Source of the DNA: Escherichia phage EcoIv28_Lewi
DNA length: 48,435 nucleotides
Direction: 5' to 3' (one strand)
Sequence record: OX461087
In this document: positions 1 through 48,435 of the stretch, piece by piece
Position numbering within the stretch: position 1 is the stretch's first letter
Layout of the letters: the number at the start of each line of letters is the position of its first letter
The notes under the pieces: generated by a model
Database searches by the model: none
Told to the model about the DNA's origin: nothing
The model's input: only the letters and a program-made list of their open reading frames with translations
Made by a program: the position numbers and the translations under genes

Positions 1-300
1 GTGCACTTCAATTGTTGTTGGCAATTCAATCTCGATAGCTGAGCGCGATGCCTGCCACGCCATCCATACAAGGTTTGTTTGATGGCATTTGTACTGCTGG
101 CCATCCCATTCAGTCATTGGATATTCCGTGCGCCATAAATCAAATCCTGTTTCTTCCTTAATCCACTCTTCAAACTGCTCTCTACTCGTCATCTTCACTT
201 CCTCCACTATCCATCCCATCTTTCTACGGTTACTGGCAATAAACTCATCTGATGTTACAAACAGAGTTCTGCCAGATTTATGCTTAATAGCCCATCTCAT
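1..300 (-). CDS. hypothetical protein, C-terminus beyond window start (partial)
   Basis: Minus-strand ORF from ATG ~300 running to position 1 with no stop; GAGGA-like RBS upstream; protein-like composition (MRWAIKHKSGRTLFVTSDEF...). Confidence 0.4.
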   Translation of the reverse strand, partial: MRWAIKHKSGRTLFVTSDEFIASNRRKMGWIVEEVKMTSREQFEEWIKEETGFDLWRTEYPMTEWDGQQYKCHQTNLVWMAWQASRSAIEIELPTTIEVH

Positions 301-425
301 TTAGTACATCCTCAGCAAGTTTGCGGAACATGATTTGCACTCTTGCCACCTTGCGCCACTCAGCCTCGGTGAGAATTACATCTTCCTGCTGCGGCATTCC
401 AGACATTTCGCATGGTGGCAGCAGC

Positions 426-914
426 TCATACTCTTGCTTCTTGCGTTTTGCTTTCCCCATGCTGACCTCTTGCGCTGCGAAGAAGTGAATTAAACAGGTT
501 GCTCACATTTACTTCCTGCTCCTGCCATGAGTAACGCCACAGCTTCTTGTGGTGGTCATAGCTTCGCGTCACGTCACCGTTATGAAACATAATGCGGATG
601 CGGCTTTTCACGATTCGGTAATCAATGCCAGTGGATGCGCTGATTTCCTTCACCTCTGCGCCAGCGTTATCAATCAAGTGGCACTTAATAGCATCATCAA
701 TGCCCGCAGCATCATCAGAGATGAAATACTTGTACTGCCACTTATCACCGCGAATCACTGACTTCTCGCGGCGAATAAAGCCAAGCGCGAGCATCTCATG
801 CAGGCGATGCGTAGTTGTGCTTGAATGCTTCCCTCCGCAATGCTTCTCAATGTATGCACGCGTTGCGCCGGGATGCATCATAATCACGCGCATGATTTGC
901 GATTTATAGTCCAT
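426..914 (-). CDS. hypothetical protein (~162 aa)
   Basis: Track ORF 426..968; start moved to internal ATG (M19) that overlaps the stop of the upstream gene by a few nt. Confidence 0.5.
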   Translation of the reverse strand: MDYKSQIMRVIMMHPGATRAYIEKHCGGKHSSTTTHRLHEMLALGFIRREKSVIRGDKWQYKYFISDDAAGIDDAIKCHLIDNAGAEVKEISASTGIDYRIVKSRIRIMFHNGDVTRSYDHHKKLWRYSWQEQEVNVSNLFNSLLRSARGQHGESKTQEARV

Positions 915-1149
915 AATCACGCTCCTCTGCTGCCTGATTGAAGTCATTGGCGGTGTAGAGGTGTCCACCTCTTGTGTTCCATTGCGTAGCCGCTGCCAAC
1001 TTAGTTACATGAACATCACTTGAGCATCCGCACGCACACATGGCGAAATACATCCCATCATCGTTATATAATTTAACTTCGGTACTACCACAGAATGGGC
1101 ACTCAAGCAGCCCTTCTGTGTTCATCATCGGCATATGTGGCGCTGTCAT
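904..1149 (-). CDS. Lar-family-like zinc-ribbon protein (putative restriction alleviation)
   Basis: Track ORF 904..1158; motif LECPFCG...CACGC...WNTR resembles the Lar restriction-alleviation zinc ribbon; GGGGAG RBS before internal ATG. Confidence 0.5.
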   Translation of the reverse strand: MTAPHMPMMNTEGLLECPFCGSTEVKLYNDDGMYFAMCACGCSSDVHVTKLAAATQWNTRGGHLYTANDFNQAAEERDYGL

Positions 1150-1340
1150 TTTAACCACTCCCCTAGATTATTAAATTTAGGCGCATCACCAGACCAGTCG
1201 ATAACATCTTTCTGCTGACTGCGCTTGCGCTGCAGGCGGTTGCGCACTTCCCGCAGTTCGCATTCCAGCCATTCGCGAGTACGATCAACTTCATTAAGTC
1301 GCTGGATTAGCGAGTTTTCGTACAGTTCGTCATGCGCCAT
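1146..1340 (-). CDS. hypothetical protein (64 aa)
   Basis: Track ORF; ATGA overlap with downstream gene; charged coiled-coil-like sequence. Confidence 0.45.
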   Translation of the reverse strand: MAHDELYENSLIQRLNEVDRTREWLECELREVRNRLQRKRSQQKDVIDWSGDAPKFNNLGEWLK

Positions 1341-1400
1341 TTATAATTTCTCCCGTAGAATTTGATAACAACGTGCTCAACGCACAGATAACCTTCATCC

Positions 1401-1598
1401 TCAACCGTTACTGGTTGAACTATAAACCACCGCAGATATAAGTTCGTCAGCCTTTTCACGACCTGCAACCTCCGCTTCAAGCGCCAGTGAACACATGGCA
1501 GTTTCCACATACTTAATGGTATCTTCGCGAACGTTAAGGATTTCCATAACCTCGCGCACCTCTTTCTGATATCTCGCTGCTATTTCTTTGTATCGCAT
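1401..1598 (-). CDS. hypothetical protein (~65 aa)
   Basis: Track ORF 1401..1628 trimmed to internal ATG (M11) preceded by AAGGTG RBS. Confidence 0.4.
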   Translation of the reverse strand: MRYKEIAARYQKEVREVMEILNVREDTIKYVETAMCSLALEAEVAGREKADELISAVVYSSTSNG

Positions 1599-1625
1599 TT
1601 CCACATCACCTTTTTCGTTGTGGTA

Positions 1626-1664
1626 CAATCTACGTCAATAAGTATTGACTAAATGATGTAGATT
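1626..1664. promoter_or_regulatory. divergent promoter region (TTGACG/TAGATT motifs on both strands)
   Basis: Minus-strand TTGACGTAGATTG and plus-strand TTGACT...TGTAGATTGG sit between divergently oriented gene blocks. Confidence 0.4.
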
Positions 1665-1698
1665 GGTCAACAATAATTTTCTAAAAGGAGTAGTAAAT

Positions 1699-1905
1699 AT
1701 GCCAAGACCACGACGCGAGCCGATGGACATTATCACCAGCATTGTGGAGAAGCGGCAGCCGCTGACACTCCGTGATGTTCGCTACTTTGCCCGTTGCTAT
1801 GTGGCACTGGCTGATATGCCTAAAGATGATATGTATGATTTGATTCGGGCCAATTTTAATGTTGATGAAAATAATCGGGTGACGATGAAGGGGGATGAGA
1901 AATGA
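1699..1905 (+). CDS. hypothetical protein (68 aa)
   Basis: Track ORF 1663..1905 trimmed to ATG preceded by AAAGGAG RBS. Confidence 0.5.
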   Translation: MPRPRREPMDIITSIVEKRQPLTLRDVRYFARCYVALADMPKDDMYDLIRANFNVDENNRVTMKGDEK

Positions 1906-2414
1906 GGCATAGGAGAGATGAGCCGAGCAGGGAGTTTATATTGAGTTACCTTGACTACAATCCACTAACTGGGGAATTTAAATGGCTAAAGACAAGGAAT
2001 AGGATTGCAGAAAAAGGGAGTGTGGCTGGCTACTTAAAGCCAGATGGATATGTGCAAATAATTCTTTGCGGTAGGGCTTTTCTTGCTCACAGATTGGCAT
2101 GGATATGCATTCATGGTGCACCAGCAAGTGAAATGATTGACCACATCAATGGCATTCGCAATGACAACAGGGCATGCAATTTAAGGGAGGCCAGCAAATT
2201 TGAGAATAGCCATAACAAAGCAATGAACAAAAACAACACTAGCGGTATCAAGGGGGTTAACTGGAGTTCATCACACAACAAGTGGCATGCAAGAGTTGGA
2301 GTAAATGGCAAAAGATTCACAGTTGGTTACTTTTCCGACATAAGAGAAGCGGAAGCAAAAATAAAAGAATTCAGGAGAATGCATCACAATGAGTTCACAA
2401 ATCACGGGCGATAA
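1902..2414 (+). CDS. HNH homing endonuclease with C-terminal AP2 domain
   Basis: Motif DHINGIRNDNRACNLRE (HNH) followed by an AP2-like segment (GIKGVNW...WHARV...GYF...EAE); ATGA overlap with upstream gene. Confidence 0.8.
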   Translation: MRHRRDEPSREFILSYLDYNPLTGEFKWLKTRNRIAEKGSVAGYLKPDGYVQIILCGRAFLAHRLAWICIHGAPASEMIDHINGIRNDNRACNLREASKFENSHNKAMNKNNTSGIKGVNWSSSHNKWHARVGVNGKRFTVGYFSDIREAEAKIKEFRRMHHNEFTNHGR

Positions 2415-2691
2415 GAGCCATACTGACACAATAGAGCGGCTCATCACTGATCGCGGTAGCCGCTATGGCAAATTCAAAGATGGCGCTGAAATTATGCAGG
2501 AACTGAAAGATGTGATGCGCGAAGTGGATGGCTGGCACAACCTGACGCCAAGCCAGCGCGAGGCGCTCGACATGATTCAGCACAAGATTGGGCGCATCCT
2601 GAATGGCGACCCGACCTATGATGACAGTTGGAAAGATATTGCTGGCTATGCAACGCTAATTGTTAATGAACTGAATGGAGAGATTAAATAA
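2389..2691 (+). CDS. hypothetical protein (100 aa)
   Basis: Track ORF; overlaps end of HNH gene; ends with TAATG overlap into the next gene. Confidence 0.55.
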   Translation: MSSQITGDKSHTDTIERLITDRGSRYGKFKDGAEIMQELKDVMREVDGWHNLTPSQREALDMIQHKIGRILNGDPTYDDSWKDIAGYATLIVNELNGEIK

Positions 2692-2912
2692 TGTCAATTC
2701 TCAATAATGGGTGTGATGAAGACAAAGTTTGGCTCCACGTTGAAAGAGTCGATGATAAAATTCGCGTTGTTGATCAGGATGGTAGGATCGTTGGTGGTTG
2801 CGTCCGCTTGATTCTTGATGTAGACGCCGAAGAGATTACCAAGTTAACAATCACTGTTGAGTGTGCATCACGCGACGTGGATGGAAAAATCAAATTAAAC
2901 GTAAGAGGCTAA
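2691..2912 (+). CDS. hypothetical protein (73 aa)
   Basis: Track ORF, translationally coupled to neighbours. Confidence 0.5.
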   Translation: MSILNNGCDEDKVWLHVERVDDKIRVVDQDGRIVGGCVRLILDVDAEEITKLTITVECASRDVDGKIKLNVRG

Positions 2913-2913
2913 T

Positions 2914-3219
2914 ATGTTCACAGACATCACCATCGCGCAACGAAACGCGAACTATACCAACATTGCTGACACTTCAGCACAACTGGTATCACTAAACAGC
3001 GACGGCAGCGCAGTGCTGAAAATCGGCACCGAAACGGCGCAATTCATCGTGCAGAATCTGTCACAGGCGAACGCAAAGCAGGTGCTGATTAGCACGGGTA
3101 GCGTGCTGTTTCTGGCAGGTAATTACAATGCACCGAATCTTGAGTGTTCACTGGTGCGCATCGTTGAAGCTACGGTTGAGGAATCTGTTGATGAGCCAAC
3201 AACATTGCCAGCAGAGTGA
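2914..3219 (+). CDS. hypothetical protein (101 aa)
   Basis: Track ORF in the same operon. Confidence 0.5.
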   Translation: MFTDITIAQRNANYTNIADTSAQLVSLNSDGSAVLKIGTETAQFIVQNLSQANAKQVLISTGSVLFLAGNYNAPNLECSLVRIVEATVEESVDEPTTLPAE

Positions 3220-3351
3220 GTCATCAAAACCATCTGCATGGTGTGAGCAAATGGAGCGCAATGCGAAAGATGGTGATGAGGCGTATGCTTATTTTCAGCT
3301 GAAGCAGATGTGGAAGCAGCGAGAAAGTTCTGAGCAGGCCAGTTAAACATA

Positions 3352-3376
3352 AAGCCCCATTGCGGGGCTTTTTTCA
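3352..3376 (+). terminator. rho-independent terminator
   Basis: Hairpin AGCCCC-ATTG-CGGGGCT followed by TTTTTT at the convergence of the plus and minus blocks. Confidence 0.6.
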
Positions 3377-3715
3377 TCCCTTAAACTTTATCCAGCCGAA
3401 CATCCTGACACCAAGCCACATAACGCCAGCCCTCAGCGATGACACTCCGCTATCCTTCAGCGCCTGCCTGAAGCAATCATCAGCGAAATTCCTGTCCGAA
3501 TGGGTGGCGTACAGATAATCATGAACGGCTGCTGCTTTTTGCCCCACGTCACCAATAAAAGCGAACAGGTAAGGAAGTCGCGGGACACTGGCAAAATCAG
3601 TGCGAAATCCTGCTGGCACTTTTATTTCCTGATGCCGAAACTCATAGATTAGCGGGTCAACCAGCGTCCACGTTGAGTTTTTGTTCAGCTTGACGATAAG
3701 GTCGGATTTGAACAT
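3374..3715 (-). CDS. DUF1353-like protein
   Basis: Motif VPAGFRTDFASVPR typical of DUF1353; last gene of the lysis cassette. Confidence 0.55.
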   Translation of the reverse strand: MFKSDLIVKLNKNSTWTLVDPLIYEFRHQEIKVPAGFRTDFASVPRLPYLFAFIGDVGQKAAAVHDYLYATHSDRNFADDCFRQALKDSGVSSLRAGVMWLGVRMFGWIKFKG

Positions 3716-4204
3716 TTATTTTTGTCTCCTTGTCAGTGATTCGTATTGCTTCTGGCAGGTCAATCCTGCTTCTCTTGCCCTGTCAGCGTAATCTGCCAGC
3801 TGTCTATTTCTTTCGATAGACTTTGCGAGCACGTCCGCAAGCAAAACTCCGGTTTCTGCGGCTGGATTGCCAATGGACTCAGCGGTGGAATATCCGACGA
3901 GCTGCTTGCGGATATTTGCGAGCTGTTGCTGCAACCTGCCAGACTTAGCAGCAGCATTAATAGCATCATTGCGCGCAGCATCAATCCTTTGCTGTGCGTC
4001 GGCCTGAATCTTTTGTAGTTCCGCATTGCGTCGTTGCTCCTCTTGTTCGTCTGCGGCCTTCTGTTCTGCAATTGCTTGAGCTTTGCCTTCTGCGTATCGC
4101 TGGTCGCCGTAGCTGATGATTTCGCTGCGCGCCCACAGCGCGCCAGCAGCAACAATTATAATAATTGCCAGCGGTCGCCAGTGTTTAGCGAGAATCGACA
4201 TCAT
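3716..4204 (-). CDS. Rz: i-spanin (Rz-like)
   Basis: N-terminal transmembrane segment then a long charged coiled coil; directly downstream of holin and endolysin. Confidence 0.7.
   Translation of the reverse strand: MMSILAKHWRPLAIIIIVAAGALWARSEIISYGDQRYAEGKAQAIAEQKAADEQEEQRRNAELQKIQADAQQRIDAARNDAINAAAKSGRLQQQLANIRKQLVGYSTAESIGNPAAETGVLLADVLAKSIERNRQLADYADRAREAGLTCQKQYESLTRRQK
3760..3981 (-). CDS. Rz1: o-spanin (Rz1-like lipoprotein) embedded in Rz in another frame
   Basis: Embedded ORF with signal peptide and lipobox (LSLAGC) followed by a proline-rich tail (SDIPPLSPLAIQPQKPEF). Confidence 0.65.
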   Translation of the reverse strand: MLRAMMLLMLLLSLAGCSNSSQISASSSSDIPPLSPLAIQPQKPEFCLRTCSQSLSKEIDSWQITLTGQEKQD

Positions 4205-4424
4205 TGCGCAGCTTCCGGTTTTCCTTTCTCATACCGTGCATTTTGCCGAGAATGCCAACCAGCATGATTGAGTAGCTCACCCCTTTAACCACGATTGGTG
4301 GCAGCGCCGCTTTCAGGTCGTCCGGCATCATTACCCATACATGCATCATTGCATCAGGCCATAGCTGCAACAGCGAGCAGAATGAAATCCATGCCCCGAG
4401 CAGCCAGTTGCTTAGCTTTTTCAT
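4185..4424 (-). CDS. holin
   Basis: 79 aa, two hydrophobic segments, charged C-terminus, sits between endolysin and spanins. Confidence 0.6.
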   Translation of the reverse strand: MKKLSNWLLGAWISFCSLLQLWPDAMMHVWVMMPDDLKAALPPIVVKGVSYSIMLVGILGKMHGMRKENRKLRNDVDSR

Positions 4425-4861
4425 TGCCCCATATACATAGCGCGCTCTGCGTTACGCCTCCGTGTCAGGCCATTCATAACTTTACCAGCAGCGCGATTCC
4501 ATACGAGGAACTGGCTGGCGGCACAGGTGTAGCACTTCTCGTTATGCTTACGTAGCAGGGTTGATTTGCGGAAATTGCCAAGACCAATATTGTATGCCAG
4601 TGACACCATTGCATCGAATTGCGACTGAGTGGTTGGCGCGGTTAACAGCGCCGATACGCCATCCTCAAACTTCTTCACGTCACTATCCAGCCATGCGTTA
4701 GCCATTTCCTGTGTTACCGTCATTCCGGGCTTCACGTCTGCGCCAGTATGACCATAACCGGCGGTCCACGGTGCGCCACCTGTAGCTGGGTCAGGATAAG
4801 CGCGTAGCTCAAGCCCTTCAAACGACTTAATGAGTTCTTTGCCCCGTTGCGATAGTTTCAT
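4421..4861 (-). CDS. endolysin (phage lysozyme)
   Basis: Motif FEGLELRAYPDP...GYGHTG typical of phage lysozymes (GH24-like). Confidence 0.85.
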   Translation of the reverse strand: MKLSQRGKELIKSFEGLELRAYPDPATGGAPWTAGYGHTGADVKPGMTVTQEMANAWLDSDVKKFEDGVSALLTAPTTQSQFDAMVSLAYNIGLGNFRKSTLLRKHNEKCYTCAASQFLVWNRAAGKVMNGLTRRRNAERAMYMGQ

Positions 4862-4905
4862 TCTGCCTCCTGTTCAAATAATGATTAATTCTATCACAAC
4901 AGGTA

Positions 4906-4940
4906 TTGACGTAGATTGAGCGGTGGTGCATAGTATCTAC
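4906..4940. promoter_or_regulatory. divergent promoter/operator region
   Basis: TTGACGTAGATTGAG then TAGTAT; contains inverted repeat GTAGAT-N18-ATCTAC; lies between the lysis cassette (minus) and a plus-strand block. Confidence 0.4.
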
Positions 4941-4966
4941 ATCAAGTTATGAGTGAGGAAGAAAAC

Positions 4967-5110
4967 ATGGTAATGGTCAAATTCAAAGAAAACGGACGCT
5001 GCGGAGTGTTCAACCTTGAGCAAATCAAAATCCGTCCGTGCGGAAAGGTGGTTGCGCCATTTGGTCTGGTGCAGATGCGTGAATGCGAGATTGTGGAGTA
5101 TATCAAATGA
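4967..5110 (+). CDS. small hypothetical protein (47 aa)
   Basis: ATG with GAGTGAGG RBS; stop overlaps next ATG (ATGA); below track size cutoff. Confidence 0.35.
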   Translation: MVMVKFKENGRCGVFNLEQIKIRPCGKVVAPFGLVQMRECEIVEYIK

Positions 5111-5403
5111 CTGACAATAATAATCAGTATTCAGAGCGAGATATAGTGGAACTTGATGAATCTGGTGGCTTTTATTCCCAGCATGTTAGCGCCATGACTT
5201 CTGAATCACTGCATTCTAAATCATCTATTGCTGCTGAGTTAGCATATCGCGACATGCTTATTAACGAGTTAGTTATTGCCATACAACAAGTAATTGAATG
5301 CTACGATTCTGTGGATGGTAAAGTCTGGACAACATCAAGCAAGCGTCGCGCTCTGGATAATGCACGTGCGGCGGTTAATAAGGCGTTAGGGGAAACAAAA
5401 TGA
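5107..5403 (+). CDS. hypothetical protein (98 aa)
   Basis: Track ORF 5083..5403 trimmed to ATG coupled to the upstream small ORF. Confidence 0.5.
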   Translation: MTDNNNQYSERDIVELDESGGFYSQHVSAMTSESLHSKSSIAAELAYRDMLINELVIAIQQVIECYDSVDGKVWTTSSKRRALDNARAAVNKALGETK

Positions 5404-6002
5404 AACTTATCGACCTGTTAGTTCAAGAATTGCCTAAGCGTGGTGGTTGGCCTGATGGTGCGGAATACTGTCATCTAACACAATATGATCGCCACTGCTT
5501 AACTATTGTTTTTTCCCACAGACAAGTTGGCACAGGAAATAATTCAATAACATCAAAGGAAGAAATGGTTTTTTCTGGTATTGGTTTCCTTGGCGATACA
5601 TTGTATGGGTGCATAGTTACAGCTAAAGAATACGAATCAGCGTTATCGGCTTTGCAAAGGCCAGCATGGAACGGCGAAGGCCTACCGCCAGTTGGGTGTG
5701 AGTGTGAGTGCCATGTTGATGAGGGTGTAATTCATTGCATTGTTGTTGGTTATGATTTTGATGGAAAGGCCGTTGTAATGCGCAACGTTCCTGCCCGCAA
5801 ATACTTCTCCATTCAGGCTAACTCAGGGCGCATAAAGCCACTACGCACTGAAGCGGAAAGGAAGCGAGATGCTGCGGCTGAGGCTATTGATTGGTATATG
5901 CCTGAATTTATCCCTGACACACCAAATGATTATTATCACGCAAAGAAAATTTACGACGCCATCGCAGCAGGCAAGATTCCCGGCGTGAAACTGGAGGGTT
6001 AA
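5400..6002 (+). CDS. hypothetical protein (200 aa)
   Basis: Track ORF, ATGA overlap with upstream gene. Confidence 0.55.
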   Translation: MKLIDLLVQELPKRGGWPDGAEYCHLTQYDRHCLTIVFSHRQVGTGNNSITSKEEMVFSGIGFLGDTLYGCIVTAKEYESALSALQRPAWNGEGLPPVGCECECHVDEGVIHCIVVGYDFDGKAVVMRNVPARKYFSIQANSGRIKPLRTEAERKRDAAAEAIDWYMPEFIPDTPNDYYHAKKIYDAIAAGKIPGVKLEG

Positions 6003-6004
6003 TT

Positions 6005-6238
6005 ATGTTTCCTGAGAAAATAAATATTGCTATAACACACTGGAAAACCTCTGACGGCAATGTGTTTACTGACCAGTCTGCAGCAAAGATTCATCAAGCT
6101 GTTATTGATGGTGATGCGCGAATTTGCCCTAAATGTAATGGCACTGGAATGGTTGATCCATATGGTGATGGAAGGACTGAGTTTCCATGCCAAGAATGCA
6201 CAGGAGGATACCAATTTAAAAGTGAGACGTGGCGGTGA
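6005..6238 (+). CDS. small zinc-binding protein (two CxxC pairs)
   Basis: CPKCNG...CQEC motif. Confidence 0.5.
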   Translation: MFPEKINIAITHWKTSDGNVFTDQSAAKIHQAVIDGDARICPKCNGTGMVDPYGDGRTEFPCQECTGGYQFKSETWR

Positions 6239-6318
6239 TTAAAACAATATTCAGCGTCGTAGAGATATTGTGCTATGCGATAATAATATTTGTTCTGTGC
6301 ATGCTGATAAGATAAACC

Positions 6319-6346
6319 AAGCCCTCACTTAGAGGGCTTTTTGTTG
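6319..6346. terminator. bidirectional rho-independent terminator
   Basis: Hairpin AAGCCCTC-ACTT-AGAGGGCTT plus T-run; overlaps the stop of the head morphogenesis gene. Confidence 0.55.
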
Positions 6347-7290
6347 TGAGCTGAAAGCCACTTATCTCTTGCTGATATCATCCTTTCAAGAGAGGATTCA
6401 AGCATGATTACATTGCCATTTTCATCTAACATGCATGGTGTTTGCGCACAGTGGCAGCGATAGCGATTTCCGTCCTTTGAGTAAAACTCCTCTACTTCCT
6501 CTGGGCTAAAAGCGCGTGCGTGTCTGGCTGAGTGTGTGGCGCGGGTGGTTTTTAATAATGCCGAAACCCAAAAGAGCGCACTATTTAGCCCCAAAATAAT
6601 CTTTGATTCCTGAACTTCGTCAGACTGCGACTTGCGTAAAATTCCTGTAAGCTCGGTTTGGGCAATATTTTTTGCTCGTGATTCACTTACACCGACGCGC
6701 TTAATGATGTCTGACTCAATATCTCTCGGATTAGAACCAACGGCGATAGCATTCATGATCACTTGAGACAAATCATTTCTCGCCGCATCGCCAATGCCAA
6801 CCCAATCACTGTAAGTGGTGGCATTGGCAATAGATAGCCGCTGCAAATATGGCTCCGAGTAAATAATGTCTGCAATTGAACGGCGCTCAGCATATAGTGG
6901 AGACATGGCTGCCAGTTGTTGTTGCGCCTCGACCGTACCAGCTGAATAGGCGTCAGAGACATAAATTGACATCCAGAACTGACCTGCATTCATCGGCTGT
7001 GTGTCGTCAAGCAGGATTTCATCAATTAGCTGTTGTAATGCCTCATTGAATTGAGCTGCCCGAGCAGCTGAAAAATCATACCTGTAACCATAGGCATCAA
7101 TGGAGTTAATTGCGGCAAATGGGATTGACCTGAATAAGTCTATGACTGACGATTTAAGGCGCTTGTATCGCGCCTCAATCTGTTTGTTTGCCTTGCTTAG
7201 TCTCCTGTTAGCTCCAACAGGGTCTGTTTTGCTGGTTGGTATTTTCGGACCAACCAGTCTGGCACTAACCTTAAAGATTTTGATTTTCAT
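6325..7290 (-). CDS. head morphogenesis protein (SPP1 gp7 / Mu F-like minor capsid protein)
   Basis: Resemblance to the phage head morphogenesis family; directly downstream of portal; start trimmed to ATG overlapping the portal 3' end. Confidence 0.7.
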
Positions 7291-8674
7291 CGTCAGGATT
7301 ACCCTCAGTGACGATCTGAAGTTCTTCAATCGGCTCCATACCAACCATGCCTCTGGCTTCATCCACGGTCAGCAACGCAGATTGACCAGCATCAAAGAAC
7401 GACTTGTTCGCAGTGGCGAGCTTAGTCAGCAACTCGGCTTTATCCAGTTCAGATGGGGCAAGAAGGTCATCCCACTTAACCTTGTAGCCGTTTGCCGGGG
7501 CTTTATCGACAATGCCGAACTGAATCATGCGCTCAACAAACATTGAAATGACATAATCAACCCACGTCTCGCGGCGCTGTTTGGCAGTCATCGCCTCCTG
7601 CATCTTGTCTTCATCGCTCGCAAGGCGTCCAGTTTGCTGGCCAAAAATGACGGTGAACGGAAGTGCCATTGATGCAGCGAACTGATTGGCAGCCACTTCC
7701 CATGTTGGTTTCGGGTCAGCTGGCGTTACGGATAACACCTGAGTCTCTGCGCCCATGCTAAATAGTGCGGCGTCAATGCCAGAATTCAGCATCTCGATGT
7801 TATCGTTCATGATATCAATAAGTTCATCCTGAGATACACCCATCGACTGCGCAAGGCTTGCTGGTGTTACGTTGTCCTTCGTATAGTTAACGGCAAGTTG
7901 ACGGCTTGCGTTCTTCAGGAAGCCTTCCGCAGAACTACCGGAAACTTTAGCCATGTCGATAAGGCTGTTGTAGCCAGCGCGTAGCATCGGGATGCCACTG
8001 AACATACTGCCATCGAAGCTGCCCTCTGCCAGAATGATAATGCGGTCAGGATGAATCTGCACGGAACGCTCAGGTTTACCATCGCTGTCGAAGTCTTCCA
8101 CGGCGCTTTCCTGATATTCGTACATCTCAGGCATTCCGTAGTCTTCGCTGGTTTCGTCGTTATTCCACGCGCTAACGCGGAGCTGTTCTTCCCATACCGG
8201 AATGAAGCGAACGATGGATTTATCTTTAATGCGGCGGGTTTTGGTGACGTCTACAGGCTCACTCCACTGCTTACCATCGCGGATTTGCAGGATGACAGCA
8301 GAGTAACGGTTGATGGCGTTGCGCTTGTCAGCTTCCTTGATGAACGGGTATGCGCGCTTCATCATGTCATTGATGGACAATTCCCACGGCGTTGAGTTCT
8401 TGTCATCCTCTCCATCTTCGACAACTTCTGGGTATTTCTGCCAGCATTTATTAATAATGCGGTTAATGCCAGCGGCGGCGGCTGGGTGTCGCTCGTATGC
8501 ATAGCGGAACATCTCGGCGGTGATTTCCTGCGGGTAGCCCAGCTCCTTCCACATGAACTCACGTTTCTGGTCCAAGTTCTTCCCACCAGCACAAAGCCGT
8601 TGTTGCTGAAGCGCCCGGTTATTGTTCGCCACGCGGTCGCGTATGTAGGCGTTTAGTGCATCAATTTTTGACAT
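7271..8674 (-). CDS. portal protein
   Basis: 467 aa, acidic C-terminus, position upstream of head morphogenesis gene. Confidence 0.8.
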
Positions 8675-8679
8675 ATGTC

Positions 8680-8709
8680 ACCAATAAAAATCCCTCACGA
8701 TGGAGGGAT
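8680..8709 (-). terminator. rho-independent terminator-like hairpin just upstream of portal
   Basis: On minus strand ATCCCTCC-loop-GAGGGAT followed by TTTTATT. Confidence 0.45.
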
Positions 8710-8729
8710 TATAGCATGGGGATAGTGCC

Positions 8730-9107
8730 TTATTTTGATTTGCCTGATGACTTGGATATGAAATCCTCTAACTCTCCATCGCTAGTCTTCTGACGGTTAA
8801 GGAAAAATCTATCTGCTCCGAACTTACCCCGCTCCCTTTCATGTATCAGGTTACCGGTTTCGCGGATGGTTTCAGGCAATCCCTGCATGAATATGGCGGG
8901 AATGAACATGACCAAAATCAGAATTACTTTCCACCAGACTGAACAGAAATACTGAGCCTCGAGAATGTTTTTCTCTGGATGCCAGTAATATTCAATCTTT
9001 GCGCCAAATCTCTGCTTCCTCCTTGGTAGCATTTTGTTATGCTGCCTCCGCGTGACTGGTATTCTTATGAACCCATCATTACATGGATTTTTATATTTAT
9101 AAACCAT
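8730..9107 (-). CDS. hypothetical membrane-associated protein
   Basis: Track ORF 8730..9155 trimmed to ATG with GAGGTG RBS; hydrophobic segment. Confidence 0.45.
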   Translation of the reverse strand: MVYKYKNPCNDGFIRIPVTRRQHNKMLPRRKQRFGAKIEYYWHPEKNILEAQYFCSVWWKVILILVMFIPAIFMQGLPETIRETGNLIHERERGKFGADRFFLNRQKTSDGELEDFISKSSGKSK

Positions 9108-9281
9108 AATCACACCTCTATTTAAAACATTGATAAAGCAAGCATGGAACAACACCAGCTACCACAGCGAAAAATGAACCAACTATAAAGTGAATCCATC
9201 TTGGTTCATTCACTCCGGCAGCCATAGCCCACCAGAACATAAAGTTAAATGGAATCCAGAACGACCAGAATAGCGCCATCA

Positions 9282-9500
9282 CTACACCTCATCATCAACG
9301 AGCGATCTGAACCATGCGGGATATGACTTCGACCCGAGTTTATGGTCAATCTTCTGAATGTAACGCGCCGCGTCATCCAGTTTGTCGGAAATATAATAAA
9401 GCGACTTTCTTGCGCCAATAAGCATGACAGCGAATATCAGCATCACAATCAGGTGCGGGTTGATGATGCAGAACAGTATTGTTTTGACAGCTTTCATCAC
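9282..9500 (-). CDS. small membrane protein (72 aa)
   Basis: Track ORF; one hydrophobic helix. Confidence 0.4.
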   Translation of the reverse strand: MMKAVKTILFCIINPHLIVMLIFAVMLIGARKSLYYISDKLDDAARYIQKIDHKLGSKSYPAWFRSLVDDEV

Positions 9501-10010
9501 TCAACCTCCACTAATCATGTGTGATAGTCTCTCGCGTCCGGATATTGCAGCAATCTCCGCCTCTTCAATCGTCTTGTAGTAACCAAGTGAGTGTTGCTTC
9601 TTGTTAAAGAAAATTGTTGCGCGATACAGCCCTGACGGCCTATGTAGTGAGACTCCTTTAATTCCTGTGTGATTATTCTTGTATGGTCCTCGCGTTTTTG
9701 CATGATTAATTTTGCAATCAGTCATTTTCCTGCACCCGGCTGGCGTTATAGATAAATCACTCCATTTAGCACTAAATGGGTTTTGTGAAATAGAATAAAC
9801 ACTCTGTCCTTCAGGCGGAAATTCTCCAGTCATATAAAGCCACGCCAGTCGTCTTGCGGTGTATTGTTTTCCCAGGATTGTTATTAAGTAACAATACTTA
9901 GTTATGCTCCCAGCTAATTTCCCGACTCTGCCACCACGCAACCAGATGAAATCACCAGACTCAGGATAATACCTTAACCATGCCTTTAATTCTTTCTGGG
10001 TAAGCATCAC
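9501..10010 (-). CDS. degenerate HNH-AP2 homing-endonuclease paralog
   Basis: N-terminus and AP2-like C-terminus match the other HNH genes, but the DHING..DNR..NLR motif is absent. Confidence 0.6.
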   Translation of the reverse strand: MMLTQKELKAWLRYYPESGDFIWLRGGRVGKLAGSITKYCYLITILGKQYTARRLAWLYMTGEFPPEGQSVYSISQNPFSAKWSDLSITPAGCRKMTDCKINHAKTRGPYKNNHTGIKGVSLHRPSGLYRATIFFNKKQHSLGYYKTIEEAEIAAISGRERLSHMISGG

Positions 10011-10176
10011 TCAATCTCCTCACCATTAACCCAGCGTTGCAGGACTTCGATTAGTTGCGCGGCTTGTCGCTTGTCAAGCTGAACCCAGTCGTCACATTGC
10101 CTTAAATTTATTACTAGTTCTGTATTTATATACAGACTGTGGCATTCATTTGTTTTTTCAATAATCATCACTCACC

Positions 10177-10584
10177 TCAACAAAGTTCACCATCAGTTAT
10201 CATCAACAACCTCTGCCATTTAGCTACCGGCTTACACAGTTCAGATTTCAATCTGCTTAACGAGACTGTGATATCAGGCCACTCGGTAAACGGAACAAAT
10301 CGCACAAATCTATAATCAGCACCAGCCCAGTGCCAGCCAAGCGTATAGTCGATGTATGTGCCGTCTTGCTGCATATTGATGTAATGCGCCGTTGCGCCAT
10401 CATCATTAATCATAACCACCTCAACCACTGCGCACGAACTACCATCCCGTGCACGGTTCACTGCATTCAGGTGACAGGCATGATTGTACAGTCCAGTTCC
10501 GTCTATGAATGATATATCAATCTTTTTGCTGTATTTCTTATCAGCAGCATCGCGGATTATTTTCTTTAATTTATTCCTGAACAT
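10177..10584 (-). CDS. hypothetical protein (~135 aa)
   Basis: Track ORF 10177..10629 trimmed to ATG overlapping upstream gene stop. Confidence 0.45.
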   Translation of the reverse strand: MFRNKLKKIIRDAADKKYSKKIDISFIDGTGLYNHACHLNAVNRARDGSSCAVVEVVMINDDGATAHYINMQQDGTYIDYTLGWHWAGADYRFVRFVPFTEWPDITVSLSRLKSELCKPVAKWQRLLMITDGELC

Positions 10585-10780
10585 AATTAATCCACCATGC
10601 GGCAATTGCTGAGAAAATCCACAGGGCAATAAAAAGACGGAAAACCTGCCAATTTAGAATGTCATCAACACTTGGCGCTTCCCATCTAATCAACCAGATA
10701 AGTGGGAAAGCAAGCGCAAGCGCAATGGTGTACTTAATACCAATAAACAGAAAATCCCTTGCAAAACCTCTCATAATCAC
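10571..10780 (-). CDS. small membrane protein (69 aa)
   Basis: Track ORF, two hydrophobic segments. Confidence 0.4.
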   Translation of the reverse strand: MIMRGFARDFLFIGIKYTIALALAFPLIWLIRWEAPSVDDILNWQVFRLFIALWIFSAIAAWWINYVQE

Positions 10781-10983
10781 CCTCTCAAAAAATCATTCTT
10801 GCAGCAGATACCCTTGTAACCGCGCTTCTCTTGCAGGTTAACGAAAACATCATCAATTACGCGCAGCAGGAAATCCTCGTCGATATCATACCGACGGCAA
10901 ATCACATCATCAGGCACACCAGCCCGCGCCAGTGAATAAACCTGCTCTTTCTCCTCCTGTGTGAATCCTGCATAGCTGCGCAT
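10777..10983 (-). CDS. hypothetical protein (~68 aa)
   Basis: Track ORF 10777..11043 trimmed to ATG with GGAGAT RBS. Confidence 0.45.
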   Translation of the reverse strand: MRSYAGFTQEEKEQVYSLARAGVPDDVICRRYDIDEDFLLRVIDDVFVNLQEKRGYKGICCKNDFLRG

Positions 10984-11014
10984 AGTGATATCTCCGGTAA
11001 GCCTGATGTAGATT

Positions 11015-11110
11015 ATACTATGCGCTCGGTGTAGATTGGTCAAGTGTGGTGATGCAGGTTTATCAACATTAATAATAAATATTGACGTAGAAATGGTGGT
11101 GATGTAGATT
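11015..11110. promoter_or_regulatory. divergent promoters
   Basis: Minus: TTGACC-N17-TAGTAT (11043..11015); plus: TTGACG-N17-TAGATT (11082..11110); extra TGTAGATT copies nearby. Confidence 0.45.
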
Positions 11111-11145
11111 TAACTAAACCGGAAATTCTTATGTGAGGTGATGAG

Positions 11146-11321
11146 ATGTTTGAAGCATACAAATCAAAAATAACTGGCAGCACATACCTGTTTGCGCCAG
11201 CAAATGGTCTGGTTTTTGTTTGTCGTGGCAAAGACAACACCGATGAAACGAGAATGACAAAAGACGACATAGATATGTATGTCAGAAATGGAGTTATGGA
11301 AGAAGCGGAGTGTCCAGCATG
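11146..11321 (+). CDS. small hypothetical protein (58 aa)
   Basis: ATG after GAGGTGATGAG RBS; coupled by ATGA overlap to next gene. Confidence 0.4.
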
Positions 11322-11501
11322 AGCCATACAAGACCAAGAGTTAACAAAAAAGTAAGAGAAGAGGCAATAGAGCACTTTAAAAGCCACCATGGAAATCACT
11401 CACACGAGGTGATTGTTGGTATAGATGTAGAGAAGATGAAAGAAACCGCAAAACACTACAAAGGAAGGGTTAATCTTGCGGATTATGGAATAGCGGAATA
11501 A
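11319..11501 (+). CDS. small hypothetical protein (60 aa)
   Basis: Track ORF 11310..11501, ATG at 11319. Confidence 0.45.
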   Translation: MSHTRPRVNKKVREEAIEHFKSHHGNHSHEVIVGIDVEKMKETAKHYKGRVNLADYGIAE

Positions 11502-11505
11502 GCAT

Positions 11506-11536
11506 AAGCCCTCGAATGAGGGCTTTATTTTTATCT
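11506..11536. terminator. bidirectional rho-independent terminator
   Basis: Hairpin AAGCCCTC-GAAT-GAGGGCTT plus T-run between convergent genes. Confidence 0.6.
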
Positions 11537-12955
11537 CCTGCGACGGATTAGCATTCCGCTACCGCGTTGAACGATGTGGTCTCCAAGTCCATAGCGTAAA
11601 CTATCAATCGCGTGATTGTATTTATCAACTATGTCAGGGAGTATGTTGCCTGTTAACTTATCAACCTTATAGCTATACATTGTCATCTCTTCAATGACGT
11701 GTTTACATCTTGAGTGTACGTAAATCCTGTCGCACCCACGAAGCCACGTAATCCCGTCCTCAATGCTCCCAGGCCATTTTGCGCACGGATGAATATCGAA
11801 TCCAGATCGGCGTATATGGCTTATTGTTTCAGGCCTTGCGCAATCCCCATACCATCTGTACTTCTCTGAATTTGGGAATGCTGAGCGCATCGCTTCTGGC
11901 GTGTCAGTTATCTCAAGGCCAACCTTTGCAAAGTCACGATAGATATATAGATTTCTGCGCCCATCTCCCAAATCTTCTACATATGATTCTGTTGCTGCGG
12001 TTGCATCCTGAGAAAAACCAAAGTCAATGCCATAATATGGACCTCCCCATTCTGGAGATGGCTCGAAGTCCAGCGTTTGCCATTTTCCGCCAAGCACGGC
12101 CTCTTCGGAACGCTTGTTGAATAACCCTTCATACACCCACAGATAGCGATCATAATCCACCGCCTTCATCTGGTTCATGTGCTGTTTAAGTTCTTCCGTG
12201 AACCACGGGTTGTGGACGTAGTTAACATTAACAACAACGATGTCATCATCCTGATATATGCCATCAACCATCTTGTCGATGTAAGGCTCAACAAAGTTAG
12301 TCCACGTTGGGTCCGTCTCTTTATTAGGGTTAAAAACAATGATAATTTCAGAGCCAGCCGCACGGACTGTTGGGATAAGCGTATCCCATGACACCTGACT
12401 GATGTTTTCGGATTCTTCACAGAAGACATCCGTAAGGCCAGCCATGCCCTTGATTGCGGTTATGTTTCGCCAAAGGCCACGAAAAACAAACTTTGATCTC
12501 GTTGTGTGGTGTGTTATCTCGCCATCCACGCAACGATATTCCTGAGTGTGCCCCTTCCTGTTTATCTCATCGACCAGCTCGGCATAGCTTGATTCTTTGA
12601 TTGAGTTCTGTATCTCACGGAAGCATCCGACGCGGCTGTTGCGGAATCTTGCCTTTTCTATCAGGTAAGACACGACGTTAGCCGTCTTTCCGCTTCCCCT
12701 ACCACCATAGAACACTTTGAAGCGACGAGGGTAAAGCAATAGCTCCATCCGCTTTGGTATCAGAATTGTTGGCTCTTCGTTTGTTTCCGAGACACCTGTT
12801 GCTGTCATTTTCAGGCGCTTTATAACATTAGGCGTTCCATCAGCAAGAAGTTTATCAACAATGCCAAACACAGCAGACTCAGGCTTTGCAGTTGAGTTGC
12901 CAACTACCTGTTCAAGTTTTTCGATTGCCACACTTGAGAGTCTTTTTCTAGCCAT
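11531..12955 (-). CDS. terminase large subunit
   Basis: 474 aa; Walker A-like GGRGSGKT; ATPase plus nuclease architecture. Confidence 0.9.
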   Translation of the reverse strand: MARKRLSSVAIEKLEQVVGNSTAKPESAVFGIVDKLLADGTPNVIKRLKMTATGVSETNEEPTILIPKRMELLLYPRRFKVFYGGRGSGKTANVVSYLIEKARFRNSRVGCFREIQNSIKESSYAELVDEINRKGHTQEYRCVDGEITHHTTRSKFVFRGLWRNITAIKGMAGLTDVFCEESENISQVSWDTLIPTVRAAGSEIIIVFNPNKETDPTWTNFVEPYIDKMVDGIYQDDDIVVVNVNYVHNPWFTEELKQHMNQMKAVDYDRYLWVYEGLFNKRSEEAVLGGKWQTLDFEPSPEWGGPYYGIDFGFSQDATAATESYVEDLGDGRRNLYIYRDFAKVGLEITDTPEAMRSAFPNSEKYRWYGDCARPETISHIRRSGFDIHPCAKWPGSIEDGITWLRGCDRIYVHSRCKHVIEEMTMYSYKVDKLTGNILPDIVDKYNHAIDSLRYGLGDHIVQRGSGMLIRRRR

Positions 12956-13463
12956 GATTACAAAACTCCCCGTGATTTTTCTCTCTTTCTTCCATTATCT
13001 TTTTGACTGCATCTTCAATGTTGGCGAACCGGCCAAGGTTAACCATCCTGCCATTTATATTTAATCTTGCCATCCACTTGCATCTTGATTTATCCCAATA
13101 CACACCCTTAACCCCTGATGTGTTGTTTGCCTGTAGCTTTTTGTTGTAACCATTTTGCTGATGGTCAGCCTCTCGCAGATTAACAAAACGATTATCAAGC
13201 GTATTGTTGTTTATGTGGTCTATTTCTTTTTCAGGCCAACTACCAGTCATGTAAAGCCAAGCCAGCCTGTGCGATCTATACCACTTTCTTCCAAAATGAA
13301 TATAGTGATACGGTCGCTTGCTACCAACGGAGCCGCATAATTTTATTGTTCCTGCCGGCTTCCCGGGTTTAGCCCTTCCCTGCTTGTGTGGGTTTTTCCA
13401 TGTAAAAATTCCGGTTTCAGGATTGTAATCAAGGATGTGTTTTAATTCTGCTTGCGTAAGCAT
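12948..13463 (-). CDS. HNH-AP2 homing endonuclease between terS and terL
   Basis: Motif EIDHINNNTLDNRFVNLRE plus AP2-like C-terminus; stop overlaps terL start (ATGGCTAG). Confidence 0.8.
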   Translation of the reverse strand: MLTQAELKHILDYNPETGIFTWKNPHKQGRAKPGKPAGTIKLCGSVGSKRPYHYIHFGRKWYRSHRLAWLYMTGSWPEKEIDHINNNTLDNRFVNLREADHQQNGYNKKLQANNTSGVKGVYWDKSRCKWMARLNINGRMVNLGRFANIEDAVKKIMEEREKNHGEFCNHG

Positions 13464-13562
13464 ATATAGATTCCTCATCAGGGCATCATTGAAGTGAATG
13501 CGGCAGGCGGTGATGAGTCGCTTTTCGGGTGCCCCCTAGCCGCATTGATTATTATAAATCAG

Positions 13563-14006
13563 TTACTGTTGCTGCTCCAGTAATTTCTCCAGCCGCTCAA
13601 GTCTCGCGGCGAGTTCGGTTAACTCTTTCACGTCAAGACCAACCTTAATCATAGACACAACCTGAGACGCAACATCAATTGGTAGTTCTCCACTGGAGAC
13701 AGATTGAATGACGTCCTCTATCTGCTCAACTGGAGTGGCATCTTTGCGGTATTTAAAATTAACCGGAGGTGCCATGCTTTTTTGCACGGGGCTGATGCGC
13801 AGGAATATCTCCTTCAGCATCTGCACGCCTTGAGTCGGGTTTTCCTCAGTCATCCTGATTGACGTCCTGATGAATGCGTCAAGGAATTCCTCCTCTCCAA
13901 GCCCGCATCGCTTTAATGCTTCAATAAGCCTGTTTCTGTAGCTTAATCCTCTGCCAGCAGGCTGGTATTCAGAGGAAAATTTCATTACAGGGTTTGGATT
14001 AGCCAT
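13563..14006 (-). CDS. terminase small subunit (putative)
   Basis: 147 aa immediately upstream of terL, coiled-coil C-terminus. Confidence 0.55.
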   Translation of the reverse strand: MANPNPVMKFSSEYQPAGRGLSYRNRLIEALKRCGLGEEEFLDAFIRTSIRMTEENPTQGVQMLKEIFLRISPVQKSMAPPVNFKYRKDATPVEQIEDVIQSVSSGELPIDVASQVVSMIKVGLDVKELTELAARLERLEKLLEQQQ

Positions 14007-14051
14007 TCTGTTTTCGTCTTTTCGTATTTCGATATCGTTAGTTTAACACAG

Positions 14052-14079
14052 ATAAAAAAGAACCCGCACAAGGCGGGTT
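14052..14079 (-). terminator. rho-independent terminator
   Basis: On minus strand AACCCGCC-loop-GCGGGTT followed by CTTTTTTATC. Confidence 0.5.
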
Positions 14080-14123
14080 AAAGGTTTGGTGATGATATGA
14101 GTGAAGCAATGGTGGTTATGCGC

Positions 14124-14297
14124 TTATTGTACACCATCATTATCGCGCTTGCCAGCATAGCACCATGCATTTTCTGTTCGCGTCTGCACATGAACGATTT
14201 CAAGCGCATCAGGGAATGTCTTTGCAACCTTTGCGATGAAGTCATCCAGTTCGTGCTGTTTGGCAAGTTGCCAGACTTTCTGTTTAGTTGTTTGCAT
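14124..14297 (-). CDS. small hypothetical protein
   Basis: Track ORF 14124..14363 trimmed to internal ATG; start uncertain. Confidence 0.3.
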   Translation of the reverse strand: MQTTKQKVWQLAKQHELDDFIAKVAKTFPDALEIVHVQTRTENAWCYAGKRDNDGVQ

Positions 14298-14455
14298 TAG
14301 CGAAAGCTCTCGTAGAGCACATGCACTTAATGTCGTGCACACCATTATCAGGAACAACCTCAATGTAATTACCTATTTGTACCATCATGTAGTGACACGC
14401 CTTCATGCTGTTCCAGTGTCGTTCCCACATGTTTTGCATTTCGTCGCTTATATCG

Positions 14456-14776
14456 TTAAACATAATGCTGCCACTCCCTTTTAACCCATGCTACGCGATT
14501 CTTGTTGGTGTGAATTGCCCCGTCAATACATTCCAAATGGTATGAGTTATCTGCGTTATTAAGCGGGTAATCACGGCTTAGTCCGGCCTTAATGAATTGC
14601 GATTTCATTAACTGCAATGCCATATCCCTTACCGGGAATCTGCAACCTTTGCTTGCAAGGTATGAAAATAAAGAACCGCAAAGCCCGACGCGACGACTAA
14701 ATGGCTCACCTTCTGGTGCGCCAGCATCAATCCAGTCGGAATATGCTTCATAAAACTCAGCTAATTGATTAAACAT
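14456..14776 (-). CDS. hypothetical protein (~106 aa)
   Basis: Track ORF trimmed to ATG with AGGAG RBS. Confidence 0.45.
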   Translation of the reverse strand: MFNQLAEFYEAYSDWIDAGAPEGEPFSRRVGLCGSLFSYLASKGCRFPVRDMALQLMKSQFIKAGLSRDYPLNNADNSYHLECIDGAIHTNKNRVAWVKREWQHYV

Positions 14777-14938
14777 AATGCACAACTCCTGCAATGGCAG
14801 CAACCAGTGCCAGCATATAAACAGCAAGGAATATTTTAGCGCCAGTGGTGTATCGGCGTCGTTTGTGTTTGGTCATAATATGCCTCCACTAAAGCGTGCG
14901 CCACATATAGCGCACTGATAATTAATATGAACGGGTAG

Positions 14939-15220
14939 CTATTCACTTTTAGCCAGGCTTTCGAATTGCTGGTTGGCGGTGTCGTACTCATCAGGAATTA
15001 GTGCCTGCTTATCTCGCAAAGATTCTTCAAGCTCTGCAATTCGACACCCATAATCAAGGGCTTGGTCCTGCATGTTTTTGATTTCTTCAAGTAGCTCATC
15101 GCATTTAGCTTGAAGAACTGCGTAATCAGCATACTTAACATATGAGCCAGAGATGTCATCACCCTCTGTATTAAGCCACGCGTCGTTGCAGTTTACTGCG
15201 TATGTTTTAACTTTACTCAT
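14939..15220 (-). CDS. hypothetical protein (93 aa)
   Basis: Track ORF, GGGGG RBS; N-terminus MSKVKTY shared with neighbour. Confidence 0.45.
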   Translation of the reverse strand: MSKVKTYAVNCNDAWLNTEGDDISGSYVKYADYAVLQAKCDELLEEIKNMQDQALDYGCRIAELEESLRDKQALIPDEYDTANQQFESLAKSE

Positions 15221-15237
15221 ACCATAACCCCCATAAT

Positions 15238-15450
15238 TTATTCGTGATAACCATCTTCTTCAAACTCAATCTTTGCGATTTTCAGCGCATCATCATCGGT
15301 GATGTCAACCGCTTTGAATTTGCACTTTGCAAGCACCAGACACCCCGACAGCAAAAGCCACTTATTCCACCAGTGTGCTCGCTTGATTGTTCTGGATTCG
15401 TACATTTTGTTTTGTACAAACCAGAACTCGTATGTTTTCACTTTTGCCAT
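15238..15450 (-). CDS. hypothetical protein (70 aa), N-terminal paralog of 14939..15220
   Basis: Track ORF; N-terminus MAKVKTY. Confidence 0.45.
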   Translation of the reverse strand: MAKVKTYEFWFVQNKMYESRTIKRAHWWNKWLLLSGCLVLAKCKFKAVDITDDDALKIAKIEFEEDGYHE

Positions 15451-15848
15451 ATCATCACCATTAGAAATAAACCTGCTGAATCGATGTCAAAATACGATAA
15501 TCAGCTCATCCATTACTCTACGCTTACAATCACCATTAAACACACGCACAACGCGATTTACGCGTATAGATTCCATTGCGTTGCGTGCCTGCTTGCTCAT
15601 AAAGTTCTGCGCGCCAACGTGACCGAGTTCTTGTTCCAGATTTTCGCGGCGATAGATAGTTTTGCCATGTGTTAAACCTCACAAGAGTTAATGATTGCCT
15701 TAATGCGGCGACGATACCACTGCATGATGTGTTCGTTATGCCAGCTACTCATTTTGTTACTCCTTATACCCTGATTTAGAAACTGCCACTGCGATAATGA
15801 TGAACGCCACGACAACAAGACTGGCGATAAGTTCGAATGCTGCGCCTG

Positions 15849-16043
15849 TCATTTCTTCACCAACTCCCATTTAACGCCATGTGCGTCTTTTTCGTTGGAA
15901 ATCTTACCAATGACTTCGTACCCTCTATCTCCGGTTAAAAATACAATCCCTTGCTCAGGTAAGTAATCGTGGCAATCATATTCTTTACCAACCGTCACAT
16001 AACGGCATGACTCTTCTACCTCGATGGCTTTAACTCTTGTCAT
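15849..16043 (-). CDS. hypothetical protein (64 aa)
   Basis: Track ORF. Confidence 0.45.
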   Translation of the reverse strand: MTRVKAIEVEESCRYVTVGKEYDCHDYLPEQGIVFLTGDRGYEVIGKISNEKDAHGVKWELVKK

Positions 16044-16186
16044 TTGCTGAGTCCATACGCTGAGATTAAAGCCTGCATTGCTGCGTTCCAGAATGCTTCT
16101 GCAGGAATGCTGTTGTTTGTGCGGTCAACTGCAATGCGCGCCATAGCTTGTGCATCTTCCAATTCTTCACGGTCTTTGATTTTCAT
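16040..16186 (-). CDS. small hypothetical protein (~48 aa)
   Basis: ATG...TGA ORF with ATGA overlap to downstream gene; below track cutoff. Confidence 0.35.
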   Translation of the reverse strand: MKIKDREELEDAQAMARIAVDRTNNSIPAEAFWNAAMQALISAYGLSK

Positions 16187-16341
16187 TATGCGTACCTGTT
16201 ATATGAAAGTTTTTTACATGCGTAATATTGTTTTTCTGCATATGCAAAGGTCTTTCCAGTTTTCATCATCGCATCAATGAATTTGTGCGCGTCACCCTTT
16301 GCCTCGCAATACAGAGCTATTGCATATTTGGTAGGTTTCAT
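16186..16341 (-). CDS. small hypothetical protein (~51 aa), first gene of minus-strand small-gene operon
   Basis: ATG preceded by GAGGGTGAAGAG RBS, just downstream of a consensus promoter. Confidence 0.35.
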   Translation of the reverse strand: MKPTKYAIALYCEAKGDAHKFIDAMMKTGKTFAYAEKQYYACKKLSYNRYA

Positions 16342-16371
16342 CTCTTCACCCTCGGTTGTTCCGATGAACTC

Positions 16372-16400
16372 AATCTACATCAGTTGCGATTCTACGTCAA
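16372..16400 (-). promoter_or_regulatory. sigma70-like promoter TTGACG-N17-TAGATT
   Basis: Minus-strand -35 TTGACG (16400..16395) and -10 TAGATT (16377..16372), 17-nt spacer, ~30 nt upstream of first ORF. Confidence 0.5.
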
Positions 16401-16419
16401 CAGGAATGCGTTAAAAACG

Positions 16420-16740
16420 TGCTCGTGGGGTAAATTTTTGCCCGTGGGGCAGGTCGTGGGGCAGGTTGGTTGCCCCACGTTTTTCATCGTAAATCATTGA
16501 TTTGAATGTTTTTATTTTTCGTGGGTAAAAAGGGGCAGATTTCATACCCATCCCCTTATAAATATATTCAAATAATCCATTTGTTAATATTATGTTAATT
16601 ACTATCTATAATATGAATAATAATATTACCCATTAACCCAAATAATAATAATTTTATTATATTACATATACTTAGATGAAGTTTTCGTGGGGCAGGTTGG
16701 TTGCCCCACGTTAACCCAATTTACCCCTTTTGCAGATTTT
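16420..16740. repeat. iteron-like repeats, paired 25-bp palindromes and AT-rich spacer (putative replication origin)
   Basis: CGTGGGG(C/T)A repeated at least 5 times; identical CGTGGGGCAGGTTGGTTGCCCCACG at 16455..16479 and 16686..16710; ~180 bp of very AT-rich DNA between. Confidence 0.4.
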
Positions 16741-16747
16741 AGTTGTG

Positions 16748-16776
16748 TTGCAATGCTGGGGAGTAGGTGGTAGTAT
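16748..16776 (+). promoter_or_regulatory. sigma70-like promoter TTGCAA-N17-TAGTAT
   Basis: Read directly from sequence upstream of the plus-strand replication block. Confidence 0.45.
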
Positions 16777-16806
16777 TTTGGGGAAATACTTGATTGAGGA
16801 GCGGAA

Positions 16807-17079
16807 ATGAGCAATCACGGTGTATTATTAAAGCGCAAATTAAACAAACATGGTCGTGGTGCTGGGTGGGTTGCATCATCAAAGTCAACCACTGGGTACT
16901 ACGGTGTTGATTACCACAAGGCATCAAAAAAATTCAGAGCGAGAGTGATGGTACTCAAGAAGAGATATGAGCTTGGCATGTTTGAAACGGCAGAGGAAGC
17001 AAACGCTGCAGTTTTGAGAGCCAAGGAATGGTTATCAGAAAATCCTCATGAGAAATTTGAAACAGAGTACGAGGTTTAA
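16807..17079 (+). CDS. stand-alone AP2-domain DNA-binding protein
   Basis: GYYGV...FRARV...LGMFETAEEANAA pattern like the AP2 tail of the HNH genes, with no nuclease part. Confidence 0.6.
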   Translation: MSNHGVLLKRKLNKHGRGAGWVASSKSTTGYYGVDYHKASKKFRARVMVLKKRYELGMFETAEEANAAVLRAKEWLSENPHEKFETEYEV

Positions 17080-18633
17080 ATGATTACAGCTCAAGATATA
17101 TTCAACGAAGCAAGGGAGTTAAAAGTATCTCCGGCTCGCGTTGCCTTCCATCATGGCATGATACCAAGCTCAAATATGTGGCTTGACATCAAGGAAGGCA
17201 AGGAGCGTGATGTAACGTACTCAGAAACAGAACTCACCAGTGAGCACCGGACTGATTTGCTGTCTCGTTATGCAATCGCTGCAGCTCGTGCCGTTCAGTT
17301 CCCAATAAATACATCGTTCATGCATTTACTTGGGTGCGTTGCCAGCGCAATGACGAGAAACTTTAGCGTTGAGTATTACCATTCAGAACTTCCAGTTTCT
17401 CTTTACGTGGTTACTTCTCAGCCTCCATCAGCAGGGAAAACCGCCATCAACTCAATGCACATGAATCCGGTGAAGATTGAATATGACAACCTTTCCAAAA
17501 AGATGGAAAAGCAGATCATAAAAATAAATCTTCGCATTGAAGAGTTGATGAAGGCATACAAAGAGGCAAGCAACCAAAATGCAAAGGCACTAATCGGCGA
17601 TGATATTGCTCGCGAAAAAGAGAAGTTGGAGGAGCTTTATACAATTACATATCCACTGACGGACGCAACGCCGGAGGCTGTTCAGCATCAAGCCATTCAT
17701 GAAGGTGGATTTTTTAATCTGATAAGTGACGAGGCAAGCGTTCTTAACACATGTCTTGGCCTCTCTTACGGAAAGGAAGGTGGAAAGGCAAACGCAGAAG
17801 TCATCCTGAAGGGATGGGATGGAGGATTCATTGGTTCTGCTCGTGTTGGTCGTGGCGTTTCATCTGGTTACGTGCTTGGAAATATAAGTGTGATTGCTCA
17901 GGATGAAAGTATTGATGCCATTCTTGCCGCTGGCGACAGGGGTAACGGTCTTTCTGAACGTTTCCTGATGTTGCGAGAGCAATCAATGCTTGGCTATCGC
18001 GAACACTGGGACATGGTTAATGACTGCCCTGTAAGCAAGCCAATGCCAGACAGCTTGAGGTCGGAATATGCAAGATTTATACATAATGTTGTGTCAGCAG
18101 AAAAAACAAAACTGACGCTTCACAATGACTCAGCAAGAATGATCGGCCTGTTACGAAATCAGTGGGAGAAAAACTTCCTTCCCGGTGGTAAGTGGGACCA
18201 CGTTCTTCTTCGTGGCGCGATGGGTAAAGCTGATAAGCAAATAATCCGTCTGGCAGCAATATTTCACGCTGCTGAAAACTGGTGCGATGGAGGAAGGCGT
18301 TCAAAGATTATCGGTGAAAATGAAATTAGTCGCGCCATCAGTGTTTATGATGCACTGACAAAAACGTTCACTGATGCTGTTGAATCAAATGGATATGCTG
18401 GTGAGCGTTCTGAATTTGATGTTGTTGCAGAAAAGCTACGCTCTGCCGCTCAGAAAGGGAAAAATAGCGTAACGGTGAAGTGGCTTTATGATTCACTTAA
18501 AAACGTACGACCATTCAAAGGGATACCTAAAATTTACGACCGACTCAGGTCAAGTGTATTACCATCTCTGGAGGAGGATGGTTACTGCGTATTTATCGGA
18601 AATACTGTTCACATAAATCCGAGGTTGAAATGA
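17080..18633 (+). CDS. P-loop NTPase, putative replication protein
   Basis: 517 aa, Walker A-like PPSAGKT; first large gene of the replication block. Confidence 0.5.
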   Translation: MITAQDIFNEARELKVSPARVAFHHGMIPSSNMWLDIKEGKERDVTYSETELTSEHRTDLLSRYAIAAARAVQFPINTSFMHLLGCVASAMTRNFSVEYYHSELPVSLYVVTSQPPSAGKTAINSMHMNPVKIEYDNLSKKMEKQIIKINLRIEELMKAYKEASNQNAKALIGDDIAREKEKLEELYTITYPLTDATPEAVQHQAIHEGGFFNLISDEASVLNTCLGLSYGKEGGKANAEVILKGWDGGFIGSARVGRGVSSGYVLGNISVIAQDESIDAILAAGDRGNGLSERFLMLREQSMLGYREHWDMVNDCPVSKPMPDSLRSEYARFIHNVVSAEKTKLTLHNDSARMIGLLRNQWEKNFLPGGKWDHVLLRGAMGKADKQIIRLAAIFHAAENWCDGGRRSKIIGENEISRAISVYDALTKTFTDAVESNGYAGERSEFDVVAEKLRSAAQKGKNSVTVKWLYDSLKNVRPFKGIPKIYDRLRSSVLPSLEEDGYCVFIGNTVHINPRLK

Positions 18634-18827
18634 GTCCAGAAGATAATTGGTATGATGTTGAATGGTTTGATTGCTATCTGTGGCGTCCGCAGATAGGAAG
18701 AAATGTTATGGCATTAACTGTTGATGGTGAAAGAATTCACGCAATTTATGATGGTAATAAATTTTTATCATCAAATGATTTGGTTGAAATAATTCGCGTT
18801 GCATATTGGTGTTATGATGAGGATTGA
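18630..18827 (+). CDS. hypothetical protein (65 aa)
   Basis: Track ORF, ATGA overlap. Confidence 0.4.
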   Translation: MSPEDNWYDVEWFDCYLWRPQIGRNVMALTVDGERIHAIYDGNKFLSSNDLVEIIRVAYWCYDED

Positions 18828-18828
18828 A

Positions 18829-19245
18829 ATGAGCAAAACACACGAACTTAAAATTTTACCTGAGCACTTCTGGCCTGTCGTTACCGGGCACAAGAAATCA
18901 GAGTTAAGAAAGAATGACCGTGATTTTAAGGTTGGAGACACGATTATTCTTTATGAGTGGAATGTAGACTACACAGGAGAGAGAACAGAGAGAACCATAG
19001 TTCACATTGCTGATGTTGGCGCTTATCTTCCCGGTTATGTGCTTCTTTCCCTTAATGAGATTGCTAACTGGAAAGATGCGCGTCTTTTCGACCCTAAAGA
19101 TGGACAGGAGGTTGTTATTATTGATGCTGATCGCGTTAAGGTTACTGCGAAGTATGACGACTCAGGAATATACTGGTGCAATCACACTGGTAAGTCGCTG
19201 CGAAATGTAGCCTTCTGGACTGAGGCGCCAGAGTTCAATGAATGA
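18829..19245 (+). CDS. DUF3850 (ASCH/PUA-like) domain protein
   Basis: Motif HELKILPEHF...GHKKSELRKNDRDFKVGDTIILYEW; start trimmed to ATG after GAGGA RBS. Confidence 0.55.
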   Translation: MSKTHELKILPEHFWPVVTGHKKSELRKNDRDFKVGDTIILYEWNVDYTGERTERTIVHIADVGAYLPGYVLLSLNEIANWKDARLFDPKDGQEVVIIDADRVKVTAKYDDSGIYWCNHTGKSLRNVAFWTEAPEFNE

Positions 19246-19246
19246 C

Positions 19247-19278
19247 AAAAACCCTCCAGATGGAGGGTTTCTTTTATC
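19247..19278. terminator. bidirectional rho-independent terminator
   Basis: Hairpin AAACCCTCC-AGAT-GGAGGGTTT plus T-run. Confidence 0.6.
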
Positions 19279-20227
19279 TGCTAACTGACATTTTCTCTAT
19301 CAACTCGCCAGCATCATAAATCTTTCTTCTGATTCTCTTCGCCATCCTGATTGTGTCCGCATCATCAGGCAGCATCACCGTAAGCCCTGCGTTTTCCGCA
19401 GCGCAAAGTTCGTCAAATTTATAATTAACTATGCAGCGTAACCGTGCTTTCGTCTCATCACTAACAGAACGCACCACTTCCCACATGTTTTCCGGCGACC
19501 AGCAGCACCAGACATGTGCGCCAGTGAAGTAATGGCATTTCCACGCATCGGCATAATCGGACACCAGATAAATGAACTTCCCGTTATCTTCTCCGATTGG
19601 GCTTATCGCGCCACGAGTGAGTTTTCCGTTGATGGCTGAGTCCTTGTTGTATCCTGCGCGGAAAAAAGTTCTGAATGAATCATCATCCATGCCAATGAAT
19701 GCCACGTTGCACGGCTTCATTGTGTCAGCGCGCATCATCTCAACCGCAATAAGCTCTCCAGATTTCCCTCTGACGACGTTAACGTCGCAACCAATACCAT
19801 TTATCAATGTCCACTCATTCATCGCGACACGCGTCGTTTTATCCATGATTGCGGCGACTTCCTGCTCGGTGATGAAGTCGTCGTTATAATTTATCTTCGG
19901 TAACTCCTTCCTGATTGCCTCCAGCTTTTCGCGTGGATGCATATTCAGGAATCCTCCCAGAGCCTCCAGTGCTTCTGGAAAGCTCATGCCAGAGAGTTTC
20001 ATCAGCCAGTTCATGCCGCTACCGGAACCGCACTGATTGCAGATTGCACCGCCATCGCCTTTTGTTTCGAAGTTGTCATCAAAGCGATACCTGTCTTTTC
20101 CTGAGCATGATGGGCATGGCTGGTGCTTGCCATTGAAAACTCTGCTATCCACATTGACGATGGACATGATGGCAGCCTGCCAGTTTCTGAGCATTTTTTG
20201 CTCGATTTCCTTCCAGTCGTATCTCAT
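19274..20227 (-). CDS. DNA primase (zinc-ribbon plus TOPRIM-like)
   Basis: Motif HQPCPSCSGKDRYRF...CNQCG typical of the primase zinc ribbon; start trimmed to ATG with AGGAAG RBS. Confidence 0.7.
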   Translation of the reverse strand: MRYDWKEIEQKMLRNWQAAIMSIVNVDSRVFNGKHQPCPSCSGKDRYRFDDNFETKGDGGAICNQCGSGSGMNWLMKLSGMSFPEALEALGGFLNMHPREKLEAIRKELPKINYNDDFITEQEVAAIMDKTTRVAMNEWTLINGIGCDVNVVRGKSGELIAVEMMRADTMKPCNVAFIGMDDDSFRTFFRAGYNKDSAINGKLTRGAISPIGEDNGKFIYLVSDYADAWKCHYFTGAHVWCCWSPENMWEVVRSVSDETKARLRCIVNYKFDELCAAENAGLTVMLPDDADTIRMAKRIRRKIYDAGELIEKMSVSR

Positions 20228-20239
20228 AAAATCTTCCTG

Positions 20240-20287
20240 TTGACGATGGTGTAGATTCATTGTAATTTACTCGCATGAAACAATCAA
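20240..20287. promoter_or_regulatory. divergent promoters (primase, minus; HNH/helicase block, plus)
   Basis: Plus: TTGACG...TGTAGATT...TAATTT; minus: TTGATT-N17-TACAAT. Confidence 0.45.
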
Positions 20288-20299
20288 TCGTTACTCGCA

Positions 20300-20947
20300 A
20301 TGAAACAATTAATCGTTACAATAGAGGGTAAGAAATGGCTATCACCATCAAGAAGTGCGAGGTTTGCGGAAATGAGTTTATCGGAACTGCAAAAGCAAAA
20401 TGTTGCTCAGGAAAGTGCAGGGTTAAAAAATGCAGGAACCAAAAGAAAGTCACACATTTCACAGGAGAGGTTAAGGGAGGTTCTTGATTACAACCCTGAT
20501 ACTGGTTATTTCACTTGGATTGTCAGGCTTGGAGCAAGGACTCAGATAGGTGGAAAGCCAGGTACTGTTGATGCTGGTGGTTACCTTAAAATAGCGGTTG
20601 ACGGAAAGGCTTTTATGGCGCATCGCCTTGCTTGGATTTACTTTTATGGAGGAGATATATCAAATTCAGAAATTGACCATATTAACGGCAACAGGATGGA
20701 TAACAGGATATCTAACCTTAGGTTAGCTAACAGAAGTGAAAACAATTGGAACCAAAAGATAAAAAATAGCAACAACTCAGGGGTCAAGGGTGTTAGTTGG
20801 GATAAGGGAGCCAAAAAATGGAGAGCTCAATGTATGGTTAATGGAGTGAAGTATTTCATTGGGAGATTCAATAATATTTCAGATGCAGAGCAGGCTGTGG
20901 TTTCTTTTTGTAGAAAATTCCATGGTAAATTCGTAAACAACGGGTGA
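20300..20947 (+). CDS. HNH-AP2 homing endonuclease (start uncertain; possible frameshift with upstream zinc ribbon)
   Basis: Motif EIDHINGNRMDNRISNLR plus AP2-like C-terminus; conserved LDYNPDTG begins ~57 codons into the track ORF. Confidence 0.65.
   Translation: MKQLIVTIEGKKWLSPSRSARFAEMSLSELQKQNVAQESAGLKNAGTKRKSHISQERLREVLDYNPDTGYFTWIVRLGARTQIGGKPGTVDAGGYLKIAVDGKAFMAHRLAWIYFYGGDISNSEIDHINGNRMDNRISNLRLANRSENNWNQKIKNSNNSGVKGVSWDKGAKKWRAQCMVNGVKYFIGRFNNISDAEQAVVSFCRKFHGKFVNNG
20335..20487 (+). CDS. small zinc-ribbon ORF (~50 aa) out of frame with the downstream HNH domain
   Basis: ATG after GAGGG RBS; CEVCGN...CCSGKC pattern; ends where the conserved HNH N-terminus begins in another frame. 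Confidence 0.35.
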   Translation: MAITIKKCEVCGNEFIGTAKAKCCSGKCRVKKCRNQKKVTHFTGEVKGGS

Positions 20948-20951
20948 TGAA

Positions 20952-22886
20952 ATGCACAAAATAGACAAAATGATTTCAGAGATTGACATTGAGAAGTTAA
21001 AGAAATCAATAAAATTAGGTTCAATAGAGCCATATGATTACCAATGGCTTGTTTACGCAAAGTGCGCTGAGGTTATTCGTAATTTTGGCAAGAAACCTGA
21101 ACCAAGCTATGTTACAGCGTCGGTTTCATCAGGGAAGACGGTGATGATTTCAATGCTTTGCAGTAGATTTCAGGATATGGGGTGGGATGGTCTTGTGATT
21201 TCAAGGCAGGGGGAAATAGCCGAGCAGAATGCTGAAATGATGTGGGAGTGCGGTGTAAAAAACTCTCTTTATAGTGCATCTCTTGGCAGGAAAAGCACAG
21301 CATATCCTATTATATGCGGCACTGAAGGAACAATCGTGAACGCACTTTTTGATAAAAAAGATGAATCAAATGGTGACGTTAAGAAAGGTGGGTTGAGTGA
21401 TTTTACCCCAAGATTTTGCCTTTGCGATGAAGGGCACCAAGTACCGTGGCAGGACATTGTCGGTGGTGAACCAACAACACAGTATGGCGTTATACTTACC
21501 GAGTTAAATCGGCGCTGTAAGGCAAAGTATGGACATGACATGATAACTATCGGATTCACTGGAAGCCCTTTCCGTGGCACCGAGTCAATGAAAGGTGCGT
21601 ATTGGAAGAATGAAATAATAAACATTGACACAAAGTACATGGTAGATCGCGGATTTGTTGTTCCAACAATCTTTGGACTTCATGATGTTGATGATTTGCA
21701 ATACGACCTTTCATCATTTCATGGCTCTGATATTGACGGGACGCAGGATTTCACTGCTGAACAACTTAAGCAGATGCAGGAAGAAATACTTGAACAAGGC
21801 ACTCTCACACAGAAAATCATGCTTAAAGTGATGGAGCTTACAAAAGATAGAAATGGAGTGTTAATTACCTGTGCAGGCAAGAAGCATTGTTTAGAAGCTG
21901 CTAAATATCTGCCAGAAGGAAGCTACGCCATTGTCACTGAAGATATGGGGCAAAAAGCAAGACGTAAGGCACTAAAGGATGCATACACTGGAAAAATAAA
22001 ATACACATTCCAGATCGCCGCGCTTACGACAGGAGTCAACATTCCGCTTTGGGATACAAGCGTGATATTACGAAAAATAATGTCGCTCACCCTTCTTGTT
22101 CAGTTGCTTGGTCGCGGTATGCGACTGCTGAAGAAAGAGCAAATTGATGCCGGGTATCATAAAGAAGACCATCTGGTTCTTGATTTCTCAGGCACGATGT
22201 TTGAGCTTGGTCAGTTGTATGAAGACCCAATTCTGGAAGAGGCCGAAGCGCAACGCTCAAAACGCAGTGGAGAACAGGTTCCGTGCCCGAAATGCGGAAC
22301 GATGAACAGCCCATATGCGCGTCGCTGCATTGGCAAAGATGCGCTATCGCCAGATGGTCGTTGCGAAGAGTTTTTCAGTTATATCCGCTGTGGATTTGAT
22401 AAGCACGGTATCCGCATTTTTGATGATGGTTGCGGAACTAAAAACGACCCTACGGCGCGCTATTGCCGACATTGCGATCATGTTTTGCGCGACCCTAATG
22501 CGGCTCTTAATGAACGTGCCTATACGGATAACGAATGGGCTGATGTTATGGATTTCAAGGTTCAGTTAACGAAGGACGGAGAAGGTATTTTGTATCGCTA
22601 CTGGATTAATCGTTGTGATGGCAAAGAGGGCTGGGCTAACGAGGTTTTCTACCCTTACGGCGGAGCAACCCACATGAAAAACATGTTCAAGGCAAAGGCC
22701 ATCTTCCCTCACCTTGATGATAAATCAATAGCTGGGAAAATCCTGAAATGCCAGAACGCCAAGCAGTTCATGATGTATGCGGGGTTGATTAAAGCGCCAA
22801 AACGCATCACACATCGTATTAACGATAAAGGCCGTGACATAATACACAGAAAAGATTTTGCAGGTGAGCAAAGTGAAGCAGCTTGA
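20952..22886 (+). CDS. SF2 (DEAH-type) helicase with C-terminal zinc ribbon
   Basis: Walker A SSGKT, motif II DEGHQ, C-terminal CPKCG...CRHCDH. Confidence 0.85.
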   Translation: MHKIDKMISEIDIEKLKKSIKLGSIEPYDYQWLVYAKCAEVIRNFGKKPEPSYVTASVSSGKTVMISMLCSRFQDMGWDGLVISRQGEIAEQNAEMMWECGVKNSLYSASLGRKSTAYPIICGTEGTIVNALFDKKDESNGDVKKGGLSDFTPRFCLCDEGHQVPWQDIVGGEPTTQYGVILTELNRRCKAKYGHDMITIGFTGSPFRGTESMKGAYWKNEIINIDTKYMVDRGFVVPTIFGLHDVDDLQYDLSSFHGSDIDGTQDFTAEQLKQMQEEILEQGTLTQKIMLKVMELTKDRNGVLITCAGKKHCLEAAKYLPEGSYAIVTEDMGQKARRKALKDAYTGKIKYTFQIAALTTGVNIPLWDTSVILRKIMSLTLLVQLLGRGMRLLKKEQIDAGYHKEDHLVLDFSGTMFELGQLYEDPILEEAEAQRSKRSGEQVPCPKCGTMNSPYARRCIGKDALSPDGRCEEFFSYIRCGFDKHGIRIFDDGCGTKNDPTARYCRHCDHVLRDPNAALNERAYTDNEWADVMDFKVQLTKDGEGILYRYWINRCDGKEGWANEVFYPYGGATHMKNMFKAKAIFPHLDDKSIAGKILKCQNAKQFMMYAGLIKAPKRITHRINDKGRDIIHRKDFAGEQSEAA

Positions 22887-23298
22887 TAGCGGTATATGGG
22901 TATTTGATAGCGGATATCGCGGAGAATGCCCGAAAGAGGAGACTGACCAGATGGGTTACGGCACATGGATGCAATACCGCTTCCCTGATGTTCTGTGGTT
23001 TCATGTACCCAATGAAACTGGTACATCAAGTAGGGTGCAGTTTGTGCTTAAGCGCCAGAAGATGGGGGTTAAGACTGGAATAGGCGACAATGTGATAATG
23101 ACGCCGGGAGTGAAGCACAGCTGCGGAATGATTGAGGCAAAGCGCCGTGATAAAAGCAAAAGCAGAGTGAGCAAAGAGCAATTGTCTGTTTTAACTGAGA
23201 TGTGCAGGCTCGGTCATTATGCCGCCATCGCTTACGGTCTTGATGAACTAAAAAAAGCCACGCTTTTCTATTTTGGCTTGCCTTTTGATTTGGGTTGA
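22858..23298 (+). CDS. VRR-NUC domain nuclease (start uncertain)
   Basis: Small nuclease-like protein after the helicase; track start is TTG, a GTG or ATG further in is possible. Confidence 0.55.
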   Translation: MQVSKVKQLDSGIWVFDSGYRGECPKEETDQMGYGTWMQYRFPDVLWFHVPNETGTSSRVQFVLKRQKMGVKTGIGDNVIMTPGVKHSCGMIEAKRRDKSKSRVSKEQLSVLTEMCRLGHYAAIAYGLDELKKATLFYFGLPFDLG

Positions 23299-23335
23299 TG
23301 TAGATTCATTTACGTGATGATGAGTGAGGTTAACA

Positions 23336-24274
23336 ATGAAAGTCTATTTCAATAATGAATTAAGCAATCAGGATTATCATGCTGACACAGAGCACATTAA
23401 TGGTTCTGGATTATGGAATATACTTGACAGATGCCCAGCAGCATGGCGCTACAAAGATGAAGAAGATGAGCAGTCAAAAGCACTTATCTTCGGAACAGGA
23501 AGCCACACAGCACTGCTTGAACCTGAGCGTTTCGATGCAGAATATGCACGGATGCCGACAAAAGAAGATTTTGGTGATGACCTGCTTGTTACTGTAAGTG
23601 ACATGAACTCATGGGCGAAAGAGCGCGGGATTAAAGGACTTTCAGGAAAGTCGAAAGCTGATGTGATCAAAATAATTCGTGCAACTGGCGAGCCAGTGAA
23701 GATTTACGATGTTATCCGTGAAGAAGCTGAAAAAGCCGCAGCGGGAAAGCAAATGCTGGAAGGTGGTGATTATGATGCCATTCAGCAAATGCGTGCTGTA
23801 ATCCACGCAAACAGCTATTACAGCAGCCTTCTTTCTGGTGCTTATGCTGAAGTATCAATCCTCGGTGAGCTTAACGGAGAAAAAGCAAAGGTTCGTTTTG
23901 ACTGTCTTACAAAAGGTGGAGACATCATTGACTACAAGACAGCAGTAAGCGCCAAGCCTGAAGAGTTTTTCCGTCATGCTGCGAGACTTGGGTACTTTAT
24001 GAAAATGGCGATGCAGCACGACATGTTTGTTGCGGCATACGGTAATGCACCGCGTTCGGTAAACCTTTTAGTTCAGGAAAAGAAAGCGCCGTTTATTCCT
24101 GCGTTAATTCGCTTGACTGAAGAGCAATTACGAATCGGTCGCATTCAGTTGCATGGTGCAATGGAAATTTACAAGGCGTGCAAAAAAGCCAATTCGTGGC
24201 CGGGTTATTCAATGGGCAATCCTGTTATCGAAATGGAAACGCCTGAATGGTTCAAGAAGCAATTTAATTTATAA
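23336..24274 (+). CDS. PD-(D/E)XK-family recombination exonuclease
   Basis: Motif FDCLTKGGDIIDYKT; immediately upstream of erf and ssb. Confidence 0.6.
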   Translation: MKVYFNNELSNQDYHADTEHINGSGLWNILDRCPAAWRYKDEEDEQSKALIFGTGSHTALLEPERFDAEYARMPTKEDFGDDLLVTVSDMNSWAKERGIKGLSGKSKADVIKIIRATGEPVKIYDVIREEAEKAAAGKQMLEGGDYDAIQQMRAVIHANSYYSSLLSGAYAEVSILGELNGEKAKVRFDCLTKGGDIIDYKTAVSAKPEEFFRHAARLGYFMKMAMQHDMFVAAYGNAPRSVNLLVQEKKAPFIPALIRLTEEQLRIGRIQLHGAMEIYKACKKANSWPGYSMGNPVIEMETPEWFKKQFNL

Positions 24275-24285
24275 TTAGTGAGGTG

Positions 24286-24951
24286 ATGAAAATGATTTTC
24301 TCGGAACAGAAAGCAAATCTGATTAAGGCTCTGGTTGAGGCTCGCAAGGTGATGAGCAGCGGCGCAAAGAAAAACGCCAATAACCCACACCTGAAAAGCA
24401 ATTACGCAAACCTTGAGTCATTTCTTGACGCGATACGTCCAGCTCTTGAGGCAAACGGCCTCATAATCATCCAGAATGCCATTGATGGCGATTCAATGGA
24501 TGTGCTTAAACTTGAAACCACCATCATGCATGAATCTGGCGAGTACATGTCATCCGTTATGCCAATGCCAGTTGCTAAGAAGGATGCGCAGGGTTACGGC
24601 TCTGCAATGACGTATGCGCGCAGATATTCAATCGCTGCAATGTTTGGTATTGCTCAGGCTGATGATGACGGTAATGCTGCTCGCAAATCGCCAAAGGATG
24701 CTGTTGCATTAATTCGAAATGCAGCCAGCATGGAAGAGTTAGCCTCAATCTATGGAGAGGAATACAAGGCGTTTCGTGGCGATGATGCGGCAACTCGCGT
24801 GATTGTTGGCGCTTATCAGGAGATGAAGGCAAAATTCATGGTATCAGGAGAATCATTCAACCCTGCGAAACTGGCTAAACCGCAACCACAACAACCAGAA
24901 CCGCAGGAAGAAAAAACCGAACACAAACCAACTCCAATTGAAGGATTTTAA
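24286..24951 (+). CDS. erf: Erf-family single-strand annealing protein
   Basis: Motif GSAMTYARRYSIAAMFGIAQADDDGN closely resembles the P22 Erf core. Confidence 0.7.
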   Translation: MKMIFSEQKANLIKALVEARKVMSSGAKKNANNPHLKSNYANLESFLDAIRPALEANGLIIIQNAIDGDSMDVLKLETTIMHESGEYMSSVMPMPVAKKDAQGYGSAMTYARRYSIAAMFGIAQADDDGNAARKSPKDAVALIRNAASMEELASIYGEEYKAFRGDDAATRVIVGAYQEMKAKFMVSGESFNPAKLAKPQPQQPEPQEEKTEHKPTPIEGF

Positions 24952-24954
24952 TAA

Positions 24955-25461
24955 ATGGCTCGAGGCGTAAATAAAGTAATTATTGTCGGCACTCTCGGAA
25001 ATGACCCTGAAGTAAAATATTCAGCATCAGGCTCTGCAATTGCCAACCTTTCTGTTGCAACATCTGAGCAGTGGAAAGATAAGCAGACAGGAGAAAAGAA
25101 AGAGCAGACTGAATGGCATCGTGTAGTCATCTTCGGGAAACTTGCTGAAGTTGCAGGAGAATACCTTCGTAAAGGTTCGCAGGTTTATATCGAAGGCCAG
25201 CTGCGCACTCGTAAATGGTCTGACAGCAACGGCGTGGATAAATACACCACTGAGATTGTCATTCCACAGATGGGCGGCGTTATGCAAATGCTTGGTGGTA
25301 AGCGTGATGATTCTTGTCAGCAACAACCACGACAGCAATCAGGCCAACAACCTCAAAGCGGATGGGGAACAAATAAGCAACAGCAGCAGCAATCAAAACA
25401 ACAAAGCCCACAAGGAGGCAATGAGCCCCCTATGGACTTCGACGATTCAATACCCTTCTGA
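24955..25461 (+). CDS. ssb: single-stranded DNA-binding protein
   Basis: Near-identical to the E. coli SSB OB-fold ([35 protein letters not shown]) with acidic C-terminal DDSIPF tail. Confidence 0.9.
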
Positions 25462-25479
25462 TACCATCAACCACTTCTA

Positions 25480-25512
25480 AAAACTAACCCCGCAGAAGCG
25501 GGGTTAGTTTTA
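25480..25512. terminator. bidirectional rho-independent terminator
   Basis: Hairpin CTAACCCCGC-AGAA-GCGGGGTTAG plus T-run between convergent blocks. Confidence 0.6.
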
Positions 25513-26289
25513 CGAGTAAGCACTCTCGAACTTACAAAACCAGGTTGCTCCTCCATCAGTTGTTGATAGCCTAAAAACTTGCGTTCCAGATGATGTCAAA
25601 GATGGAGTATTGCTTGCTAACTTAACATTTGCACCAAATGTTATTGTTTTAGATACTAATGAGTAAATAGATAAAATAACCTCAACATAACCAATTAGTA
25701 TGTTTGTTAATAGCGCAGGGGTTATTGTTACATTTCCTGTAACTGTAGCTGAGATGTAAGACGCGTCTGAAAAGTTAGGTGCATAACTTGCTGTTGGCGT
25801 TTCAAACTTTGAAGCTCTTACTAATACAGGAACACCAACATTTTTCCTGAAAATTGTACTATTGCAAATAGTATCATACTCTATGCCGACAAAGTTCTTA
25901 GCTGCAAGTATATTGGTAAATGACTGATCTATAGAGTAAATATGATTTATCAATCTTGCTACCCATGCTGGTGAGTCTGAGTTTTCACACTCAATGAATG
26001 AACAGTTGATACTACCAACAGCGAATGGCATTAATGATGCCGTATATGAAGATAGCCCTGCGTCATTGAATGCATTCATATTCACAAAAGTCTGGCATTG
26101 AGAGAACGTATTACCTGTGGCTCCACCATCAATAAAAAAGCCAATCCCACCGTTGATATAACCATCTACAGCATCTAAATTTGCTTTCGTATAATCCCAT
26201 TTTGACGGTGAATCAGCAAAGCACTGATTGAAGGAATTGTTTATTGAGTTCTGTACAACAAAGTTGAGAAAAAGTTCATATAATAACAA
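25510..26289 (-). CDS. putative tail fibre / receptor-binding accessory protein
   Basis: 259 aa, Gly/Ser/Thr/Asn-rich; last gene of tail block; no in-frame ATG near the 5' end, so start is unclear. Confidence 0.4.
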   Translation of the reverse strand: MLLYELFLNFVVQNSINNSFNQCFADSPSKWDYTKANLDAVDGYINGGIGFFIDGGATGNTFSQCQTFVNMNAFNDAGLSSYTASLMPFAVGSINCSFIECENSDSPAWVARLINHIYSIDQSFTNILAAKNFVGIEYDTICNSTIFRKNVGVPVLVRASKFETPTASYAPNFSDASYISATVTGNVTITPALLTNILIGYVEVILSIYSLVSKTITFGANVKLASNTPSLTSSGTQVFRLSTTDGGATWFCKFESAYS

Positions 26290-26311
26290 GGCCCATTATC
26301 GGGCCTTATGT

Positions 26312-28162
26312 TTATAGCTGGCAAGTAAAGCTCAAGTCTATTGTTGCATTACCTGTTATCAGATCTGTTATCTGAACATCAACAGGTGAGCCTGACCTAT
26401 AGATTCTGCGGAAGAAAATTTTACCTCCCGTAATGTAACCATTTACCTCCAATAAATTAGTGTCAGTCCTTATTGCACTACTTAATATTGTAAGTATAGA
26501 ACCCATGCAATCACCCTTGAATGAGCTTAGGTAATGGGGAAGAGATATTGAAAACGCACCGGATCCAACGTTGCTTGTTATGTTGCATTCAATAGTTAAC
26601 CTTCCTGATACGCTGCGCTGAGTCAATTCATGTCTGTATATTTGTGAAGTATATGTGCAAGGTGCGTTTATGGTTGGGTTGAATCCAGTGGACTGAGGGA
26701 AAACGTAGAAGCTTTGTAAGTTACCACCAGATACATTATTATTGATTGGCGTTGCTGACCCTGTGAAAACATAAACACCATTATTCTCAATACCTGATGA
26801 GTCAGAAGTTATAGGTTCCTTTATGCTGTTTTCAGTTCCGCTTATTAAAAATGCTTTACCATATTCAGGCCCATCATTTGAGTGGAAAAGAATTCTTGGG
26901 CCTATCAGGTTATTATTGTAGCCAGATATAATATAACCGACACCACCATTTTCTAAACTTGCAGGCTGAGTTTCGTCAAGCTTATGTGGAGTATCAGAAT
27001 AGAAATTAATTATGTTGTTTAAACTTCCGCTAAGCTTTAATCCAATTAACATTACACGAGTGCTTCTATCTCCATCCAACCCCCATACATGCGTGTTGAC
27101 TATGTCGTTCGCTCCGCCTGTAATTTCCATTCCTACAGGATAACCAACTACAGTTGTGTTAGAGTACATACTATCAGAAGTTCGGTGTAGTATACCGCTG
27201 ATAGCAGAAGTCCCTAGTTGATCCTCTGGGGCTACGACTGATAAATTATTGAATTTCCATTCATATCCTTTCTCTATGTTAACACCACCGTTTAACATAT
27301 TGAAAATTCTTGCATTATTTATTACAGTTCCAACTCCATCAGTACCATAAATTCCAACAGCAGATATTGATGATTCAGGCTCAATATAAAGATTGTCAAT
27401 AAGAACTCTATTTCCTGTTTGTATAGCTGTTATACCATCATTATAAGGAGATCTCCATTTATCATCCTTAACTTCTATAACAACAGTATCAGTAAAGTCC
27501 TTTGGCACGATAGAACCGATATTATGCATTCTTGCCCCACTGTTTAAAACAAGACGTGATGTTATGCATGTTTTACCAATAAACAATACGGTTCTTTCAT
27601 TTGTTGCTGACCAATCTAAAGCTTGCTGATTAGGAATGGTATCATCATCAATACCATTACATTTAGCGCCAAATGATCGATTTGTAATGCAATCAGTCAA
27701 TACATCTTCAACAATTCTGGTTGAAAAACCTGTTGGCCCAAATCCTATCAATCCTGCCCCTGTAGGCTCAGCAAGATTTGCTCTTAATGATGCATCCCCG
27801 ACACTAACCCACGCACCAATACCAACCCCACCAGTTGTTGCTGGAGTTGAACCGGCAGATACGGTTTTAGGTAATTCACCATCCCAGCGGTAGTATTCTC
27901 CTGTTGCTTCGTAACGTAGCACCTGATTTGGTAGCGTCAATGTCGCGCCATCTTCAAAGCTATCCATTGTGATATATCCATAAGCACGAATGGCCTCTTC
28001 CGCAGTGTACTGGAATCCCGCAATTGTCCAGCGGCGAACTCCGAATCGGTCGGTGTAGTAATGTGCGTCAGATGTCACCACCTCGTCGATCTTACCGGCA
28101 TTAAATTTCAGGTCGCGCGGATCTTCTGACGGAATTGGTTTATTAGTTGGTGTGGTAGCCAT
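26312..28162 (-). CDS. tail fibre / tailspike protein
   Basis: 616 aa, repetitive Gly/Asn/Ser/Thr-rich beta-type body after a conserved-looking N-terminal anchor. Confidence 0.6.
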   Translation of the reverse strand: MATTPTNKPIPSEDPRDLKFNAGKIDEVVTSDAHYYTDRFGVRRWTIAGFQYTAEEAIRAYGYITMDSFEDGATLTLPNQVLRYEATGEYYRWDGELPKTVSAGSTPATTGGVGIGAWVSVGDASLRANLAEPTGAGLIGFGPTGFSTRIVEDVLTDCITNRSFGAKCNGIDDDTIPNQQALDWSATNERTVLFIGKTCITSRLVLNSGARMHNIGSIVPKDFTDTVVIEVKDDKWRSPYNDGITAIQTGNRVLIDNLYIEPESSISAVGIYGTDGVGTVINNARIFNMLNGGVNIEKGYEWKFNNLSVVAPEDQLGTSAISGILHRTSDSMYSNTTVVGYPVGMEITGGANDIVNTHVWGLDGDRSTRVMLIGLKLSGSLNNIINFYSDTPHKLDETQPASLENGGVGYIISGYNNNLIGPRILFHSNDGPEYGKAFLISGTENSIKEPITSDSSGIENNGVYVFTGSATPINNNVSGGNLQSFYVFPQSTGFNPTINAPCTYTSQIYRHELTQRSVSGRLTIECNITSNVGSGAFSISLPHYLSSFKGDCMGSILTILSSAIRTDTNLLEVNGYITGGKIFFRRIYRSGSPVDVQITDLITGNATIDLSFTCQL

Positions 28163-28201
28163 TATAATAAATGCTCCTTTGTGAATTTGATGTATATTGT
28201 A

Positions 28202-31539
<3,338 letters not shown>

Positions 31540-31545
31540 TTACTG

Positions 31546-32925
31546 TCAGACGTTGAATTTTATTGTTGTGATGTATTTGCTGCCCCACGCAGAATCTGCT
31601 TGGGGGATGGTGGCGTAATCTCCAACCGCCTGAACGTTTACCACGGATCCGTCTGAATAGGTAATGTCGATGCTTGTTGCGCCATTCATTGCTACTTTTG
31701 CGGATGCTGATGGTCGTGTAGTTAAATTTTCTTCTGTTTTAATATAAGATGATGAATTGGTAGACTTCTCCATTTGAGCGCCAAAAACTGATATGGAACT
31801 AACGCCGTCACCAGTAAATGAAGTGTTACCATTTTCATCTGTTAACCAAACTGACCCGTTTATAGTTGATACAGAACTTCTGGTGGTTATTCTTGACCAC
31901 ACCCTGTACCATCCATTGCCAATTGACATTATTCCGCATCTTGAATAGTCATTAGCGGATGTTATTTTTCCACTGGAAAGGTCTACATAAACAGGATTGC
32001 TTGCCACCTGACTAGCAAATACTCCGACCTGAACAAGAGCATTATTGTATCCGTTTGCTTTCACAAAAACAGAATATGTATAAGTGGCAGACACATCAGG
32101 ATTCAGGAGTTGCAGAACGTGATGCGAGCCATCTGTAATCGTCGGGATAATATCAGATGATGAAAGCTCTCCTGTGGGGGATATTGCATCCCCGTAATTG
32201 ACTGTAATTCTCGTCTTACTCCATGATTGATCGGTTAAGTTCTCAGACATTTTTAGCAAATTCAAACTTGCAATCTCAGGAGGCTCGCGCCCAACAGCAC
32301 TACCATCAATAAACGTGAGAGGCCATTCATTGATAGCGGACTGCACAAGATTACCATTGCGGTTGATGTAATAAATCTGTGGTCCATCATAAACAATGCG
32401 ACTATCAAGCGTAGATGACAGCATGTTAATCGGCATGTGCAATATCGGCGTCATATAGACTTGCGGTAGTTCACGGTTAACAACTTCATCCAGCCAGCTA
32501 TACCATCTGTAATCCAGCTCGACCAGAACATCGTCGAACTCATCCATCGTGTTATTGAGTTTTTTGGCGATGATGTTTCCAGTCCACGTCACCACGCCAC
32601 CATCAATGCTTGTCTGCACCGGGTAATCGGTGAAATGCAGGGTCTGCTCCTGCAATCCACTGCCGCCGAGGTCAATCATCATGGTGAACCAGTTGTTTGC
32701 TTTGTTGAGGTAACTCGGACTACGCAACCACTGGATAAATGCGCGCTCCTCTGCCAGCGTAAACTTCCATGTCAGGCTCCATGTCGATGCAATGTCAGTT
32801 GTCAGTTTCTGGAAAATCGGCACCCCGACCGCAGGCTGGTCACTGCGGAACGGGGTTTGCTGTGTCATGTTTTTACTGGCGCGTTGTGCGAGTGGAAGCC
32901 AGTCAGGGTATTTGATGATAGCCAT
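31546..32925 (-). CDS. minor / distal tail protein
   Basis: 459 aa directly after tape measure (ATGA overlap). Confidence 0.5.
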   Translation of the reverse strand: MAIIKYPDWLPLAQRASKNMTQQTPFRSDQPAVGVPIFQKLTTDIASTWSLTWKFTLAEERAFIQWLRSPSYLNKANNWFTMMIDLGGSGLQEQTLHFTDYPVQTSIDGGVVTWTGNIIAKKLNNTMDEFDDVLVELDYRWYSWLDEVVNRELPQVYMTPILHMPINMLSSTLDSRIVYDGPQIYYINRNGNLVQSAINEWPLTFIDGSAVGREPPEIASLNLLKMSENLTDQSWSKTRITVNYGDAISPTGELSSSDIIPTITDGSHHVLQLLNPDVSATYTYSVFVKANGYNNALVQVGVFASQVASNPVYVDLSSGKITSANDYSRCGIMSIGNGWYRVWSRITTRSSVSTINGSVWLTDENGNTSFTGDGVSSISVFGAQMEKSTNSSSYIKTEENLTTRPSASAKVAMNGATSIDITYSDGSVVNVQAVGDYATIPQADSAWGSKYITTIKFNV

Positions 32926-35267
32926 TATTCTGTTGCTCTCCGGTTTGTTGAGTAATTTCTTGAAATAGCCTGCCCTATCGCGCCATTGTTCTCAATATCA
33001 CTAACGATAGTCTCAATTGTTACGCTGCCATCACCGTTATCTCTGGCGCTGCTGCTAACCTGCGCTGAGCTGTTATTGATGACGTTATTATAAACCACAA
33101 CGCCACTACCACCTCCGGTAATGTCTTTGTTGCTGATAACACGACCACTATCGCCCGGTATCATGTACTGATGACCGTTTGATGCCTGGAATATCTCAGG
33201 GAGGTTATTCTCTCCGACTCGGTACATTGAGCCTTCCTGCGCTGGCCCACCATTTTTCAGCGCGCCAGCAATAGACATTGTCTTTGCGAGGCCAACCGTT
33301 GCCCCAATTCCTGCCATAGCAGGGGCTGAGTTTGCGCCAGCGGTTGCAAGAGATGTCATTGCTGCTGCTGGAGCCATCGCCGCTGATATTGCCGCAGCCT
33401 GAGCTATCGTCGCAGCAGAAGCTGCGCTCATTCCTGCTGTACCCATGATAGCTGATTTGGCCCAATCTATACCCATTTGCACAAACGCATTGATAACACT
33501 GGACAGAATATTTGAACCAATTGAGCGTAGAGCCTCTGATACAGACATTGAACCAGTAAGGATGCCAGTAAGCGCATTTCCAGCAGTCTGCCCAAAAGCA
33601 TCAAACGCAGCAGCCGCCGCTTGTGTGGCTGCGCTTTGCTGACTCCATTCCTGCCACATTGCTTCAATTCTTTGCTGTCTGTACTGCTCTTCAATTGTAG
33701 CTCTGGTTTGCTGTATCTCTGCCATCTTTTGCGGGTACGCTTTGGCATAAGCATCCAAATCAGCCATATCCTTCTGATAGGATGTTTCTACAGCAAACAT
33801 TGGTGAGGTTTGCGATTTTAGTGCGCTGTATCCTTTTACGGCATCTATTCTTTTCTTCTCCGCAGTCGCCTGTTCCTTCAGTGCATTCTTCTGGTCCCAA
33901 ATCTTCGCAGCGTACTGGCCAGCCAGTTTTATTTGCTCCTGAGTTGCGTCCTTGCCAAGCGATTGCTGCGCGTTGAGAATGGCTTGCTCGCGGGATAGTT
34001 CGCTGGTTGATGTGGCGTTAAGCATGGTTTGCTGGCGTAACTTCTCCAGCTTTTCAGCAACTGACTCAGCTTGCCGTTCTTCGGCGCTTTTGCCTGTTGC
34101 TTTTTTCTTTTTCTCTTTTTCTGCTGCCTTTGGTACTGTCAAATGAGCCTGCGCCTTTGCCGCCTCTCCTGTCGATTTGGTGACAGCATCCATATCTGCG
34201 ACCAATGTGGCAGCCTGATTTGCTACCGCCGCTATAGCCTGATTCTGCGCAGCCCAACCATCAATACCAATCCATGACCATGTTCTTGCTCTGCGACTGA
34301 ACATTTCTGCTGTTGATGTCAAATCAGAAATAACCTCTGCCGCACCTATAGTCTGACCAGTTAGTCTGTTGATTGCTGAGGTAATAGAGTCAATAACAGA
34401 AACAAAAGTGGAACTGGCTCCTGTTGCTTCGTTTATGCTTGCTATCATTTTTGCAAATGATGTTTCAAGACTGCCAGTAGCCTGAGATATAGAGCGCGGT
34501 AGTTTTGCGAACTCAGCATTGACGACGCTAGTCCTGTCCTGAATGGCGTTCAGGGCATCTTCCGCCGTCAGTTTACCGTCGAGCATTCTGGCACGAAGCT
34601 CACCCATTGAAATGCCAAGACCCGCCGCTATCTGACGCGCAAGTTCAGGCATCTGCTCAAGGATAGAGTTAAATTCTTCGGCGCGGATTGTGCCAGATGC
34701 GATTGACTGACCGAACTGACGTAATGCGTTCGCCATTTCTTCAGTTGATGACCCACCGATTCTACCTATTTTTTGCAGGGTATCTGTGAGGTTAAGAACC
34801 TGCGCATTTGTCGCTCCAGCCTCTTTCAGTGATGATGTTAATGTCTCCCACAACTTCGTGGTGTCACTGAGGCTTGCGCCAGTGGTAGAGGCGATATTTG
34901 TCAGCGAATTGAAGGTTTCCTTCGCGGTCTCAGCATCTCCTGTTAACCTTTTTATCCTTGCCTGTAGCTGTGTCATGTTGTCAGCTATCTCAAGGAAAGC
35001 CTTACCCCATCCAATGATTAACGACACTGAGATTGCACCAGCCAGCATCGACATGCTGGTCTTGAGTCCTGAAGCTGCGCCGCCAGCATTCTTCATTCCG
35101 CTGCCAGCATTTCTGGCGTTTTTATCCAACTTGCCAAGCGCATTTGTGGTTTTGTTGGTTGATGATTCAAGGTCATCTAAAGTCTTATTGGCTGTTGTCG
35201 CGCCAGCTTTCAGGCCTTTAACATCCATCCCGACTTCATATACAATTCCGCCGACTTCTTCAGCCAT
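32925..35267 (-). CDS. tail tape measure protein
   Basis: 780 aa, Ala/Gly/Ser-rich with long coiled coils and hydrophobic stretch. Confidence 0.85.
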   Translation of the reverse strand: MAEEVGGIVYEVGMDVKGLKAGATTANKTLDDLESSTNKTTNALGKLDKNARNAGSGMKNAGGAASGLKTSMSMLAGAISVSLIIGWGKAFLEIADNMTQLQARIKRLTGDAETAKETFNSLTNIASTTGASLSDTTKLWETLTSSLKEAGATNAQVLNLTDTLQKIGRIGGSSTEEMANALRQFGQSIASGTIRAEEFNSILEQMPELARQIAAGLGISMGELRARMLDGKLTAEDALNAIQDRTSVVNAEFAKLPRSISQATGSLETSFAKMIASINEATGASSTFVSVIDSITSAINRLTGQTIGAAEVISDLTSTAEMFSRRARTWSWIGIDGWAAQNQAIAAVANQAATLVADMDAVTKSTGEAAKAQAHLTVPKAAEKEKKKKATGKSAEERQAESVAEKLEKLRQQTMLNATSTSELSREQAILNAQQSLGKDATQEQIKLAGQYAAKIWDQKNALKEQATAEKKRIDAVKGYSALKSQTSPMFAVETSYQKDMADLDAYAKAYPQKMAEIQQTRATIEEQYRQQRIEAMWQEWSQQSAATQAAAAAFDAFGQTAGNALTGILTGSMSVSEALRSIGSNILSSVINAFVQMGIDWAKSAIMGTAGMSAASAATIAQAAAISAAMAPAAAMTSLATAGANSAPAMAGIGATVGLAKTMSIAGALKNGGPAQEGSMYRVGENNLPEIFQASNGHQYMIPGDSGRVISNKDITGGGSGVVVYNNVINNSSAQVSSSARDNGDGSVTIETIVSDIENNGAIGQAISRNYSTNRRATE

Positions 35268-35974
35268 TATGTATTCCTCGCTTTTTTCGCTTTGCGTTCA
35301 GCCAGTGCCTTCATGCGCTCGCGGTCTGCTTTAGCCTGATCGTACTCTGCCGCGCGCTCTTCTTTCGTTAACCCTTTCGGCTCTGGATATTTATTCTTAA
35401 TCATCATCTGAAACTCTGTCATGGACAGGTTTTCGGCCTCATCACGAGTCATATCGAAGTGCGTGCGTGCTGAGATGATGTATTGCGACGCATGAAACTC
35501 GTTTGTGGTTTTCTTGCCCTGCTCTTCCAGACGTTCGGGCACTTTGAGTGGCGACTTGCCAATGATGCCATGCTGCATCAGGTTGCGCGCAATAATAATA
35601 ATGTCGCTCACTGGTATGATGCCGGGAACGTATCGCACGCCGCGCGGCGTTGGCTTCCATCCGCCAATCAGCACAGAAATATCATCTTCACAGCATGACT
35701 GCATTACGATATAGGCCGCACTCAGCACATGACGACCATACACAGGCTTGCTGATGGTCTTCATAACCTGCATCTGAGCGCCAAATGGCAGGTATTCGAC
35801 GTGCTGCAAGGGCGCGACATAATCAATGCCATTGAGTTTAGCGTACACCTCGACGATTTCTTTTGGTGTGCCAATTTCATTCATGGCGCGGAATGATGGC
35901 TTGAAGAAAAAACTCCTGTCGGAAAGCGAGATGCGCATCTCCCCGATTTCTGTTAGTGGCGTGCGATTTTTCAT
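35267..35974 (-). CDS. tail assembly chaperone (putative)
   Basis: 235 aa immediately upstream of the tape measure with ATGA overlap; charged C-terminus. Confidence 0.5.
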   Translation of the reverse strand: MKNRTPLTEIGEMRISLSDRSFFFKPSFRAMNEIGTPKEIVEVYAKLNGIDYVAPLQHVEYLPFGAQMQVMKTISKPVYGRHVLSAAYIVMQSCCEDDISVLIGGWKPTPRGVRYVPGIIPVSDIIIIARNLMQHGIIGKSPLKVPERLEEQGKKTTNEFHASQYIISARTHFDMTRDEAENLSMTEFQMMIKNKYPEPKGLTKEERAAEYDQAKADRERMKALAERKAKKARNT

Positions 35975-36003
35975 TGCGTAACCCTGTCTGTGTAATGGTG
36001 TGA

Positions 36004-36042
36004 TTATACCATTTGACAGGTTGCGCAGACTTGGTGTAGATT
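36004..36042. promoter_or_regulatory. divergent promoters
   Basis: Minus: extended -10 TGGTATAAT; plus: TTGACA-N18-TAGATT (36013..36042). Confidence 0.45.
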
Positions 36043-36074
36043 TAAGTCATGTTGATGTAGATTGAGGTTCGAGT

Positions 36075-36350
36075 ATGAAAATGGAGAGTAAAAACTGGAA
36101 TGTCGTAGGTAGCTTCAAAACGGGATGTAGAGTAGAAAATCCGTGGGATGTGGTAACTGAAGATGATGGCACTGGATGGAGATTTGATGGTGATCTGCCG
36201 CATGAAGCTAATGTGAATAGCTTTTTAACTGATGGTTTTGGCGCAGGTGGATGGATTCATTGTTTCGGAGACACTCCTACTAAAACAGCGTCATTCCCAT
36301 ATTTAATTGTGGCTATTTTCTTGCTGCTGCTTATTTTAAAGATTATTTGA
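36075..36350 (+). CDS. tail-anchored membrane protein (moron)
   Basis: 91 aa, soluble N-terminus and C-terminal transmembrane helix, antisense to the tail operon. Confidence 0.5.
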   Translation: MKMESKNWNVVGSFKTGCRVENPWDVVTEDDGTGWRFDGDLPHEANVNSFLTDGFGAGGWIHCFGDTPTKTASFPYLIVAIFLLLLILKII

Positions 36351-36455
36351 GATAACAACCATTAACGAGACAATGCGATGAAACGACGCAACATAACCAA
36401 TGCCATTGATCTTAGCGCACGCCTTGACGTTTTCTTTTGGCGTGCGATTGCTCAT
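36336..36455 (-). pseudogene. duplicated 5' fragment of the tail assembly chaperone gene
   Basis: Minus-strand ORF MSNRTPKENVKACAKINGIGYVAS matches the chaperone N-terminus MKNRTP...AKLNGIDYVAP; shared AATCGCACGCCA and GCTAA.ATCAATGGCATTG. Confidence 0.35.
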
Positions 36456-36504
36456 GTTTTGCATCCTGAATTTGACTGATGTTGATTATATCATCTCAGT
36501 GGTG

Positions 36505-36533
36505 TTGACACCTGCGAGGTGGTGATGTAGATT
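36505..36533 (+). promoter_or_regulatory. sigma70-like promoter TTGACA-N17-TAGATT
   Basis: Consensus -35, 17-nt spacer, -10 TAGATT. Confidence 0.55.
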
Positions 36534-36572
36534 CAATTCATCGAAACGAGTGATGAATAAATGAGGTGAGTT

Positions 36573-36866
36573 ATGAAAATTAAAATGTTGGTTGCATCTG
36601 TGCTGTTAGCTTCCTCTTTCTCTGCTATCGCAACATCAGAGGTGTGCAAGAATATTGGCGATATTGCATTAAACACGGCCGATGCTCGCGATAACGGTAT
36701 CAGCAAGAATCTTGCCGAGGTGGTAGTTAAGGGTTCCACAAAAAACAACGAATCAGCAGAAATAATTGGTATTGCTATCGTAGAAATGGTTTATGCACGC
36801 AAGGATATGACTAAAGAGCAATTGCGTGATGTATCTGTTGCTTTGTGCGAAAAGAATGGCATGTAA
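36573..36866 (+). CDS. secreted/periplasmic small protein
   Basis: N-terminal signal peptide MKIKMLVASVLLASSFSAIA. Confidence 0.5.
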   Translation: MKIKMLVASVLLASSFSAIATSEVCKNIGDIALNTADARDNGISKNLAEVVVKGSTKNNESAEIIGIAIVEMVYARKDMTKEQLRDVSVALCEKNGM

Positions 36867-36898
36867 TATAAACAAGTTATTAACAGTTGAGGTTAGCT

Positions 36899-37093
36899 AT
36901 GGACGTTGTTATTTTGTTGTTTTTCGTTGGTTTGGTGGTATTTGCCTATCTTCTCCCGTCATTTGTGGCATTGCAAAGAAAGCATACAAATACTACCGCA
37001 ATCTGTGTGCTGAATATTCTTGTAGGGTGGAGTTTTATTGGGTGGGTTGCGGCACTTGTTTGGGCATTAGTTAACAGTGGCGACAAGAAATGA
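36899..37093 (+). CDS. superinfection-immunity-like small membrane protein
   Basis: Two transmembrane helices; motif YLLPSFVA..RKH.N...GWSFIGWVAALVWAL. Confidence 0.45.
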   Translation: MDVVILLFFVGLVVFAYLLPSFVALQRKHTNTTAICVLNILVGWSFIGWVAALVWALVNSGDKK

Positions 37094-37233
37094 ACGAGCA
37101 AACAAAAGCTGACCTGATTTTCTACACTGAACTGTATGTTGATGCGGGTTACGATTACGAAGAAGCTGAACGCATGGCGAAAGACTTGCTTCGTGTGATT
37201 GGTGTGATTTTTGATGAGGATAAGGTGATATGA
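37090..37233 (+). CDS. small hypothetical protein (47 aa)
   Basis: ATGA-coupled ORF between the two neighbouring genes. Confidence 0.35.
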   Translation: MNEQTKADLIFYTELYVDAGYDYEEAERMAKDLLRVIGVIFDEDKVI

Positions 37234-37430
37234 GCCGGTGGATTAGGTGTAGTGAGCGGATGCCTGAAGGTGACGAGATGGTTCTTACAGCATTTCGTGG
37301 TGTCGTTAGAACTGCGATATGTAAAGTTGTCGACAACATTGGCAGCAAGATATTTGTTAGTGAATTAGACCGCTGTCACGGAATTCCAGCCACCCATTGG
37401 TCTAAATCACCACAACCACCACAACAATAA
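37230..37430 (+). CDS. DUF551-like protein
   Basis: W.RCSERMPE ... THWSKSPQPP pattern. Confidence 0.5.
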   Translation: MSRWIRCSERMPEGDEMVLTAFRGVVRTAICKVVDNIGSKIFVSELDRCHGIPATHWSKSPQPPQQ

Positions 37431-37432
37431 AA

Positions 37433-37459
37433 CAAAGCCCCTTTCGGGGCTTTTTCTTT
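37433..37459. terminator. bidirectional rho-independent terminator
   Basis: Hairpin AAAGCCCC-TTTC-GGGGCTTT plus T-run. Confidence 0.6.
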
Positions 37460-37460
37460 A

Positions 37461-38177
37461 TCACGATACAGTGCAAGCTGTACTGATGATAATTTCCGGG
37501 TCAGTAGACGAGTCAGTCACCGTTACGGTGTATACGCCAGCGGTCGGGCTTGCTAGTGAAGCGCCAGATTCGCCACCAACAACTACACCATCTTTGCGCC
37601 ACACGTAGGTGTAAGGAGCAACACCACCTTCAACAGCAACAGTTAACGGGCTGCCAGTCGTGCCAGTTGATTGCAGGTCGGTAGTGAATGCCAGAGGCTC
37701 AAGGCTTTCGACGGTAACGCTGTCAGAATCGTAAACCTTGAACTCAAGGCTGCCAGTCACAATGTCGTTTGTGCCGCCTTCGTAGCTGATGCTGGTGATG
37801 TTGCAGTATGCGGTAACGATAGTTGCACCAGTTACCTGACGCACCCACAAAGAAGGCTGGCGACGCGCTTTCAGTTCAGTAGCGTAAATCTCAACCAGAC
37901 GATGGAAGCCAAACTCATCGCTCGGGTCATTCTTGCGGATTTCCACCTCTGCACTGATGGTCATATCAGAGCTGGTAACGAGAGTGGAAACAAAACCGCC
38001 AGCGGTATCCGCTTCAGACGTAGTGGTCTGCGGCGAGTAGTCAACACCTTTACTGGTGGTTGATCCTAAATATTTCCAGTCTTCTGCATCCGGAACTGCG
38101 TCACCGCACCCTTCAGCAAGGAACAGTCGTGTCATGCGACCGACCAGAACGCCTTTATCATTTGCACAAATAGCCAT
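37461..38177 (-). CDS. major tail protein with C-terminal Ig-like domain
   Basis: 238 aa; C-terminus (GVAPYTYVWRKDGVVVGG...YTVTVTD) looks like a bacterial Ig-like domain; own extended -10 TGATATAAT upstream. Confidence 0.7.
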   Translation of the reverse strand: MAICANDKGVLVGRMTRLFLAEGCGDAVPDAEDWKYLGSTTSKGVDYSPQTTTSEADTAGGFVSTLVTSSDMTISAEVEIRKNDPSDEFGFHRLVEIYATELKARRQPSLWVRQVTGATIVTAYCNITSISYEGGTNDIVTGSLEFKVYDSDSVTVESLEPLAFTTDLQSTGTTGSPLTVAVEGGVAPYTYVWRKDGVVVGGESGASLASPTAGVYTVTVTDSSTDPEIIISTACTVS

Positions 38178-38228
38178 TTCGATCTCCGAATTGTGTTAGC
38201 TGCTAACGTGGTGATTATATCACAGGTG

Positions 38229-38257
38229 TTGACAGTGATTATTTTGTGGTGTAGATT
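38229..38257 (+). promoter_or_regulatory. sigma70-like promoter TTGACA-N17-TAGATT driving the non-coding region and tRNA
   Basis: Consensus hexamers with 17-nt spacer. Confidence 0.55.
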
Positions 38258-38261
38258 GTAT

Positions 38262-38686
38262 TTCAGATAGTTTTCGTGAGCGACTTTGCGGACTTTTTAG
38301 AAACTGACCACAAAGATAAATGCAAACGATGATGTTGTTCTGATGGCGGCGTAATAGCCTAAAATTAGCGGGGTATTCCAGTTCCCTGTAACAGAATCTG
38401 GCGCAGTGGCCCGCTGTGATTAATAATGGGCACACAACAGGTAAGAGTACTGAGTCGGTAATCGTGAAGAGTCGGCGTGCCTGGTTAGCCAGTGCTCTTA
38501 CCGTTGTGGTAATGCCATCTTGATTATTTGGATAGGTTTGCATCCATTATTATGCCAGTTTCAGTTAATCGCGAAACGCCACAACACTTAATATCCAGCA
38601 TTATCGCAATCATATGTAGGGGTATGTATGGGTTACGGGGCTGGATATTAAGAAAGCACGCTGGCAATGCTTAAACCAGCACTTAT
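38262..38686 (+). ncRNA. candidate structured non-coding RNA / tRNA leader
   Basis: ~425 nt with no credible ORF; 13-bp perfect inverted repeat (38587..38599 with 38640..38652) and a second long-range stem. Confidence 0.3.
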
Positions 38687-38763
38687 GGACGCGTAGCTTA
38701 ATTGGTTAAAGCAACCGACTCATAATCGGCTGATTGAAGGTTCAAATCCGTCCGTGTCCACCA
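38687..38763 (+). tRNA. tRNA, anticodon CAT (Met, or Ile if lysidine-modified)
   Basis: Hand-folded cloverleaf: acceptor GGACGCG/CGTGTCC, anticodon loop CTCATAA, T-loop TTCAAAT, encoded 3' CCA. Confidence 0.8.
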
Positions 38764-38767
38764 AATT

Positions 38768-38797
38768 AAAAGCCGCTTCACGCGGCTTTATTTATTT
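38768..38797. terminator. bidirectional rho-independent terminator
   Basis: Hairpin AAAGCCGC-TTCA-CGCGGCTTT plus T-run. Confidence 0.6.
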
Positions 38798-39166
38798 CAC
38801 GACCCGCAAAAGCAACTCATGAACAGGCCGTTTTTCTTCCGTTAACATCGGCCTTCCGAGTGGCGCTTGCAACTGGATGTAGTTAACGCATGAATCAATC
38901 GGATGCGTCTTGATGTATTCGATAATCTCATTGGCTTTCGCATCAACATCCGCAACGTTGTACTGTCCTTGTTTCCCAACAACATACAACGAGAAATAGA
39001 AATCCCCACCTAGACCATCCATAACCTGCGTGCCACCATTGGATTGCAGAACAATAAATTGCTCGTTGCCGTCTTCGGTGTCATTCCAGAACTGCAACTG
39101 CGAATTCCAGCCATCATATAATCCGGCATCCTGAAGATATGCATCAACCAGTTCAAGCATGTTCAC
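38792..39166 (-). CDS. tail terminator / neck protein (putative)
   Basis: 124 aa; position between connector genes and major tail. Confidence 0.4.
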   Translation of the reverse strand: MNMLELVDAYLQDAGLYDGWNSQLQFWNDTEDGNEQFIVLQSNGGTQVMDGLGGDFYFSLYVVGKQGQYNVADVDAKANEIIEYIKTHPIDSCVNYIQLQAPLGRPMLTEEKRPVHELLLRVVK

Positions 39167-39561
39167 AGTTTCATCTCCTTCTTAATCACGCTATCTACAA
39201 GGTCTTTTGTGCGTTGCGCTGCTTTGGTCAGGAATTGCGGCTCACCACCCGGACTCCAGTATGTGCCGTTACCATTGCTGCGTGGTTTACCTGCAAGTTT
39301 ACCGCTGGCATTGTGGACGTACAGCGCATATTTCGCAGAGTAGCCAACCTTGCCAGTGATTCGCGTCCCGCTAACTTCCACAGTATCAAACTGGCTGTTA
39401 ATCAGCGTTGATGTGTCAATAGGCGTCAAAGTGGCTGATTCAGTGCGGATGATGTATGTCGCTGACTTGATTGCCCTCACCGCTTTTTCTGCCGTGATAG
39501 TGCCGACTATCTGCTCAGTTTTCCGAATCGCCTCCTGAATGCCTCTTAATTTCGCTGGCAT
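39163..39561 (-). CDS. tail completion protein (HK97 gp10-like, putative)
   Basis: 132 aa; pattern ...YSAKYALYVHN...; positional. Confidence 0.45.
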   Translation of the reverse strand: MPAKLRGIQEAIRKTEQIVGTITAEKAVRAIKSATYIIRTESATLTPIDTSTLINSQFDTVEVSGTRITGKVGYSAKYALYVHNASGKLAGKPRSNGNGTYWSPGGEPQFLTKAAQRTKDLVDSVIKKEMKL

Positions 39562-39908
39562 TATGTCACCAGTGCGAAATCAGGTGGCTCAGCTCGATTG
39601 AACGTATTGCCATAATTAATCACATTCAGAACCTGATTTGCGCCAGCCACCAGCGGGTCAGCTTCTGTCACCGTTCCAATCATGATGTAATCACCCACCT
39701 TAGCGCCAGTGTATTCTGTCCAGAAAGTATTCTTCTGCACAATCTCATTGCCTTTCGCGTCAGTCGATACATCATCGTTAAAGCCATAATCGCACATGAT
39801 GCTCACTGGCGCATCAAAAGTCGGCTTGCCGTACTTGTCAGTTCCGCTTTTGTGCCAGATTGTGCATGGTTGCGTATAGCTCCAGTTAGCCAGCGAAGTC
39901 ATTTGCAC
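39561..39908 (-). CDS. head closure / head-tail joining protein (putative)
   Basis: 115 aa; positional. Confidence 0.45.
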   Translation of the reverse strand: MQMTSLANWSYTQPCTIWHKSGTDKYGKPTFDAPVSIMCDYGFNDDVSTDAKGNEIVQKNTFWTEYTGAKVGDYIMIGTVTEADPLVAGANQVLNVINYGNTFNRAEPPDFALVT

Positions 39909-40291
39909 TTACTCCCACGCACAACCGCAAACCACGGCTTGCCGCTTCCGTCAGGGTCTTCCACCAAATCGCCAGTGCATCCGGCTGTATCCAGTAGTTT
40001 CATCTGATTGTACAGCGCCACCCACGGCTTGCTGCCATAGGCGAATGATTGTGATGCGCCAGACGGTGCGCTCTGACTGGTAACGTAGCGACCAGCAGTA
40101 TTTGCGCTAATCAGGATGGAAGCCCACAGCATGATCGCATTTTGTCGGCATTCATCATTTGGGTAGTTCAGTTCAAGGCATTCACTGATTGACGCCACAA
40201 GACACAGAATGCCAGACGCATCCGTTGTGGTGATGGTCATCCCGCGCGACGCCATCTGACTGACCAGTTCTTCAGGTGTTGGTGCTGTCAT
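39899..40291 (-). CDS. head-tail connector (adaptor) protein (putative)
   Basis: Track ORF 39899..40327 trimmed to ATG; positional. Confidence 0.45.
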   Translation of the reverse strand: MTAPTPEELVSQMASRGMTITTTDASGILCLVASISECLELNYPNDECRQNAIMLWASILISANTAGRYVTSQSAPSGASQSFAYGSKPWVALYNQMKLLDTAGCTGDLVEDPDGSGKPWFAVVRGSKCK

Positions 40292-40556
40292 TTCTCTTTG
40301 ACTCCCGTACTTTCCACCACATCTCAAACAGGTTCTTTATTACCAGTGACAGCGCGCCAAGTATTGATGCTACTGCCGCCCACTCTGTCAGGCTGTGTGG
40401 AATCATAGCCTCAAAATAAGATTGCGTGACAGGTGTTTGTTCTGCAACTTTTAAGCCGATACCAGTTCCAATAGAGGCATACCCGGCCTTATCAATCACC
40501 TGCCCCGTCGTCCCGCTTATAACTTGCTCTGCGACCTGTCTTAGTGTTTCGTTCAT
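40272..40556 (-). CDS. hypothetical protein with C-terminal transmembrane helix
   Basis: Track ORF. Confidence 0.4.
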   Translation of the reverse strand: MNETLRQVAEQVISGTTGQVIDKAGYASIGTGIGLKVAEQTPVTQSYFEAMIPHSLTEWAAVASILGALSLVIKNLFEMWWKVRESKRNDSTNT

Positions 40557-40588
40557 TGCGAGTCTCGCTGATGATATGTTTCCAGCAC

Positions 40589-41029
40589 TTATAGATTTGA
40601 ATCAGCGAAAAAACGATGGCAACCACGCCAAGAATAATGTCCAATTTCGCCGCCCCATTTAAAAGTGATGGAAAGGATGAACAGATGGATGCCGATAATA
40701 ATAAATGCGTACTGCGCATGAAGCGGCGTTTCTACAGGCGTGATAAATTCCCATACGAATGACTCTATCGCTACCAGCCATTCATAAAGGCTCATCGTCA
40801 GCACGCAGAGCGCCATCTTTGTACTTTTGCGCAGCGCAATAGCCGAAAACAACCAGACCATAGACTGCGCAAGGTAATACAGATATTCGGCGGGAAATGA
40901 ATCAACAAGCACCCATCCAAGATACACAGACATCACCATTGCCGGAATGAACACCAGAAACGCGACCATGCCCGTACAGGCAAAACCCAGCACATACATG
41001 ATCATGATGGCAATATCTGCGCCGAACAT
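40589..41029 (-). CDS. multi-pass membrane protein
   Basis: 146 aa with ~4 hydrophobic helices; preceded by a 39-aa basic Ser/Thr/Gly-rich ORF (~41026..41147) with AGGAGA RBS. Confidence 0.45.
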   Translation of the reverse strand: MFGADIAIMIMYVLGFACTGMVAFLVFIPAMVMSVYLGWVLVDSFPAEYLYYLAQSMVWLFSAIALRKSTKMALCVLTMSLYEWLVAIESFVWEFITPVETPLHAQYAFIIIGIHLFILSITFKWGGEIGHYSWRGCHRFFADSNL

Positions 41030-41195
41030 TATTTTTTACCGCGCGATGGTGAACGAGTGGAACCGTTTGGCTTCACTGCGCCAGTTTTGCCGCCAGTTTT
41101 GGTGTTGCCAGTAGCGCGTGAACGAGACGGCGAATTGGTGGACCCCATGTTTAAATCTCCTGTTGTTTGATTAGCATGATTTTAGCATATTCCTG

Positions 41196-41224
41196 TTGAC
41201 GTAGATTGATGGCGTGTTTATAGT
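41196..41224 (+). promoter_or_regulatory. sigma70-like promoter TTGACG-N17-TATAGT for the accessory island
   Basis: Consensus hexamers; TAGATT motif inside the spacer. Confidence 0.5.
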
Positions 41225-41264
41225 AATGACGTAGAAACAACAATAAATGTTAGAGGTGAGTGAT

Positions 41265-41603
41265 ATGAAAGATGAGTTCAAAGGTACAAAAGGTCCGTGG
41301 CAGGTTTTACCAGAAGAGGTTGATAAGCCATACATCCGAATCAGAGGCACAATTCCTGGTCACAGATACAAGGTGGCAAACGTATTAACTCCTGTTTATG
41401 AAAATGTTCATGCCAGAGAGGCTAATGAAACACGCGCAAACGCAAAGTTAATAGTTGCAGCGCCAGAATTACTCGAAGCACTTCGCCAGCTTCGCGATTA
41501 CGTTGAGGATGTTTGCGCAGTATCGCCTGATGATTGCCATGAAGACCATCCATTAAATCTGGCAAACAAAGCAATCAAGAAAGCATTAGGGAAGAAACAA
41601 TGA
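41265..41603 (+). CDS. hypothetical protein (112 aa), first gene of accessory island
   Basis: Track ORF 41247..41603 trimmed to ATG after GAGGTGAG RBS. Confidence 0.5.
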   Translation: MKDEFKGTKGPWQVLPEEVDKPYIRIRGTIPGHRYKVANVLTPVYENVHAREANETRANAKLIVAAPELLEALRQLRDYVEDVCAVSPDDCHEDHPLNLANKAIKKALGKKQ

Positions 41604-42409
41604 AAACACTAAGCAAAATCTATTCAGACAAAGAAACGCGAAACGGCATCGCTGTTAACAAAACCTATCTCGTGCCAGTGGAGCAAATCTATCTGGAGCC
41701 GGGCTACAACATCCGCGAAGCCGATGAGCAACACGTTGAATATTTCGCGCAGTGCTGGGAATCAGGGCAGCCGTTACCAGCATTAACAGTTATTCCAGAC
41801 GAGAAGGGAATCCGCATTCTTGATGGTCAGCATCGCTACCTCGGCGCACTGCGTGCCATTGAGCGTGGCGCACCAATCGTTCGTATTGAGTGCAAGGACT
41901 TTACTGGAGATGAGGCGGATAAAATCGCCTTCATGGTGTCATCCAGTCAGGGTAAGCAGCTCGACCCATTTGAACGAGCAAAGGCTTATACGCGACTGAA
42001 AGGCTTTGGCTGGACGAATGAAGAAATCGCCAAGAAGGTAGGTCGCTCAGTATCTGACGTGCAAATGCACCTGTCGCTGGGTGATGTGCCAGTGGAAGTA
42101 AAAGCGCGCATCAGTGCGGGACAAATAAGCTATGCAAATGCCGTAGCAGTAACGCGTGAGCATGGTGACGATGCGGTTAAAGTTATCGACGAGGCCGTGG
42201 AAGAGGCGAAGGTGCGAGGCAAGGATAAAGTTACAGCGAAGGTACTAAAGTCGAAAAAGATTAAGCCAGTAGACCGTCTGATTGAGTTATTGAAGCCAGC
42301 AGACCACGTGATTCTTCCTGCCGGTCATGTGGTGGCAGAAGATGAGGAATTTATTCAGATTCCTGTTACTGATATTCACGAGGTTATGGCAATTCTGGAG
42401 AAGATGTGA
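41600..42409 (+). CDS. ParB-like protein (ParB/Srx N-terminal domain plus HTH)
   Basis: Motifs YNIRE and ILDGQHRYLGALRA; HTH-like WTNEEIAKKVGRSVSDV. Confidence 0.75.
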   Translation: MKTLSKIYSDKETRNGIAVNKTYLVPVEQIYLEPGYNIREADEQHVEYFAQCWESGQPLPALTVIPDEKGIRILDGQHRYLGALRAIERGAPIVRIECKDFTGDEADKIAFMVSSSQGKQLDPFERAKAYTRLKGFGWTNEEIAKKVGRSVSDVQMHLSLGDVPVEVKARISAGQISYANAVAVTREHGDDAVKVIDEAVEEAKVRGKDKVTAKVLKSKKIKPVDRLIELLKPADHVILPAGHVVAEDEEFIQIPVTDIHEVMAILEKM

Positions 42410-42600
42410 TGAGTAAGTATGAAGAGTTGGACTTGAAGATATTGCACATGCTTTCCGTTAAACCAACTCTTGTTTTTGATATATGGCTTAAGTTTCGTGA
42501 TGATGTTAGAAACATTACGGTTATTGACAGGAGGATGCAGGCACTGAAAAAGAAAGGTTTTGTTTATAACGTTCGCGGATGTGGTTGGGTTAAGCTATGA
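42406..42600 (+). CDS. hypothetical protein (64 aa)
   Basis: Track ORF, ATGA-coupled. Confidence 0.4.
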   Translation: MMSKYEELDLKILHMLSVKPTLVFDIWLKFRDDVRNITVIDRRMQALKKKGFVYNVRGCGWVKL

Positions 42601-42770
42601 CACCAGAACAATTCATCGAAAAACAACTTCGCATCAAGCTGCCTGACATCGACCAGATGGCAATTGATGCGGCTATTCAGTATTACAAGCGCAATCAGAG
42701 CGCAAAGAAGGGTGGCATTTTTGAAGAATGCCTGAAGGTTGCAAAACAACATATGATTAAGGTGAAGTGA
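42597..42770 (+). CDS. small hypothetical protein (57 aa)
   Basis: ATG..TGA ORF filling the gap, coupled at both ends. Confidence 0.35.
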   Translation: MTPEQFIEKQLRIKLPDIDQMAIDAAIQYYKRNQSAKKGGIFEECLKVAKQHMIKVK

Positions 42771-43306
42771 TGAAACTAAAAATAAGCAAACTATTACTTG
42801 AATCAGCATTAATCTTTCAGGCGCGCAATGATGTGCGTTACTACCTGAACGGCATCTGCTTCATGGCTGATGGTCGCGTAGCATCAACTGACGGGCATCG
42901 CGCATTTATTGGTGGCAGCCATGATAATAAGCTGACAGAAAATGTGATCATCAAGATTAGCAAGTCGCCAACAAAACGCTATGAGTACGCCATCATTGAT
43001 ACCAAGTCGAAAATTGCAACGTATCATGATGAAGCTGGCGCGATGGTTGGTGCTGGTATCTGCGAAGAGATTGATGGTCGATTCCCTGATATTGATCGCG
43101 TGATACCAAAGGAGACGAAAGCAGCAGAGGAAATTGGTTTCAATGCTGGCTATCTGGTTGATATTGAGAAAGTGGCGAAGCTGTTTAATCCTAAATTCTG
43201 TGGTGTTAAATTTGAGCTGAATGGAAATACAAATGCCGCAGTTTGCTGCCTTAGTGCGCCAACAGGCGAGACTGCGAAGATTGTTGTTATGCCTATGCGT
43301 CTGTAG
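42770..43306 (+). CDS. truncated DnaN-like protein (mini beta sliding clamp)
   Basis: Segments NDVRYYLNG, TDGHR, DGRFPD..RVIPK, EIGFN..Y and C-terminal VVMPMRL match E. coli DnaN domain II/III elements as recalled; only 178 aa versus 366. Confidence 0.6.
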   Translation: MKLKISKLLLESALIFQARNDVRYYLNGICFMADGRVASTDGHRAFIGGSHDNKLTENVIIKISKSPTKRYEYAIIDTKSKIATYHDEAGAMVGAGICEEIDGRFPDIDRVIPKETKAAEEIGFNAGYLVDIEKVAKLFNPKFCGVKFELNGNTNAAVCCLSAPTGETAKIVVMPMRL

Positions 43307-43348
43307 CAATCAAAAGACCCTGACTAGGTGTCTTGTTTATAATAAATG

Positions 43349-43377
43349 TTGAAGTAGATACCTAATGACCGCAATAT
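43349..43377 (+). promoter_or_regulatory. candidate internal promoter TTGAAG-N17-CAATAT
   Basis: Read from sequence ~35 nt upstream of the PP-loop gene. Confidence 0.3.
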
Positions 43378-43410
43378 GAGTGATGAAGATATAAGAAAGG
43401 AGCGACGGAC

Positions 43411-44223
43411 ATGAATCAAGTTATTAGCTTTTCAGGCGGTAGAACTTCAGCGTTTATGACGCTGGAGGTACTAAAGATACACCCAGAAGCCGAAATTATC
43501 TTTATGGATACTGGAGCTGAGCACCCAAAAACGTATGAGTTTGTTCGCAACTTCGCAAAGCACTTCAATATCGCTATAACATGTATTCGCGTGGTTCCAA
43601 ATATGCAAATGCGTAAGGCAAGTACGTATGAGCAGCTAACCGTCGATGAGATTGGTCCAGACCTTGAGCCGTGGCGGAGAATGTTGCGTAAGTATGGTCA
43701 TCCATACGTTGGTGGAGCATTCTGCACCGACAGAATGAAGACCGTGCCATTCACTAAATACTGTAATGAAAAATACGGGAAAGGAAACTACGAAAGATGG
43801 CTTGGCATCAGGTCCGATGAACCAAACCGGTTGAAGAACCGAGGTGACGGTTTTCATTACCTTGCAGACATTAGCGACTTTGAAAAGCAGGATATCCTTG
43901 ACTGGTGGTCAATGCAACCATTCGACCTTGGTATTCAGGAGCATCTTGGTAATTGCGTTTTCTGCATCAAGAAGAGCCTGCAGAAAGTTGCACTTGCTGC
44001 AAAGGATGAGCCGGAACTTGCTGCTGAGTTTTGGAAGATGATTCAGGATGAAGATAAAAAATCAGACAAGATAATGTATCGCTCAAACAGAAGTCTTGGC
44101 GACGTTATAGTTTTATTTAACGATGTAAGCAGGGATGAACTGGCATCACGAATGACGTCAATGCGCCAGTACGATACTGGTTCATGCAGCGAGAGTTGCG
44201 AAGCATTTTCTAATGAGAATTAA
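43411..44223 (+). CDS. PAPS-reductase-like PP-loop ATP pyrophosphatase
   Basis: PP-loop SFSGGRTS, CTDRMKTVPF motif, C-terminal Cys cluster. Confidence 0.75.
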   Translation: MNQVISFSGGRTSAFMTLEVLKIHPEAEIIFMDTGAEHPKTYEFVRNFAKHFNIAITCIRVVPNMQMRKASTYEQLTVDEIGPDLEPWRRMLRKYGHPYVGGAFCTDRMKTVPFTKYCNEKYGKGNYERWLGIRSDEPNRLKNRGDGFHYLADISDFEKQDILDWWSMQPFDLGIQEHLGNCVFCIKKSLQKVALAAKDEPELAAEFWKMIQDEDKKSDKIMYRSNRSLGDVIVLFNDVSRDELASRMTSMRQYDTGSCSESCEAFSNEN

Positions 44224-44226
44224 TGA

Positions 44227-44256
44227 CAAGCCCTCAATCGAGGGCTTTATTTATTC
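44227..44256. terminator. bidirectional rho-independent terminator
   Basis: Hairpin AAGCCCTC-AATC-GAGGGCTT plus T-run. Confidence 0.6.
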
Positions 44257-44472
44257 ATCTTCGCTACCTGCGTGACGACGGCGTTTTTGTTTGCTGTCAC
44301 CTTCTTTTGTATGCGTGGCAACCTCAAACGTCTTTGGCAGGTCAGGCATAATGCGCAGCTTTGGTAGCAGATGCTCGTCTGGTTCGGTAATCACCTCGCC
44401 AAGCTGCAATTCACGAATCTTGCCTTTCTCTTTAACAAAGATTCCGCGAGCGATGACTTCGTATTTAGCCAT
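44251..44472 (-). CDS. hypothetical protein (73 aa)
   Basis: Track ORF downstream of major capsid gene. Confidence 0.45.
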   Translation of the reverse strand: MAKYEVIARGIFVKEKGKIRELQLGEVITEPDEHLLPKLRIMPDLPKTFEVATHTKEGDSKQKRRRHAGSEDE

Positions 44473-44514
44473 TATTCACCTCAAATTCACAAAGGGGCTT
44501 TCGCCCCTTTTCTA

Positions 44515-45588
44515 TTACACCGGAGTTTGCGTGCCGTAGCCGTTGAATACTCTGGACTTGCCAGTGGCATCCTTGCGAATTTGCAGACCAAAAGCAGACC
44601 ACACGAGGAAATTGAAGTTATCGTGCGGGTTTGCGCGGGCTGCGGCGTAGGTGGAAACAGGTTGAGCAACGCGCGGACGGATGTACATGTCGTTGCGAAC
44701 GTAACCAACGAAATGGTTGCCGGTCAGCAGGAAGTTGGTGCCAATCTTGCCGATGCGACCATTGCCGAACTGCGTGATGTACTGCTCAACTGTGCCGCCT
44801 TTGAAGCCTGCCGCATCAGAATACGGGCGCATGAAGCTACGACGCACTGCCGGGGAAACCCACAGAGTCACCTGCTCAAATACGTTCTGCGCATCAAGAA
44901 TAGCCTGGAAATCCTGATTGAAGAATTTCACGATTTGGTCAGGCGTTGCGGTTTGCAGGTCGATATTCAGGCCGCCACCGGAAACGTTCAGGTTAACCTG
45001 AATAGTGTTCGGGTGGTTGGTGATACCGTAACCAGTGTAAACGCCGTTTACGTTAAGAGTCTGGTCGCCAGTCAGCAGGTACTGCGCCATATCGGAACGC
45101 AGGTTAAAGGTGACGTTAGCCTGATCGTCCAGCAGTGGGTCGAAGCCTTCAGACTGCATACCCAGCAGTTCGCGCCATTCGCGGCTGTAGCCAGTCTTGA
45201 AGATTGGAATCACATCGCCAGTGTAATCGTAGCGAGTTTTATCCAGATCTTCCGGCTCCTGACCAGACAGGGTGCGGACAACCTTGCCAGCATCGGAAGC
45301 AATGCGACTGATTGCCACAGTCTTACCGATATTGATGTTTGCCGCGATACCCATCAGGTCGGCCATCATGTCCTGACCAGCTTCGTTACGGAAAACGCGG
45401 GTGGTCACGTTATCCACGTCACGCCAGTAATCTTTCGTTACCAGTGCGGTGGCGTTAACACCATAGGTTTTCGCCAGTTCAGCTTCGGCATTGCAGAACA
45501 CCTTGCGGTCGATGGTGAGATGTTTCCACTGGTCAGCCACTACTGCGGAGTTGGCTACCAAGTCTTTGGTAAAAATAATCTTTTCCAT
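44515..45588 (-). CDS. major capsid protein (putative)
   Basis: 357 aa with GGAGC RBS; positional (after scaffold-like and decoration-like genes); the 407-aa plus-strand ORF is antisense. Confidence 0.65.
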   Translation of the reverse strand: MEKIIFTKDLVANSAVVADQWKHLTIDRKVFCNAEAELAKTYGVNATALVTKDYWRDVDNVTTRVFRNEAGQDMMADLMGIAANINIGKTVAISRIASDAGKVVRTLSGQEPEDLDKTRYDYTGDVIPIFKTGYSREWRELLGMQSEGFDPLLDDQANVTFNLRSDMAQYLLTGDQTLNVNGVYTGYGITNHPNTIQVNLNVSGGGLNIDLQTATPDQIVKFFNQDFQAILDAQNVFEQVTLWVSPAVRRSFMRPYSDAAGFKGGTVEQYITQFGNGRIGKIGTNFLLTGNHFVGYVRNDMYIRPRVAQPVSTYAAARANPHDNFNFLVWSAFGLQIRKDATGKSRVFNGYGTQTPV

Positions 45589-45590
45589 TA

Positions 45591-47470
<1,880 letters not shown>

Positions 47471-47807
47471 GGTTAACTCTCCACGGTTAGTTTGTGGTCG
47501 AATTATAACACAGGGAGATATAGCACCATGAGGCGGTAGCCAGTGCAAATAATGGCGAGTCAGTGAGTGCGTAGAGCGTGAGAAAGTAAGTAATAGGGAT
47601 TATGTTCATGGGCCACCTCCTGATTAAAGGATAGCAGCCCATGATGAACAAAAGATATACGGTGTTAGTCTGAAATCACATCATCCATGAATGCAAGCGC
47701 AGCACCTGACAGGCAGAACAGAGCGCTATAGCAAATCATTTGGTACAGAGTGTCAGCCTCAAATACCCGAGCGAATGCGTATGCTGATAATATCCAAAGC
47801 AATGGAA

Positions 47808-47996
47808 TCATAATCTACCTCTGTTTTCTTTGTAGAGTGCATCGCAGATTTTTTGGTACTCCCTCTGAAACCAGTCTATGTTCCTGTTGTAATCACTACC
47901 TATTGCCTCAATCTTCTTTGTCGCCATTGCACTTGCTGCATTAATCAATGCAACCTGAACCTCAACAGGCAGCTCTGGAAATTTTGGCTCACTCAT
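47808..47996 (-). CDS. hypothetical protein (62 aa)
   Basis: Track ORF, ATGA-coupled. Confidence 0.4.
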   Translation of the reverse strand: MSEPKFPELPVEVQVALINAASAMATKKIEAIGSDYNRNIDWFQREYQKICDALYKENRGRL

Positions 47997-48319
47997 AACC
48001 CAGCCTCCTGTTTTGCCCGATGCACGTATGTCATAAACTTACCAATCGGCATTTCCTTGCGTATTTGCGCCAGTATCGCGCCATGCAACATCCTTTCCTC
48101 ACCAAAATACAGCTTATCAAGACGAGTTTTAATAAGTGCTCGCGTGCGCTTCATGTGGTCACGCGCCTTAAGTGCTTTCTCATGCCAGACGCGGTCGTTC
48201 TTTTTATCTGCATATTGCAGTTGACGCTCAACGGTTTCGATTTCAAATGCCAGTTGCATGTCATAATCTTCAAGCTGAATGATGTCTGCCTTCATAATAT
48301 CGTTTAATGGGATAATCAT
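47993..48319 (-). CDS. hypothetical protein (108 aa)
   Basis: Track ORF with AAAGGAGAAAAA RBS. Confidence 0.45.
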   Translation of the reverse strand: MIIPLNDIMKADIIQLEDYDMQLAFEIETVERQLQYADKKNDRVWHEKALKARDHMKRTRALIKTRLDKLYFGEERMLHGAILAQIRKEMPIGKFMTYVHRAKQEAGL

Positions 48320-48329
48320 TTTTTCTCCT

Positions 48330-48435
48330 TTAGCTTTTAACTTTCAGACCTGCGGCGAGGATGGACTTTGCGCATTCTGCGACGGTGTTTTTATGCAGCT
48401 CACAAAACATTTTTGCTGCGCTCGGGCCGAATGGG
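48330..48435 (-). CDS. hypothetical protein, N-terminus beyond window end (partial)
   Basis: Minus-strand frame open from the window edge to a TAA at ~48330. Confidence 0.35.
   Translation of the reverse strand, partial: PFGPSAAKMFCELHKNTVAECAKSILAAGLKVKS

What the first reader, a model, noticed from the sequence alone, without database searches (positions are those of the whole stretch)
41196..44256. Self-contained plus-strand accessory island (ParB-like, mini-clamp, PAPS-reductase-like) inside the morphogenesis region
A ~3-kb block with its own consensus promoter and terminator runs antisense to the flanking capsid and connector operons. It carries six translationally coupled genes: an unknown protein, a full ParB-like protein, two tiny ORFs, the DnaN-derived mini-clamp, and a PP-loop enzyme of the PAPS-reductase / DndC / IbrA type. 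ParB-like plus PAPS-reductase-like pairs (IbrB/IbrA-like) recur in phages and prophages with no established mechanism. The PP-loop chemistry suggests adenylation or sulfur transfer onto nucleic acid, so a DNA-modification or anti-defence role is plausible. Pairing with a clamp mimic is, to my knowledge, undescribed.
Basis: partly seen in the sequence, partly recalled or inferred. Interest (0 to 1): 0.8.

Follow-up and report, generated by a model that had tools for sequence, protein, structure and literature searches.

The report
Phage accessory operon plus mobile NinC gene
The 3-kb block is real, but it is two things joined together: an accessory operon shared by this group of phages (a ParB-like DNA-binding protein plus a cut-down copy of the bacterial sliding clamp), and a separately mobile copy of the old lambda gene ninC, a family that has been linked to evading bacterial DNA-based immunity.

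Summary
The plus-strand block at 41196-44256 exists as described. It sits antisense between head and connector genes of a Skatevirus-like siphophage, but it is composite.

- **Unit 1 (41196-43334).** This is a lineage-conserved operon of five genes with 4-nt overlaps. It is anchored by a ParB-family protein (DGQHR motif plus ParB HTH, with the CTPase motifs lost). It usually also carries a 179-aa DnaN derivative that keeps the beta-clamp peptide-binding pocket but not the ring. In relatives, its variable slots hold DNA methyltransferases, an "anti-restriction" protein and homing endonucleases.
- **Unit 2 (43336-44252).** This is a self-contained cassette with its own promoter, RBS and terminator. 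It encodes a full-length lambda NinC homologue (48% identity). None of 78 other ParB-anchored loci carries it, including the 65 where this slot could be read. In phages AB4P2 and S4lw the same cassette occupies another slot next to the terminase gene. That slot shares the promoter motif and terminator.

The ParB/PAPS-reductase pairing is therefore recent here, not an IbrAB-like system. NinC is often fused to Dam-type methylases. A Vibrio phage NinC-Dam homologue lies in a two-gene segment shown to confer evasion of Dnd, so an anti-defence, DNA-modification reading is reasonable. NinC, the ParB-like protein and the mini-clamp are all unstudied biochemically.

The parts
41196..41224 (+). Promoter of the conserved accessory operon, TTGACG-17-TATAGT.
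   Evidence: One search gives 10 of 12 consensus matches. It lies in the divergent intergenic gap. The region is about 90% conserved in AB4P2.
41197..41235 (+). Two copies of the phage-wide 9-mer TGAYGTAGA. One overlaps the -35 hexamer (41197-41205). The other lies just after the -10 hexamer (41227-41235).
   Evidence: One search finds 18 sites against 6.8 expected, with 0 of 100 shuffles reaching 18. One search shows the layout. The same double copy lies upstream of the ParB gene in relatives.
41265..41603 (+). First gene, of unknown function (phrog_1273). It occupies a variable slot. The likely start is ATG 41265, preceded by a GAGGTG RBS.
   Evidence: It is present in only 29 of 79 relatives. 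Elsewhere the slot holds phrog_14587 "anti-restriction protein" or phrog_2260.
41600..42409 (+). ParB-family protein. It has an N-terminal ParB/Srx-type domain with a DGQHR motif, followed by a ParB HTH. It is the conserved anchor of the operon.
   Evidence: Pfam HTH_ParB 3.3e-11. phrog_1033 2e-89. Spo0J 1vz0 6.8e-13, with GERRYRAA aligned to GQHRYLGA and ENLQR aligned to SSSQG. Used as the query that retrieved all 79 loci, so its presence there is by construction.
42406..42600 (+). A 64-aa ORF (phrog_7185) in the variable slot after the ParB gene.
   Evidence: It is present in 7 of 79 relatives. In others this slot holds an N6_N4 MTase, a C5 MTase, an EndoVII/HNH or nothing.
42597..42770 (+). 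A conserved 57-aa ORF of unknown function (phrog_4439).
   Evidence: It is present in 72 of 79 relatives. Its QLRIKL stretch is not conserved.
42767..43306 (+). A 179-aa DnaN-derived "mini-clamp". It corresponds to beta domain II plus the pocket-forming parts of domain III. It has no domain I.
   Evidence: phmmer aligns it to E. coli beta residues 136-289 and 315-366. AF2 gives pLDDT 97. The top Foldseek hit is E. coli DnaN. The near-invariant family residues map to beta R152, Y154, L155, T172, G174, H175, P242, M362 and P363. More than 130 clusters at 50% identity are 165-220 aa long.
43314..43334 (+). A weak bulged hairpin after the mini-clamp gene. It sits where relatives have the strong operon terminator.
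   Evidence: It folds at -7.8 kcal/mol, against -13.5 kcal/mol at the same place in AB4P2.
43336..44252 (+). The mobile NinC cassette, acquired as a unit. It comprises an A/T-rich upstream element, a promoter, an RBS, the gene and a terminator.
   Evidence: It is 91.4% identical over 920 nt to AB4P2 L002 3926-4844, which lies in a different slot between terL and the portal-side genes. It is absent at this position in the other 207 GenBank relatives and in the 65 other IMG/VR loci where the slot could be read.
43349..43377 (+). The cassette's own promoter-like element, TTGAAG-17-CAATAT. A TGAAGTAGA motif copy lies at the -35 hexamer and TGATGAAGA lies after the -10 hexamer.
   Evidence: The AB4P2 copy reads TTGACG-17-TAACAT.
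43397..43402 (+). AAGGAG ribosome-binding site, 8 nt upstream of the ninC ATG.
43411..44223 (+). A lambda NinC-family protein with a PAPS-reductase-like PP-loop. It carries SGGRTS, a DTG motif, invariant C105, C118 and C182xxC185, and near-invariant C259xxxC263.
   Evidence: It is 48% identical to lambda NinC end to end (E 8e-92). Pfam PAPS_reduct 2.6e-10. phrog_33262 9e-103. PADLOC SspD 9.7e-13 and BrxP 7e-7. AF2 gives pLDDT 89, and the best folds are APS and PAPS reductases at TM 0.4-0.5.
44228..44247 (+). Intrinsic terminator of the cassette and the end of the block, AAGCCCTCAATCGAGGGCTT followed by a T-run.
   Evidence: -13.6 kcal/mol, z = -5.0. It is nearly identical to the terminator of the second plus-strand slot at 11506-11530.

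Best explanation
The block is a composite accessory, counter-defence-type region of a Skatevirus-like lytic siphophage. It is not a single six-gene system.

**Unit 1 (41196-43334).** This is a promoter-to-terminator operon conserved across the lineage.
- It is anchored by a ParB-family DNA-binding protein that has lost the canonical CTPase residues.
- It has several swappable gene slots.
- In about 70% of relatives it also encodes a roughly 180-aa DnaN derivative. This protein keeps the hydrophobic pocket that binds clamp-binding motifs but cannot form the beta ring. I infer that it captures or recruits host proteins bearing clamp-binding motifs, such as Pol III alpha or delta, Hda, or repair proteins.

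**Unit 2 (43336-44252).** This is a moron cassette with its own promoter, RBS and terminator. It encodes a lambda NinC homologue.
- It reached the 3' end of unit 1 by recombination between promoter-motif and terminator sequences. The phage's two antisense cargo slots share those sequences.
- I infer that NinC is an ATP-using (PP-loop), cysteine- or Fe-S-dependent enzyme that acts on phage DNA or on the sulfur-transfer step of phosphorothioate systems.
- On that reading, it helps the phage escape modification-dependent restriction of the Dnd/Ssp/BREX-4 type. Methylases in the neighbouring slots of relatives would help against conventional restriction-modification systems in the same way.

**Shown here:** the anatomy, the homologies, the cassette mobility, the lack of conserved ParB-NinC linkage, the NinC-methylase fusions and the pocket conservation.

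**Inferred:** the chemistry of NinC, the binding partners of the mini-clamp, the DNA targets of the ParB-like protein and the timing of expression.
For: **Composite structure**
- Homology to relatives stops about 34 nt after the mini-clamp stop codon and resumes in the terminator.
- The intervening 917 nt are 91% identical to a cassette in another slot of AB4P2. An 82%-identical protein sits in the corresponding slot of Jerseyvirus S4lw.
- The window's own second slot (11083-11530) has the same promoter motif and a near-identical terminator.

**Conservation of unit 1**
- Among the 79 loci retrieved with the ParB protein, the 57-aa gene is present in 72, the mini-clamp in 55 and NinC in 1.

**Cargo in relatives**
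- N6_N4 MTase 5.6e-32, C5 MTase 1.8e-22 and Endonuclease VII 6e-24.
- phrog_14587 "anti-restriction protein".
- The same picture appears in GenBank annotations.

**NinC**
- It is 48% identical to lambda NinC.
- At least 9 of 78 family loci are fusions to Dam or D12 methylases.
- It hits SspD and BrxP in PADLOC.
- A Vibrio phage NinC-Dam homologue lies in a two-gene segment that confers Dnd evasion. A 2026 preprint cites this as PAPS-reductase-mediated Dnd evasion.

**Mini-clamp**
-.

**ParB-like protein**
- The CTPase motifs are replaced. DGQHR-type ParB folds can bind ATP or GTP.
Against: - No experiment addresses any of these six proteins in this phage group.
- Lambda ninC is dispensable and has no assigned function.
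- In the Vibrio experiment two genes were transferred together and the PAPS domain was fused to Dam. The contribution of the NinC-like domain alone is therefore unproven.
- The window encodes no methylase of the tested families that could partner NinC.
- One distant contig, L084, has ParB, a 72-aa gene and NinC adjacent to one another. Two further NinC loci have this type of ParB within 4 kb. A loose functional link therefore cannot be excluded.
- Skatevirus-group phages are reported as markedly sensitive to RM systems, so the island is not a broad shield.
- Pocket conservation in the mini-clamp shows constraint. It does not identify what binds there.
Confidence: 0.6

Rival explanations
1. The ParB-like protein and the PAPS-reductase-like protein form an IbrB/IbrA-like or DndB/DndC-like two-component system, and the clamp mimic is a third partner. 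ParB would target the PP-loop enzyme to DNA.
For: - The two genes lie in one plus-strand block in the window.
- The distant contig L084 has ParB (phrog_1033), a 72-aa gene and NinC adjacent in one operon.
- Two of 80 NinC loci have this type of ParB within 4 kb.
- The ParB-like protein carries the DGQHR motif typical of DndB-type proteins (TIGR03187 at E 0.0075, below the cut-off).
Against: - None of the 65 other Skatevirus-like loci where this slot could be read has NinC at it.
- The cassette has its own promoter and terminator. In AB4P2 it sits about 15 kb from the ParB gene.
- Lambda and P22 NinC lie in nin regions that have no ParB annotated.
- NinC's recurrent fusion partner is a DNA adenine methylase, not ParB.
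- There is no DUF3440 domain.
Confidence: 0.12
2. The PP-loop gene is an auxiliary metabolic gene. On this view it is a true PAPS/APS reductase that boosts host sulfate assimilation during infection, and the rest of the block is a replication or partition module.
For: - Pfam PAPS_reduct is matched above its gathering score.
- The closest solved folds are APS and PAPS reductases.
- Phage "PAPS reductases" are widely annotated as AMGs.
- A distant mini-clamp homologue sits next to primase and helicase genes.
Against: - All the sulfonucleotide-reductase NCBIfam models are hit at 19-27 bits, against cut-offs of 154-254 bits.
- TM-scores are only 0.4-0.5, at 18-20% identity.
- The C-terminal catalytic ECGLH-type motif is replaced by GSCSESCE. 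The protein also has a canonical SGGRTS PP-loop, which true CysH lacks. The sequence comes; the CysH motif is from my own knowledge.
- Fusions to DNA methylases and the anti-Dnd result point to DNA rather than sulfate.
- The phage group is lytic, so partition is unnecessary.
Confidence: 0.08
3. The ParB-like protein is the phage's transcription regulator, acting in a KorB- or VirB-like way. On this view it binds the TGAYGTAGA motif found at most intergenic promoters, including its own and that of ninC. The operon would then be mainly regulatory, with passenger genes. This partly overlaps the best explanation.
For: - The motif is enriched, at 18 sites against 6.8 expected. It is clustered at promoters across the genome, with two copies bracketing the operon's -10 hexamer.
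- The protein has a ParB/KorB-type HTH (Pfam KorB 9.4e-5).
- Some depositors annotate it as a transcriptional regulator.
Against: - There is no evidence for which protein binds the motif.
- The motif overlaps -35 (TTGACG) and -10-like (TAGATT) positions, so it may simply be promoter sequence.
- No parS-like palindrome occurs in or near the operon.
- Distant ParB homologue loci lack the motif, although this is uninformative if DNA specificity differs.
Confidence: 0.2

Closest known systems
Lambda NinC (nin region; P22-like and Stx-phage NinC)
   Same: The window protein is a full-length homologue, 48% identical to lambda NinC and 68% to P22-like NinC. It has the same PP-loop and cysteine motifs. 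Like lambda NinC it is stand-alone and about 270-290 aa long.
   Different: Here it is carried as a self-contained, antisense moron cassette in the morphogenesis region of a lytic siphophage. In lambda it lies within the delayed-early nin operon. The function of lambda NinC is also unknown, and the gene is dispensable.
Vibrio phage 44E38.1 p0018 (PAPS-reductase domain fused to Dam), part of an anti-Dnd determinant (Piel et al., bioRxiv 10.1101/2021.05.05.442762)
   Same: It is 52.5% identical over the whole 270 aa (H57). It belongs to the same family (phrog_33262).
   Different: The Vibrio protein carries a C-terminal Dam domain and was tested together with a second gene. The window protein has no methylase domain, and no methylase of the tested families was found in the genome.
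DndC / SspD / BrxP (PAPS-reductase-like enzymes of phosphorothioate DNA modification)
   Same: They share the PP-loop fold. PADLOC gives SspD 9.7e-13 and BrxP 7e-7. Conserved cysteines are compatible with an Fe-S or persulfide site, which is an inference.
   Different: Only the N-terminal half aligns (SspD profile positions 2-122 of 277). No DndD/DndE or SspB/SspC partners are present. The window protein is much shorter than BrxP.
IbrA/IbrB (E. coli PAPS-reductase-like plus ParB-like pair)
   Same: A PAPS_reduct-domain gene and a ParB-fold gene lie in one block.
   Different: There is no DUF3440 domain. The adjacency is not conserved. The ParB-like protein here has a full ParB HTH.
E. coli DnaN (beta sliding clamp)
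   Same: The fold is the same and the sequence is clearly related (E 2.5e-12). The peptide-binding pocket residues are conserved.
   Different: The protein is 179 aa against 366 aa. It lacks domain I and much of domain III, so the head-to-tail dimer ring cannot form. It scores below the dnaN equivalog cut-off (35.5 against 137.65 bits).
ParB/Spo0J, KorB, Noc and DndB-type (DGQHR) ParB-fold proteins
   Same: It has an N-terminal ParB/Srx-type domain plus a ParB HTH. It aligns to Spo0J, Noc and KorB structures.
   Different: The GERRxRA and ENLQR CTPase motifs are replaced by GQHRYLG and SSSQG. It scores below the TIGR00180 cut-off. No ParA or parS is evident. It is encoded by a lytic phage.

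Membership tests
Lambda NinC family | End-to-end homology to lambda NinC | tested here: met
   BLASTP gives 48% identity, E 8e-92, over residues 1-269 against 1-280. It is 68% identical to P22-like NinC.
Lambda NinC family | Family-invariant motifs (SGGRTS PP-loop, MDTG, C105, C118, C182xxC185) | tested here: met
   These columns are invariant in alignments of 15 and 53 sequences that include the window protein.
Assimilatory PAPS/APS reductase (CysH) | Score above the curated NCBIfam cut-offs for cysH, PAPS reductase or APS reductase | tested here: not met
   Scores are 19-27 bits against cut-offs of 154-254 bits. Foldseek TM is 0.4-0.5 at 18-20% identity.
Assimilatory PAPS/APS reductase (CysH) | C-terminal catalytic Cys in an ECGLH-type motif (motif recalled from my own knowledge) | tested here: not met
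   The C-terminus reads DTGSCSESCEAF.
DndC / SspD (phosphorothioation PP-loop enzyme) | Full-length profile match | tested here: inconclusive
   PADLOC SspD gives 9.7e-13 but covers only profile positions 2-122 of 277. No DndC model is listed at E <= 0.01 in NCBIfam or PADLOC.
DndC / SspD (phosphorothioation PP-loop enzyme) | Partner genes (DndD/DndE or SspB/SspC) in the same locus | tested here: not met
   The neighbours are the ParB-like gene, small ORFs, the mini-clamp and head genes.
IbrA/IbrB-like pair | PAPS_reduct domain followed by DUF3440 in the IbrA-like protein | tested here: not met
   Pfam lists only PAPS_reduct, plus a weak LigXa_C hit.
IbrA/IbrB-like pair | Conserved adjacency of the ParB-fold gene and the PAPS-reductase-like gene | tested here: not met
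   One of 79 ParB loci and 2 of 80 NinC loci show proximity. The cassette is found elsewhere in AB4P2 and S4lw.
Canonical ParB (CTP-dependent partition protein) | ParB HTH domain | tested here: met
   PF17762 scores 43.7 bits against a cut-off of 22.6.
Canonical ParB (CTP-dependent partition protein) | GERRxRA (Box II) and ENLQR (Box III) CTP-binding and hydrolysis motifs | tested here: not met
   In the alignment to Spo0J 1vz0, GERRYRAA aligns to GQHRYLGA and ENLQR aligns to SSSQG. TIGR00180 scores 37.8 bits against a cut-off of 58.45.
Canonical ParB (CTP-dependent partition protein) | ParA partner and parS site | tested here: inconclusive
   There is no ParA-like gene in the block and no palindromic site in or near it. 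The whole genome was not scanned for ParA.
DnaN beta sliding clamp | Three-domain subunit able to form a head-to-tail dimer ring | tested here: not met
   The 179 aa align only to beta residues 136-289 and 315-366. TIGR00663 scores 35.5 bits against a cut-off of 137.65.
DnaN beta sliding clamp | Residues of the hydrophobic peptide-binding pocket (residue list recalled from my own knowledge) | tested here: met
   R24, Y26, L27, T41, G43, H44, P107, M175 and P176 map to beta R152, Y154, L155, T172, G174, H175, P242, M362 and P363. They are at least 90% conserved across 134 family members.
Phage moron (autonomous cargo cassette) | Own promoter and terminator, variable presence among close relatives, and different insertion sites | tested here: met
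   Promoter activity itself was not tested.

The most novel reading that the evidence does not exclude
The roughly 180-aa DnaN-derived proteins form a widespread but unstudied family, with more than 130 clusters at 50% identity. They may be ring-less "pocket-only" mimics of the beta clamp that capture host proteins bearing clamp-binding motifs. They could do this either to hijack Pol III for phages that lack their own polymerase, or to disable host replication and repair. Stand-alone NinC may install or mimic a phosphorothioate-type DNA backbone mark, using host sulfur-transfer proteins, to evade Dnd/Ssp-type immunity. That would finally give lambda NinC a function.
Probability: 0.25. Interest if true: 0.8.

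Novelty: new member of a known kind. Interest (0 to 1): 0.45.

Why it matters
- **What the result changes.** An apparently exotic six-gene system is in fact a conserved cargo-carrying operon plus a hopping ninC cassette. This removes the main novelty claim, the IbrAB-like pairing with a clamp mimic.
- **Lambda ninC.** The gene has had no function for about 40 years, and phage "PAPS reductases" are still argued over as metabolic or anti-defence genes. A stand-alone, self-promoted NinC in a small lytic E. coli/Salmonella-type phage would be a clean test bed. Closely related phages that lack the gene are already isolated, such as the BASEL phages Bas77-81.
- **The mini-clamp.** It keeps exactly the beta-clamp pocket that antibiotics such as griselimycin target. 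A natural pocket-only mimic would be of interest for replication biology.
- **Cargo exchange.** The shared promoter and terminator "arms" explain how cargo moves between slots in this phage group.

Tried and rejected
1. **The 57-aa protein as a clamp-binding-motif partner of the mini-clamp.** Its QLRIKL stretch resembles Hda- or Pol IV-type motifs, but the Q is replaced by N in the relatives at about 80% identity. I rejected the idea.
2. **A parS-like palindrome or repeat array in the block.** Only chance-level short matches were found.
3. **A methylase partner for NinC in the window.** tblastn with Dam, D12, N6_N4 and C5 methylases found nothing.
4. **A second ninC copy in the window.** None was found.
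5. **PADLOC matches for the other five proteins.** None were found.
6. **A Pfam survey of all NinC neighbours through one large alignment.** I abandoned this because the sequence list was truncated in output. I used a phmmer search with three ParB queries and inspection of the largest neighbour clusters instead. By my reading of their sequences these look like typical lambdoid early genes; this reading was not confirmed by profile search. ParB-fold proteins too distant for phmmer could therefore have been missed.
7. **A conserved ParB/mini-clamp link beyond this lineage.** Three distant mini-clamp homologues were checked. One informative contig shows primase, helicase and Dam neighbours and no ParB. 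The other two contigs were too short to judge.
8. **Literature on truncated phage beta clamps.** Nothing relevant was found.

Full report
**What the window is.**

The window is a siphophage genome of about 48 kb. It is a mosaic, roughly 90% identical at the DNA level to Salmonella, Escherichia and Shigella phages of the Skatevirus cluster (Skate, swi2, Sf11, C1, DS8, ZK22, and BASEL phages Bas78 and Bas80). [quoted passage not shown]

**Checking the observation.**

- Plus-strand ORFs lie at 41265(41247)-41603, 41600-42409, 42406-42600, 42597-42770, 42767-43306 and 43411-44223. They sit between minus-strand connector-side genes (up to 41148) and a minus-strand 73-aa gene plus the major capsid gene (from 44251).
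- The best sigma-70-like site in 6.5 kb, TTGACG-17-TATAGT, lies at 41196-41224 in the divergent gap. Promoter-like hits in general are not enriched there.
- The terminator at 44228-44247 is strong, at -13.6 kcal/mol with z = -5.
- The first five genes overlap by 4 nt.
- The sixth gene does not overlap. It follows a 104-nt spacer that contains a weak bulged hairpin (-7.8 kcal/mol), an A/T-rich stretch, TTGAAG-17-CAATAT and an AAGGAG RBS.

**The block is composite.**

- Related genomes match the block only up to about 43340, and match again from the terminator onward.
- In AB4P2 the mini-clamp stop codon is followed directly by the terminator.
- The extra 917 nt (43336-44252) are 91.4% identical to a cassette in AB4P2. 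That cassette lies between the terminase large subunit gene and the portal-side genes, also antisense, about 15 kb from the ParB gene.
- Jerseyvirus S4lw has an 82%-identical protein in the corresponding slot.
- The window's own copy of that second slot (11083-11530) holds two small ORFs. They are driven by the same promoter type and end at AAGCCCTCGAATGAGGGCTT plus a T-run. This is almost the same as the island terminator.
- Shared promoter and terminator sequences therefore provide homology arms for moving cargo between slots. This is an inference.

**Comparative survey of the conserved operon.**

I retrieved 79 IMG/VR loci using the ParB-like protein as the query. The counts below are lower bounds, because some loci are cut by contig ends.

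| Gene | Loci with the gene (of 79) |
|---|---|
| ParB-like protein | 79 (the query) |
| 57-aa gene | 72 |
| Mini-clamp | 55 |
| First gene (phrog_1273) | 29 |
| 64-aa gene | 7 |
| NinC | 1 |

- The slot after the ParB gene holds N6_N4 methylases, C5 methylases, an Endonuclease VII-domain protein or an HNH endonuclease.
- The first slot holds phrog_14587 "anti-restriction protein" or phrog_2260.
- The mini-clamp is sometimes replaced by unrelated small proteins.
- The operon is thus a conserved scaffold with swappable cargo, much of it related to restriction evasion.

**The PP-loop protein is NinC.**

- It is 48% identical to lambda NinC end to end (E 8e-92) and 68% identical to P22-like NinC.
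- Lambda ninC is dispensable and has no assigned function.
- The family invariants are SGGRTS, MDTG, C105, C118 and C182xxC185. C259xxxC263 is nearly invariant.
- It is not CysH. The NCBIfam scores are far below the cut-offs, and Foldseek TM-scores to APS and PAPS reductases are only 0.4-0.5.
- It has no DUF3440 domain, so it is not IbrA-like.
- PADLOC gives partial matches to SspD (9.7e-13) and BrxP (7e-7).
- Of 78 NinC-family loci from IMG/VR, at least 9 are fusions to Dam or D12 methylases. One of these is a triple fusion of a C5 methylase, NinC and a D12 methylase.
- The Vibrio phage 44E38.1 protein p0018 has a PAPS domain fused to Dam and is 52.5% identical to the window protein. Together with a neighbouring gene, it converted a Dnd-sensitive phage into a Dnd-resistant one. 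A 2026 preprint cites this as PAPS-reductase-mediated Dnd evasion. Other authors still read phage PAPS reductases as metabolic genes.

**Testing the ParB-NinC pairing.**

- Only 2 of 80 NinC loci carry a phrog_1033-type ParB within 4 kb.
- Only 1 of 79 ParB loci carries NinC. This is L084, a distant contig in which ParB, a 72-aa gene and NinC are adjacent.
- The pairing in the window is therefore a recent juxtaposition. A weak recurrent association cannot be excluded with these numbers.

**The ParB-like protein.**

- It aligns to Spo0J, Noc and KorB structures over the N-terminal domain and the HTH.
- GERRYRAA is replaced by GQHRYLGA and ENLQR by SSSQG. It scores below the TIGR00180 cut-off.
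- It carries the DGQHR motif. A recent survey reports that ParB folds of the DndB type bind ATP or GTP rather than CTP.
- Its DNA target is unknown.
- A 9-mer, TGAYGTAGA, is enriched in the genome (18 sites against 6.8 expected) and clusters at intergenic promoters. These include both promoters of the block, and the arrangement is conserved in relatives. Whether this is an operator or simply promoter sequence is open.

**The mini-clamp.**

- phmmer aligns it to E. coli beta residues 136-289 and 315-366.
- AlphaFold2 with a 134-sequence alignment gives pLDDT 97, and Foldseek returns E. coli DnaN first.
- The family is large and old. In a search of 1.84 billion representatives, 133 of the best 150 clusters are 165-220 aa long.
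- The residues that are at least 90% conserved map onto beta R152, Y154, L155, T172, G174, H175, P242, M362 and P363. From my own knowledge of the beta-clamp literature, these line the pocket that binds clamp-binding motifs.
- Domain I is absent, so the ring cannot form.
- A distant member sits beside primase, helicase and Dam genes, with no ParB nearby.
- I infer a pocket-only adaptor or decoy, but nothing here shows what it binds.

**Verdict.**

It is wrong on the IbrAB-like functional pairing and on the block being a single unit.
- The parts are members of known but uncharacterised families.
- The only feature unique to this window is that the NinC cassette sits in this slot.

Noticed in passing
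window 1629-1662, 4907-4944, 11004-11108, 16374-16399, 23296, 36053, 36523, 41197-41235, 43350: A 9-mer, TGAYGTAGA, is enriched (18 sites with up to 1 mismatch, against 6.8 expected). It clusters in pairs at intergenic promoters. It often appears as TTGACGTAGA-N8-TGATGTAGAT, so that it covers both the -35 and a -10-like TAGATT. This could be a phage-specific promoter class or the operator of an unknown regulator.
   Followed up: partly
window 11083-11530: A second antisense plus-strand cargo slot lies between the portal-side genes and terL. It has the motif promoter, two small ORFs (58 aa with no PHROG match; 63 aa matching phrog_12120) and a terminator nearly identical to the one at 44228-44247. 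The NinC cassette occupies this slot in AB4P2 and S4lw.
   Followed up: partly
window 41029-41148 (minus strand): A 39-aa, very basic, Ser/Thr/Gly/Lys-rich ORF (MGSTNSPSRSRATGNTKTGGKTG...) lies next to the island promoter. It is 79-100% conserved in 31 related loci. Its function is unknown.
   Followed up: no
window 40589-41029 (minus strand): A 146-aa hydrophobic protein (phrog_14688, labelled "lipoprotein") looks like a multi-pass membrane protein. It sits between the connector genes and the island and may be another moron.
   Followed up: no
window 38687-38763: There is a single tRNA-Met (CAT) gene on the plus strand. Relatives carry tRNA-Met or tRNA-Ile at the corresponding place.
   Followed up: no
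L015, L019, L035, L045-L049 and about 20 other related loci, between the mini-clamp gene and the 73-aa gene: Many relatives (28 loci) carry an extra minus-strand gene of 276-291 aa, with no Pfam match, between the operon terminator and the head genes. The window lacks it. This junction is therefore a hotspot for insertions on both strands.
   Followed up: no
L059 3264-3980: One relative carries a second, divergent ParB-like gene (phrog_1033, E 2.4e-14) immediately upstream of the conserved one.
   Followed up: no
L100 2402-5701: A 1099-aa ORF fuses a C5 cytosine methylase, a NinC-like PAPS_reduct domain and a D12 adenine methylase in one polypeptide. This is the strongest architectural hint that NinC acts on DNA.
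   Followed up: partly

Follow-up and report, generated by a model that had tools for sequence, protein, structure and literature searches.

A phage family of half-size beta sliding clamp homologues in which the residues of the clamp-binding cleft are conserved

Introduction

Every sliding clamp that we know of is built from six domains, and we know of none whose subunits hold a non-integer number of them. In the beta clamp of E. coli (DnaN), the peptide-binding cleft is found between two paired strands, T172-L177 of domain II and 357-366 at the C-terminus. The clamp structure of Kong et al. 1992 reportedly has domains with an internal pseudo-two-fold symmetry. For the delta subunit of the clamp loader, a beta monomer is a far tighter binding partner than the beta dimer (complexes 1JQJ/1JQL). 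The cleft ligand RU7 contacts V247, P242, R152, R246, M362 and T172 (PMC3335792), and cleft-blocking peptides and small molecules bring replication to a halt (PMC6204406). Phages may carry clamps of their own; the full-length phage clamps have three domains, and they usually accompany a phage polymerase (PMC3483164). Many other phages have a primase and a helicase and no polymerase, and these must take over the Pol III holoenzyme of the host. To our knowledge, it is mainly in lambda and a handful of other model phages that the competition for the few copies of Pol III in a cell has been worked out.

Here we analyze one gene, which we name mini-beta, in a DNA stretch of 48,435 nucleotides from Escherichia phage EcoIv28_Lewi (OX461087). 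We refer to this whole stretch as the window. It is a siphovirus of the Skatevirus/Swiduovirus type, with ~91% nucleotide identity to phages swi2, Sf11 and Skate. An original prediction, made from the sequence without database searches, described the product of this gene as a phage-encoded half-size DnaN homologue that keeps the pocket-forming segments of the clamp.

Results

The mini-beta gene and its operon

The open reading frame of 178 codons plus stop is found on the plus strand where it had been predicted, at 42770-43306, with an ATG at 42770. The start codon shares bases with the TGA stop of the 57-codon ORF before it (GTGATGA), an overlap that is the usual signature of translational coupling and may indicate it here. 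Mini-beta is the fifth gene of an operon that runs against the flanking head and tail genes. The features of the operon are the following.

41196-41224, plus strand: sigma-70-like promoter candidate before the operon, TTGACG-17-TATAGT (consensus scan, 10/12)
41247-42770, plus strand: upstream operon genes, which are a 118-aa ORF (phrog_1273), a ParB-like gene (41600-42409), a 64-aa ORF (phrog_7185) and a 57-aa ORF (phrog_4439)
42759-42764, plus strand: Shine-Dalgarno-like AAGGTG, 5 nt 5' of the mini-beta ATG (read from the sequence)
42770-43306, plus strand: coding sequence of mini-beta, the half-size beta-clamp homologue, 178 aa plus stop
43411-44223, plus strand: PAPS-reductase-like gene directly 3' of mini-beta (phrog_33262 at 9e-103)
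44228-44247, plus strand: terminator-like hairpin with T tract, where the transcription unit may end (consensus scan)

The promoter candidate is a pattern match only, and it lies in a region with fewer promoter-like matches than shuffled controls. Phages Skate and swi2, as well as 44 IMG/VR loci, have the upstream genes in the same order, while the PAPS-reductase-like gene is absent from that position in swi2 and Skate. Compared with 36 orthologues of the same clade, mini-beta is under purifying selection, with a median dN/dS of 0.09 at a median dS of ~0.39.

The replication genes of the window lie elsewhere.

17080-18633: helicase
19274-20260, minus strand: primase
20952-22886: second helicase

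The window also includes an HNH endonuclease, a RecE-like exonuclease and an Erf-like annealing protein. We find no DNA polymerase in the window, where all other ORFs of at least 340 aa are structural, and the annotated relative swi2 has none. The phage had been described as having a primase and a helicase but no DNA polymerase, and this description agrees with what we find, with two helicases instead of one.

Mini-beta is homologous to DnaN and holds about one and a half clamp domains

A phmmer search of all PDB sequences returns beta sliding clamps only. The best match is the Enterobacter cloacae clamp (E=5e-13), with the E. coli clamp at 2.5e-12, and a profile built from the 138-member family matches the E. 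coli clamp at E=3e-29. The similarity to DnaN noticed by eye is thus significant in sequence and profile searches. The main phmmer alignment runs from residues 7-154 of mini-beta against DnaN 136-289, and a second, overlapping path runs from 118-178 against DnaN 313-366. Mini-beta and DnaN have ~34% identity over 144 structurally aligned residues. With 178 aa against about 366 aa, and with both sequence and structural matches to clamps, the product is indeed a half-size homologue.

Curated models of the full-length clamp do not accept mini-beta, as expected for a sequence of half the length. Its TIGR00663 score is 35.5 bits while the curated cut-off is 137.65, the Pfam domains PF02767 and PF02768 match below their gathering scores, and clamp domain I (PF00712) has no match in the Pfam search. 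Mini-beta is a homologue of DnaN, yet by domain count and curated cut-offs it falls outside DnaN proper.

All of the discontinuous stretches that the original prediction had matched to DnaN are in register with it: NDVRYYLNG with E. coli DnaN 149-157, TDGHR with 172-176, DGRFPD..RVIPK with 238-250, EIGFNxxY with 316-323, and the C-terminal VVMPMRL, which is identical to 360-366. The same prediction had listed domain I and much of domains II and III as missing. Domain I is absent and so is about half of domain III, but the loss of domain II does not hold up, since domain II is matched in full, without a break, over DnaN ~130-250. Mini-beta has therefore ~1.5 of the three domains of the clamp: domain II and, after it, a single beta-alpha-beta-beta-beta half-domain whose last strand is the C-terminal one of the clamp.

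Predicted structure

The AlphaFold2 monomer model, made with the 138-sequence alignment, has a mean pLDDT of 97 and a pTM of 0.91. It bears out a clamp-type fold for the monomer, as the earlier reading required, and all of the structural neighbours of mini-beta are sliding clamps. In BFVD, many phage proteins of 178-250 aa have the same predicted fold with TM 0.8-0.89. The predicted secondary structure consists of three units of the beta-alpha-beta-beta-beta type, the second of them with no predicted helix. Unit 1 spans residues 2-48 and has its helix at 7-16. Unit 2 comprises residues 59-101, and in it a 9-residue loop (64-72) is predicted to replace the second helix of DnaN domain II. Units 1 and 2 together correspond to DnaN domain II. 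Unit 3, with a helix at 126-139, is the half-domain.

43118-43303, plus strand: half-domain, residues 117-178, from EIGFNAGY (DnaN 316-323) to VVMPMRL (DnaN 360-366) (AlphaFold2 and HMMER)

The half-domain aligns to both halves of DnaN domain III, with HMMER paths to 249-302 and to 313-366. Its two ends, EIGFN..Y at the start and VVMPMRL at the finish, look like the second half of domain III, and NPKFCGVKFEL between them looks like SNEKFRGVRLYV of the first half. The placement of the first strand of unit 3 is one that we infer.

A large family of constant length, often named as a resolvase

We searched 1.84 billion cluster representatives exhaustively with phmmer and obtained 1,965 matches at E<=1e-3. 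Of the 150 best-scoring representatives (50% identity clusters), about 130 have a length of 165-215 aa and align from end to end. Because the length stays constant across divergent clusters, we regard mini-beta as a stable short family and not as a set of fragments. By tblastn, homologues are present in 290 phage records, with hosts that include Salmonella, Escherichia, Vibrio, Klebsiella, Burkholderia, Proteus, Acinetobacter and Xanthomonas, among others. Escherichia phage ClaudiaMuster_Bas77 has an orthologue with 90% identity. Searched against complete E. coli genomes, a homologue of the lambdoid type described below gives no match at the sensitivity of megablast.

The family goes under conflicting names. 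PHROG 3007, labelled 'RusA-like Holliday junction resolvase', matches mini-beta over its full length at E=1.2e-63, and well over a hundred RefSeq phage records of this gene carry that name, which is inherited from PHROG 3007. Could mini-beta then be a Holliday-junction resolvase, or else a decaying or non-functional fragment of dnaN? The PHROG match and the RefSeq name are what speaks for it. On the other side, the Pfam matches of mini-beta at E<=1 are DnaN domains only with no RusA family among them, the confidently predicted fold has clamps as its only structural neighbours, the length is constant across about 130 divergent clusters, and a dN/dS of 0.09 is that of a gene under selection. We give these two possibilities next to no credence. 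The absence of a RusA match and the structural neighbours lead us to reject the resolvase identity; the PHROG 3007 label looks like a misnomer, and the clamp evidence contradicts the RefSeq naming. The statement of the original prediction that this is not a random dnaN fragment stands, given a large family of constant length under purifying selection.

Other members are labelled 'DNA polymerase III beta subunit', 'DNA clamp protein' or 'sliding clamp' in the databases. Such a label is repeated without comment in the genome paper of Klebsiella phage ZCKp20p (PMC9901506) and for gp20 of Burkholderia phage AH2, 209 aa (PMC3483164). Since clamp labels already appear in databases and genome papers, the homology to DnaN is not in itself new. 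In a full-text literature search we found no recognition of a distinct family with 1.5 domains, no description of the cleft as its conserved part or of its position heading lambdoid replication operons, and no experiment or functional study on these proteins, which appear there as automatic annotations only.

The conserved positions line the clamp-binding cleft

In the alignment of the 138 family members, we call a column near-invariant if it is kept in at least 90% of them. These columns are M1, D21, R23, Y25, L26, G28, T40, G42, H43, P106, M174 and P175. Leaving aside the initiator Met, they correspond to E. coli D150, R152, Y154, L155, G157, T172, G174, H175, P242, M362 and P363. Judged by this alignment, almost all near-invariant residues of the family are cleft residues. 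Three of the segments that carry them are the following.

42827-42853, plus strand: codons N20-G28 (NDVRYYLNG), aligned to DnaN Q149-G157, with the 148-152 loop and cleft residues R152, Y154 and L155
42887-42901, plus strand: codons T40-R44 (TDGHR), aligned to DnaN T172-R176, the edge strand of domain II and one wall of the cleft
43073-43111, plus strand: segment with P106, which aligns to DnaN P242 and is kept in 99% of the family; the RU7 contacts P242, R246 and V247 fall in this segment

In the first segment the family retains D21 in 92% of its members, R23 in 98%, Y25 in 96% and L26 in 93%; in the second, T40 in 91%, G42 in 99% and H43 in 93%. Toward the C-terminus, Y128 is retained in 89%, M174 in 96% and P175 in 92%. 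In E. coli numbering, retention at subsite 2 is 75% for N320 and 89% for Y323, and 85% for R365. A sequence comparison of mini-beta itself with DnaN finds identical residues at R152, Y154, L155, T172, G174, H175, P242, R246, V247, N320, Y323 and M362-L366, which include 6/6 of the residues that contact RU7; most of these positions are kept in at least 90% of the family. The idea that the retained stretches are those lining the peptide-binding cleft is borne out to this extent: the conserved positions are cleft-lining ones and the six RU7 contacts are kept. From the topology of the E. coli clamp, the sector kept by mini-beta is the one that bears the cleft, and this is the clamp surface used by Pol III alpha and epsilon, delta, Hda, MutS and Pol II, IV and V.

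A caution applies to this conservation. Cleft residues are the most conserved ones in DnaN generally, and some of them are structural, therefore their conservation is no proof of cleft binding. The conserved cleft would be necessary for a working cleft in mini-beta, and it is insufficient as evidence for one.

Genomic context in other phages, and the possibility of a decoy

With a 36-sequence sub-alignment we retrieved 80 IMG/VR loci, mostly of two clades; gene calling and clustering on these loci was followed by annotation of the neighbours that recur. Two contexts dominate: that of the window, with a ParB-like gene upstream, and a lambdoid temperate one. The lambdoid context is found in 27 loci from six sub-clades of mini-beta, and its gene order is cI (HTH and S24 peptidase), cro, cII (PF05269), mini-beta and an O-like initiator (phrog_345), followed by either a DnaB-like helicase (PF00772 and PF03796) or lambda P (PF06992). 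A cultured phage with the lambdoid context is Hafnia phage yong1, whose gp27 is, in the published annotation, a 178-aa 'DNA polymerase III subunit beta' in the order rexB-rexA-cI, cro, cII, gp27, Phage_rep_org_N, 'DNA replication protein', nin genes and Q. Elsewhere, the homologue of Vibrio phage R20L adjoins a Dam methylase and an SSB, that of Escherichia phage C130_2 lies between methyltransferase genes and near a primase and a helicase, and that of Xanthomonas phage PhiXhv-1 lies between helicase and Pol I genes. In Shewanella phage 1/41, Salmonella phage SE1 and Proteus phage Isfahan, the homologue stands by itself among structural genes, on the strand opposite to theirs.

The association of mini-beta with replication modules is strong, and its association with the absence of a polymerase is frequent but not absolute. 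A strict rule by which the gene would occur only in polymerase-less phages is rejected, as the PhiXhv-1 homologue adjoins Pol I. A coupling to DNA methyltransferases is likewise unsupported: they are adjacent in R20L, in C130_2 and in one metagenomic contig, but not in the two dominant contexts. We also looked for a phage-encoded partner with a clamp-binding motif, and none is conserved among the phage's own proteins and the conserved neighbours in the 80 loci. A single match recurs in that search, QMHLSL in the ParB-like protein. We do not accept it as a clamp-binding motif, because it lies in the recognition helix of the helix-turn-helix of that protein, at the position where ParB proteins have a conserved xHLxLL.

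These contexts bear on whether mini-beta is a decoy or poison for host shutoff. Such a protein would titrate the scarce clamp-loader delta and Pol III, or cap an opened host beta monomer, so that host replication stops or that clamp-dependent repair and regulators (Hda, MutS, Pol II, IV and V) are blocked. A cleft conserved throughout the family would suit this role, as would the tighter grip of delta on monomeric beta (1JQJ and 1JQL are also among the PDB matches of our mini-beta searches) and the arrest of replication when the cleft is blocked (PMC6204406); so would the several unrelated phages in which the gene stands alone, moron-like, against the structural genes. Polymerase-less phages, however, need the host Pol III holoenzyme themselves, and the lambdoid gene sits inside the replication operon and not among host-takeover genes. 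An AlphaFold2 test described in the next section, a weak one, left the Pol IV peptide undocked. On balance we consider a shutoff role unlikely.

Four-copy model and the possibility of a ring

The AlphaFold2 construct began with a Pol IV peptide, joined through a Gly/Ser linker of 30 residues to four mini-beta copies with linkers between them, and was run on a 13-row concatenated alignment. From this shallow alignment, the four-copy model has a pTM of 0.44 and a per-copy pLDDT of 72-89, and mean pLDDT varies widely, between 56 and 73, across the five models. The tethered Pol IV peptide QMERQLVLGL stays undocked (pLDDT 25), which is weak evidence because the alignment is shallow, the tether artificial and a control lacking. 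Four copies that do not associate would be expected to give a pTM of ~0.2; the higher value leaves room for some self-association. Strand 121-125 is regular in the four-copy model, whereas the monomer model has isolated bridges there.

This model addresses the proposal that mini-beta is a genuine clamp and a processivity factor for host polymerases, in which four 1.5-domain subunits with twelve units would close a six-domain D2 ring and two half-domains would pair across a two-fold axis. The arithmetic is attractive, as 4 x 1.5 domains make six. The internal pseudo-two-fold symmetry of clamp domains makes a symmetric pairing of half-domains geometrically conceivable and counts in favor, together with the pTM of 0.44, the regularized strand 121-125 and the location of the gene in replication modules. 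Nevertheless, a pTM of 0.44 with that scatter among models is far from a confident ring, and the monomer already reaches a pLDDT of 97 without any partner. One helix of the DNA channel is predicted by AlphaFold2 to be missing in this clade, the edge strand 92-101 is unconserved in the family, and subunits with a non-integer number of domains have no precedent known to us. A genuine clamp is decidedly improbable.

Charge and the possibility of a DNA tether

Mini-beta is basic, with a pI of 8.2 (family median 8.3) compared with 5.25 for E. coli DnaN. Lys/Arg residues are conserved in the family at positions 11, 19, 134, 137 and 142, which we take, by homology to the E. coli clamp, to be those of the DnaN helices and the 148-152 loop that face the DNA. 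K/R19 is equivalent to E. coli H148, in the 148-152 loop, and K134 to E. coli N329. The net charge is about +2, while it is -2 for the equivalent region of E. coli DnaN. The basic charge hints at a direct DNA contact.

One interpretation of these charges is a loader-independent, non-ring tether comparable to UL42, with its basic face on the DNA and with a polymerase, either of the host or a phage Pol I, held by its motif; the polymerase would gain processivity without a clamp loader. The higher pI, the conserved Lys/Arg at positions matching DnaN residues that face the DNA channel, and the PhiXhv-1 homologue between helicase and Pol I genes all agree with it. But the shift in net charge is only from -2 to about +2, and the DNA-channel assignment comes from homology to the E. 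coli clamp rather than from coordinates. We find such a tether quite improbable.

Discussion

Our preferred reading is that mini-beta is a non-ring receptor for clamp-binding motifs that engages replisome proteins of the host, to which we assign a probability of about 0.45. Domain II plus the half-domain would represent roughly a quarter of the clamp ring, the sector that holds the hydrophobic cleft. Because mini-beta lacks domain I and half of domain III, it cannot form the canonical head-to-tail dimer. It would then make no canonical ring around DNA and would act as a stand-alone receptor for clamp-binding motifs. Likely host targets would be Pol III alpha and epsilon, the delta 'wrench' of the clamp loader and other clamp clients. 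As this phage has no polymerase of its own, the engagement of host proteins would occur during phage DNA replication, where mini-beta may work at the phage replication complex as an adaptor or tether for them, possibly helped by a weak direct contact of its more basic concave face with DNA.

Motif binding, the host targets and the choice between recruitment (an adaptor) and sequestration (a decoy) are what we infer here. A simple sequestration of Pol III or of the clamp loader would harm the mini-beta phage too, because the phage depends on them. One homologue adjoins a phage Pol I gene, so the role of mini-beta may not concern the host Pol III.

A bolder version of the story joins two of the possibilities weighed above. 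Mini-beta would be a new replication accessory factor derived from a quarter of a clamp, acting either as a loader-independent tether that does not encircle DNA or as a D2 ring of four copies. As a tether, it would hold host polymerases by their clamp-binding motifs and hand them to the phage replisome. As a ring, it would be the first clamp made of 1.5-domain subunits. We regard this proposal as rather doubtful. If either version were true, it would make the clamp cleft a portable module, and it would reveal how polymerase-less phages, lambdoid ones included, capture the host replicase.

Returning to the receptor reading, a widespread and conserved family that keeps the cleft surface, together with a position at the head of lambdoid replication operons, makes mini-beta a concrete candidate for the step in which such phages take over the host machinery. 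As a natural minimal cleft module of about 20 kDa, it could also serve antibacterial work that targets the clamp.

Comparison with known systems

The nearest known relative is DnaN itself (E. coli P0A988; TIGR00663; PF00712, PF02767 and PF02768), with which mini-beta has in common the fold of domain II, the cleft residues and the terminal VVMPMRL. Mini-beta differs from it in having half the length, in lacking domain I and half of domain III, and in the predicted loss (AlphaFold2) of the second helix of domain II; also, DnaN is acidic where mini-beta is basic, and no dimeric ring is supported for mini-beta.

The full-length phage clamps of PHROG 947 ('DNA polymerase processivity factor'), such as gp28 of Burkholderia phage KL1 (386 aa), are also DnaN homologues borne by phages in replication modules. 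Mini-beta matches phrog_947 at 2e-10 over positions 146-287 of 368, but it forms a separate short family with 1.5 domains.

The herpesvirus factors UL42, a monomer, and UL44, an open dimer, each have two full domains and no detectable sequence similarity to mini-beta. Their DNA binding by a basic face has been shown by experiment, whereas for mini-beta a DNA contact is hinted at by its charge.

Finally, Gp168 of Staphylococcus phage Twort represents a phage strategy directed at the clamp system of the host, as mini-beta would be. The Gp168-clamp complex 7evp is among the matches of mini-beta via its clamp chain only. Gp168 is a non-homologue that binds the host clamp, whereas mini-beta would imitate the binding site of the clamp.

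Database naming and variation within the mini-beta family

The half-size beta-clamp homologue of the window (mini-beta, 42770-43306) belongs to PHROG 3007, a family labelled "RusA-like Holliday junction resolvase". RefSeq re-annotations carry this name onto the mini-beta gene in many phage genomes, as in NC_054649.1 (gp73), NC_054636.1 and NC_054639.1. Since mini-beta has a clamp fold and no similarity to RusA, this name appears to be an annotation error that has spread from record to record.

Judging by sequence, the mini-beta family may comprise two forms, which differ in whether domain II keeps the second helix that it has in DnaN. Some members of the family alignment (A1) have helix-like sequence at the position of that helix, for example RADVELLLKVQK and LDTIKKALSG, whereas the clade of the window has a conserved loop of the SP(T/A)K type in its place. 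P67 of that loop is present in 79% of the family.

Genomic context in other phages

In lambdoid temperate phages, the gene order is cII, mini-beta, an O-like initiator, and then either a DnaB-like helicase or lambda P. Hafnia phage yong1 (L093, NC_073022.1; mini-beta at 4995-5531) and the IMG/VR loci L030, L031, L048, L050, L068 and L083 have this arrangement. Mini-beta is an extra, previously unremarked gene heading the lambda-type replication operon. An orphan DNA methyltransferase, of Dam type or C5, adjoins mini-beta or sits one gene off in three unrelated contexts: Vibrio phage R20L (L004), Escherichia phage C130_2 (L005) and a metagenomic contig (L010). This proximity may be chance among early genes, or it may hint at a link between replication and methylation.

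Other features of the window

Features annotated elsewhere in the window are listed here.

20300-20947, plus strand: HNH endonuclease gene (phrog_99, 2e-68)
38687-38763, plus strand: single tRNA-Met gene, anticodon CAT
44371-45594, plus strand: 407-codon ORF
44515-45588, minus strand: major capsid gene (phrog_771, 2e-133)

The HNH gene has the primase gene on one side and the second helicase gene on the other, likewise in the related phage swi2, and is probably a homing endonuclease inserted into the replication module. Comparable regions of relatives also contain a tRNA gene, which is tRNA-Met in swi2 and tRNA-Ile in Skate. The 407-codon ORF is antisense to the major capsid gene and can almost certainly be dismissed as a spurious shadow ORF.

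Genes flanking mini-beta

41600-42409, plus strand: ParB-like gene, upstream of mini-beta
43411-44223, plus strand: PAPS-reductase-like gene (phrog_33262, 9e-103), directly 3' of mini-beta

The ParB-like protein includes QMHLSL at residue 155. This sequence agrees with QxxLxL, the hexapeptide pattern for clamp binding, and is conserved in 43 of 44 ParB-like neighbours of mini-beta. QMHLSL is probably not a clamp-binding motif, because it falls within the recognition helix of a predicted helix-turn-helix, at the place of the xHLxLL of ParB proteins.

Neither swi2 nor Skate has a PAPS-reductase-like gene at the corresponding position after mini-beta; in Skate, a terminator occupies its place. 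Together, the ParB-like and PAPS-reductase-like genes of the window are reminiscent of the pairs of IbrA/IbrB type, in which a ParB-like protein and a PAPS reductase are suspected of acting on DNA.
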